Assembly: GCA_030390025.1 (NCBI GenBank)
Contig: CM059430.1
Span: forward strand, 98,580,001-98,644,000
Origin: Squalus acanthias
Lineage: Eukaryota
Length of the DNA stretch: 64,000 nt
Direction of reading: 5' to 3'
The notes beneath the pieces were generated by a model. That model saw nothing but the letters and a program-made list of their open reading frames with translations. It was not told where the DNA came from and searched no databases. Both the position numbers and the translations under genes were made by a program. Shown here piece after piece: positions 1-64,000 of the stretch (within the stretch, counting starts at the first letter, position 1; each line of letters begins with the position of its first letter).

Positions 1-822
1 GGGAAAGGGAGCCTGGCCAATGTGTTAGTCAGGGAAAAATCTCATGGCATCCTGATTAAATCCTGGAATTGAAACAATATATATTTTAAATAGAAGGATA
101 AAGTGTCCAACTAAGTCACAGCCAGCCCTGAAACCTTCAGAATTAGGCAGCACCAGGAAATGACGGGATGGATTTATCTGTTTACAGAATGAGGGCTTTG
201 TTCTCAATGAGGTTTATTTAAATACATGATGAAATCTCTTAGACTCACTCACTGCTGTCCCAGTACAATTTCTGCTGGACTTTCTGATGCTTTCAGCAGC
301 CATTAGGATTAAGCCTGTCAGACCTTGTTGCAGATGGCTTTGGTTATACTCTAGATCTAATGTCCAAAACAGACCCAATGATGCCATCACATCAACAATG
401 AGGATACATTGCACCTACTGTTATTTTCAAACAAAGGAGACTCCGTGAAACAAGAGTGCCCTTTTTAACTTGTATAATCACAGCCGAAAGAGAAATAGCA
501 CCACATTTTCAATAGACAGACATGTGCAATAATAAATTCTTTGGGATAGCCAGAGGCTATGATGAGGCACTATATGCATCACAGTTCTTAAATTCTAATT
601 CTCTGCAGTCAAGAAAAGCACTTAACACATCTTTCAAATTTAGTGCTGAACAAATGCTGCACCAAGCAATGGCTGTTTACAGCTATTGCACTACACTCAG
701 CCCACACAGTCCCCAACCGCACCAATATTGGAATAATAGAGATTTTATTTATCATTCTTCACATCAAAAACTTGCTAGTTCTCAATTTGCATCAGTTATC
801 TCACATTAAATGAAAAATTATA

Positions 823-1465
823 GGCCTGGAGTTTCCTCCTTGGGTGCAGCCCGAAAGTTGCACCCGAAATTGTGTCCATTTTGCCGATGTCAAGTTACTC
901 GCAAGTATCTTCCCAATCTCATTAGAAGATGCCCAAACTTAAAATGGGAATAAATCAGTCAAGGAAACGTTAAGTTTTATCTTATTTAACCATCATTCAT
1001 GCAAATCAGCCTCAGCACGTTTAGAAGCCTGAAATTGAGGAAGATTTTCAATTTTTAATGTGACTTATACATTGCCATAACAATGCATTCAAAGAAACAG
1101 ATAATACAGAACAGTTTTCAGTAAGGATACATTTTTTAAAAATGCTCAAAAAATTGCAATTAAGAGACCAGAAAAATGAACTTGTTTCCCGCTGCACCTG
1201 AAAATTTGGCCGCAATTTTTGAGAACCCCCCCGAACGAGCGCAATTGGAAGATACTCGCATCTGAGATCGGGGGCGAGGCTAGTTTTGTGGCCGAACATT
1301 TATTCGGACGGAGGGTATGATGGACGGACATAAAAGATTGAGGAGATTCGGGCGTATTGTAGTTACGCGCGTAACTCACTTACGCCCACAATTCCGCGAT
1401 CTTTTAAGCAGCTTAATTTGTTTGTGCCCAGATTACATGTGCAAATACGGAGGAAACTCTAAGCC
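823..1465. mobile_element. Non-autonomous DNA transposon (PIF/Harbinger-type MITE)
   Basis: TIRs GGCCTGGAGTTTCCTCC / GGAGGAAACTCTAAGCC (15/17 match); GC-rich arms with an AT-rich core; TSD not preserved. Confidence 0.7.
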
Positions 1466-2385
1466 TCATTCTCTCTCGCACCTGTGATACCAACTTCTCC
1501 CTTTTGTCACTGAACTTGCCCTGGAACCACTGGTCCAATGCACTTGAACGACTGGTTATTTGAAGCAAAATAACCACAGATTTTTACAATTGGAGACAGT
1601 ATTACATAAAATAATTGTGATCATTTCAGGCTCCAGAATTTTTAATGAAAAACAAATACTTTCAAGACCGAGCAACGTCGAGCTTGACTTTCCAGGGCTT
1701 ATATAAATTAGATAAGTGAAGTGATGCAGTAGCCTAGTGTCTATTTACCATAAAATAATCATTCTAACTAGTACTATAATGTTCATTTGTATCGCCCATA
1801 TTTAACAGAGCTCGCCCGGTAAACATTTTTCTCAAGACGGTGGTCATTTAAGAAAAAAACTCCCTTGAAAGTGTAAGCAATCCTTTAATAAAATTATTGT
1901 TATACCCTAGTGGGTTTCCGTACCAATAAATTATTTTTAGTCTGAAACTATTCCATATGCCAGAAAGAATCTATTAGGCTGAATACATAACAATTCATCT
2001 ATATGTGTAATGCTGCGTGATTATTTTTGAGTGTTTTCTATTACTGTTATAACAACTCTAATGATACAGAGCTATCTTCTATAAGTGTAGAAACTGTTTT
2101 TATGAAGAATTATGCACATTTAGCAGGAAATGCATTATAGTAATAAGCCCTAAAATGTTACCAGTTTTGGCATCATTTCATCTGAGATTATTTTGGTATA
2201 GGAACAGATACCAATGCAACATTATGTCATTAGAACATTAAACAGAAGTCAGTCAGGAATAACCAAACACAATCAGGCACTCAGCAGACACTGATTCTAG
2301 GTATTTACACACATTAGTGATCCCTCACCCTGAAGGCCTGCAGTAAGGGCATCAATGACCAATGGTTCATCTAGAAAGGAGGTGA

Positions 2386-3122
2386 ATGAGAGAGGGCATC
2401 ACAGGTACATACATCCAGCTGGTTGTACTCTGGGCTGTGTCTGGAACAAAGGAGAGAATTTTGCAGATTAACAAGTACACAGGTACAGGGTGCCATCGAT
2501 TGCGAACACGTGGCAATCCAAGCACCATCATAGAAACCAGGAGTTTTTATAAACCTCAAGGGACATTCTTCCATCAATGCACAGCTGGTACGCAGCCACA
2601 AGAAGAGGTTATTGCAGGTTTGCGCCAGATTCCCTGGGAGCTACCATGATGAATTCATACTGCGGCAGTCCAACATTCCAGACCTATTTGTTCCAGGAAG
2701 CAGTCTTAAAGGCTGGCTTATAGGAGACAAGGGATACCCCGTGAGGAACACCACCAATGAGGCGCAGGAGCACTACGCCGAGAGCCACACAACCACCAAA
2801 TGTTTCATAGAGCAAGCCATCGGAATGTTGAAGAGGAGCTTCAGGTGCCTAGATAGGTCTGGAGGTGCCCTTCAGTACTCGACAGTGAGGGTCTCCAGAA
2901 TAATCATGGTGTACTGTGTCCTGCACAACATTGCGCAGCAGAGAGGATTGCAGGTGGAGGCAGATGAAGGCCCTCATCACTCATCTTCAGATGAGGGGAA
3001 TATGGAGGAAGTGAAGGAGGGGGAATAGGAGCGATATGAAGATGGGGCACCATTGCCATCCAGCCACATACATTGCTGCGCAGGATGCCTGGGATGCCCT
3101 AATAGCGCAAAGGTTCAGCTTA
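2386..3122 (+). pseudogene. PIF/Harbinger DDE transposase remnant (HARBI1-like), frameshifted
   Basis: Motifs across frames: VQGAIDCEHV, QVCARFPGSYHD, GWLIGDKGYP, IEQAIGMLKRSFRCLD, CVLHNIA, then an acidic tail. Confidence 0.9.
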
Positions 3123-3398
3123 TGTTGACTCACACAGAAAAACATCACAAATGAAATCCTGTGGTGAACTGAACAGTCCTTCAACCATGCATCCACCCAT
3201 TGCACATCCGCCCAATGGGTCCCATCATGTATTGACATTCATCATAAAACAAGTGAAAGGGCGAGTTAGCACTCGGGATGCAATAATGGGCAAGACGTAG
3301 AAGTGGTGCTAATCAATAAATTTTTTGAGTCGTTATAAGAAAAGGAAACTTAACAACATAACATTTTGTATAACACCCATGTGCATGCTCTTTGTGAA

Positions 3399-5170
3399 TT
3401 ACAAGAGCTTTCTCATACGCTTCCTACCGCTTCCATGTGGTGCATCCTGTGTGGCTTCAACAGAGGTAGAGGCAGGCTGCTCAGATCCCTGTCCTGACTG
3501 CTGAGATGCTTTTAGCTTATGCCCTCTGGCTTTTGAATCCCCTGAGGACCCGCCAAAGACTGCTCCACCTGCACTTGTGCAGGGGAAGACTCGGCCATCA
3601 ACAGGTGAGGCAACATGTCGGATGTTGGCTGAGTAGGGGAGCAACAGTGGGAGCGTTTGAGTGGAGTTCCCACTTCCATGGCCCCTTTCACCATCATCCC
3701 TCTCCTGGGCCAGCGCCACATCACTCCTACCACTCTGCTGCAGACCAGCTTGGTGGAGATCAGTGATGCGTTCTATGGCCACGGATTAGATACCTGTCAT
3801 CCTGTTTAATGCGGCAGACATGTTGGCATCCAAAGTCTGCATGGTCATGGTCATGGCCTGCATGGACTCATTTGAGAGCTGTGCTTGAAACTCCATGGAG
3901 ACGACCACTCTCTCCATGGCAGACATTCTCACAATTCCCTGCGCCACCAATCCACTAGCGATCGAGTTGGACTCCTCCATCCTCTCTGCTATTGTGCAGA
4001 GTGTGTGTGGCACATCTGTCAGTAACTGGCTAAGTTGCTGATGCAGCTCTAGCATTCTCCTTCTCAGCGATAGCCCCTGGGGTTTAGCATCTGTGTCCAG
4101 CTGAGCAGAGCTTGGAGAGGATTGTGCACCGTGACGTGGACTCTCCACAGCTGTTCGTCCCACCAGTGTCTGCTCGTGCTCACTTTGAGTTCTGAATCAC
4201 CAGGTGAAAACCCAACTAACTGTTTAAGTGGACTCACTGAAGTGCGAGTATTTGCACTGGTGCATGACTATGTCTGATGATGGTGCACCCTCAGAAGGAA
4301 TGAGGTCCTCTGAAGAATCATCCTCATGGGGAGCCTGTGACACTTGCTGTATGTGTGAAGGCCCTGGAAGACAAAAAAAGGATATAAATTACTCGTGGCA
4401 AAGTCACAATCTTGATAGCACCATAGTTGGTCTTCTCATAGTTCAATCATTAATGAAATGAAGTCAGCATATGTGTGTCAGAGATATTTTTAATTCTGTC
4501 ACCAGCTATTTGCAAGCTCCCTGTCTCTTCATTACTGATTGAGAGGGATGTAAATGTGCCACTTATCTCCAGGGCCTCTCCATCTGCATCTGCTATTTGT
4601 GCTGGGCCACCGCCAGCCCTCTCCTTCTGCCTCATGTTTTGTGCTCTCTTCTCCTACAGGGGCGAAAAAACAGACCTGTGTGTGAGTGAAGGTGAGGTAT
4701 TCTCCTGATGAATGCAGTGCATTTGGTGAGGGTGACTATAAGACAGATACATCACATTGCATAAGGATTGGGGTGAGTATCAACGGTGGATGGATAAAAT
4801 GGGGAAGTGATGAAGTGCATAGAAAGTTAAGGCTGGGTGCTTCTGAAATTTGAGTGGATGTGAGGAGTGATGTGATGGAGTATGGGTGGGGGCTTAAAGC
4901 ACAGGATGTAGGTGATTCAGCAAATGTACTCACTTTTCCTGGCCTGGTTGGGTCATTAAATCGCTTTCTGCACTGCATGCAAGACTGGGACACAATGCTT
5001 CTGCTGCTCACCCCCTCAGCTACTTCCAACCACGCCTTCCTGGTGAGAGCCACAGGTTTCTTCCCCCCATCGCTGGGAAAAATATGTCCCTCCTTCTCCT
5101 GACTGCACCCAGCAGTAATTCCAGGGATGCATCATTAAACCTGGGTGCTGCCCTTGCTCTCAGTGCATTC
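3399..5170 (-). pseudogene. Harbinger Myb/SANT-like (trihelix) accessory gene remnant with introns
   Basis: RAAPRFNDASLELLL...AWLEVAEGV...QCRKRFND; GTGAGT donor at 4933, AG acceptor at 4654, then EKRAQNMRQKERAGGG; convergent with the transposase. Confidence 0.85.
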
Positions 5171-5565
5171 ATCGTAAACACCTTCAGGGTCCTCCAATTT
5201 CCATTTCTACATTGTCCCTTTAAATAGAGTTGAGATCGCATCATGCCAGTGCACATTGCACCCACTGTGCAGCTTGGAGACGCGAAACCTGGAAGTTGGA
5301 AATTTATTGCTTCAATTCAATTGTGATCGCAGATTCTGACCCACTGACTTGACTTCCAGGTTTTGGCCCTGTAATTCCGCTACCCCTCCACCAATCAGAA
5401 GCTGCCTTCAGATTAATTTCGGCCCAAAACTCCCTGGTTTACATAAGTAGGTCATCAGCCTGACTCACAACTCCCTACCAGCAGAACTGGCTAGATGCAA
5501 TGGGGCATCCTGTTGCATGTCAACCCAGTATTCAGAGACCGGAACTCTTGCCTCCACTTGCCGGC

Positions 5566-5640
5566 ACTATCTGGTGTGGGGCTCGAATGCATAACCTTCT
5601 GACTCAGAGGTAGGAATGCTGTCACTAAGCCGAGGCTCAC
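5566..5640 (-). mobile_element. tRNA-derived SINE head fragment (Deu-type SINE)
   Basis: Reverse complement resembles the SINE head at 12518 (GGCTTAGTG...CTCTGAGTCAGAAGG...TTCGAGCCCC, A/B-box-like). Confidence 0.6.
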
Positions 5641-5772
5641 TCCTTTAAATGATGTCGAGAAGATTAATCTGGAACTCTGATTATTTAATAGATCTATAAA
5701 TAATTACTTACTTGCTCTACAGATAAGGCAGAATAAGGTTTCATAAGTTGTTTCAGGTATGCTAGGATATAG

Positions 5773-5985
5773 CACACTGGGGGCATAGGTCAAAACTGGT
5801 GAAAGGGAAATCTAGGATTGATATCAGAAGTAACTTTTTCATGCAAAAAGCAACCAACAATTGGTAATGGAGGTGAAACCCTCCGAGTCGTTTTAGTGGC
5901 AGGTGATATGACGGAGGGAGACTAAGCTTTTCTTTATTCTGAATGGATCAGCTAAGATGGCTGAGTGGCTTTCTAGACCTTAAAT
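5773..5985 (+). mobile_element. Old CR1 LINE 3' fragment
   Basis: Degenerate TRGH-KL-KG-RxDIRxNFFxQ C-terminal motif of CR1 ORF2. Confidence 0.6.
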
Positions 5986-6821
5986 TACCTTGTGACGTGG
6001 TTCAAGTTGTGGCAGTGTGGAATTCCTTTCCTCAATATATTATGGCTTCTGTATCTGATTGTTATTTCTAGAGTTTGAAGAGATGAGTAAATAAGTTATT
6101 TATGGAATGACTAATCACATCCTATGCTTAATTTTTATGTTGGTGTCCATCACAGTAATATTTTAATTTAATGTTTTAGCATTTTCTATTTTACCAACAA
6201 TTGATTTTCTGTAATTAGAATAAATACATATTGGACATTAATTCAGGATACAGTATTGAATATAGTCATCAATATGAGTTAGTGGAATGATCCTGGTAAC
6301 AAATTTACAGCTCCCATGAAGAAAAGTGAATAATCATTCAACAATCACAGAGCTGATGAAAGGACAAACTCCTCTGTGATGAAGGATTCTTTTTTAATGA
6401 ATGTTGCTGATTTTTTTCCAGTTTCTTCTAGATGATATTTTGAAAAGATACGCTGATAAGAACTACAAAATACACAAGTAACAGTACCAAATAGGCAGCA
6501 TGTCCAGTCGCTGCTCTAATCAATTATCTGCTTCATTCATATCAGAGGTCCCATAATGTGGGTTTAAAGGTACAGTGTAGTACTATTAGTGTGTTATATT
6601 GCACTACTAATTGCTATAATCAAAATAGTTTGTTTTAGCATGATACTGGGACCTATTTTTATGATGTTTTACCTGGGAAATGTATATGTTGAATTATGTA
6701 CCCTGTCACGCATCCACCGCTATTTTTATCTCAATGATGTCATATATGTGATGTCCTATTATGGTTATATATGTGAGAAGTCGCACAACACCAGGTTATA
6801 GTCCAACAGATTTATTTAAAA

Positions 6822-6859
6822 TTACAAGCTTTCGGAGCTGTTGCCCCTTCGTCAGGTAA
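6822..6859 (-). ncRNA. Minimal type I hammerhead ribozyme motif (Penelope pLTR, inverted copy)
   Basis: UUAC-CUGACGA-A-GGGGC AACA GCUCC-GAAA-GCUU-GUAA. Confidence 0.75.
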
Positions 6860-7053
6860 AGGTACAATGAGGGAATCTACAATATTACACAGTATATAAA
6901 CACAAAAAGCAATTTGTCTGCAGAGATACAATCTTTCGGGAGGCATTACGTCAAAGACACACCAGAGCACAGCCAAGACAATGAGATGGGTCACAGGGGG
7001 TCCAACGTGTCAAATCCTGCTGTCTGCAGTTGAGCTTTTAACCTTTTTTTTTC

Positions 7054-7639
7054 TCGCAGCCTTCAACATGTCATCGATGACGACGAACACCTTGCTAAGG
7101 CCATCCCCATGCCTCCACTACTCGCCTTCAAGCAGCCGCCTAACCTCAAAAGTACCATCGTTCGCAGCAAATTACCCAGCTGTCAGGAGAACAGCGACCA
7201 CGACACCACACAACCCTGCCACGGCAACCTCTGCAAGACATGCCAGATCATGGACACAGATACCATCATCACACGTGAGGACACTACCCACCAGGTACAT
7301 GGTACATACTCATGTGACTCGGCCAACGTTGTCTATCTGGTACGTTGCATGAAAGGATGCCCCAGAGCATGGTACATCGGCGAGACCATGCAGACACTGA
7401 GACAATGTATGAACGGACACCGCGCAACAATCGCCAGGCAGGATTGTTACCTCCCAGTCGGGGAACACTTCAGCAGTCAAGGACATTCAGCCTCGGATCT
7501 GCGGGTTAGCGTTCTCCAAGGCGGCCTTCGAGACACACGACAACGCAAAATCATCGAGCAGAAACTGATAACCAAGTTCCGCACTCATGAGGATGGCCTC
7601 AATAGGGATATCGGGTTCATGTCACGCTACAGAACGTGA
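7054..7639 (+). pseudogene. Penelope-like element ORF C-terminus: Cys-rich linker plus GIY-YIG endonuclease (RT missing)
   Basis: PPNLK, PCHGNLCKTC, VVYLVRC...WYIGET...MNGHR...VGEHF...GLNRD. Confidence 0.92.
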
Positions 7640-7901
7640 CTCGACATCGTTGTCTGTCTTTCCAGTTTAAAAAAAACACAAAAAAACCCCAAAAAAACAC
7701 AAAAAGGAAAAAAAAAAGGTTAAAAGCTCAACTGCAGACAGCAGGATTTGACACATCGGACCCCCTGTGACCCATCTCATTGTCTTGGCTGTGCTCTGGT
7801 GTGTCTTTGATGTAATGCCTCCCGAAAGATTGTATCTCTGCAGACAAATTGCTTTTTGTGTTTATATACTGTGTAATATTGTAGATTCCCTCACTGTACC
7901 T

Positions 7902-7939
7902 TTACCTGATGAAGGGGCAACAGCTCCGAAAGCTTGTAA
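7902..7939 (+). ncRNA. Minimal type I hammerhead ribozyme motif (Penelope pLTR)
   Basis: UUAC-CUGAUGA-A-GGGGC AACA GCUCC-GAAA-GCUU-GUAA; helix I UUAC/GUAA, 5-bp helix II. Confidence 0.8.
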
Positions 7940-8352
7940 TTTTAAATAAATCTGTTGGACTATAACCTGGTGTTGTGCGACTTCTCATTTTTGTCCACCC
8001 CAGTCCAACACCGGCATCTCTGCATCATGGTTATATATGTGATATCCCACTATACATTGATCAATGAACCTAGAACATAAGAACATAAGAAATAGGAGCA
8101 GGAGTAGGCCATATGGCCCCTCGAGCCTGCTCCGCCATTCAATAAGATCATGGCTGATCATCGACCTCAACTCCACTTTCCTGCCCGATCTCCATATCCC
8201 TTGATTCCCCTAGAGTCCAAAAATCTATCTATCTCAGCGTTGAAGACTCAGCATTCACAGCCCTCTGGGGCAGAGAATTCCAAAGATTCACAACCCTCTG
8301 ACTGAAGAAATTCCTCCTCATCTCGGTCTTAAATGGCCGACCCCTTATCCTG

Positions 8353-9987
8353 TGTAAGGGTTTGTGCCTGTGTCTCAGACGGTGCTGGTGCGAGGTTAGG
8401 CCTTCGTTGCCTAATACTATTGCTTGCTCTGGTCTCCGGCCAGCCTTTTTGCAATAAGCACCTGTGAGTGGTTCGACCCACTCGCCCTTACGGTTCTAAC
8501 ACTGGACTTAGGTGCAGGGAGCAGTAATGCAGAGAAAACTCAAATAGACCCGGTTGAATAGTACGAAATGGAAATTTTTATTGCATAGCGTCCAAAATCA
8601 TGAAGTACATGTCATAGGCGCAAATTAACGAGATTACAAGTATACATACATTCATAAAGCTTGGTCTATGGAAATGAAGAACGCATGGCACATCGTAAAA
8701 AGGGGAACACATTATACCTTAACCTTAATAAAACCACCCTCCCTTAACAATACCTACACTACGTCTAGATTTGTAGGATCGGGAAACCTGCTCACCACTC
8801 GTGTTACTTCGGAGAATTTTAAAGTGAGGCACTCGGCTCGTTTCGCTGCAGCGCCTGACTGTCACGTGTTTGGAAGGGTCTCTGTACCCCACTTGTTTAT
8901 CTTCGCTGCTGCGACAAGCAGGCCAGACTCTCTGTTGTCATGAAGAACTCGGTAGAACTCGGAAACGTTTGTAAAATTCAAAGAAGAGTCTTCCTGTGCT
9001 CGACACCGGTTGTCGGTAGACTTCAATGAAAAGTTCTTTATTATATTTTCAGGCGTGGTCGGGGTTTACTGACCGTGGCGGCACATGGATTCTTCTCCTC
9101 TTCTTCTCGTCTCGTCTCGTCTCTTCGGGCCTCCGGGTCCAGATACCGTTTACCGACACTCGGGATGGTGCACCCGGTCACTTGCCCTTGTCGGGGCGGC
9201 TCGTTCCGAGTGAGCTCCACCCAACATTCGAATAACCGACCAGTACGGCTAACAGTCAAGAGTCAACAAAGTCCAGAGAAAACACAAAAGGCTGCTCGTC
9301 CAGCAGAGCGATACCCGAGGATAAGGATAAGAGAATAAGAGAGCGATGGACATTTGTTCACTATAGTTATAGTGCTGTGTTCCCTTATCTCCCGCTCAAA
9401 TCTTAATGTTTGTCCTTTGTGTAATATTGGCGCTCAAAACTCCCAGCATGGGGCGATTCTTCTCTTTAACGGGTTTCGGTAGCACCTGAAACTGGCCAAC
9501 TATCCGTTAATGTTTTTCCCATTGTTGACCCAGCCAGGATGTGTATGAATCGTCTCCCTGACTGGTTTTGGGGGCCCCCGAATACTTGCTTAATCACCAG
9601 TCGATGTCTCTCTCATTGTAGAGCCGGGGGGGGTATTTGTGTATTGATGTGTCTGGATGGACCTTCGATTGCCCAGTACAATGGTCTTACTTGTGCATGG
9701 AAAACGATTCCAGCATTTATATCTTTGCTATTGTTCCAAATGCAAACGGGTTGCATCCTGTCTTTATCAGTGTTTACCGAGTATGATCCAATCTTATACT
9801 AAATGTATATTCGACGCCATTTTGTCTGCCCACTGTGTTTCTGGAAGCTTCTGCCACGATGCGCGGCGGCCATTTTACAGGCTTCTGTGTCCTTTATTAT
9901 CAGGACAGCATTTCGTTTAATAAAACTGATCAAACGAATCTGCTTCTCTCATGTTATTTTGAATCGCGATAATTGCGAAACTTTACA
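8353..9987. mobile_element. Solo LTR-like insertion (1635 bp) of an LTR retrotransposon or ERV
   Basis: TGTAAG...CTTTACA termini; perfect 4-bp TSD CCTG (8349-8352, 9988-9991); cleanly splits the CR1; no recognisable ORF. Confidence 0.8.
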
Positions 9988-10235
9988 CCTGTGACTATGC
10001 CCCCTAGTTCTAGACACTCCAGCCAGGGGAAACAACCTCTCAGCATCTACCCTGTCAATCCCCTTCAGAATCTTGTATGTTTCAATGAGATCACCTCTCA
10101 TTCTTCTAAACTCCAGAGAGTATAGGCCCATTCTACACAATCTCTCATCATAGGACAGCCCTCTCATCCCAGGAATCAATCTAGTGAACCTTCGTTGCAC
10201 CGCCTCCAAGGTAAGTATGTCCTTCCTTAGATAAA

Positions 10236-10999
10236 GGCCCGAAAATTAGACCTAATACGGGAGATTGCGCACTGTGTACTCTCGCGTATTAGGTCCCGAA
10301 GTGCTGGTTTCCTGCATGCACTGCGCATGCGCGGGAAACCGGCACTTCGGGTATTGCGAAGGGGGCGGTTCCTAAGTGAACCGCGTGCGCACTACAGGTT
10401 GCGCGCACGCAGCACACTTAGTTTTTTTTTCAGGTTTGAACGCGCAGGTAAGTGTTGAAGCTTTTACACATGAAGAAAGCAGGCGTAAGACCCCCTTTTA
10501 ACAAGGTAAGTAGTTAATTAAGTATTATTTAAAAAAATTTTCAACAGGTTTATCTTTTTTAGAGACTTTAAAGAAAGGTAAGTTTATTTTTATAACTTTT
10601 AAAAATAATTTAAATTTTTTCAAAAATTTAAATTTTTGTTTAAAGTGGTTAATTTATTTAACTATAGTTATTTTATTAATGTGATGGCTTTTTTTTAAAT
10701 TTAATTGAGGTTTAGCTGTTCTTTTGGGGGCTTGTTGTATTCATAGTTTTGACAGCTCTTCCTGTCAAAACTATGAATGAAAGATGGTGTGCTGCCATTG
10801 GCTCTAACTGGCCCACGTAATCCCAGAGGTCGCATCGCACTAACTGCGCCTCTGGGACACGCAACACTGCGCGCCGGCACCAGGGAGAGGCCCAGGAACT
10901 GAAGTTCGTGTGGGCCAAAATCATAAAGGCAGGCGCGGAGTGCGATATCGCGAGGGATCCTTACCCCCGCGGCAACCATCGAAGTACAATTTCTGGGCC
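10236..10999. mobile_element. Harbinger-type MITE family B, copy 1
   Basis: TIR GGCCCGAAAATT / AATTTCTGGGCC; 3-bp TSD AAA; near-identical to 54163-54928. Confidence 0.9.
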
Positions 11000-11351
11000 A
11001 AAGAGACCAAAACTGTGCACAGTACTCCAGGTGTGGTCTCACCAAGGCTCTGTACAATTGTAGCAAGACTTACTTACTCTTATACTCCAACTCCCTTGCA
11101 ATAAAGGCCAACATGCCATTTGCTTTCCTTATTGCTTGCTGTACCTGCATGCTGGCTTTCTGTGTTTCTTGCATGATGACACCCAAATCTCTCTGAACAC
11201 CAACATTTGAAAGTTTCTCACCATTTAAAAATATTCTGTTTTTCTATTCTTCCTATCAAAGTGAATAACCTCACATTTCCCTACATTATACTCCATCTGC
11301 CACCTTACTACTCACTCACTTAGTCTATCTATATCCCTTTGCAGACTCCTT

Positions 11352-12244
11352 GGGGTAGAAATTAGGTCGCGCCCCATTTGGGGCGCAAATATCGTCTGGA
11401 CGCAAATATTAGCGCCTGGCGCTAATTATCGGCACTGACAGGAAACTTCACTTTTACCGCCCCGGGAGGTGAGTGGAGCGCTAAAGCAGGCGCTGCACAC
11501 CTGTCTTAAGGCGCAAAGGCCAAGGAGTGAGGCGCTAACTCAGAGCGCTGGCGAAGCTCATGTAATGTCAGTCAGCAATGAAACACACACACAATGGCAC
11601 GGGCCAGTTCTTAAAGGGGATGGTTAATCTTGCTTTCCATCCACATCCTGTTCATTGCAGCCTTGAATCTCGGCCTGGAGAGACTTGCACATCAAGTGTG
11701 CTGGAAAGAACAATGGAGAGTACCAGGCAAAGAGCTCAGAGTGCAGCTCCCACAGTCTCTGCTAAATCGATACAAGGAAGGGCAAATCAAAATGAACCTG
11801 CAAAGTGCTGCTCAGTACCCAAAACTCCTTCACACAACGTTGAATCTCTCCAGAAGTCTCTCCCTCTCTCTCTCAGAATGCGTAGTTCAAAAATGCCACC
11901 GACAATAAAAGCCAGGAAGAGGCCCCCTTTAAATAGCGCCCTCCCCAGCCCCACAGCGATTGATAGCGTTCCAGTCTTCTGGTCGTTGGATGCGCCAGGC
12001 GGTAAGGCAGGGGGCGCCACTCAATTTCCGCTCCGGGGCGCCACAAGGGCGTTGCACCATGGAATGACATCACAATCTGCGCGCGCAGGTGGTCGCAGCG
12101 GTAAGTTTTAGCGCCGCCGCACAATCTCAAGTTAAGTTCTCGAGCGGCGCAAACATCGCTGCGCACGGGCGTTAGCGGCTTTGCGCCCCATTAGCGCCCT
12201 CTTAAGGCGCTAACGGGAGGCGCAACCAAGTGAATTTTTACCCC
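11352..12244. mobile_element. Harbinger-type non-autonomous element family C, copy 1
   Basis: TIR GGGGTAGAAATT / AATTTTTACCCC; 3-bp TSD CTT; homologous to 59727-60622. Confidence 0.9.
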
Positions 12245-12727
12245 CTTGTGTTCTCCTCACAGCTTACTGTTCCACCTAGCTTTGTATCATCAGAAAACTT
12301 GGATACATTACACTCGGTCCCTTCATCTAGGTCATTGATATAGAGTGTAAATAGCTGAGGCCCCAACACTGATCCTTGCGGCACCCCACTAGTTACAGCC
12401 TGCCAACCTGAAAAAGATCCGGTAATCCATACTCTCTATTTTCTGTCCGTTAACCAATCCTCTAGCCAACCTTAACTTCAACAATCTTGCTTAACACGGT
12501 TATATGAAGTTAAGGTTTCAGCCTTGGCTCAGTGGTAGGACTCTCGCCTCTGAATCAGAAGGGTGTGGGCTCAAACTCCACTCCAATATCTAGGCTAACA
12601 CTTCAGTGCAATACTGAGGGAGTGCTGCCATGTAAGAGGTGCCACCTTCCTGATGAGACGTTAAACCGAGGCTCTTTTCGGGTGGATGTAAAACATTCTG
12701 TCGCACTATTTGAAAAAGAGCAGGGGA

Positions 12728-13176
12728 GTACACCCGGTGTCCTGACCAACATTTATCCTTCAACCAATATCACTATAACACATTATCTGAACATGTATTT
12801 TTTTTAATTTATTCCTGGGATGTGGGCATCGCTGGCAAGGTCAGCATTTATTGCCCATCCCTGATTGCCCTTGAGAAGGTGGTGGTGAGCCACCTTCTTG
12901 AACCGCTGCAGTCCGTGTGGTGAAGGTACTCCCACTGTGTTATTAAGGAGGGTACACCCGGTGTCCTGACCAACATTTATCCTTCAACCAATATCTCTAT
13001 AACACATTATCTGAACATGTATTTTTTTTTTATTTATTCCTGGGATGTGGGCATCGCTGGCAAGGTCAGCATTTATTGCCCATCCCTGATTGCCCTTGAG
13101 AAGGTGGTGGTGAGCCACCTTCTTGAACCGCTGCAGTCCGTGTGGTGAAGGTACTCCCACTGTGTTATTAAGGAGG
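12728..13176 (+). repeat. Tandem duplication, about 224-bp unit x2
   Basis: Units begin GTACACCCGGTGTCC at 12728 and 12952; they span the SINE/LINE junction. Confidence 0.92.
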
Positions 13177-13404
13177 GTGTTCCAGGATTTTGACTCAGCG
13201 ACGATGAAGGATCGGCAATATATTTCCAAGTCAGGATGGTGTGTGACTTGGAGGGGAACTTGGAGGTGGTGGTGTTCCCATGCGCCTGCTGCCCTTGTCC
13301 TTCTAGGTGGAAGAGGTCGCGGGTTTGGGAGGTGCTGCCGAAGAAGCCTTGGCGAGTTGCTGCAGTGTATCTTGTAGATGGTACACACTGCAGCCGCGGT
13401 GCGC
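13019..13404 (-). mobile_element. CR1-clade LINE family 2, 3' end
   Basis: Matches the 3' end at 34220-34590 (IYKxHCSNSPRLLRQHLP; GGGATGGGCAATAAATGC; A tail). Confidence 0.88.
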
Positions 13405-13999
13405 CATTGCTGTTTGTAGCACCTACTGCGAGTCCCTACATTATGGCAGTGACTACTCTTCAAAAGTATTTCATTGGTTGTGAAGTGATTTCATATAACG
13501 GAAAACTGAAGCAGCAGGAAACAGTCAACATGGCCATTTACCTTCAGAATGCTAACGGCAAGTTAACTCATTTGAGTAATGTCAGCCTGTAGTGGCACCG
13601 GAGGAATATACTTGCCGGCAGCAGCCCTTCTGTGTTTTGATATGTAAGTTTACAGCAAAGATTAAACTTGGTCTATCCGTGATGTGTCAAGATCAATCTT
13701 TACACTTGGGGACTTTCAATTGGCTGTAAATCTAGCATAATTATCCAAATTAGGGCCAATAAACATATTCTAATCTCCAAATTATAATGTGTGAGCTGCA
13801 AGAAAGACATCAAATGGCTAATAAATAGGATTATAACTTATTGGAGCAAAAAGTAAGAAAAGATAAGCTAGATTACTTTGAGAAAAATAAAATTAAAGTT
13901 AAAACAAAATAAAATAATATAAAATAAAACAGAGACCTATAGGGATGACAAAGTGAACAAAGGTAAAATGCTTGCCTGGAAATTCCATGGAGATCCTCC

Positions 14000-14860
14000 A
14001 GCAGAAGATAATGGATTCCCGGGAGAAATGTCTAAAGATAGCCATTCATGCTGGTGATGGAGGGGTCGATATTGAGTCCAGTGACAGAAGCAATAGTCAA
14101 GTGAACTGATAGATGCTGTCGAGCTTGTTAAGTGTTGTTGTGACTGCATCCATCCAGCCGAATGGTGAGTATTCCATCATAACCTGCCTTAAGCCTTGTA
14201 GATGGTTTGAGGCGTTAGGAGGTGACCCACCCTTTGCAGAGTTCCTGGCCTCTGCCCTGCTCATGTAGCCATGTTGTTGATACTGCTGGTTCAGTTAAGG
14301 TTCTGGTCAATGCCAAGATGGTGGTGGGGGAACTTGGCAATGGTAGAGTTATTGAAGATCATAGGGAGATGGCTGGCCTTTCTTTTGTTTGAATCGGTCA
14401 TTGCGTGGCGCGAATATTACCTGCCACATGTTTGCCCAAGCCTCGTTGTTATCCAGGTCCTGCTCTAGGCTGGCGTGAGCTGCTTCATTATCGGAGGATT
14501 GAGCTGAACATTGTAGAATCATCAGTGAATAGTACCACTCCTCACCTTATGATGGAGGGAAGGTCATTGATGAAACAGCTGAAGATGGTTGCATCATGGA
14601 CCCTTCTCTAAGGAGCTCCTAAAGCAATGTCCTGGGGTAATGATGATTGGACTCCAACCACCACAACCATCTTTCTTTGTTTCTGATATGACTCTAGCAT
14701 TAGAGGGTTTTTTCTTCGAGCCTCATTGATCTTATTGTATCTTAGGTCCCTTGGTGCTATACTCGTTTGAATGCTTTCTTGATGTCGATGGCAGCTACTC
14801 TCATCTTTCCTCTGGCATTTGGCTCTTGTGTCGCTGTCTGGATCATGTTGGAGCTGAGTA
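14000..14860 (-). mobile_element. Degraded CR1-clade family 2 RT fragment
   Basis: Reverse-strand similarity to 28970-29060 and 33500-34200 (e.g. GATGGAGGGAAGGTCATTGATGAA). Confidence 0.75.
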
Positions 14861-15237
14861 GTTTGGTGATTTTACATTTTTAAGTGATTTTACATTTTTA
14901 CTTCCAATAATTAGTACAAATGAGATGCCTCTATCTTTTCACCTTTCTTCAGATACAATTAGTTACCATTTTCACATCTTTTCAGTGAAATGGAGTAATA
15001 AAAAAGTTTCAGTCCCCAAACATTACTGCTTCCATGAGTGAGTTATGGAACTCATGTTGATATTTAACTCCATGTTTCTACAGATTGATCAAAAAATAGA
15101 AAATGCCCTTAAATGTTCTATGAGCCTATTCCCTTTTCAATTATATCATTCTAATCTCTGCCTCAATTGCTACTTAAAGTAAAAAAAAATGAGAAGTCGC
15201 ACAACACCAGGTTATAGTCCAACAGATTTATTTAAAA

Positions 15238-15279
15238 TGACAAGCTTTCGGAGCTATCGATCGCCCCTTCTTCAGGTAA
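15238..15279 (-). ncRNA. Minimal hammerhead ribozyme motif (inverted arm)
   Basis: CUGAAGA-A-GGGGC GAUCGAUA GCUCC-GAAA-GCUU; one helix I mismatch. Confidence 0.65.
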
Positions 15280-15296
15280 AGTTCTTCATAGTAACT

Positions 15297-15338
15297 TTAC
15301 CTGAAGAAGGGGCGATCGATAGCTCCGAAAGCTTGTAA
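15297..15338 (+). ncRNA. Minimal hammerhead ribozyme motif
   Basis: UUAC-CUGAAGA-A-GGGGC GAUCGAUA GCUCC-GAAA-GCUU-GUAA. Confidence 0.75.
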
Positions 15339-16509
15339 TTTTAAATAAATCTGTTGGACTATAACCTGGTGTTGTGCGACTTCTCATTTTTGTCCACCCC
15401 GGTCCAACGCCGGCATCTCCGCATCATGACTACTTAAAGTAAAGCATGCTACATCCTAAATCATCCTCTTCTAACTTGCACTTTTGCTCTTCTCGTGATA
15501 ATCCTGAGTCTATGCTCCCTTGTTACTGATTCATCAACAAGTAGATTCATTAAATAAAATACTGCTCTTTGCTGATTTAATTCAATACTACGGATATTAA
15601 ATGTAGTATTACTGCCTGGGTCTGCAGCCATCGGAGAGGAAAGGTAGTTGCATTGTATAAGCCATTATAGAATTTGCAAGGACTATTAAGGGGCAATCTC
15701 GCAAGGAACATAGTGCTGGTGTGCAGCCTCACAAGTGCCGTGTGTGGGTCAGAAAATAGGGGCTATAGTGTTACTTCCTATCTGCACTCGCATCTAACTC
15801 CACACCAAGCCTTTGCAAAATTACCCCTTAGAGTCTTCACTACACCTAGGTTTCAATATCTGCCAACTTTTATATGGAGCATCTGTGCCTGTCTAAGCAA
15901 GAAGCAGCTTCTAATGGCTATGTAAACAGCCTAACAGAAGCTGTGCTCTTTTGAACTCCAGCAACATCAGTTATCATTACACAAACTTAATCTGTTTAAG
16001 TACGCACAGATGATGTGTTCATCATGTGCAAAAATTAAAGAATACGAAGAGCTGGAGTAAGATAAATGGCCCATGTTCCCATTCCCTGTGCTGTTTTAAT
16101 TCAACAGAAGGCTGAATTTCCTCTCAGCAACCTTTTTTCAACCTCTCTTTCATGGCAGTTTTAGGCTTTTAGGACAAAGGACATTTTTCATCTACACTTG
16201 TGCATCAGAAAGGGTCAGCACCAAGGGCAGGAGGAATAGAAGATATATGACAAGAACCCATGGGATATGATTTGTATTTGAAGAGTGGACTGACTTGGTA
16301 ACTCCCAAGTGACCAAGTCCAACATGAGTTAATCAGTGCCACAAGTGGAACAATCATAGGATAACTTCACCAATCATCTGCTCCCAGGAAGGCGCTGCTC
16401 TCAAAGAGGAGTACAGGTTGGAGATGTGGCTCTCTTTCAACGCAGCACTTTGCTGGGAGAGTGGGCTCAGTCAATTTACTCCTGTATCTCGTGGCACCTA
16501 TCGTTATTC

Positions 16510-17256
16510 TGTAGACACTAGTTTCCGCTCGATTGCTTTGGTTTATTTGCCGCAATTCCCCTGTTATCGGCGTACCCACCGCGAAAGATCGCAGAGTTTT
16601 AAGCGCAAATTGTGTTCAGCGCAATTTGCGTTTCCGCGATCTTTTGCGCTAGTTTTTAAAACATTGCGCTAGAAGCCAGCCCCACCCACTAAACTGGCCA
16701 CGCCACCAGCGTGAATTCATCACCATTGGGAGTTTCCGCTAATTGTACTCGTTTGTGGGCCTTCGAGGAGGCTCCAAAAATTAAGCTGGAACTTTTGGAA
16801 GCAAGGACACTAACAGGTACGTTTTGAAGGGTTTTGAATGAAAACATTTTTTAAATTTACTAAGGAATTTGCTACTGTACCCCAATCTAACTAGAAAATA
16901 GTTTTGTATATTTTTTAAAAGTCATTTTCAGTCATTTAAAATTGGGTTACTCGCAGGTGGTGGATCGACACTGTGACTTAAAATGCTTATTTTTTGTGAT
17001 AATCCTATTTTCAGCTGTATTAATCAAACTTTACCAAATATATCAAGAAATATTTTTTAAGGAAAATTATTTTTTACAAATTACAGTTTAAAACACTGCC
17101 CGATTGCGTTGGTTCATGGCAGATTTTACGTTTGGCAATATGCAAATGAGTTTGAGCTTAAACTCGGGGGAAAAAAACACTTTTCATAGCGGGCATAATT
17201 TTGAACGCAATTTGCACCGGAATCGCCGATTGCGCCCAAAGTGGAAATGCTACCCC
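16510..17256. mobile_element. Probable Harbinger-type MITE, left TIR degraded
   Basis: CpG-rich arms with an AT-rich core; right end GGAAATGCTACCCC. Confidence 0.55.
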
Positions 17257-19342
17257 TGTTAGATTAATAATTAAATTGAGAAAAATTTCACGTAATTGTT
17301 AAATGTTGAAAGTGAACTAAATTGATGCATGGATTACTCCATCGATGTCACTCACAGTACCACGTCTTCTTAATTGTGACCACATGATGCATAAGAAAAC
17401 TATTTCATGTCGATGATTTCAGCATAAGTAGGATAGTCATCTGGATCCGAGCACTTAAAAACACTTACTTGCTCCACCTAACATATATGTCAACAATACA
17501 GTCCTGATCCATATCCCAGAGTGGATAAAGAGTATAAAATGCTAAAATGTATTTGCCTTCTGTATTAGTTTTGGATGTCGGCGCTCCCATTGCTTCCTTA
17601 TTAAATTATCTTAATATTCTTGAATAAATTCTCCACGGACCAAGTACTTTATATCTACTTTCAAAGCTCTTGGGCCCCTAATAAATGTAAACCTATTGAA
17701 ATAAGATTGTTATTCACACCACATAATAATATGCAAAATATTAGAGTATCTATAATGTTCTCTCATGTATAGTGTACATTAATTACAGCTCCAATCAAGT
17801 GGAAAAATTATACAAAATGCCTCTTCTATCACATACCTTTTGGATGACTCCCACTGACATCCTTATAAAAAGGGCCTGGCGTACTATGTTATTGTAAAGT
17901 ATTGCTTTAGTTGGCAGTTCTTCTTGTTTTCATTCACAGGTTGTATTCTAGAAAGCTAATGAGGTTGCACTGAATGGTGGAATTTAGCAAACGGATTAGA
18001 GAAAAAGCTTCTTGTCTCATCTCAAAGATTGGTGGCACCCCAGGGAAACCAGATACGGGTATGTGCGCAGGCCATTATCAGAGTGTCTATGCATTTTGAA
18101 ATGTTGAATCCATTTAGAATGACTGAAGTTGGTCCTTTAATGATACTGGAATTTTTGAAAAGTCTGAGATGTTACCTTCTGTTTGGGCAGAATAACATCA
18201 CATTAAAATTGATGCCTTACAGCCCCAAACATATTCCAGCCTAAAACTCCAGGAACAGATCAGTTGACAAGATAATGAGTTCATGCTATTGAATAACTCC
18301 CTAGCTATTTTATCAACATATTTCTCCTTTTAATTTTCATTTACAAGTTTGCAATTTGCAGTATTTTTATCCATGCTGTCAAGACAGGTACTCACAATCA
18401 CAGACATGACAACACCAATGAGACAGGTGAATGTTTGTGATGCGGCCAATAAAAATAAGCTAATTAGTTTAAAACACTTAATTAACTATAAATTCTAACT
18501 TCATTTGAATTGCTTCTGTTTTGTCTTCACTTTCTCATTTAATCTTCAGATACTCTGGGGGTGCTACAGAATGCTGGTTTAATAAAGCTGTCAAAATGAT
18601 GAAACTGTGATGTTAACATATGTAAGTCACCATGGCTGTGATAGTCTGACTTCTGAACTTTGAGATACTTTAGATACGTGACAGTAAGTGCAGTTACTCC
18701 CTGCTCAGGCAGGAGCACAGCAGATTCTGATGCAGATTCAGGACCTCTTAACTGACATAAGTTGATGCCCAATCAAAAGTTAATTGGAATTCTAACCACT
18801 TCAATAAGGAATAATGAGGTGCTTTACCAATAGTTTAGTGACCGTGAAAGACACAAAATGGAGACCAAGGCGAAAGTGCCAAGATGACTGCAATTTGTAA
18901 AGGCAGAATTGTTTATTTGGGTGAAATAATTCATCAAAACCAACAGTCTTTAGACTTAAATTGAATATCAAAATAACTATGGACTTTGACATCTCAACAA
19001 AGCATCAAAAATTCCATAAAATTCACAGGATTGCTATCAAGGGATTTATGACTTTAAACGGGTGGTAACAAAGAAAGTGGAACGTGATTTTAAAAAAGGA
19101 CCATCACGCAATAAAGAAGCCACTTTAGTATTGCATGAAGTTCTGGGCACCTCATTATAGGAAGGGTATTAGAGGCACAGAAATGATTCACTTGAATAAT
19201 AAACAAGAAAGCTCAAATAATAAAGAAAGGGAAAACCCTTACTTGTCATTGGATCCTCCACAGGGCTTTCGTGGGGTTGAACTATACAAGCTAGAGGTTC
19301 TGTAACACCAATCAAGAAGTCACCTCAGCCATGGAAATCAAA

Positions 19343-19470
19343 GTCATGATGCGGAGATGCCGGTGTTGGACTGGGGTGGACAAAAGTGAGAAGTCGCACA
19401 ACACCAGGTTATAGTCCAACAGCTTTATTTGAAATCACAAGCTTTCGGAGCGCTGCTCCTTCGTCAGGTG
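19343..19470 (-). mobile_element. Short Penelope pLTR-end insertion
   Basis: Homologous to 7900-8028; flanked by direct repeat GAAATCAAA. Confidence 0.88.
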
Positions 19471-19471
19471 A
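19435..19471 (-). ncRNA. Minimal hammerhead ribozyme motif
   Basis: UCAC-CUGACGA-A-GGAGC AGC GCUCC-GAAA-GCUU-GUGA; compensatory helix I change relative to the other copies. Confidence 0.8.
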
Positions 19472-20177
19472 AATCAAATGCTGAGTCCTTCTACTTCCAC
19501 CCTCTACCATCCCTGATCTTGTTGAAGGGCTGTATACATCTGCTTCTTCTGGCACAGACCACGCCAATGCCCGGGTAGACTCTTGCATCTTTAATGATAT
19601 TATGCAATTGGATAAAGCATACTTGGCAGAGAGATTGCCCGTTTAGTCAATCTGCTCACCAGATTGAGGGAAAACCAGCAAGTTTCCTCCGTGCTGCTTA
19701 ATGACATTTTTAGTCAGAGCTCTCATTAATCTGCTGAAGCCCTTCCCATGACAAGTCGGATGCAGGCATCCAATTTTGAGGATAAGGGGACCTCCAATCT
19801 GAAGTACCATCCTGTGGAGTATCCTTCCAGTGCCGTGTCCTCCCAAAGCTAGGACAAATGTACATAGAGTTTGTTAAGATATGCATTGATTAAACTGATT
19901 TTCTTATTTCATTCATTTACTAGTGCATCATTTGTTCCAGTATGGAACAGTATTACTTTTGCAATGCAGACATTGTATAGTTGTATATTTGTATAGTTGT
20001 ATATTTGTATATTATACAATGACCATTTGTATGTTTTTACAGCATTTTCTACTTATTTACACACTAGCTCAGGTTATGATGAAAGTTACTGCCCCGCACT
20101 GTAAACTGCTTTTCTCAGCACAAGTTGATATCTACTTTACTTGTAATATTCTGGGGTGTTTTGCAGCAAAAGATTAT

Positions 20178-21716
20178 GGCGATTAAATTGGATAACCGCC
20201 GAAAATGGGCGCAGGGATCGCGATGCGTGATTAACCCGCGTCGGTTGATTGCAATGCAGGAAGGACGGCAGCTCCGTGCTACCTGCTCATTTCCATGATT
20301 TCTGCGTGCAGCCAGCGCTCCCCACACTGTTCATTGGCTGCACGCATCAGCAGGCGGCCCAATATCGTGCATGCCTAGCACTACTTAAAGCTAGCCTGCA
20401 GCTCTTAAAGGGGAGGTGCAGTGTGGCTGCTGGTTGTGCTGAGATCATTCTGAATATTGTGCTGTGGAAGCTGACCATGGGAGAGAGCATGCACCAAGGT
20501 TTTCAGATGCTGCACTGGAGGTCTTGGTGGAAGAGGTGGAAAGGAGGAGAGATGTCCTGTATCCTCAGGGGGGCCAGAGGCCCTCCAGACACATGCTCAG
20601 AAGGCAGTGGAAAGAGATAGCGGTGGAGGTCAATGCCAGGAGTGTAGCCCCCTAGAACCTGGAGGCAGTACAGGAAGAAGTTTAATGATCTCACACGAGT
20701 TGTCAAAGTTAGGATTGCCTCTTCAAATGCCATATCCTACCAACTGCACCACTAGCCTCAGCCACTGCTCAATTCACTACACCCCCATCACTCACGTACC
20801 AACAATCTCTATCAATCAAGACTCATACCTAACATTCATATGCTTCACCTCACCCTCGCACACTTATCACTGTTGCAAGCCTCATACCCACATTTCATAG
20901 CTTGCACACACTGCCAGCTATTCAACCATGACAGCCACATCACCCAAACATATTGCACGACACTCATTGACACACTTGCAGGAGAAGGTGGCGCACAACA
21001 GGAGGCAGCAGGAATTAATGGGAGGGGGAAAAGCACACTTGCATGTTTTAACCCCCATGGAAGAGACAGTGCGGGCCATTATGGGAAGGAGCATTCCTAA
21101 GAGCCCTTCTCCTCCTCCTCCCTCTTCTAGCAGCTCGTCCTGCTCTGCGTGGCCTCCGCTCATTTTTCCAGTCATGTTCAATACCAAGAGGAAGCCTTAA
21201 TAGGTAACCCACATCTGGAAGCAACTGATTTGTGCGGAAGCCTTTAAGTCACCGAAAAAGTATTTCAGCACCAGCCAGACCACTCCCTGTAGACTATTGA
21301 AACTTTAAACAAGAATGGAAAAGCACCCAAAATAGGTGGAATTGCAGCAACAGAAATAATCCAACAACTAACCTGCAAGCAGTTGATGATCCCTTTAAAA
21401 AGCGCTGGTGGGGAGGGGGGGGGCGTTCTTCATGTCATTTAACGTGTGTTCAATTGTGCGAGGTTAAGAGAGAGCGTAGGCTGGAACATGACGCTCCAAA
21501 ATGGGAGTGCTGTTGTCAAATCTGCATTACACGCTGATTGACGTCATGATCTGCCTGCTCTGCATGGTCATTAGGTGCGTGCGCGCAAACCCCTTTACCA
21601 AGATGACGTCCAGCGCACTTCCTGGTGGAAGGGTGCACGTGCATCACGGACGCCATTTTCATCGTTTAAGAGGCCTCATAGCACCCATAAATGGACCAGA
21701 GCCCAATTTCACCCCC
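20178..21716. mobile_element. Internally deleted PIF/Harbinger transposon
   Basis: Right TIR CCCAATTTCACCCC, degenerate left TIR; contains the Myb/SANT gene 5' part. Confidence 0.8.
20464..21090 (+). pseudogene. Harbinger Myb/SANT-like gene remnant (two exons)
   Basis: HAPRFSDAALEVLVEEVERRRDVLYP...QWKEIAVEVNA...RKKFNDLTRVVK / intron 20708-20981 / EKVAHNRRQQELMGGG. Confidence 0.85.
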
Positions 21717-23184
21717 GATTTCTCTAACTATAGCTTCAGAGTCACCTTTTTTACTTTTACACCAGCTTTTCAATTCAGTTTCACGTTGAGTGGAAGCCCG
21801 CACTGTGTTGGCTGTTCACTCTTTTACGTGGAGCTGCTGCAATTTCTGGAAAGTTTAGGCCTAAGGGAGTGGAATTTCTTGTGTCTTTGTGGCCAGAGAC
21901 ACACGTAATAAGGGAATAAAGGCAAATACCCAGCCTGAAAGATCAAGGAAACTTGGTCGCAATAGCCTTACGCATGTAATTGTGCTACGCCTGAATGCCC
22001 TCCATCTTTTACGCCCATCTGTCGACCCCTGCGCCCCAACGCCTCTCGGCTGATTATAATGGCCCCCAAGCTACACGTGAATTTCCTGCACTTATGTTGG
22101 TTTGAAGCGGATGTCAAACCATCCCCAGAATTTTAGGTGCCGCAGGAAACAGAATCATTTCTTTGCTATTTTATTGTGATTTTTTAAGTGATTTTTAAGA
22201 AAATTATCCTCACTGAGACCTGCTCTTTATTTTCCGTTTCTTTGAATACATTTTTATGGCATCAGTATGAGGCACATTAAAAATTGAAAAGCTTCTACAA
22301 TTGCATGCTCTAAAACATGCTGTGCCTAATGTGCATGAAAGATGGTTAGATGGCTTGAAACTTTAATTTTCATACTTAAGGAAGGAATATATGGTGTAAG
22401 TTCCCTGCTTTCCTCAGGCCCTGATTGTTTACGCTGATTTCTGCTGGTTTACTCCGATTTTTATGCTCCGGTGTGTTCCAATGTGATTTGCAGGAGGTTT
22501 AGGTGTAAATTGACATTGGCAAAATGGACGCGTGAATGGGCATAATTCTGGGCGTAACTTCCCGAGCGTTCCCCCACCCCACGGGAAATTCCACAACCTG
22601 AGCATCCTTCTATCCTACATAGATTTATGTAGAGCACATCAGTTCCGGCAGAGGAATTATTTCTGCCATATAACTGTTAAACTTGCATCCATTTGCAATG
22701 CGTTCATTCGAAATAATGCACCAATATAAAGTGATTCAAAGAGGATTCATTACACGTGCTGCGGTACGGGACTAAACTAGATTTTTCATCTGCTCATAAT
22801 AAATGATGTAAAATCTAACTTAGTGAGTACATGATGTCTCCACTTACATCAATATAATATGTGCGCACATTTTACCAGATGCAACGTGACAGCTATTTAA
22901 AAAGAACACATTCAATTGCATTGATTTATAGTCCACTGGAATAGATTAAGTCCTGTTTTAAGTGTGACTTGTAATATGGCAGCGTATCCCATCTAACTGT
23001 TTGGAATTTGGATTGTGGCTTAAGTTAACTGGTTCCCCTGCACCTCGCCCATTCAATAACTGGCCCAAATCCACCAGTATAAAACAGTTAAACTGTCCAA
23101 ATTGCTGTTAATATTGTCCAAAGTAGTTCTAGCATTTTGACTTTTCAAAATTGCATTAACTCACCATAAAAATTCCTATCACTT

Positions 23185-24021
23185 GGGGCTGGATTTTGCC
23201 AATAGGGAGCTTTTGGAGGCGGGACTCACACTTGTCGGGTTTTAGTCCCGCCTCCACCGACTTCTGGCCAACCCACGCTATTTTCCCTTGATTGACTTTG
23301 TTAAGCCCGCCCAGCGGGCTTAGCAGACCAATTAAGGGGAAGCCAGTTACAGATAACGTCAGCGTATGATGTTCCATCTGTCAAAAATTTTTGACAGATG
23401 AATTGTCATCGTTTGACAGCTCTGTGAAGCTGTCAAACACTGACATTCTCTGTAGTTTGATGAGTTCTTGTATTCAAGACTCATCAAACCTCTTTCTTTA
23501 GCAGAAATTAGATGGTTGTTGCATTGGAGAATGCAGCGGCCATCTGTCATCTCCGCCGCGGAGATGCGAGACTCTCCGCATCCCCAACGATTGAAGCCTG
23601 CAGGAAGAAACAAAGGTAAGTAAACGTTTTCTAACACTTTCCACTTACCTCATATACTCACCTCTCCACACTTGCACCCATCACTTACCTTCACAGCACA
23701 CTTTTGGACCCCGCAGACCCCCGCAGACCCACTACTCGCCTCGCTGACCCTGGCGGGGTTTGCAGCCTTCGGGAAGCCTGCACTTGTGTGCATAAAATGG
23801 GGATAATCCTCTTATCTGCCTGTTAACAGGCAGTTAAGTGGCTGTAATCCCCTTCCCGCCTCCAAGGAGACGGGACCCGGCGCGGGTCGGCTACCCGCCT
23901 CCTGGCAAGATGGCACGGAGGCGGGTTGGGGACGGGATGGGCACCCGCCCCCAGATTCTGCCATTTTCCCGGCAGTCCCGCCTATCCATGCCAGTGCCCC
24001 ATCTCAATTGAAATTCAGCAA
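23185..24021. mobile_element. Harbinger-type non-autonomous element
   Basis: Left GGGGCTGGATTTTG, right GAAATTCAGC; GGCGGG/CCCGCC subterminal motifs also seen in 29082-30620. Confidence 0.65.
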
Positions 24022-25410
24022 AGAGATTTCTAGTAGTGAAGCTTTTACTAACCTTCCTTTAAAGGCTTTACAGAACACTAGCTGTAAATAAGTGAAATTA
24101 CACTTCTCCATGATTTAGAAAATTTTAGGTTCTGCCTTGAGTTAAAAGTCAACACATTTCAAAGCAAATCACTTCAGTTTCAGTGAAAAACGCCAAGATT
24201 TTTTTGGACACTATAAGCATAATTCTTCACGTCACTGGCAGGAATTCAAATCGAATAATTTATAACTACAAATCATCCACGGTGTTGCTCCATGGAACAC
24301 ATTTACTTGCCGGCTTATTCTAATTGATTTTTAAGTTAGCTCAAGGGCAAGTGAAAAACTGTTTTTGGCTAACGTTTCACTATTTAAAGATCCAGATAAT
24401 GAAAGCTGACATTGTAGGCTCAAATAGAAGCGGAATGTGTCTTTGGAATAAATAGATAATTTAATGTATATAGATGGCTCTGCAAAGCACAACAAAAAGC
24501 CACAGACAGTTTATGGCTTGAAAACATTTTTGTACCTACATTACCTTTTTAATTAATATGGATTTACGTCAAGTACGTTCTATTAATAGTAATGCCTTTC
24601 TGATGATAGTACATGTCTTGATATGAGGAGATCCATCGATCAGAGAGGAATCTAGGCAACACTTTGTAATTAAAAGGTTGATATCTGAATAATGCAATCA
24701 AAAATTCAAATGTTTAGTCTTTGTTTATTGACTATGTCTGCCAGACATTTTCTATTCATCCTTAAAGTTCCAAGCCAACTAGACAAATTAAAACACAACA
24801 GTTATGATTAATTTTGATAAAATATCAAAGCTATTAGAAATTCATGTTTTCTGTCTTAAGGGTTAAAAGACAGACACATGCGGTGGAAGTCTGTTTAGAA
24901 TTTAACCAAAATTTTTTTTTATGCCAATATTGATGGAAGAAGGTTTAATGTGTTAGTATGCTAAAACGGTTAATGTCTGTGTTAAATTAGGCTGAAGAAT
25001 GTTATATAAAAGAGTTAAGCATTCATCCAGCATTATTGCCAATAATAATTTTTGAGCCTTTGCACAGGTCTCAAATGGACTTGATCAATATTTCAAGCTT
25101 TAGGTTTAAGGGGATGGACTAATTTACTCTTGGTTTTTCACTACAGAAAAGATGTAAGAAATCCATTATTGGTAGAATACTTACTGTGCTTAGAAAAGAG
25201 CCCAAGTACTTCTGATAGATGGTAGAAATTGAGATATTTTCAGAGAATGAAAAGGCTGTGAGCTGTCATTTCTGTGCTAATGGGCAACCCAACAGATTTC
25301 CAGTTAGCAGGACTACTTCTTAAAGTGCTTTTTGCTTTGAATCTGCTATTGCCTTGAGAAGGGTGTCTTAACAGAACTTCTAACAGAAAGATTCCTAGTA
25401 ACAACTGATT

Positions 25411-27262
25411 GGCCTGGATTTTGCGTTGAGAATCGCGGTGAGGCTAACAACGCTCACCATTATTATGGAGTAAATCGGACAGCAACTTCCGGAGTCCGCA
25501 CATGCGCAGTTACACGTGGAAATCCAGAAGTTGCGGTCCGAGTTACCCTGCTCCTCCACATTCTGCACGAGAACAATATCTCACTAATAGACTCAGCAGT
25601 GAAATCCATGTGAGGGCGTGAGGTTGCGATACTTCCCCACTAGTTACCCACTAAACATGCCAGAAAAAATTAGGACTGGTGTATTCAGGTGTAAGTGAAT
25701 TTTTAATGGTGTGATAAGTCATAATTACTGCCAAACAACCTCTCAGGCCCTGAAAATTTTATTTTACAAGTGTGGAGTCTCATTTCTTCTGAGTTTAATT
25801 AATGTTGGAGATTTAAAAAAAATAAAATTAAAATATATTTTTTTTACTTTTTCTGTCTTCCTCTTTTACTTCTCTCTCTTAATCCTGTCTTTCTTTCCCA
25901 ATCTTTATTTTGCTTTCTATACATGATTTAAACCTAATTTATGATTCCTGGTTCATACTTCCTGGCTTAGACTCTGCACGCTGAATCTTAACTCCCAAGA
26001 CAGGTGGGTTGGGCTTGGGTCAGAGGTTAAAATTCAAAAAATCTGAACCAGGAAACGCCTCGAACTTGCCCACTTCCAGTTTTAACGGAGGCGGAACAAG
26101 GGGGTGTGTGATTAATCTACTCACAGGAGGCGGGTTTGTCATTAAATATTATAATGAGGCTGTGTGCCTTCATTTTAACAGTCATTCTATTTTTAACTCA
26201 TGTTGGCCGGGCTTTTCAGGCCTCGTGAAACCAGACAACAACAACAACTTGTATTTATATAGCGCCTTTAACATAGTAAAACGTCCCAAGGCACTGCAAG
26301 ACAGGTGAAAGGAGGCAAGAAGGGCTGAATCCATGAGGTAAGTGTCTTACAGCACTTCTTCTGGGCCAGGAGGAGCAGGAGTGTTTCCTCCAGGCCCAAC
26401 ATGCTAACCAGTAAAACCCACAGCCCCCGCGATCTGTCTGCTCTGACCTGGATCATCATCGAACACCCTCTCCGACCACCATCTGCCCCCTCAACCACCA
26501 TCAGAACCCCCTGACAACCATCGTTTCCCCCCAACTACCATCTGCCCCCCGACCACCATCTGCACCCCCATCATCTTCTCCCCCTATGACCAACATCTTC
26601 TCCCCCCCCCCGACCACCATCTTCTTCCCCCCCGATCACCAGCTTCTCCCCCTGATCACCATCGGACCCATCGACCACCATTGGAACCCCCTGCGATTGG
26701 AACCCTGCCCACAATCGGAACCAAACCCCCTGCACCCCCCGCGATTGGATCCCCCCAGTGATCGGAACACCCCTCCACTGCGATCGGACCCTCCTCCACG
26801 AACTCTCTCACCCCCCCACTACATCTACCTGCTCTCAGCCCAGCTCAGCTGCGGCCTTGTGCTGTAGGCTTCCCCCTTGACACGCCTCTAGCCTGTTAAT
26901 CAGGCTGCGGGCGGGAAACCTGCAGAAAAAAATTTAAAGACATCCTGCAGTTAAAACTGCAGGATATTCGGGAAACCTGTACTTCGGGGTTTCCGACTTC
27001 AAATCAGCTCCCCCACGCACAGAACGGGCCTCCGAGCTAAAGTCCAGGCCTACGTGTCTCAGTGAGGATTCTTCAGTCTGATTGGTTGAAGAGCCTTGAC
27101 CTTCTCCCAGACGCCACAGATCCCCTGTAGAGGGCGCCACACTGGATCAGACACCCGATGACAGCAAGTCTACGCTCAAAAGCCCGCAAAACTCCGTGGG
27201 CAGCTGTCAGCATAGTGAACAGCGAGTGCCATTCATTCGCCACTGACCACAAAATCCGGGCC
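25411..27262. mobile_element. Harbinger-type MITE hosting a nested element
   Basis: TIR GGCCTGGATTTTG / CAAAATCCGGGCC. Confidence 0.75.
25978..27050. mobile_element. Nested MITE with C-rich degenerate repeats and a SINE/L2 tail fragment
   Basis: Right end GAGCTAAAGTCCAGGCC; C-rich repeats 26440-26820; AACAACAACTTGTATTTATATAGCGCC tail at 26238-26300. Confidence 0.6.
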
Positions 27263-29066
27263 TTATGTTCATACACCAAAGTCATTACTATAATGAGTAA
27301 CAGTGTAACATGTTCTTGTAACTTAATTCAAACAGAGCCTACATGTTCCTCTTGTGTGTATTATTTTATTATTATTGATAATTGGGAGAGCTGTCCCGCA
27401 GACTAGTCAAGCAACAGCCTGACAGAGTCATACTAATAGAATCATACCTTTCAGCCAATGTCCCAGACTCCTCCATCACCCTCCCTGGGTATGTCCTGTC
27501 TCACAGACAGTGGTATACAGTCGGGAAGGAGTGACCCTGGGAGCCCTCAACATTGACTCCAGACCCCATGAAATCTCATGGCTTCAGGCCAAGCATGGGC
27601 AAGGAAACCTCCAGCTGATTACCACCGACCGCCCTCCCTCAGCTGATGAATCAGTACTCCTCCATGTTGAACACCACTTGGAAGAAGCACTGAGGCAAGG
27701 GCACAGAATGTACTCTGGGTGGGGGACTTCAATGTCCATCACCAAGAGTGGCTCGGTAGCACCACTACTGACCGAGCTGGCCGAGTCCTGAAGGACATAG
27801 CTGCCAGTCTGGGCCTGCAACAGGTGGTGAGAGAACCAACACAAGGGAAAAACCTACTTGACCTCGTCCTCTCCAATCTACCTGTCGCAGATGCATCTGT
27901 CCATGACAGCATTGGTAGCAGTGACCACCGCCCAGTCATTGTGGAGACGAAGTCCCGTCTTCACACTGAGGACACCCTCCATCGTGTTGTGTGGCACTAC
28001 CACCATGCTAAATGGGATAGATTCAGAACAGATCTAGCAGTTAAAAACTGGGCATCCATGAGGCGCTGTGGGCCATCAGCAGCAGCAGAATTGTATTCCA
28101 CCACAATCTGTAACCTCATGGCCCGGCATATCCCTCACTCTATCATTACCAATAAGCCAGGCGACCAACCCTGGTTCAATAGGAGTGTAGAAGAGGAGCA
28201 CCAGGAGCAGCACCAGGTGTACCTAAAAATCAAGTGCCAACCTGGGGAAGCTGCAACACAGGACTACATGCATGCTAAAAAGCGGAAGCAGCATGCTATA
28301 GACAGAGCTAAGCGAACTCACAATCAATGGATCAGATCAAAGCTCTGCAGTCCTGCCATATCCAGTCGTGAATGGTAGAGGACCATTAAACAACTAACGG
28401 GAGGAGGCGGCTCCATGAATATCCCCATCCTCAATGATGGTGGAGTTCAGCACGTGAGTGCAAAAGACAAAGATGAAGTGTTTGCAAGCATCTTCAGCCA
28501 GAAGTGCCGAATGGATGATCCATATCGGCCTCCTCCTGAGGTCCCCACCACCACAGAAGCCAGTCTTCAGCCAATTCGATTCACTCCACACGATATCAAG
28601 AAACGGCTGAGCGCACTGGATACAGCAAAGGCTATGGGCCCCGACAACATCCCGGCTGTCATGCTGAAGACTTGTGCTGCAGAACTAGCCGCGCCTCTAG
28701 CAAAGCTGTTCCAGTACAGCTATAACACTGGCATCTATCCGACAATGTGGAAAACTGCTCAGGTATGTCCTGTCCACAAAAAGCAGGACGAATCCAATCC
28801 GGCCAATTACCGCTCCATCAGTCCACTCTCAATCATCAGCAAAGTGATGGAAGGTGTCATTGACAGTGCTGTCAAGCAGCACTTACTCACCAATAACCTG
28901 CTCACTGATGCCCAGTTTAGGTTCCGCCAGGACCACTCGGCTCCAGACATCATTATAGCCTTGGTCCAAACATGGACAAAAGAGCAAAATTCCAGAGGTG
29001 AGCTGAGAGTGATTGCCCTTGACATCAAGGCAGCATTTGACCGAGTGTGGCATCAAGGAGCCCTAG

Positions 29067-32000
29067 AGTCATAGAATCTTAGGCCGCGATTTTGCCAGCG
29101 CTCAGAGGGTGGGTTTGGAGGCAGGTCAGAGGTTAAAGTCGTTTTGATTGACAGCGGGTTCCAAACCCGCTGTCATCCCGCCTCCACACAACCTTCCCAA
29201 GTGTCGGGTCCCCGATTTGCAAATGGACCCGACACCTAGCGGCGGGAAACGGATTAAAGGCAATTAACTGCCTATTAATAGGTACTTGTGAGCAGCTTTC
29301 AGGGTCTTTTTGATTTTCCAGCTTCTGGGTCGGGTTTTGTGATGTCCGGACAACACGCCAGGTAAGTGTGGCGTGTTGTGAGTCTGGTCTGATGTTCGTG
29401 AAAAGCTGACAGCTGCAGAAGTGGTGTCAAGGATGCCATGTTGCACATGGTGAGTTTCAGAGCACAGAAAATGTTGGTTACTGCATTTTTAATACATATA
29501 CAGATTTCTTTAGCTTACAAGTTTTTAAATCCAACTGTATGTCCAGTGCTACCTCATTGGGAGAACCTCTCTCACCAGTGACAGATCGCTTCTGTCATCT
29601 CACCTGCAGCTGCCATCTACTCCAGTAACATCAGAGCCAATGAAACAAACAGACCTTGGTCCTCCGAATCCTTCCACAATCACCCCCAACACCAACATCA
29701 CCAACCTCATCACCAACCTTCGCTGCCATCACCTGATGCTGCACTGGACACAGGGCATCAGCCCCTGACAAAATTGCTGGCAGGGAGGCCAGCGATGGCA
29801 TCACCATGGCCAGATTTTCTTCACTTGACGCTGTAAACCCTGGCTGCCACATGATGCGCCAGGTTGACACCATTGCACACCAGCACCGTGAAGCATCCCT
29901 TTAATGTCCAAGCCATTCCATGCACACACATTACTCTAGGGGAGCGGGGGGAGTGATGACTGAACAATCACTGGAACTCAGTAAGACACTTCTCAATGTG
30001 CGCTCAGATCTGTCGAATAAGGGGCACTTTTTGAAGAAGAGATTTCACTGTATGACAACAAATTACCAGAAACTTCACATGGACATTGGCTAAACCTCTC
30101 AAGTGCCCACCCTTGGGTGTTGTTAATTGGTATGCTTGCAGTAGAATGAGGGTGAGTGTGAGGGGTGGCTACTGAGATGGGGAAGTGATAAAGTAGATAG
30201 AGAGGGTTGGGTGGAGGTGCAAGGTAAGTTGGTGTCCTGGGGAGGTCTCTTCCGCCCTTGGAAGGGAAGAGAACCTCCCTGCATACTGAGACTCCCTCCA
30301 TAAGCATATGGAGGGAGCCATTGGAGAGCCTGGGTGCAAGAGCTCACCTTTGTGCATTGATTGTCAGTGTTTTCAGCACCTCAATGCTGTCAAACACTGA
30401 AAAATCAACTGTCAAAATAAAATTGTGCATGGTCCCTTTAAGGAAACCGGCAGATGACGTGTCATCAAATGATGTCATCAGACTGGCTTCCTGTTAATTG
30501 GCCGGGTGGGCCAATCAAGGGAAAATCACATCTGCAGAGCGGAGGCAGCTGGGGGCGGGACTGGAACCCGAAAACCAGCTGACCCGCACCCATCCCGACA
30601 CCGGTTAGAAAATCACGGCTATAGAGTCATAACGGCACAGAAGGAGGCCATTCAGCCCATCGAGTCCGTGCCAGCTCTCTGTTGCGCAATCTAGTCAGTC
30701 CTATTCCCCCGCTCTATCCCCGTAGCCCTGCAAGTTTATTTCCCCTCAAGTACCTATCCAGTTTCCCCTTGAAAACATTGAGTGTGCCCGCTTCCACCAC
30801 TTCCGTCGGCAGCAAATTCCAGGTCTTCACCAGTCACTGCGTAAAAAAGTTTTTCCTCACGTCCCCCCTGTATCTCTTGCCCAAAACCTTAAATCTGTGT
30901 CCCCCAGTCCTTGTACCATCAACTAGTGGGAACAGCCTTTCCCCGTCTAGCCTATCCAAACCCATCATAATCTTGTACACCTCTATCAAATCACCCCTCA
31001 ACCTCCTTTGCTCTAATGAAAACAAATCCAGCTTCTCCAACCTGTCCTTGTAGCTAAGATCCCCCATCCCTGGAACCATTCTGGTAAATCTCCTCTGCAC
31101 CCTCTCAAGGGCCTTCACATCCTTCCTAAAGTGTGGTGACCAGAACTGGACGCAAAGGTTCAGCATAACTTCTCTACTTTTGTACTCAATACCTCTATTT
31201 ATGAAACCCAAGATCCCATATGCTTTGTTAACCACTCTCTCAATATGTCATGCCACCTTCAGGGACCTATGCACATTAACTCCCAGGTCCCTCTGTCCCT
31301 GCACACTCTTTAAAACTGTGCCATTAAGTGTATATTGCCTCTCCTTGCTCCATCTGCCAAAATGCATCACCTCCCACTTATCTGTATTAAATTCCATCTG
31401 CCACTTGTCTGCCCATTCTGCTAGCCTTTCTATGTCCTGTTGCAGTCGATTGGTATTATCATCACTGTTTGCCACACCCCCAAGTTTGGTGTCATCGGCA
31501 AATTTAGAAATTCTACTTTGTATTCCAATATCCAGGTCATTTATATGTATCAAAAAAAGCAGTGGCCCCAGCACTTACCCTTGGGGAACACCACTGTCTA
31601 CCATCCTCCAGTCTGAAAAACAGCCATTTACCACAACTCGCTGTTTTCTGTCCTTAAGCTAATTCCTTATCCAAGCTGCTATTGACCCACCACCTATTCC
31701 ATGAGCCTCAATTCTGTTAACCAGCCTTCTATGTGGTACTTTGGCAAACGCCTTCCAAAAATCCATGTAGACAACATCCATTGCATTCCCTTCATCAATC
31801 CTCTCTGTTACTTCATCAAAAAATTCAATTAAATTAGTCAAACACGATCTGTCTTTTACAAATCCGCATTGGCTCTCCTTAATTAGCTTAAACCTCTCCA
31901 AATGCCCGTTAATTTTTTTCTTGATTATTGTTTCTGGAACTTTACCCACCACTGATGTTAAACTGACCGGCCTGTAGTTACTAGGATTGTCCTTACACCT

Positions 32001-33489
32001 TTCTTGAACAATGGTGTCACATTTGCCAATTTCCAATCCTCAGGCACCTCCCCCGCATCTAGGGAAGATTGGAAAATTATGGCAAGCCCTTCCGCTATTT
32101 CCTCACCCAATTCCCTTAGCAACCTGGGATGCAAGCCATCTGGACTTGGCGACTTGTCCATTCTAAGCATACTCAGCCTTTCTAGTACATCCTGTCTATC
32201 AATTTTCACCCCTTCCATTGCTTCTACCTTTTCCACTTCTACCGATATTTTGTCAGCATCCACCTCCTTAGTAAACACCAATACAAAGTACTCATTGAGT
32301 ATTCTAGCCTTGCCCTGTGCCTCTAAGCATATATTACCTTCTTTGTCTCTAATAGGCCCCACCCCGCCTCTTACTACCCGCTTACTGTTTACATGCCGGT
32401 AAAAGATTTTTGGGTTCCCTTTTATGTTAACCGCCATTCTATTCTCATATTCTCTCTTTGCCAATCTTATTTTCATCTTCACATCCCCTCTCAACTTACT
32501 GTATTTGGTCTGGTTCTCCCTTGAAGAATTCACCTGACATGCATCATATACCCTCTTTTTTTGTTTCATCATCTTCTCTATCTCTCTCGTCATCCAAGGA
32601 GCCCTTGCTTTGGTACCCTTACTCTTCCCTCTTGTTGGAATGTACCTAGCCTGTACTTGGAACATCTCCTCCTTAAAGATCACCCATTGTTCTGTTACAG
32701 TTTTTCCTGTCAGTCTTTGGTTCCATTTTACCCTGGCTAGATCCTTTCGCATCCCTTTGAAGTTAGTCTTATTCCTGTGTAGAAGTTCCACTCTAGATTG
32801 CTTCTTGCTCCTCTCCATTGCTAATCTAAATCTTATGATACGATGATCACTCATACCCAAGTGTTCTCCCACAGACACTTGGTTGACTTGGCCCACCTCA
32901 TTCTCCAGCACCAGATCCAGCAATGCCTCCTTCCTAGTTGGGCTAAGAACATATTGGTCAAGGAAATTCTCCTGAACACATTTCAGAAATTCCTCCCCCT
33001 CCTTTCCCTTTACCCTAGCATTATCCCAATCAAGGGCGCTACTCAATTTTTAGCCCTCACTCTTTTATGCACCTTATTCCTCTTTCCTACACCTATATGC
33101 TGGTGCCCATCTAGTTTAAACCCTCCCCAACAGCACTAACAAACCTGTCCGCGAGAATATTGGTCCCAGCTCTGTTGAGGTGTAACCCATCCGGCTTGTA
33201 CAGGTCCCACCTTCCCTAGAAACGGTCCCAATGCCTCAGGAATCTAAAGCCCTCCCTCCTGCACCATCTCTCCAGCCATTCATTCATCTGTTCTATCCTC
33301 CTATTCCTGTACTCACTAGCACGTGGCACTGGGAGTAATCCGAGATTACTACCTTTGAGGTCCTGCTTTTTAATCTGTCTCCTAGCTCCCTCAGCTCTGC
33401 CTGCAGGACCTCATCCCTCTTTCTGCCTATATCATTGGTACCGATATGGACAACGACCTCTGGCTGTTCACCCTCCCCCCTCAGAGTGT
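29067..33489 (-). mobile_element. CR1 LINE with ORF1 esterase fragment and ORF2 EN/RT
   Basis: VVVHIGTNDIG (SGNH esterase-type ORF1); LDLVL, SDH, NYRPVSLTS, FADDTKL; ATAGA(A/G)TC tail; TSD-like CCCTAG/CCCTTG. Confidence 0.92.
29082..30620. mobile_element. Harbinger deletion derivative inserted in the CR1 tail
   Basis: TIR GGCCGCGATTTT / AAAATCACGGCT; TSD TTA/ATA; minus-strand Myb/SANT remnant (EGV..REVLFP) at about 30230-30350. Confidence 0.8.
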
Positions 33490-35149
33490 CCCTTGTAAAA
33501 CTGAAGTCAATGGGAATTGGGGTAAAACTCTCCACTGGCTGGAGTCATACCTAGCACAATGGAAGATGGTTGTGGTGGTTGGAGGTCAATCATCACAGCC
33601 TCAGGACATCGCTGCAGGAGTTCCACAGAGCAGTGTCCCAGGCCCAAACATCTTCAGCTGCTTCATCAATGACCTTCCTTCCATCATAAGGTCAGAAGTG
33701 GGGATGTTCACTGATGACTGCACAGAGTTCAGCGCCATTCGCAACTTCTCAGATAATGAAGCAGTCCATGCCTGCATGCAGCAAGACCTGGATGACATTC
33801 AGGCTTGGGCTGATAAGTGGCAGGTAACATTCGCGCCACACAAGTGCCAGGCAATGACTATCTCCAAAAAGCGAGCATCTGAACACTGCCCCTTGACATG
33901 CAATGGCATTACTATCGCTGAATCCCCCACCATCAATATCCTGGGGGTTACCATTGACCAGCCACATAAATACTGTGGCAACAAGAGCAGGTCAGAGGCT
34001 AGGTATTCTGCAGCGAGTGTCTCACCTCCTGACTCCCCAAAGCCTTTCCATCATCTACAAGGCACAAGTCAGGAGTGTGATGGAATACTCTCCACTTGCC
34101 TGGATGAGTGCAGCTCCAACAACACTCAAGAAGCTCGACCCCATCCAAGACAAAGCAGCCCGCTTGATTGGCACCCCATCCACCACCTTAAACGTTCACT
34201 CCCTCCACCGCCGGCATACCGTGGCTGCAGTGTGTACCATCTACAAGATGCACTGCAGCAACTCGCCAAGGCTTCTTCGGCAGCACCTCCCAAACCCGCA
34301 ACCTCTACCACCTAGAAGGACAAGGGCAGCAGGCGCATTGGAACACCACCACCTCCAAGTTCCCCTCCAAGTCACAAACCATCCTGACTTGGAAATATAT
34401 CGCCGTTCCTTCATCGTCGCTGGGTCAAATTCCAGGAACTCCCTCCCTAACAGCACTGTGGGAGTACCTTCACCACACAGACTGCAGCGGTTCAAGAAGG
34501 TGGCTCACCACCACCTTCTCAAGGGCAGTTAGGGATGGGCAATAAATGCTGGCTTTGCCAGCGACACCCACATCCCATGAACGAATGAAAAAAAAATAAT
34601 AATGTCTTTATTGAAACTTTCTTCTTCCATCTACTGTTCTGTTGACTCAATGTACCTAGGATTATGAAACAGATTTGTCAAAGGTTGCATAACAAAATCA
34701 ATATTCAGCATTTCACCACTCACCAAATCATGTTACAAAATGCTGAGGGCGCTAAAGGTTATAATATGTGGATAGAAATGTTGGTTTAGTTGGCTAGATT
34801 AAAAGCAGAACCAAAACAATATTGAGCAAAAAACTCAATGATACATCAATTCTTCATTTCTCTCCAAATCGTGGAGAGGTTTTTTTTGTTATGGTGTAAT
34901 TTGGTTCACTGGTTAAGAACTGGTGCAAATATTACCAGAATGGTAATGTGCTCAGAGCAGCTGTTTCCAGTACATTTGCATAATGATTCACAGCTCCCAA
35001 GTAAAGATTTGGACATGCTTAGGACTGAAAAATAAGATGTTACAGAAATTTAAAGTGATGCAGGCAATTAAAGGAAAGTGGCAGAATAAGTGAGCAAAAT
35101 CTAGGGGAATCATTAAAGAGACTTGTATATTTCAAATATAGGACACACT

Positions 35150-35274
35150 TGGGCGGATTTTCAACTTGCAGCTGCGGTGTAAAACGGAAACCAATGGAAA
35201 GCACAGTTCCCATAATGGGCATCCGATCTGCAAGGCCATTTATACACCCAGGCGGTGAGTTGAAAATCTACCCC
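35150..35274. mobile_element. Short palindromic MITE
   Basis: GGGCGGATTTTCAACT / AGTTGAAAATCTACCC. Confidence 0.75.
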
Positions 35275-37003
35275 AATAAATCATCAATGATAAATAAGCT
35301 TGTTTTTCTTCTTTTATTCCATTAGTAACAGTTCCCATTATATAAACTTACTAATGCTTGATACCTAATTAGAAATAAATGTAATGAAGGAATCCAAGCA
35401 AAGATCGGAGCAAATTTATTCAGTTTCTTTGCATGAGTGAAATAAATGCCTACTGTTCCCTTCTGAATCTGCAGCTGTGGTGACATCTTTTGTGTAACCT
35501 CCTGGTAACAGCACCATTGGTGGATGATGGCTTGACTGACTATGGATTGTTTATAATGGAATAGAGGAGGGATCAGCAGCACAGCTTGATGTGGTATTAG
35601 GATGACAAATGCCTTGGTTTTCTGCAATCCGGTGGGGCACCAGAAAAATGTGGTTCAAGGACAGGCTGCTAGCCTGAACTGTAATGCCATGGCTCTGATT
35701 ACCTAGCTCTAACCACATGGCGACTTGGATAGTAAACCTCATGGGATAGTCACGGCATCGTGGAGCAATGCCGCAATGTTGCTCATTTCCTGGATTAATA
35801 CGTTTTGCACTTCAGCCAACCATTAGTTCTGCACATTCACTGAGATGGATGTACCCAGCTGTAAGATGTGGATGCACATGGACGTCTCTGACGTAGATGT
35901 TTCTATCCAGCCTATCCTCTTTTTCACCATAGAATCCATGATGACCGTTGTACACATACCTCTGATGTTCCACTGCCTTCGGATCCCTACACCCATCACT
36001 CTGTCTGTTTGAGTGTCTGGGCTAGGATACATGTCTTCTCTCATTGGTCTCTCCAACTGATCTTTAACTAGCGGAGGTTATAACGCATCCATGTTCTGTG
36101 AAGGTTCAGGTGCCTTCTTCCTGGTGCCGAGGCCTGGTATACTGGTAGTGGGACCTTAGTGCTGGTTGGTTGCCAATCAGAAAAATGGCTCTGCAACAAC
36201 CTCCCTCGTGAAGTAGAGTGGTGAAGACAAGTCTCCTCTGACCTGTAGGAGTGCTGAGGTCTGTAAATGCAGGACCTGGGGTGATGAAAGTAGTGGGAAA
36301 AATTCCTCTGGAATCAATGCAATTGTATTTGATGTCCTCTTATGAACTCATTCTCCTCATCCAAATCATGAGGTGCTATAAAAACCCAAAGAAATTCCCA
36401 TCGTCAGGGCTTTGATTGCTGCAAGTTCAGTTGCAGCTGCAAGCAACAATATTGTGGGAAAGTTTGGGCCAAAATTACTTATTGTGCAAAAACGGCGTCC
36501 TTCACAGAAACAGAAATGAATGCAGGGAACAAAATGCAACTAAATTTCAATGCTTATTGGAGTTTTGTAGCAGCTTTGTAAAATCGATCTCAGCTTTAAG
36601 AATCAGGCTTCTGCAGACCAAGTCAGTGGAGTGGTCATGCACCCATTTTATATTGAGGTGAGTGCCAGGGCAGAGTTTCATGAGAAGATTTCAGCATGAC
36701 CAAGTTTCCACTCACCTGGGCATGCTACAAATTGGCACACAGGCCTGCACATCCAATTGTGTGACCAGTGCTCACCCTTAGTGAAGCTCTGTGCCGCCAG
36801 CAGAACCTCACAAAAAACAAGCATTATTGTAGACTACAGTTCTGATCTAGCTAGTTGTGTGGGAAAGCATAAGGTAAGACAAAAACTCTTACTGGAGTCA
36901 TTGCCACTTTGGACTCTGTCTCCCCTCCAGACTTTTGAGTCCAGTGCAGCTTCTTCTGGTGATGTTAAGACATGCATTCCTGTAGCCCACCAACCATGGT
37001 CTT

Positions 37004-38548
37004 ATATCTTTGTTGATTAAAAGCTAGATTTTGCTTTGTTTTCTTCTTGATGTGATGGGATGTTTTCCTGACATTGAATTGGCCAAACTGGTGATATCTC
37101 AGGCAAACACTTTTGTATCGACACTGTCAACCGTGAGGGATTATGGAGTGCTCTCCTCAAATTCGGCTGCCCTCAAAAGTTTGTCACCATCCCCTGCCTG
37201 CTTCACGACGACATGCAAGCCGTGATCCTGACCAACGGTTCCACCACAGACCCAATTCACGTACGGACCGGAGTCAAGCAAGGCTGTGTCATCGCACCAA
37301 AGCTCTTCTCGATCTTCCTTGCTGCAATGCTCTATCTCACCCTCAGTAAGCTCCCCGCTGGAGTGGAGCTAATTTGCAGAACAAACGGGAAGCTGTTCAA
37401 CCTCCGCCGCCTCCAGTCCAGATCCAAGGTCGTCCCATCCTCTGTTGTCGAATTACAGTATGCAGACGATGCTTGCATCTGCACACACTCGGAGGTCGAA
37501 CTCCAAACCATCGTTAACACCTTCACCGAAGCGTACGAGAGCATGGGCCTTACACTAAACAACCTGCCCCCGCCACACAGTACTGCCCCCCGATTATCAA
37601 AATCCACAACAAGGCCTTGGACAACATGGACCACTTTCCATACCTCGGGAGCCTACTGTCAACAAGGGCAGATGTCGATGACGAAGTCCAACACCGCCTT
37701 CAGTGTGCCAGTGCAGCTTTCGTTCACCTGAGGAAGAAAGTGTTTGAAGACCAGGACCTCAAACCCGGCACCAAGCTCATGGTCTACAGAGCAGTAGTGA
37801 TACCCGCTCTCCTGTATGCCTCAGAGACATGGACCATGTACAGCAGGTACCTCAAAGCACTGGAGAGGTACCACCAATGCTGCCTCCGCAAGATCCTGCA
37901 AATCCATTGGCAGGATAGGCGCACCAACATCAGTGTTCTCGCTCAGGCCAACATCCCCAGCATCGAAGCTTTGACCACGCTACATCAGCTCCGATAGATG
38001 GGTCACATCATCCGCATGCCCGATATGAGACTCCCAAAACAAGCGCTCTACTCGGAGCTCCGACACGGCAAGAGAGCGCAGGTGGGCAGAGGAAACGCTT
38101 CAAGGACACCCTCAAAGCCTCCTTGAAAAAGTGCAACATCCCCACCGACACCTGGGAATCCCTGGCCCAAGACCGCACAAAGTGGAGGAGAAGCATCCAG
38201 GAAGGCGCCGAACACCTCGAGTCTCTTTGCCGGGAGCAAGCGGAAGCCAAGCGCAAGCAGCGCAAGGAGCGCACGTCAACCCAAGCACCCCACCCACCCG
38301 CCCCTTCAACCACCATCTGCCCCACTGTGACAGAGACTGTAGGTCCCGCATTGGACTCATCAGTCACCTGAGAACTCATTTTTAATGTGGAAGCAAGTCA
38401 TCCTCGGTTCCGAGGGACTGCCTAAAAAGAAGGATATCTTTGTTGATTAAAAGCTAGATTTTGCTTGGTTTTCTTCTTGATGTGATGGGATGTTTTCCTG
38501 ACATTGAATTGGCCAAACTGGTGATATCTCAGGCAAACGCTTTTGTAT
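37004..38548 (+). repeat. 115-bp direct repeats flanking the RTE
   Basis: 37004-37118 vs 38434-38548, 2 mismatches by eye. Confidence 0.92.
37119..38433 (+). mobile_element. RTE-clade LINE (BovB/AviRTE-like), 5'-truncated
   Basis: TGVKQGCVIAP, ELQYADD, FPYLGS, LLYASETW, C-terminal zinc finger CDRDCRSRIGLISHLRTH; AAGAAG tail. Confidence 0.92.
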
Positions 38549-38640
38549 GTGGTGTGAGGAATGTGTGTCAGAGCTGAAAACTGCTGTCCCCCTGGCCAGT
38601 AGCTCTTGCACCAATGGCATTGATAAAATGTGCACTTCTG
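38434..38640 (-). pseudogene. Highly decayed Myb/SANT-like remnant (RTE target)
   Basis: LVQELLARG..VF, then QC-RK..HIKKKTKQNLAFN across frames. Confidence 0.4.
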
Positions 38641-38947
38641 TTTGTTTTTTCCATCCTGGCTCTGAAGCTCCTGTGCAGCAAATTTCATCAGCAAAATGTA
38701 TATCCCTTAGAGATATCATCAGGGTCATATCCTGCTGTTAAGATGCTAAACTTTGATAATCACTGTTCGGCTGCAATTGACTCAAAAAGATGACTAAACA
38801 TGATGAATAGAGGGCAATATAGGGATGCTGAGAAAAACTTCAGCATTCTTAAAATAACAGTACGCAGGTCTGCTAGAGGACAAATATATGACGCACAAAA
38901 ACATGCCCCCAATGTTACATGCTTTCTGTTTCCCATCAGTGCTCACA

Positions 38948-39740
38948 CAATCATAGAATCATAGAAGTTTATGGCACAGAAGGAGGCCATTTGGCACATT
39001 ATGTCTGTGCGGCCGAAAATTCACTTTCTTGTCCTAAGAAAGCAAGGGATGAAAAACGGCAATTTGACCTATCAAGTCAGTCCCTTCCACAGACCATACA
39101 CAATCCATTTTGTTGTGGTTATGCCATCCATTGATGCTCTTGAAGGAAATTTTCTGATTCAAGATTTCCTCGTCACCAAGGGTAATGAAACAAGACTTCT
39201 GAATATTTATCCATCCCCACATTTCCACTGTTCAGTTCTTGCCTACTGCCCTCCACAGAGGACTACTACCATCCTCCACCTTCCCCTCTGTCCAGTTGCA
39301 GCAGAACATTATGTCCCATGAAGTATTTAACTGGATCAGATCCTCTCCTCAACCATCTCTACCACCAATGAAAACAAATTCAGCTCTGTGATGCTCTCGT
39401 CATAACTTAAAGTCCAATGACCTGGAATCCTCCTTGTTACTCTTTCCTGAATCCTCACCAATGCATGAATGTCCTTTTGAAGGCAGGGTGCCCTAGTGGC
39501 AGGAAACTAATACAAATAGCAAAGGTGAAAAAGATTGGGATGTGATTACTGATCACTCAGTGAAACATTCTAGTAAATGTGAAGCTATTATCAACAAAGC
39601 TAATCAAATACTAGGATACATCCCAAGGGCATCTGCTTATAAGTTGAAACAAGTTATTCTATCTTGGTAGAGATCATTGATGAGGTCACCTTATTTTGTG
39701 CAGTTCGGAAACCTTACCACTGAAGCATTGCAAAATATAA
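38948..39740. mobile_element. CR1 fragments (ATAGAATC tail and old RT piece on -, old RT piece on +)
   Basis: ATCATAGAATCATAGAA...CACAGAAGGAGGCCAT; KANQILGYI-like motif at about 39595. Confidence 0.6.
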
Positions 39741-40699
39741 CAGTGTGGAATGAAAAATGTTTTCCAAAGTTAGTAGTAATTGTAGTGGAATTGTTTTCTG
39801 CAAGAATTAATTGCAAATGGACAATTCAAGCAATGTGTGTTTGTGTCTTTGTTTTTTTTTCTAACTTTAATTTGAAAGGAAACACTTTCTTAGTGTTATG
39901 AGGCATTGCAAGAAGGAGTGGGGGGGGTGGGGGGTGGAGTTGGTGACGACCTTCTCCCATGCCTCTATAACTGAATAGTTGTTACTTGTAACTAAGATAT
40001 GCTCAGGATTAGAATGTTGATGAGTTTCTGTCAGATTTTCTCTCCCTGTGGGGAAGCATCAGGTCTTCTGTTCACCACTTCCCTAGAGTGACACAACTAA
40101 GATCAGTAACTCAGTAGAGTGAAGGATCAAACCTTCAACATCATCCTTTAGCAACCTGTGCTGGTGCTCCAACCAGTGGAACTGGTTTATCTCTGTAAAA
40201 CAGAATGTTTTGTTGTTCAATTAAAGCCCTCTCCCTCACAATATGATATAAAATGTGTTTGCCAACTTCAAATAAAGTGCTGTCACACACAAGAACATTG
40301 GTAGGACACACTCTTCCCTTGGCGCATCTAGATCCTGTCCCTGAATGCTGACAGTACTAGAGCCTATTATGCACGCTCGACGTTTAACTTCTATCTTAAT
40401 CTACAGATGCTAACCATGCATGGAACAGTCTCCCTAGGGGACTGCCTGTGTGTAGTGTACTGTGGTGCACCTGATGCTATTCTTCTTCCATGCATTAAAA
40501 AGTCCAGTACAGCGTGTGCACACCCTGGAATGTTGTTTCTTCATGCCCTTTGAGCTGCCGCCCTTTTGCAAATATGTGAGTCTCATACTTAGACAGTGTT
40601 CAATTTCTGACAAGCCATGACAGTCTTCATTCTGAGAAATATAGTGGCTTTGCAACAGTTCTTGTTCCACTGAACCTTCAGTTAGAATCAAGGCAGTTA

Positions 40700-41640
40700 G
40701 GCTCACTTGCTTAAAACCTGTTACATCTCTAACCTTTTCCAGTTCTAAGGAAAGCATCATTGTCGTGAAACGTTGACGCTGTTTCTCTCTTCACAGATGC
40801 TGGCTGACCTGCTGAGTGGTTCCAGCATTTTCTGTTTATCGGCTGTAATTTGCGGCCCCTACGGGTGCGTATGAGGTCTGTACGTGCCCGTAAGGGCTGC
40901 GCAAGTTCCAGATTTAGGCGTGTGAAGTGCGTGCATGAAAACCCGGAACTTGCGATCCATCAAGAATTCTCTTGACAGATGATCCGCATCCCCGGGAGAA
41001 GGGCCTCTGCAGATGGAGAGTTGCGCTATTTGCCCAACTTCTGCCCAGCGAATGCCCTTGAAATTCTTACGCCTGGTAAAAGCAGGCATAAGGCCTCCTT
41101 TTACCAGGCGTAAGAGTTTAAAAAAATAGAAAAATAAAATTTGATCACTCATTTATGCATTAAAAACCCTGTCCAATAAGGTAAGTTTATTTTTAGCCCC
41201 GTTAAAACATAATTTGCTTTTCAAAAAATTAAATTTTTGTTTAAAATATTTAATTAAATGGCATTTTAATTAATTTTAAATATGTAATTTTTTTTATTTC
41301 ATGTGTTTGCGTATTTTTTAAGTGATCCCCATTCATACTTATGGGAGTTCCGTACATACGGGATCCCCATAAGTATGAATGGGGATTCCCTTCTTTCATC
41401 GGTTAGGCCAGCCCACATGATCCCAGGGGCGCTTGTGAACTGCAAGTGCCCCTGGGATACGTGGGCCTCTACCTGTGAGTACCCGGAGAGGCCCAGGAGC
41501 GCAAATCTACGAACCTCCCAGGCCGCCAGGTAAATTCGTAGATTTTTTGCAGGTCGGAGGCACCCGCCCGCGGGAAGCCTCCGATCGCAAATTTTGGGCC
41601 ATTATGTCAGATTTCCAGCATCCGCAGTATTTTGCTTTTG
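40700..41640 (+). mobile_element. Second Penelope-type terminal repeat remnant split by a MITE
   Basis: GAAACGTT...ACAGATGCTG..TGACCTGCTGAG..TTCCAGCATTTTCTG | CAGATTTCCAGCATC; same sequence occurs in inverted arrangement at 52893-53030. Confidence 0.55.
40841..41600. mobile_element. Harbinger-type MITE family U, copy 1
   Basis: Ends GGCTGTAATTTGCG / CGCAAATTTTGGGCC; TSD ATC/ATT; homologous to 57660-58403. Confidence 0.8.
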
Positions 41641-42712
41641 AGTTAGACTCAGATATTGGCTCCACTTCTATGTTCACAGATAGACAAAATGCAAATGAGT
41701 ATAGTGTATCTCTCAACACATCGCGAACTCCAATGCAGGCAGCTAAGATTATAATCTTAACCTTCTGATATCACAGTCATCCAGCATACATTCCAGCCTG
41801 GAAACCTCTCAAAAGAGGTAAACAGCTTCTAAAAAGCTGATATAGCCTCCAAAAACTGACAGCTCAAAAAAAAACAACAGGCCATTCAACAAATGCCTGG
41901 AATATAGGGCTATGACCAAGGGAACTGCTTTAGGGTGACTGAACAAGTTAAATTCCATTTGTATTTATTGCGATTCTAGGATTTGTACTAGTGTTTTGGT
42001 GATCCAATTTGGCAACTTAATCTGTTTTTCTTGGAAATCTGAAACCCATTGGCAAGGGCTTGATGTGAAATCAAGTAGTTGCCATGAGAGTGCAGTGGGA
42101 TCATGAGCTTGTAAATTAAGCTGTAGGTTCATCCAACATTTCACACTTGTATTGCAGAGAAAAAAGTGTGTTTCTGGCAGTGGTGGATTTTGAAAGTTCC
42201 GAAGGGGCTACCGAAGATACAAGAATTGTTTCCTAGAGGGTCTGTGTCATGCTCCTTTGTAATTTTAAACATATATTTACATTTTTGATACATTATGCAG
42301 CATTTTTGACTTTAATTGTGCATTTGAAGTCAAAAATATTTTTTATTCTGGAAGAGTTACACATATTTTAAATATTAAAGCAGCTACAAGTTACTAATTG
42401 ATTTTTGTACAATTAGAAGAGAATGCATAGTGAGCACAGCCAAGCAGGTTTATTGTATGCATGTACCATTGCTGAATGATATAATAATGTCAATAATAAG
42501 CAGTCCTGGATGTCATACATGGACTGAACGATGCTCTTTCATTGTAAGCGTAGAAATTTGACAAATATGTCTTCCATGCCACAAGCATAATTTATTGCCT
42601 CGAAGAAAGACCTTCACCTCTTCTTCGTGTAGTTCTGAAGAACTTTGTCCAGACTGAAGCTGACAGCCACCAGGTACTGATATGTGACAGATGGCCGTTG
42701 TGTCTGCCAATC

Positions 42713-43120
42713 TTAGACAGAATCATAGACAGATACAGCACAGAAGGAGGCCATTCAGCCCATCGTGCCTGTGCCAGCTCTTTGTTAGAGCTATCCAATT
42801 AATCCCACTCCCCTGCTTTTTCCTCATAGCCCTGTAATTTTTTTCCCTTCAAATATTTATCCAATTCCATTTTGAATGTTACTATTGAACCTGCTTGCAC
42901 CACCCTTTCAGTCAGTACATTCCAGAGCACAACAATTCGCTGTGTAAAAAAAAAATGTTTCCTCATGTTCGCCTTTGGTTCTTTTGCCAATCACCTTAAA
43001 TCTGTGTCCTCTGGTTACCGACCCTTCTGCCACTGGAAACAGTTTCTCTTTATTTACTCTATCAAAACGATTTGTGATTTTGTACATCTCTATCAAATCT
43101 CCTCTTAACCTTCTCCTTAG
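42713..43120 (-). mobile_element. CR1 LINE 3' fragment
   Basis: RRLRGDLIE, TRGHRFK, FFTQR; AGAATCATAG tail. Confidence 0.88.
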
Positions 43121-43149
43121 AGCAGAGAAGGTTAAGAAAAAGAAAAAAT

Positions 43150-43230
43150 GCAAGACTTGCATTTATATAGCGCCTTTCACGACCACAAGACATCCCAAAG
43201 CGCTTTACAGTCAATGAAATACTTCATTGG
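43150..43230 (-). mobile_element. SINE/L2-type 3' tail fragment
   Basis: ACTTGCATTTATATAGCGCCTTTCAC...CCCAAAGCGCTTTACAG. Confidence 0.65.
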
Positions 43231-43489
43231 AAGCATCCTTTGAACCTCAGAAGCCATAATTTTGCACTTTGGTGCACCCAGCACCATATTCCATTGGTTA
43301 GTCTATTGTACTCAAGGTGGTGAGTAAATTGCACTAGATCTCCAGAGGAGTTGCCGACGGCAAGATATCATCTTCAAAGAAAAAAGCATCACACTACTTT
43401 CAGTAATGCCTAGAACAGATGCTCTGAAGCCATTCCTTACAATGCCATTGTTAAAGACATTGAATAGAATGAGCGACAATGGATAGCCT

Positions 43490-45200
43490 TAAGAACATAA
43501 GAACATAAGAAATAGGAGCAGGAGTAGGCCAATCGGCCCTTCGAGCCTGCTCCGCCATTCAATAAGATCATGGCTGATCTGATCCTCACCTCAAATCTAA
43601 AGAACACAAGAAGTAGGAGCAGGACCTGGCCACTCAGCCCCTGGGCCCGCTACGCCACCCACAGGGCCTCAACCGATCTGAACTCAGCCTCATGTCCAAT
43701 TTCCTGCCCGCTCCCCGTAACCCCTAATTCCCTTTACTTCTAGGAAACTGTCTATTTTTGTTTTAAATTTATTTAATGATGTAGCTTCCACAGCTTCCTG
43801 GGGCAGCAAATTCCACAGACCCACCACCCTCTGAGTGAAGAAGTTTCTCCTCATCTCAGTTTTGAAAGAGCAGCCCCTTATACTAAGATTATGCCCCCTA
43901 GTTCTAGTTTCACCCATCATTGGGAAAATCCTTACCGCATCCACCCCATCAAGCCCCTTCACAATCTTATATGTTTCAATAAGATCGCCTCTCACTCTTC
44001 TGAACTCCAATGAGTAGAGTCCCAATCTACTCAACCTCTCCTCATATGTCCACCCCCTCATCCCAGGGATTAACCGAGTGAACCTTCTTTGTACTGCCTC
44101 GAGAGCAAGTATGTCTTTTCTTAAGTATGGACACCAAAACTGTCTGCAGTATTCCAGGTGCGGTCTCACCAATACCTTATATAACTGCAGCAATACCTCC
44201 CTGTTTTTATAATCTATCCCCCTAGCAATAAAAGCCAACATTCCATTGGCCTTCTTGATCACCTGCTGCATCTACATACTAACTTTTTGATTTTCTTGCA
44301 CTAGGACCCCCAGATCCCTTTGTACTGCAGTACTTTCCAGTTTCTCGCCATTAAGATAATAACTTGCTCTCTGATTTTTCTTGCCAAAGTGCATAACCTC
44401 ACATTTTCCAATATTGTATTGCATCTGCCAAATCTCCGCCCACTCACTCAGCCTGTCTATATCCCCTTGTAGGCTTTTTATGTCCTCCTCACTTTCTACT
44501 TTCCCTCCCATCTTTGTATCATCTGCAAACTTTGATATGTTACACTCGGTCCCCTCCTCCAAATCGTTAATATAGATTGTAAAGAGTTGGGGACCCAGCA
44601 CCGACCCCTGCGGAACACCACTGGCTACTGGTTGCCAGTCCGAGAATGAACCATTTATCCCAACTCTCTGCTTCCTGTTAGATAACCAATCCTCCACCCA
44701 TGCCAGAATATTCCCCCCAATCCAGTGATTTTTTATCTTGAGCAATAATCTTTTATGTGGCACCTTGTCGAATGCCTTCTGGAAGTCTAAATACACTACG
44801 TCCATTGGTTTCCCTTTATCCACCCTGTACGTTATGTCCTCAAAGAACTCAAGCAAATTTGTCAGACATGACTTCCCCTTCATAAAGCCATGCTGACTTT
44901 GTTCTATTAAATTATGTTTATCTAAATGTTCCGTTACTGTCTCCTTAATAATAGACTCCAAAATTTTACCCACCACAGATGTTAGGCTAACTGGTCTCTA
45001 ATTTCCAGCCTTCTGCCTACTACCCTTTTTAAATAAGGGTGTTACATTAGCAGTTTTCCAATCTGCCGGGACCTTTGCTGAGTCCAGGGAATTTTGGAAA
45101 ATTATTACCAAAGCATCCACAATTCCTACTGCCACTTCCCTCAAGACCCTAGGATGTAAGCCATCAGGTCCAGGGGATTTATCCGCCTTGAGTCCCATTA
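43490..45200 (-). mobile_element. Young CR1 LINE, 5'-truncated RT
   Basis: [35 protein letters not shown]; two in-frame stops; (AAGAACAT)n tail. Confidence 0.95.
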
Positions 45201-45545
45201 TTGCAGTACTTCTTTTTCTAGAGATAGATTCGGTAGCAGTAAACTTACTGTTTGCCTGATTTCAGGTGGATCTGGGGTGGCTGAGGCAGGAAATGGGGTG
45301 GGGGGTGGGGGGGGGGGAATCCTCCTGGAAATGACAGCAGTTGCCAGAAGCACCAACCCATTTTCATGCAGATATACCTTAATGGAAACATTACAATGGT
45401 GTGACATTGTACATCACATTTTTCATATTACGACTTCATTATTACTTGCCATAATTGATTCCTGTATAAAAAAGGTATGTACTTGTTAGAATAATATGTC
45501 GAGGAACAAACTAGGAAACAGGCTGTTTTAGATCTACTATTGTGT

Positions 45546-46805
45546 AATCATAGAATCATAGAAATTTACAGCACAGAAGGAGGCCATTTGGCCCATCATG
45601 TCTGTTCCGGCCGAAAAACAGCTATCCAGCCTAATCCTACTTTCCAGCTCTTGGTCCATAGCCCTGTATGCCACGGCACCTCAAGTGCACATCCAACCAC
45701 TATTTAAATGCGTTGGGGGTTTCTGCCTCTACCACCCTTTCAGGCAGTGAGTTCCAGACCCCCACCACCCTCTGGGTGGAAAAAGTTCTCCTCAACTCCC
45801 CTCTAATCCTTCTACCAATTACTTTAAATTTATGCCCCCTGGTTGTTGACCCCTCTGCTAAGGGAAATAGGTCCTTCCTATCCACTCTATCTAGGCCCCT
45901 CATAATTTTATGCACCTCAATTACATCTCCCCTCAGCCTCCTCTGTTCCAAAGAAAACAACCCCAGCCTATCCAATCTTTCCTCATAGCTAAAATTCTCC
46001 AGTCCTGGCAACATCTCGTAAATCTCCTCTGTACCCTCTCTAGTGCAATCACATCTTTCCTGTAGTGTGGTGACCAGAACTGTAGGCAGTACTCTAGCTG
46101 TGGCCTAACTAGTGTTTTATACAGTTCAAGCATAACCTCGCTGCTCTTATATTCTATGCCTCAGCTAATAAAGGAAAGTATCCTGTATGCCTTCTTAACC
46201 ACTTTATCTACCTGTCCTGCTACCTTTGGGGATCTGTGGCCATGCACTCCAAGGTCCCTCTGTTCACCTACACTTCTCAGTAACCTACCATTTATTGTGT
46301 ATTTCCTTGCCTTGTTAGCCCTCCCCAAATGCATTACCTCACACTTCTCCAGATTGAATTCCATTTGTCACTTTTCTGCCCACCTGACCAGTCCATCGAT
46401 ATCTTCCTGCAGCCTACAGCTTTCTTCCTCACTATCAACCACAAGGCCAATTTTTGTATCATCTGCAAACTTCTTAATCATGCCCCCTATATTGAAGTCT
46501 AAATCATTGATATATACCACAAAACGTAAGGGACCTAGTACTGAGCCCTGCGGAACCCCACTGGAAACAGCCTTCCAGTCACACAAACACCCGTCAACCA
46601 TTACCCTTTGCTTCCTGCCAATGAGCCAATTTTGGATCCAACTTTCTACTTTCCCTTGGATCCCATGGGCTTTTACTTTTCTGATCAGTTTGTCATGTGG
46701 GACCTTGTCAAAAGCCTTGCTAAAATTCATGTAGACTGCATCAAACACGCTACATTCATCGACCCTCCTCATTACCATTACCGCCTCAAAAAATTGAATC
46801 AAGTA
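45546..46805 (-). mobile_element. CR1 LINE RT fragment
   Basis: [26 protein letters not shown]; (ATCATAGA)n tail. Confidence 0.93.
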
Positions 46806-47547
46806 ATGAGACAGGGTTAATTATTAATCTTATAGTAAAGGATTTTTAAAAATCAGCAAAGAATGACCAAGAAATTGATAAAGAGGGAGAAAATAGATTA
46901 TGAGAGTAAGCTAGCAAGAAATATAAAACAGATTGGAAGAGCTTCAATATGTCTGTAAAAAGGAAGAGATTAGTGAAAGTAAATATGGGTCACTTAGAGC
47001 CAGAGACAGGAGAAATTATAATAGGGAATAAGGAAATGGCAGAGGCGTTAAACAAAAACTTTGTATATGGTATATATCTTCACAGTAGAAGACACAATTA
47101 ATGAAACTAAAAGCCGACAAATCCCCTGGACCTGATGGTTTTAAAAGAGATGGCTGCAGAGATAGTGGATGCATTGGTTTTGATCTTCCAGAATTCCCTA
47201 GATTCTAGAATGGTCCCCATGGATTGGAAGGTAGCGAATGTAACCCTGCTGTTCAAGAAAGGAGGGAGAGAGAAAACGGAACTATAGGCCAGTTAGTCTG
47301 ACATCAGTAGTAGGGAAAATGTTGGAATCCATTATTAAGGAAGTGGTAACAGGGCACTTAGAAAATCATAATATGATTAGGCAGAGTCAACACGGTTTTA
47401 TGAAATGGAAATCATGTTTGACAAATCTATTAGAGTATTTTGAGGGTGTAACTAGCAGGGAGGATAAGGGGGATCCAGCAGAATGTAGTATATTTGGATT
47501 TTCAAAAGGCATTTGATAAAGTGCCACACAAGAGGTTGTTACACAAG

Positions 47548-50500
47548 TATGTAAAAAGAAAAAGATTAGTGAAAAGGTCCCTTACAGTCAGAAATGGGAG
47601 AATTTATAATGGAGAACAAGGAAATTAGGAGCAATTAAACAAATACTTTGGTTCTGTCTTCACGGAAGAGGACACAAATAACTTCCCAGAAATGCTAGGT
47701 AACCAAGGGTCTACTGAGAAGGAGGAATCTGTGTTCACTATGGAGAAGGACGATGTAGGCATAGAAATCAGGCAGGGGGATTGTGATATACTTGAACAAA
47801 TTAGTATTGAGAAGGAGGAGGTACTAGTGGTTTTAGCGGGCTTAAAAGTGGATAAATCCCCAGGCCCAGACGAGATGTATCCCAGGCTGCTGTGTGAGGC
47901 AAGGGAGGGGATTGCAGGGGCTCTGACACAAATTTTCAGATCCTCTCTGGCCACAGGGGAGGTGCCAGAGGACTGGAGGACAGCTAATGTAGTCCCATTA
48001 TTCAAGAAGGGTAGTAAGGATAAACCAGGGAATTACAGGCCAGTGAGCCTAACATCAGTGGTAGGGAAATTATTGGAAAAAATTCTGAGGGACAGAATTA
48101 GTCTCCACTTGGAGAGGCAGGGATTAATCAAGAATAGTCAGCATGACTTTGTCAGGGGGAGATCATGTCTAACCAATTTGATTGAATTTTTCGAGGGGGT
48201 GACTAGGTGTGTGGATGAGGGTAGTGCAGTTGATGTAGTCTACATGGACCTCAGTAAGGCTTTTGACAAAGTCCCGCATGGGAGATTGGTGAAGAAGGTA
48301 AGAGCCCATGGGATCCAGGGCAATTTGGCACATTGGATCCAAAATTGACTTAGTGGCAGGAGGCAGAGGGTGATGATCGAAGGTTGTTTTTGTGACTAGA
48401 AGCCTGTGTCCAGTGGTGTACCGCAGGGATCGGTGCTGGGTCCTTTGCTGTTTGTAGTGTACATTAATGATTTAGATATGAATGTAGGAGGTATGATCAG
48501 TAAGTTGTCAGATGACACGAAAATTGGTGGAGTGGTAAATTGCGAGGAGGGAAGCCTCAGGCTACAGGACAATATAGATGGGTTGGTTAGATGGGAAGAA
48601 CAGTGGCAAATGGAATTTAACCCTGAAAAGTGTGAGGTGATGCATTTTGGGAGGACTAACAAGGCAAGGGAATACACAATGAATGGTAGGACCCTAGGAA
48701 GGACAGAGGATCAGAGGGCCCTGGGTGTGCATATACATAGATCCCTGAAGGCAGCAGGACAGGTAGATAAGGTGGTTAAAAAGGCATATGGGATACTTGC
48801 CTTCATTAGCCGAGGCATAGAATATAAGAGCAGTGAGGTTATGATGGAGCTGTACAAAACGCTAGTTAGGCCACAGCTGGAATACTGTGTGCAGTTCTGG
48901 TCGCCACACTATAGGAAGGATGTGATTGCATTGGAGAGGGTGCAGAGGAGATTCACCAGGATGTTACCTGGGCTGGAGCGCTTCAGCTATGAAGAGAGAC
49001 TGGACAGGCTGGGGTTGTTTTCCTTGGAGCAGAGAAGGCTGAGGAGGGACCTGATTGAGGTGTACAAAATTATGAGGGGCATAGATAGGGTAGATAGAAA
49101 GGAACTTTTCCCCTTAGTAGAGGGGTCAATAACCAGGGGACATAGTTTCAAGATAAGGGGCAGGAGGTTTAGAGGGGATTTGAGGAAAAACTTTTTCACC
49201 CAGAGGGTGGTTGGAATCTGGAACTCACTACCTGAAAGGGTGGTAGAGGCAGGAACCCTCACAACATTCAAGAAGCATTCAGATGAGCACTTGAAACGCC
49301 ATAGCATACAAGGCTATGGATCAAGTGCTGGAAAATGGGATTAGAATAGATAGGGCTTGATGGCCGGCGCGGACACGATATGCCGAAGGGCCTCTTTCTG
49401 TGCTGTATAACTCTATGACTCTAATTAAAGGAAATTAGCATTAGTAACAAAATAGTGCTGGGGAAATTAATGGGACTGAAAGCTGATAAATCCCCAGGGC
49501 CTGATAATCTGCATCCCAGAGTACTAAAAGAGGTAGCCATGGAAATAGTGGATGCATTGGTTGTCATCTTCCAAAATTCTATAGATTATGGAACAGTTCC
49601 TGCTGATTGGAGGGTGGCAAATGTAACCCCACTATTTAAAAAAGGAGGGAGAGAGAAAACAGGGAACTACAGACTGGTTAGCCTAACATCAGTAGTAGGG
49701 AAAATGCTAGAGGATAAAGGATGTGATAACAGGACACTTAGAAAATATCAACGGGATTAGACAAAGTCAACATGGATTTATGAAAGGGAAATCGTGTTTG
49801 ACAAACCTACTGGAGTTTTTTGAGGATGTAACTGGTAGAATAGATAAGGGAGAAGCAGTGGATGTGGTGTATTTGGATTTTCAGAAAACCTTTGATAAAG
49901 TCCCACATAAGAGGTTAGTGTGCAAAATTAAAGCACATGGGATTGGGGGTAATATACTGGCATGGATTGAAAATTGGTTAATAGACAGGAAACAGAGAGG
50001 GTAGGAATAAATGGGACTTTTTCGGGGTGGCAGGCGGTGACTAGTGGGGTACCGCAGGGATCAGTGCTTGAGCCCCAGCTATTCACAATATATATCAATG
50101 ATTTGCATGAGGGAACCAAATGTAATATTTCCAAGTTTGCTGACGACACGAAACTAGGTGGGATTGTGAGTTGTGAGGAGGATGCAAAGAGGCTTCAAGG
50201 CGATTTAGACAAGTTGAGTGAGTGGGCAAATACATGGCAGATGCAGTATAATGTGGATAAATGTAAAGTTATCCACTTCGGTAGGAAAAACAGAAAGGCA
50301 GAGTATTATTTAAATGGTGATAGATTGGGAAATGTTGATGTACAAAGGGACCTGGGTTTCCTTGTACACCAGTCACTGAAAACAAACATGCAGGTGCAAC
50401 AGGCAGTTAGGAAGGCAAATGGTATGTTGGCCTTCATTGCAAGAGGATTTGAGTACAGGAGCAAGAATGTCTTACTACAGTTATACAGGGCCTTGGTGAG

Positions 50501-51074
50501 ACCACACCTGGAGTACTGTGTGCAGTTTTGGTCTCCTTACCTAAGAAAGAATATACTTGCCATAGAGGGAGTGCAGCGAAGGTTTACCAGACTGATTCCT
50601 GGGATGGCAGGACTGTCGTATGAGGAGAGATTGGGTCGACTAGGCCTGTATTCACTAAAGTTTAGAAGAATGAGAGGGGATCTCATTGAAACGTATAAAA
50701 TTCTGACAGGGCTAGACAGACTGGATGCAGGGAGGATGTTTCCCCTGGCTGGGGGGTCTAGAACGAGGGGTCACAGTCTCAGGATACGGGATAGGACATT
50801 TAGGACTGAGATGAGGAGAAATTTCTTTACTCAGAGGGTGGTGAACCTGTGGAATTCTCTACCACAGAAGGCTGTGGAGGCCAAGTCACTGAATATATTT
50901 AAGAGGGAGATAAATAGATTTCTAGACATAAAAAAGGCATCAAGGGGTATGGGGAGAGAGCGGGAATATGGTATTGAGATAGAGGATCAGCCATGATCAT
51001 ATTGAATGGCGGAGGAAGCTCGAAGGGCCGAATGGCCTACTCCTGCACCTATTTTTCTATCTATGTTTCTATGT
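47548..51074 (+). mobile_element. CR1 LINE (middle member of nest; 47548-47728 and 49423-51074)
   Basis: STEKEE | LKEISI continuity; RT ORFs 49455-50996; CTATGTTT tail. Confidence 0.88.
47729..49422 (+). mobile_element. CR1 LINE (inner member of nest)
   Basis: RT ORFs 47692-49344 with stops; CTCTATGACTCT tail. Confidence 0.92.
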
Positions 51075-52326
51075 TAAGGTTCATGGGATTGGGGTTATAT
51101 TAACATGGATTGAGGATTGGTTAATGGACAGAAAACAGAGAGTAGGAATAAATGGGTCATTTTTGGGTTGGGAGGCTGTAATCAGTGGGGTGCCACAAGG
51201 ATCAGTGTTGGGGCTTCAGCTATTTACAATCTATATCAATGACTTAGATGAGGGGACCGAGTGTAATGTATCCAAGTTTGCTGACGATACAAAGCTAGGT
51301 GGGAAAGTAAGCTGTGAGGAGGACACAAAGAGGCTGCAAAGGGATATAGACAGGTTAATTTGAGTGGGCAAGAAGGTGAAAGATGGAGTATAAAGTGGGG
51401 AAATGTGAAATTATCTACTTTGGTCGGAAGAGTAGAAAAGCAGAATTTTTTTTGGGAGGTGAGAGACTAGGAAATGTTGGTATTCAGAGGGATTTGGGAG
51501 TCCTTGTACGTGAATCACAGAAATTTAACATGCAGTTACAACAAGCAATTAGGAAGGCAAATGGATGTTAGCCTTTATTGCAAACGGGTTGGAGTATAAG
51601 AGTAAGGAAGGGCTTTGGTGAGACCACACCTGGAGGACTGTGTACAATTTTGGTCTCCTTACCTAAGGAAGGATATACTTTCCTTAGAGGGGGGGTGCAA
51701 CGAAGGTTCACCAGACTGATTCCTGGGATGAGAGAGTATGAGGAGAGATTGAGTAGCATGAGCCTATATTCTCTGAAGTTTAAAAGAATGAGAGGTGATC
51801 TCATTGAAATGTATAGAATTCTTAGAGGGCTTGACAGGCTAGATGGTGAGAGGCTGTGTTCCAGGCTGGAGAGTTTAAAACTAGGAGTCATAGGGCTAAA
51901 TATTTGTGGTCGTCACGAGAGTTGCCAGTGTCACCATGGCCTCACGTTAACGGCTGCTTAAGCGTTACAGGGAAAAGTTCACGCTGGGGGCTAAATTTTT
52001 TTTAGCCCAGCGCTAACTTACCGTGTAATGCCCTCCTGGTGGCGTTAGTGCAAGCATGGGAGTCGAAGTTGCCGTCCAGAAACGGTGCAGGCCATTCTTG
52101 ACGGTGCAGGCCATTCTTAGCGGGGCATGGCTAAGCCCTTGGCCAGTGCGGGGCTGAAAGGTTACAAGATGCTGGTATCCTCATACGTTAGCCTCCTTCT
52201 CACATGCCACTCTTGCTTTCCCGCACATCCTCACCACAACTCCACCCTTGTACCTTCCTCATTTCACATATCCAAGAAATGCAGCCTGCCCAGACAGTGG
52301 TTGGCCAAGAAGAGAGAGAGGAGAGT

Positions 52327-52371
52327 GAAGAAGAAGAAGAAGAAGAAGAAGAAGAAGAAGCAGAAGAAGAA
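52327..52371 (+). repeat. (GAA)n microsatellite
   Basis: About 15 GAA-type units with one interruption. Confidence 0.95.
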
Positions 52372-52892
52372 ACACCATCACTCGATTTGACATTCCCAGC
52401 CACCTACTCCTCAAGGTTGACCAGTAAGGCCATTTGCAATGTCCCCCACTGAAAGTCAGCAGCTTTCCACCAACCATGCTGCAGCCACTGGGGTAGCACT
52501 GCATGACATCAGTAGGATAGGCAAAGGCACACACAAGACAGTCACTAAGAGAATGCGTAAGGGTAATGAGTTGATTTCTTGATGTCATATTGGATAGATA
52601 GATGTACAAAATTGGATTGGAAAGTTTGCTTTGTGGTGGCTTTTAGCATTGTGGCCAAGAGGACGCTGTGATGGTCAGTAACAGAGGGAAGGTAAGGTGT
52701 GGGACAAATATTGAAAGGGAAATTGGGGTTGTAGTCACTGGGACCGCAGGTGGATGATTCCATCCCAGATATTCCGGCCAGAATGGGGCTGTCTGGGATG
52801 CATCCTTTCTTCTGCTTCTTCCTCGTCAGCTTCCTCCTCTTCTGTGTCTTCCTTTTCTGCGCCTTCCTCTTCCCTCTGACAGCGGATGCTAT

Positions 52893-53030
52893 AAATCTGA
52901 AATGACAGCATAAAATGCTGGAAATACTCAACAGATCAGGCAGCATCTTGACCTGAGACATGAACTCTGTTTCTCCATCCACAGATGTTGCCTGACCTGC
53001 TGAGTATTTCCAACATTTTCTGTCTTCTCA
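52893..53030. mobile_element. Inverted-pair fragment of the second Penelope-type terminal repeat
   Basis: AAAATGCTGGAAATACTCA..AGGCAGCATC and its reverse complement GATGTTGCCTGACCTGCTGAGTATTTCCAACATTTT. Confidence 0.55.
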
Positions 53031-53849
53031 GAGGCAAAGGTCCAAGTTCGCCGTGGTGACGTTAAGTCGGCTGTCCCCTCTCCCTCATTTTAATTTGCAG
53101 GGCGATGGATCTTACCGGCAGCACCGATAGGCCTGGGAAAATGGAGGGAGCCGCGGGACCCCCCACCAGCTGGTGAAAGAGCAGCGGCTGCCCTCTTAAC
53201 GCAACTTTTTGCCGGTAACGGGTGGCGTTAAGCCCCCTAGTTTTTAGCCCATAGTCTCAGGATAAGGGGTCGGCCATTTAAGACTGAGATGAGGAGAAAT
53301 ACCTTCACTCAGAGGGTGGTGAATCTTTGGAATTCTCTACCCCAGAGGGCTGTGGATGCTCAGTCGTTGAGTATATTCAAGACTGAGATCGATAGATTTT
53401 GGGACACTAAGGGAATCAAGGGTTATGGGGATAGGGTGGAAAGTGGAGTTGAGGTAGAAGATCAGCAATGATCTTATTGAATAGTGGAGCAGACTTGAGG
53501 GGCCATATGGCCGACCCCAGCTCCTATTTCTTATGTTCATATGTACCATGGTTAGGTGCAAAGGAGATCGCAACGGCAAAGCCAGCGATCTGTTTACCGG
53601 GACATGGCTGCTTATGTTGAGGATGATGGCAAATTTATTTCTAACTTCTGCAGTGGGCCATTTTTTAAATCATTTTCCTTGATGCTACAGCTGTAAGATA
53701 TAACTTAAGATCTGCTGCTTGATTACAGTCATTGTTTAGCCACATACCCCATTTTGCAGTACCCACTATAGGATTCCTTTTGGAAATACACCTCTATTTG
53801 GGAATCATGGAGTATGATGAGGAGCAGGAATGGAGGTAAGATAGTTTGG

Positions 53850-55620
53850 TGTGGCTGTGCAGAAGGCTGATGGCACCTATCTATCCAAGGCTTACCCTCC
53901 AGACTCTCCAGATAATGCCAATACTACCTGTACCTCTCTCAGGAGCGGTGCATGGAGCACGATCTGCTTCACAAGGGAAGCGATCAAAGAGTTGTACCAC
54001 ATTCTGCAACCTGACCTTCAGACTACTTCCAGCACATGCACCACTCTACCATTGGTGGTCAAGGTTATCACTGTGCTGTGATTTTATGCCATGAATTCAT
54101 TTCAAGGTGTTTCGGGGGATATTACACAGTAGGCTGTTTACACATATATCAATAGATACATTGGCCCGAAAATTAGACCTAATGCGGGAGATTACGCACT
54201 GTGTACTCCCGTGTATTAGGTCCCGAAGTGCCGGTTTCCTGCATGCACTGCGCATGCGCGGGAAACCGGCACTTCGTGTATGGCAAAGGGGGCGGTTCCT
54301 AAGTGAACCGCGTGCGCGCTACAGGTTGCGCGCACGCAGCACACTTAGTTGTTTTTTCAGGTTTGAACGCGCAGGTAAGTGTTGAAGATTTTACACATAA
54401 AGAAAGCAGGCGTAAGACCCCCTTTTAACAAGGTAAGTAGTTAATTAAGTATTATTTTAAATTTTTTTCAACAGGTTTATCTTTTTTAGAGACTTTAAAG
54501 AAAGGTAAGTTTATTTTTATAACTTTTAAAAAGAATTTAAATTTTCTCAAAAATTTAAATTTTTGTTTAAAGTGGTTAATTTATTTAACTATAGTTATTT
54601 TATTAATGTGATGGCTTTTTTTTTAAATTTAATTGAGGTTTAGCTGTTCTTTTGGGGGTTTGTTGTATTCATAGTTTTGACAGCTCTTGCTGTCAAAACT
54701 ATGAATGAAAGATGCTGTGCTGCCATTGGCCCTAACTGGCCCACGTGATCCCAGAGGTCGCATCGCACTAACTGCGCCTCTGGGACACGCACACACTGCG
54801 CGCCGGCACCAGGGAGAGGCCCAGGAACTGAAGTTCGTGTGGGCCCGAAACATAAAGGTAGGCGCGGAGTGCGATATCGCGGGGGATCCTTACCCCCGCG
54901 GCAACCATCGAACTCCAATTTCTGGGCCATTGTTTGCTCAAGCAAGCCAGTTCATCAGCCTTCCAGTGGATGCCTGTCATTAGCTTAAGAGGGCTGTGGA
55001 ACCTAATTGCATGGCTGGATTCCACAGAGTACAAGGGGCCATTGATGACACCATGTAACCATAGGTGCTTACTGTACCAATCCACTCTCTTACATCAACA
55101 GGAAAGACTACCACCCCCTCAATGTTCAGCTTGTCTGTGACTACCAATGTTGTATCATGCAAATCAAAGCTCATTTTCTGTGTATTTGCCACAATGCCTT
55201 TTTGTTAAGGCTGTCCACACTGCCATCACTCTTTAAGGTAGAAATCGAGTGTCTAGGTGGATTCTCGGAGATCAAGGCTACCCTCTACAGCCTTGATGGC
55301 ACCTGTGCACCTTTTCAGAACACCAGCAGAACAATACTACAACAAGTTCCATTCTTCCACTATGGTCACCACTGAGCCGACGATTCACTATTGTAGGTAA
55401 GCTTACGGTGCTATGATTAATTTGGGGGCTTTGCAGTCCGGTTTGGCTTGAGACTCAGGGATAGTGGTGGCATGTTGCATACTGAAGTTTGCTTTGTAAA
55501 AAGCCTTCCTCATGGCAGGAACTGAGGAAGAAAGTGACCAACTGCATCGGAGGCTGAAGGTGCCTAACAGCACCATGAAGAAGATGAGGACCACTCATTG
55601 CAGGCTGCTAGAGACATTTG
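53850..55620 (+). pseudogene. PIF/Harbinger transposase remnant (HARBI1-like), split by a MITE
   Basis: FTREAIKELYHILQPDL...LPLVVKV; after the insertion AGFHRVQGAIDDT, YINRKDYHPLNVQLVCD. Confidence 0.82.
54163..54928. mobile_element. Harbinger-type MITE family B, copy 2
   Basis: TIR GGCCCGAAAATT / AATTTCTGGGCC; perfect TSD ATT. Confidence 0.92.
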
Positions 55621-56509
55621 TAACCATTTGATCCAGGAGACCTTTTCTTCATAACCACATGGACCCACTGCGTGAACAGTTCTGTCAATATTTTCCCTCA
55701 CACCCTAAAGAAAACACCAAGCCACACTGTTCTTATTCAATCATCGCATCGCATCCAAGTTACTTCCAAATTAAAAAAAAAATTGTCCCCAATCTACAGG
55801 AGCGTTAATGATTCCAAACATTTATTTACAATCCCGACTGCTGATTACTGTTTCTAATCACTGTATGTTCCCTTGGTTCCATTGTGTAATAATTGATGTA
55901 TTAAGTGTCTTCTCTTTCTCCTCCTAGATGCTGCTTGAAGGGAGCTGGATGGTAATTGACTCTCTAAGTCAGAATCTTGGGACTGAGGTGGCTGTTATCT
56001 CTTGCCAGCTGCATACTGAGATGCACTAGATGTAGGTTGCAACTCTCGTGCTGATGCCTTGATAGCCTGGCCCTGCCTTCTTTCTCCTCCATGTGCAGCC
56101 ATCTGGCCAGAGTACATGCATGAGATGCCAACATTAGAGACTGCTGCATCATATGAGCACCTTCCTACCATACCACTGGCATTAGGCCCTGGCTCGGAAT
56201 GGTCAGTGAACAGCAGGAATGCAGACCAAATTGTACCAATCAGATTATTGAGATTAATGTCTGCAGCCCAGCCCTAAGAGGTTGGATGCCAGAAGAGACA
56301 ACCCTCTCTAATCATATAATTTATACAGTTGATTGTTGGTAGTTGCTGTGGACTGCTCTTGCATTGCTTGGCCTGTTTATATTAAACATTTTGTGGCGCT
56401 GTGTATGGTGTTGTGGATGTGGCACTAATTGCCAAGGCCACTATCCTGCACTGGGCCCAAGCTATTCCTTTGGCTGGCATCCTCCCAAACAGGATCCTGT
56501 AACAACCTT

Positions 56510-56864
56510 CTGCAAGATGCACTGCAGCAACTCGCCAAGGCTTCTTCGGCAGCACCTCCCAAACCCGCGACCTCTTCCACCTAGAAGGACAAGGGCAGCA
56601 GGCGCATGGGAACACCACCACCTCCAAGTTCCCCTCCAAGTCACCCACCATCCTAACTTAGAAGTATATCGCTGATCCTTCATCGTCGCTGGGTCAAAAT
56701 CCTGGAATTCTCTACCTAACAGCACTGTGGAAGTACCTTCACCACATGGACTGCAGCGGTTCAAGAAGGCGGCTCACCACCTCCTTCTCAAGGGCAATTA
56801 GGGATGGGCAATAAATGCTGGCCTTGCCAGTGACGCCCACATCCCAGGAACGAATAAAAGAAAA
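56510..56864 (+). mobile_element. CR1-clade family 2, 3' end
   Basis: KMHCSNSPRLLRQHLP; GGGATGGGCAATAAATGC 3' UTR. Confidence 0.88.
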
Positions 56865-57060
56865 TGGCATTTCTCCTCAACCACAGCTTCTGCACAAACA
56901 CTTCAATTGTAGTCACTGAGAATTTGGGGGGCCTGCTGTCCAGAAGCTACCCTGTCTGACATTATTCTGTCCTGTGGCTCCTCACTGCTATGGAAAGTGC
57001 TATAAGGGATGCCTGGCCCTTTAAACTGCTGCAGGCCTTTACATCTTGCAACAAGATGCC

Positions 57061-57367
57061 GTGGGAAAAATTCGGTTGATTTGCGCCTCCCGTTAGTGCC
57101 CTGGGTCGCGCTGCGCTAGGCCCCTCCCCTTTAATAAGGGGAGGAAGGCCGGCAGTACCGCGGTGCAACGTGCCGCAGTGCGTGGCGCTGCAGCACGTAG
57201 CGCCGCAATATTCACTCGCAGCGCCGCAAGAGGAAGGCGGGGCCCTTCCAGTAGCGCCCCGCCACCCTCTTGGGGCGCTACCGGTGTATTTCGGGCGCGG
57301 GGGCGCCAACTTTTAGAGCCCCGGCGAAGTTAGCGCCCCAAAGGGGGCGCGACCCAATTTTTCCCCC
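57061..57367. mobile_element. GC-rich MITE related to family C ends
   Basis: GGGAAAAATT / AATTTTTCCC; TTGCGCCTCCCGTTAG subterminal motif shared with family C. Confidence 0.75.
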
Positions 57368-57659
57368 CGTATCTGCTCCCCGCGTCTGATGGGCTGAATC
57401 AGTGGTGGATTAAAACTGGGAGGTCTCCCCAAAATATTCAAATTAGCTGCCCCTAGAAAATAGGCTGTGGTCAGCACCAATTTCAACACATTGACTTCAC
57501 CGCAAATGAAAATGGGGAGCGATGTATAGCGGGCGGCTGATCTGATAACACCCGTTTTACACTATCGCCCAAAGTCAAATTTACCCCTATCAGTGTGAAA
57601 TGTTGTATAAATTAAATGAGTAAAGACATTTCTCTTTAACAGTAGGTTAACAATATAAT

Positions 57660-58403
57660 GGGCCGGATATTCCGATCCCTACGGGTGTGTACGGGCTGTG
57701 TACCCACCCATAGGGACATCGGAAATGCCGGTTTGAGGCATGCACAGCGCATGCGCTGAAAACCGGCATTTCCGATCTGACAGATCCTTCAGCTGCCCGA
57801 GAGAAGGGCCTCTGCGGGTGGAGAGTTCCGCTTTTTGGAGACCCTCCGCCCACAGAAAACCCTTACAATTCTTGCGCCCACAGAAAACCCTTACAATTCT
57901 TGCGCAAGGCCTGCTTTTACCAGGATAAGAGTTCAAAAAAGTTAAGAAATTTTTTTTTCACTGATTTATCATTTAAAAAATCTTTAAAAAAAGGTAAGTT
58001 TATTTTTAGCCCCGTAAAAAACTTTAATTATTTTTTTCAAAAAATTTAATTTTTGTTTAATTTATTGTAATTTCAAGTCATTTTAAAAATATGATTAAAA
58101 AAAAAATGTATTTCAAGTTTTGCTATGTTTTTGGGGTGATTTCCATTCACATATTTGACAGCTCTTCCTGTCCAATGTATGAAGGGAGATTCCCTTCTGT
58201 GATTGGCTCCCCATGGCCCACGTGATCCCAAGGATGCTGCGAACTACCTGCGCCCCTGGGATACGTGGGCCCTGCGCACCGGCAGTTTGGAGAGGCCCAG
58301 CAGCGGAACTGTGCACCTCCCGGGAGCCCTCAGGTAAGGGCGTAGATTTTTCCAGATTGCAGCCCTCCACCCGCGGGAGGCCTCCGATCGGAAAATACGG
58401 GCC
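57660..58403. mobile_element. Harbinger-type MITE family U, copy 2
   Basis: TIR GGGCCGGATATTCCGATC / GATCGGAAAATACGGGCC; internal 28-bp tandem duplication 57847-57902. Confidence 0.82.
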
Positions 58404-58411
58404 TATATGAA

Positions 58412-58595
58412 GGGGTAGAAATTGGTCTCGGGCGATGGCGCGACACGGGCGGTATCGGATCAGCCTCCGTTATACGCAGCGACTGGTATTCAGTTCTATT
58501 GACGGTAATGGAGCTGAATATCCGCCGCTGTGTATAACGGCGGCCGATCCGATAGCGCCCGTTTTCCACCACCGCCCCAGACCAATTTCTACCCT
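58412..58595. mobile_element. Whole-length palindromic MITE (about 184 bp)
   Basis: GGGTAGAAATTGGTCT / AGACCAATTTCTACCC, with imperfect pairing continuing to the centre. Confidence 0.88.
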
Positions 58596-59280
58596 AAGAC
58601 TTTTAAACGCATCGATCAGGATCGTAGCAGCTAATGGAAAGAGGAGACCCTCTCCATTTCTTGCTAATTGGGTAAGGAACTTATTAGGATCCTTGTTCCC
58701 TGAAGTATCCAAGTTGGTCTTCTATCACAAGTGCAGTCATTTTCTCCTGAGTCGTACAACTGACTCTCAGCTCTCCTGCTGCAGCCTGTATAGAGCAGCA
58801 GGTTTGTAGGATGGTGAAAACTCAAGAGACTAATTTTGTTTATACAGGCTGGATGGCACTGCACACTGTTCAGCATTCTGCTGGCTCAGTTCTGGCCTCC
58901 AAATGCAGATTAAGAACAGCACAAAACATTCATCCTCTTTAAAGTACTCCCGAGTCCATCCCATCTGCTGCTGCTCTTCACCCCCCTGTGCTTTTGCTGT
59001 TGTACTTGGCACAACCCAGCTCCCAGTCATCTTTATAGCTAACAGTGGCCCTGCCACCTTTTTACAGGGTTATAGCCAATTCAGCTGTCGTTTTAGCACT
59101 TGCTGCTGCCATCTTAGTGATTCTGGTTGCCATTTTGTGACTAGGCAGCCTCAAGGGCTTGTTGCATGTTACACCTGAGTGTGATTCCGGCAATTGAATT
59201 TTAGGGCAGTGTTTGATGCAGTAATAGTCACAAGGAGGTTTAGATTAGATAACATCTGCGTATTCATGGCCTGGGATGGG

Positions 59281-60810
59281 AACATAGGAACAGGAGTAGG
59301 CCATTTAGCCCCTCGAGCCTGTTCTGCCATTCAGTGAGATCATGGCTGATCTGTGACCAAACTCTATATACCCACCTGTGCCCCATATCCCTTAATACCT
59401 TTGGTTAACAAAAATCTATCAATCTCAGATTTAAAATTGACAATTGATCTAACATCAATTGCCGTTTGTGGAAGAGAGTTCCAAACTTCTACCACCCTTT
59501 GTGTGTAGAAGTGTTTCCTAATTTCACTCCTGAAAGGTCTGGCTCTAATTTTTAGACTGTGCCCCCTAGTCCTAGAATCCCCAACCAGTGGAAATAGTTT
59601 CTCTCTGTCTACCCTATCAGTTCCCCTTAATATCTTGGAAATTTTGATCAAATCACCCCTTAGCCTTCTAAATTCCAGGGAATACAACCCTAGTTTGTGT
59701 AATCTCTCCTCGTAATTTAACACATGGGGGGGAGAAATTCAGTATCGCCCCGTTTGGGGTGTGATTATCGGCCGGGCGCAAAGTTTAGCGCCTGGTGCTA
59801 ATTATCGCCTCCGACTGCAAACTTGGCTTTTATCACCCCTGGAGGTGATTGGAGCGCTAAATCAGGCGCTACACATCTGTCTTAAGGTGCAAAGGCCGAG
59901 GAGCGAGGCGCTACCTCAGAGCGCTGGCGAAGTTCATGTGATGTCAGTCAGCAATGGAACACAGACACACTGGCGCCGGCCAGTTCTTAAAGGGGAGGGT
60001 CGATCTTGCTCTCCATCCACACCCTTCTCATTGCAGCCTTGAATCTGGGCCTGGAGAGACCTGTACATAAATTCTGCTGGAAAGAACAATAAAGAGGCCC
60101 AGGGAAAGAGCTCAGACTGCAGCCCCCATATTCTCTTCTAAATCGATGCAAGGAAGATCAAACCAGAAAGAAGCTGCAAAGTGCTGCTCAGTACCCAAAA
60201 CTCCTCAACACAGCTTTGAATATCTCCTGCAGTCTCTCTCTCTCTCACTCAGAATGTGTGGTACAAAAGTTTCGCCGACAAAAAAAGGCAGGAAGCGGTC
60301 GCCTTTAAATAGCGCTCCCCCAGTCCCTTCCAGACTGCAAAACGCTCCCCTCAACCTGTCGTTGCTAACGGCAGGCGGTAAGACAGGGGATGCCACTCAA
60401 TATCCGGTCCGGGGTGCTACCGGGGCGTTGCACTCTCGACTGACGTCACGATCGGCCGGCACAGGAGATCGTGGCGGTAGTGTTTAGCTCCCGCCACAAA
60501 ATGTCGAGTTAATTTCGTGAGTGGCGCAAACATCGCCGCGCCCGGGTGCTAGTTGCTTTGCTCCCCATTAGCGCCCTCTTAAGGCGCTAACGGGAGGCGC
60601 AATCCAACAGAATTTTTCCTCCTTGGAGTCCAGGTATCATTCTGGTAAATCTACGCTGCAATCCCTACTCCCACCAGGGCCAATATATCTTTCTTAAGGT
60701 GTGGTTCCCAGAACTGCTCACAGTACTCCAGGTATGGTCTAACCAGGGTTTTGTACAGCTGCAGCATAACTTCTACCCCCTTATATTCTAGTCCTCTAGA
60801 TATAAAGGGA
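59281..60810 (-). mobile_element. CR1 LINE 3' fragment split by a family C element
   Basis: LVRPYLEYC | LNYEERLHKLGLYSLEFRRLRGD; AACATAGGAACAGG tail. Confidence 0.92.
59727..60622. mobile_element. Harbinger-type non-autonomous element family C, copy 2
   Basis: Colinear with 11352-12244; TIR GGGGGAGAAATTC / GAATTTTTCCTCC. Confidence 0.88.
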
Positions 60811-62010
60811 TAAATGAATAATTTAAGTATTGATGTTGTAAATTTATTAGATCCAGCATGAAGGAATAGATCAATTCTACAGTTGTACATTTTTATTGAT
60901 AGCCTCCTTGAAATATAGATCGTATCCAGACTCTCAACTAGGAATTTAAAAGAGTACAGACACCTCAACAGGAGCAACAAATAAAAAGAACCTCTTCCGT
61001 CTATCATAACAGTACCAAGGAAGCTTTTCTAACAGCAGGTGATAAATCTGCTTTTGACAGCAACATTCCAAACAATCGCATCATTGAACCCCATGGTATT
61101 TAATTATGATCAAACAGGTCAACCACAATAATTAATATATATTGATTACAATGGCAATTGTTATTAGATTATTCCATTAAAAATTCAGTAATAACAAAAA
61201 TGTTTTATTACAACAAGATATTACAGCCTGGAACTTCCTCACAATCTTCAGCAATATGCTAAAGAGATTGAGGAAATTTGCGCATTGGATACATTTACAT
61301 CATTATTGCGCCAAATACAAGTTTTCTCGATCTCTTTAACAGTACAAACCTTTCGTCTGTCAAAGCCTGTTGGGGCACATTTGCATAGCTGCACTGTTCG
61401 ATTACACAGAAGTTTCTTGGGTCCCTTTCCTGAAAGACTGTCATGACCATAACTAACAGAGCACAAGATAACTGTGCAGTGTATTCCAAATAAAACACTT
61501 CTTATATTTACAAAAAAGCTATTATTTTGCAACCAAATTATATGAATTGCTACTCTTTCGTAGCCCCGTGCTTCCCCCTCGTGGCTAACTGTCCCTTCCC
61601 AGCTACTATTCTAGCGCTATGCCTAAATACTTCTTGAGGGCCTGTAGTGTGAGAGCTGGTTGTCTGCTTAAACACTACAAAAAGGCCATGACTCTGAGGT
61701 GGCCCTCCATTCACAGCAGTTGGCTCCTGAGAGGGAGCTGCTGCTGAATGCATTGCTGGAGGGTGTTTCTGGGCATTCTGGTCTTGCCCGCCACTATATG
61801 CAGACATAGTACTCTGATGTAGACTCGACGTCACTCATAGGTGTTTTGGAAGTTGTACCGAGCAGTTTTTGTGTGTTTTGTGGGACGATGTATAATCATA
61901 ATGCAGGCTAGGGAGTTAGCAGGTGCCCTTAACCAGTGTGAACGATCAGTAGTGCACCTGGTGGTGTCCAGGGTGGGCAAGGAAGAGAGGAAAACCACTG
62001 AGTGCTTTAC

Positions 62011-62230
62011 CTTGCTAGATCTGGTGAGATCATTGAATGTTTTCCTGCACTGCTCTGCTGTCCTGGGAGTGAGGGAGATGGCCGAGAGTACCAGTGCTAA
62101 CTCCATCCAGTCGGCATGGCTGACTATTGTGCCGGGCTTGGAAAAATGCTGTCCCGAGGGACTGTGCCTCCTCTCCTCCCTAAAAGGGCATTGAGGTCCT
62201 CTTCTGTGAAGTCTACTGTTCTTCTTCTCC
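62011..62230 (-). pseudogene. Decayed Harbinger Myb/SANT exon
   Basis: W-MELALVLSAISLTPRTAEQCRKTFNDLTRSSK followed by a GTAAAG donor. Confidence 0.7.
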
Positions 62231-62564
62231 CATCCCTAATGTATGCTTGTCCTGTCCGCACAGGTACCATGAGCATTACCATTCTGCTGCCAACATAGAA
62301 TAAAAATATGGGTTATAGATGCCGTGGAGAGATTTGAGCAGAACTGAGAGAGAAAAGCGCTTCCAGGTTTGTGCTGGAGACTGGATTCAACAGACTGTAG
62401 ACAGTTACACCAGTATTGCACTCAATACTGAGGGTTCAGCTTCTTACACTTGTTTTATACATGAATCACAGCAGTACTTACATCAGTTCATATATTAATT
62501 AAATTACCCAGGAAATTTGCATGTAATTCCCTCTGCTGGTGACTGGCATAACTTTCTGGTGCAA

Positions 62565-62875
62565 TAACAACAACTTGTATTTATATAGCACCTTCAACAT
62601 CCCAATGTGCTTCACAGGAGCTTTATCAGATAGAATTTGACACCGAGCCACACAGGAGCTTGGTCATAAGAGAAAGGTTTTAAGGAGCATTTTAAAGGAG
62701 GAGAGAGAGAAAGAGAGGTGGAGAGGGTTAGGGAGGGAATTCCAAAGCTTAGGGCCTAGGCAGCTGAAGGCACAGCCGCCAATGGTGGGGTGAAGGGATG
62801 TACAAGAGGCCAGAATTGGAGGAACGCAGAGTTCTGGGAGGGTTGTAGGGCTGGAGGAGGTTACAGAGATAGGGA
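62565..62875 (-). mobile_element. L2 LINE 3' end
   Basis: RTLRSS, GGCAFSCLGPKLWNSLP, FKMLLKT motifs; GCTATATAAATACAAGTTGTTG tail. Confidence 0.85.
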
Positions 62876-62877
62876 AA

Positions 62878-64000
62878 TAATTCATAATTCGTAACCAATA
62901 TACATTCCCTTAAGGAATAAAAACCCCATGGGAAAAATGGTCCAACCGTGGCTAACAAGAGAAGTTAAAGATAGTATTAGATTAAAGGCAGAAGCTGATA
63001 ATGTTGCCAAAAAGAGTAGTAAACCTGAGGATTTGGAGGATTTTAGAATTCAGCAAAGGATGAACAACACATTATTGAAGATTGAGAAAATAGAATGAGA
63101 GTAAATTAGCGAGAGACATAAAAACAGATTGTAAAAGCTTCTGTATGTAAAAAGGAAGAGATTAGCGAAAGTAAACATGCGTCCCATACAGGCAGAGACA
63201 GGAGAAATTATAATGGGGAATAAGGAAATGGCAGGGACGTTAAACAAATATGTTGTATCTGTCTTCACAGAAGAAGACACAAAAAACATTCTGGAAATAA
63301 TGGGGAAACAAGTGTCTAGTGAGAATGAGGAACTTAAAAAAATTAATATTAGTAAAGAAATAGTACTGGAGAAATTAATGGGACAAATCTCTTGGACCTG
63401 ATGGTCTACATCCTAGGGTTCTAATAGAGGTGGCTACAGAGATAGTGGATGCATTGTTTTTGATCCTCCAGAATTCTATAGATTCTAGACTGGTTCCCAC
63501 AGTTTGGAAGGTAGCAAATGTAACCCTGCTATTCAAGAAAAGAGGGAGAGAGAAAACAGGGAACTATAGACTAGTTAGCCTGACATCGGTAGTAGGGAAA
63601 ATGCTAGAATCTATTATTAGGGACATGGTAACAGGGCACTTAGAAAATCATAATATGATTAGGCAGAGTCAACATGGATTTATGAAAGGGAAATCATGTT
63701 TGACAAATCTATTAGAGATTTTTGAGGGTGTAACTAGCAGTGTAGATAAGGGGGAACCAGTGGATGTGGTGCATTTGGATTTTCAGAAAGCATTCAATAA
63801 GGTGCCACACAAGAGGTTATTACACAAAATTAGGGCTCATGGGATTAGGGGTAATATATTAGCATGGATTGAGGATTGGTTAATGGACAGAAAGCAGAGT
63901 AGGAATAAACGAGTCATTTTCGGGTTGGCAAACCAGTGGGGTGCCACAAGGATCAGTGCTGGGGCCTCAGCTATTCACAATCTATATCAATGACTTAGAT
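62878..64000 (+). mobile_element. CR1 LINE RT region (runs off window)
   Basis: ANVTLLFKK, NYRLVSLTS, SQHGFMKGKSCLTNL, LDFQKAFNKVPH. Confidence 0.93.

What the first reader, a model, noticed from the sequence alone, without database searches (positions are those of the whole stretch)
6822..19471. Five minimal hammerhead ribozymes with covariation in a Penelope family
Seen: five copies (6822-6859 -, 7902-7939 +, 15238-15279 -, 15297-15338 +, 19435-19471 -) keep CUGANGA (N = C, U or A) and GAAA invariant. The helix II loop varies (AACA / GAUCGAUA / AGC), a G-U pair becomes A-U, and helix I swaps UUAC/GUAA for UCAC/GUGA. Helix III is reduced to the palindrome AAGCUU. Established: Penelope-like elements carry minimal type I hammerheads, proposed to cleave as dimers through a palindromic helix III. 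Inference: these are selected ribozymes cutting at UU^G (7935/7936), a UU site with an extra A after the core, which is atypical.
Basis: partly seen in the sequence, partly recalled or inferred. Interest (0 to 1): 0.7.

Follow-up and report, generated by a model that had tools for sequence, protein, structure and literature searches.

The report
Penelope-element minimal hammerheads, known kind
The five motifs are three insertions of one very abundant jumping gene (Penelope type) carrying the stripped-down self-cutting RNA motif already described for such elements; it is predicted to cut only as a pair, and the inserted copies suggest it is usually copied uncut.

Summary
The five motifs are present at the stated coordinates, but they are three insertions. 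Two are inverted arm pairs inside 16- and 14-nt target duplications. They are the pLTR hammerhead of a Neptune-like Penelope element with about 100,000 pLTR copies in this genome.

Pairing is supported genome-wide: at the variable helix I pair, 96.4% of 70,431 copies are Watson-Crick, 3.0% U-G and 0.6% C-A; helix II is paired in 99.4% of cells. This rests on about one helix I switch, so it is not many independent events.

The 'atypical' extra A is a published hallmark of these motifs. U17 is the majority state (112 of 124 copies); C17 subfamilies coexist. Cleavage is untested.

By-products: many short copies begin at a predicted transcription start 7 nt before the core, often with an extra G. 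Copy starts are about 2-2.5-fold enriched at the predicted cut, partly through microhomology. In 14 of 76 two-arm insertions the arms come from different subfamilies, implying two RNA templates.

The scan has reported this motif many times on other DNA (438 notes). Verdict: new member of a known kind.

The parts
6761..6776 (.). Left target-site duplication of insertion 1 (16 nt, overlaps the arm end by microhomology)
6774..7052 (-). Inverted arm of insertion 1 (3' UTR end plus pLTR without tail)
6822..6859 (-). Minimal hammerhead, U-A helix I, loop AACA, U17; predicted cut 6826/6825
7050..7639 (+). 5'-truncated ORF end: CX4CxxC linker plus GIY-YIG-type endonuclease (WYIGET); 89% identical to the L066 ORF, which has a weak Pfam GIY-YIG hit
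   Evidence: (no Pfam hit itself)
7863..7870 (+). TATA-like box; an initiator-like TCACTG lies 30 nt downstream (predicted promoter)
   Evidence: function inferred
7902..7939 (+). Minimal hammerhead, U-A helix I, loop AACA, U17; predicted cut 7935/7936
7945..7950 (+). AATAAA 9 nt after the predicted cut (possible polyadenylation signal)
   Evidence: function inferred
7988..8029 (+). 42-nt PLE tail present only on the direct arm; its last bases are the ORF start ATG in the full-length tandem copy L061
8027..8042 (.). Right target-site duplication of insertion 1
15170..15183 (.). Left target-site duplication of insertion 2 (14 nt)
15238..15279 (-). Minimal hammerhead on the inverted arm (15185-15283); loop GAUCGAUA; helix I mismatch GUCA
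15297..15338 (+). Minimal hammerhead on the direct arm (about 15291-15431); predicted cut 15334/15335
15430..15443 (.). Right target-site duplication of insertion 2
19343..19472 (-). Insertion 3: solo short pLTR copy with tail, bounded by a 9-nt duplication (19334-19342, 19470-19478)
19435..19471 (-). Minimal hammerhead, C-G helix I, loop AGC, U17; predicted cut 19439/19438

Best explanation
The motifs are the minimal type I hammerhead in the pseudo-LTR of a young, very high-copy Neptune-like Penelope retrotransposon, likely kept by selection on the source elements and predicted to cut slowly after U17 only when two copies pair through the AGCU palindrome, while most insertions were likely copied from uncut RNA. 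Shown: the five window copies are arms of three dead insertions. A full-length tandem copy has hammerhead, RT-endonuclease ORF, hammerhead at 3,136-nt spacing. The positions that vary between subfamilies are those hammerhead chemistry tolerates. Inferred: transcription starts at an initiator just before helix I, so one hammerhead sits at the capped 5' end and a second before AAUAAA at the 3' end. Helix III forms between these two, or between two RNAs held by a protein dimer. Reverse transcription primes at the tail about 100 nt downstream and usually runs through the uncut ribozyme to the RNA 5' end.
For: Element anatomy: RT Pfam hit E 2e-9 and tandem L061; linker motif, tail, inverted arms, TSD mode 12-13 nt. 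Copy number: 100,328 exact hits of a 22-mer, 0 for the reversed control. Helix I pair counts: C-G 42,963, U-A 24,906, U-G 2,134, C-A 428; 15,608 C-A expected if the sides were independent. Helix II 99.4% of cells paired, with changes G-U/A-U and one C-G to U-A; covariation score 0.178 vs 0.143 shuffled, 0 of 500 (62 distinct rows). In 124 copies anchored downstream, subfamily-level variation is at N7, H17, loop II (3-9 nt), 10.3 and helix I; 0 of 15 core positions vary vs 9 of 22 others, my classification, p=0.005. The 3' UTR upstream varies freely. A monomer cannot close helix III over a 2-nt loop; predicted self-duplex -6.5 kcal/mol with U17, -3.9 with C17. Uncut templates: 45 of 163 copies start 4-9 nt before C3, 21 of them at exactly -7, vs 7 of 163 at the cut (0..+2). 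Literature: PMC4209133 (monomer inactive, dimers weak); PMC11167929 (protein-assisted HHR, uncut RNA is the main substrate).
Against: No cleavage data; the public runs are contigs and cannot show RNA ends. Covariation is phylogenetically thin: 2 of 9 pairs have a double change (48 of 500 shuffles reach that), and the ORF tree shows one helix I switch plus a small C-A pair of rows. The 69 nt downstream are just as conserved (4 variable columns), so conservation alone is not hammerhead-specific. U17 is a less favoured site than GUC/GUA and lets A14-U17 extend the duplex, which could lock an inactive fold. The cut-site start rate is the same in C17-type and U17 subfamilies (0.44% vs 0.42%; denominators approximate). 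The start-site peak did not appear in long-leader subfamilies (128 arms, few short).
Confidence: 0.8

Rival explanations
1. The motif is a decayed ribozyme: the U17 subfamilies (about 86-90% of copies) no longer cut, and the fold is kept as a protein-binding or promoter element at the RNA 5' end.
For: C17 rows lie near the midpoint of the ORF tree and U17 rows occur on both arms, as expected from repeated CpG change (unrooted). Most templates were uncut. HHR mutants do not affect insertion in vitro (PMC11167929). Naiad PLEs thrive without canonical HHRs (PMC8557442 passages).
Against: Core positions stay invariant across U17 subfamilies while N7 takes C, G and A. The excess of starts at the cut is present in U17 subfamilies (225 vs 90, 114, 92), and partner arms end at 0/+1 there too (11 of 56 U17 rows).
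Confidence: 0.25
2. The hammerhead cuts efficiently in vivo and releases a unit-length 3,136-nt RNA that circularises and templates the long insertions (the model of Cervera and De la Pena).
For: Two hammerheads flank exactly one unit in tandem copy L061. Long copies run from the tail through the hammerhead into the ORF end, which a circle would allow. There is a faint start excess at the cut.
Against: Clean starts at the cut are about 0.5% of arms (225 of about 43,000), whereas starts just upstream of the intact motif dominate the short copies. Read-through RNA or a template jump explains long copies equally well. No RNA evidence.
Confidence: 0.15
3. Chance resemblance to a hammerhead in a repeat end.
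For: No Rfam hit; the core pattern is short.
Against: Exact position and anatomy of the published PLE min-HHR; pairing-preserving changes genome-wide.
Confidence: 0.02

Closest known systems
Minimal hammerheads (min-HHR) of metazoan Penelope-like elements, including fish Xena, Poseidon and Neptune (Cervera and De la Pena 2014, PMC4209133; results, discussion and part of methods read, figures not seen)
   Same: Type I, core CUGANGA/GAAA, extra nucleotide between 9 and 10.1, G10.1-C11.1, palindromic 15.2-16.2, short helix I, located in pLTRs, mostly solo or opposite-strand pairs, many variant families per genome.
   Different: Helix II is 5 bp (7-8 bp in the schistosome examples). U17 dominates here; I could not check its frequency in that paper. 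About 70,000 intact motifs vs 4,000-9,000 reported for coelacanth and Xenopus.
PAc, Poseidon element of Anolis carolinensis (Frangieh et al. 2024, PMC11167929; parts 1-2 of 4 read)
   Same: Tandem pLTR-ORF, tail between two RT start sites, both strands cut and extended, predicted protein dimer, uncut RNA as main template.
   Different: The PAc ORF starts inside the hammerhead; here the ATG lies about 90 nt after the cut, at the tail end. This element has the Zn-finger-like linker of Neptune/Nematis.
Dimer-cleaving small hammerhead variants of Lunse, Weinberg and Breaker (cited in PMC6765202; the paper itself was not held, only its title and the review passage were seen)
   Same: Reduced stem III, PLE association, dimer cleavage.
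   Different: Could not be compared at sequence level.
Animal non-LTR retrozymes (PMC7229834 passages; bioRxiv 10.64898/2026.07.22.740005 part 1 and passages)
   Same: Type I hammerhead on a mobile repeat related to PLE pLTRs.
   Different: Retrozymes are non-coding tandem repeats, mostly with canonical HHRs; these are dispersed truncated copies of a coding PLE.

Membership tests
PLE minimal hammerhead (min-HHR) | Core CUGANGA ... GAAA ... UH | tested here: met
   core positions at least 92% conserved in 124 copies (5' ones lowered by truncation); H17 U 112, C 12
PLE minimal hammerhead (min-HHR) | Unpaired nucleotide between 9 and 10.1; G10.1-C11.1 pair | tested here: met
   A in 123 of 124; G10.1 in 124 of 124; C11.1 in 118 of 124; hallmark per PMC4209133
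PLE minimal hammerhead (min-HHR) | Helices I and II supported by pairing-preserving variation | tested here: met
   few independent events
PLE minimal hammerhead (min-HHR) | No monomer helix III; palindromic 15.2-16.2 | tested here: met
   AGCU in 123 of 124 at each variable position; self-duplex predicted
PLE minimal hammerhead (min-HHR) | Located in the pLTR of a PLE, sense to the ORF | tested here: met
PLE minimal hammerhead (min-HHR) | Self-cleavage as a dimer | not testable with these tools
   Only an indirect, weak genomic footprint
Neptune-clade EN+ PLE | Single ORF with RT and C-terminal GIY-YIG | tested here: met
   RVT_1 E 2.2e-9 (L061); GIY-YIG E 7.6e-4, below Pfam's cutoff (L066); WYIGET motif
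Neptune-clade EN+ PLE | CX2-5CxxC linker between RT and EN (shared with Nematis) | tested here: met
   CX4CxxC in the window ORF and L061; definition in PMC8557442
Neptune-clade EN+ PLE | RT phylogeny placing it in Neptune rather than Nematis | not tested
   No reference set aligned
Neptune-clade EN+ PLE | Partial tandems, inverted 5'-truncated copy, 30-40 bp tail | tested here: met
   (tail 42 nt)
Non-LTR retrozyme | Non-coding tandem units each with a hammerhead | tested here: not met
   Window copies are dispersed, TSD-bounded fragments of a coding element

The most novel reading that the evidence does not exclude
The 100,000 copies record how the ribozyme is used. The hammerhead sits at the capped 5' end of the RNA (TATA+30, extra G). 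Each two-arm insertion is made by a protein dimer holding two separate RNAs, as shown by arms from different subfamilies. That complex brings two half-active hammerheads together, and a small fraction of insertions come from RNAs already cut at UU^G, an in-vivo footprint of U17 cleavage.
Probability: 0.3. Interest if true: 0.6.

Novelty: new member of a known kind. Interest (0 to 1): 0.3.

Why it matters
The motif itself is a 2014 finding. The open question is what PLE hammerheads do. This family offers natural C17/U17, loop and helix variants in one young lineage, a predicted RNA start directly before the ribozyme, and counts suggesting two RNA templates per insertion. These make the dimer and protein-assisted models directly testable with the element's own sequences.

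Tried and rejected
Rfam scan: no hammerhead model hits. Pfam on the window ORF: no hit. Lunse et al. was not held by DOI or PMC id. Supplement searches for U17-type motifs: nothing in PMC4209133 (2 files searched, 1 not searchable) or PMC11167929; only chance coding-sequence hits in PMC8557442. Figures are not held, so the frequency of U17 in published PLE hammerheads stays open. Paper searches for U17 in natural hammerheads, for two templates or twin priming in PLEs and for shark Neptune elements (0 papers) found no direct report; these cover open-access text only. RNA runs (4 of 24 laid) are contigs and show no ends, strand or level. Age ranking of U17 vs C17 subfamilies was uninformative: 0.1-0.9% divergence in the larger classes, sample biased to exact matches. 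Prediction that C17 subfamilies leave more cut-site starts: not met. Prediction that the start peak follows TATA+30 in long-leader subfamilies: inconclusive. Double-arm listings are dominated by microhomology joints: 11 of 50 at the AAGCTT palindrome and 4 of 50 exactly at the cut; 7 of 50 at 0/+1 and about 12 of 50 at +4 to +6; both tallied by eye. One search's arm comparison and one class had regex faults and were redone. No covariance model was built; pair counting and whole-genome counts were used instead.
Full report
Observation. The five motifs are at the stated places. They belong to three insertions. 6774-8029 is an inverted arm plus a direct arm carrying the end of an ORF, inside a 16-nt duplication. 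15185-15431 is a short fold-back inside a 14-nt duplication. 19343-19472 is a solo copy with a 9-nt duplication. Copy 15238- has a helix I mismatch (GUCA). The window alone therefore gives three related sequences and no real covariation test.

What carries them. The ORF end at about 7050-7639 has a CX4CxxC linker and a GIY-YIG-type motif. It has no Pfam hit itself but is 89% identical to the L066 ORF, which has a weak GIY-YIG hit. Locus L061 holds an inverted arm, then hammerhead, an 848-residue RT-containing frame (RVT_1 E 2.2e-9; this copy leaves the frame inside the endonuclease), and a second hammerhead 3,136 nt after the first. The ATG is the last bases of the 42-nt tail. The linker places it with Neptune or Nematis (PMC8557442 passages); I did not run an RT phylogeny. 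A 22-mer of the pLTR occurs 100,328 times in the 3.71-Gb genome, the reversed control 0 times. Earlier scan notes call this genome shark-like; I did not test that.

Is the structure selected? Whole-genome counts at the variable helix I pair are C-G 42,963, U-A 24,906, U-G 2,134 and C-A 428 of 70,431; independence would give 15,608 C-A. On 62 distinct natural rows helix II is 99.4% paired and helix I 89.1%, the latter lowered by truncated copies. The covariation score exceeds 500 of 500 shuffles, but only 2 of 9 pairs carry a double change (one truncated row's list was left out and window copy 19435 added). A tree of 23 ORF ends shows one helix I switch and two C-A rows grouped together, so this is about one compensatory event amplified. 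In 124 copies chosen by downstream sequence only, the varying sites are N7, H17, loop II, the 10.3 wobble and helix I; no core site varies at subfamily level (0 of 15 vs 9 of 22, my classification, p=0.005). The upstream UTR varies freely, but the downstream 69 nt are as conserved as the core, so the pattern of variation, not the conservation, is the evidence.

The two 'atypical' features. The extra A is a listed hallmark of PLE min-HHRs (PMC4209133). U17 is in 112 of 124 copies while other CpG sites have changed in only a few percent, so it is the source state. C17 subfamilies are real (at least 7,644 copies), lie near the tree midpoint, and may be ancestral; the tree is unrooted. NUU is cleavable but is not among the fastest triplets (PMC3138052 passages). 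U17 extends the predicted self-duplex from 4 to 6 pairs (-3.9 to -6.5 kcal/mol), which could help pairing or lock it.

What the copies say about the RNA. Of 163 tail-anchored copies, 45 start 4-9 nt before C3 (21 at exactly -7) and 7 start at the cut (0..+2). In the main subfamily class 53 of 270 arms start at -7, which is 30 nt after a TATA-like box at an initiator-like TCACTT (includes motif-selected loci). Where the upstream is non-genomic, the preceding base is G in 25 of 46 arms, though the template has C or T; some of these G can come from the partner arm. Genome-wide the count is CG 164 vs CA 97. This fits a reverse-transcribed cap (inference). Long-leader subfamilies showed no such peak. 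Drosophila Penelope has a TATA-less internal promoter in the pLTR (PMC2377424 passages), so a start in the pLTR is known but the TATA reading is mine. Most templates thus contained the uncut hammerhead, as found in vitro for PAc.

Cleavage footprint: weak. Clean starts number 90 at -3, 225 at the cut, 114 at +2 and 92 at +4. Of 30 examined at the cut, 8 could be helix I microhomology and 2 are local changes; the corrected excess is about 1.6-fold. When one arm starts at the cut, the partner ends at 0/+1 in 17 of 84 rows (two insertions counted twice). At the -3 control no partner of 26 ends at -4..-2, but that control excludes palindrome joints. C17-type and U17 subfamilies have equal rates. 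Short double-arm joints are spread over several positions. I rate this suggestive only.

Two templates. Among 76 duplication-bounded two-arm insertions, 14 have arms with different loop II lengths matching separate abundant variants (8 of 40 in the unbiased set; 12 of 33 short vs 2 of 43 long insertions). Arms differ at only 0.9% of invariant sites. Two RNAs per event is the simplest reading and fits the predicted PAc dimer. Gene conversion is not excluded, and subfamily mix differs between short and long sets. The window's own pairs are same-subfamily.

Mechanism. Shown: anatomy, copy number, tolerated variation. Inferred: transcription from the upstream pLTR starts at helix I; a unit RNA carries one hammerhead at each end; helix III forms only between two hammerheads; cutting is slow and probably protein-assisted; priming at the tail usually copies uncut RNA. 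The genomic fragments in this window are most likely inert.

Novelty and verdict. Same as the published PLE min-HHR in every testable feature; new only as a family instance with large counts. The scan holds 438 notes with these words in at least 31 genomes, including the start-site, footprint and two-template ideas on other DNA. New member of a known kind, interest 0.3.

Noticed in passing
G000:C1:67.67-67.72 Mb (L331-L340): About 22 tail-bearing PLE fragments in a same-strand array at 1.5-3.6 kb spacing; the one examined lacks the hammerhead. Looks like a satellite that captured a PLE end.
   Followed up: no
L182, L308, L325: PLE copies inserted into the TATA-like stretch of another PLE copy, consistent with AT-rich or self targeting.
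   Followed up: no
L433/L434, L452/L453, L460: Perfect fold-backs in which both arms end at the predicted start site and are joined by a central CG, as two cap-copied ends would give.
   Followed up: partly
L464-L520 junctions: Joints near the cut often carry AT-rich filler made of short templated repeats of the arm ends, resembling end-joining repair.
   Followed up: no
L061-L068, L071: Flanks of these PLE insertions often lie in long ORFs that look like CR1-type LINE sequence (recalled resemblance, not tested).
   Followed up: no
window 30600-64000: Dense direct and inverted repeats of another element class, including a 762-nt inverted pair at 46015-48959.
   Followed up: no
L079, L062:3682, L283, L041: A minor subfamily has CCGACGA in place of CUGACGA (U4C), in L079 and L062 with a U-A fifth pair in helix II; a natural core variant that has propagated.
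   Followed up: no
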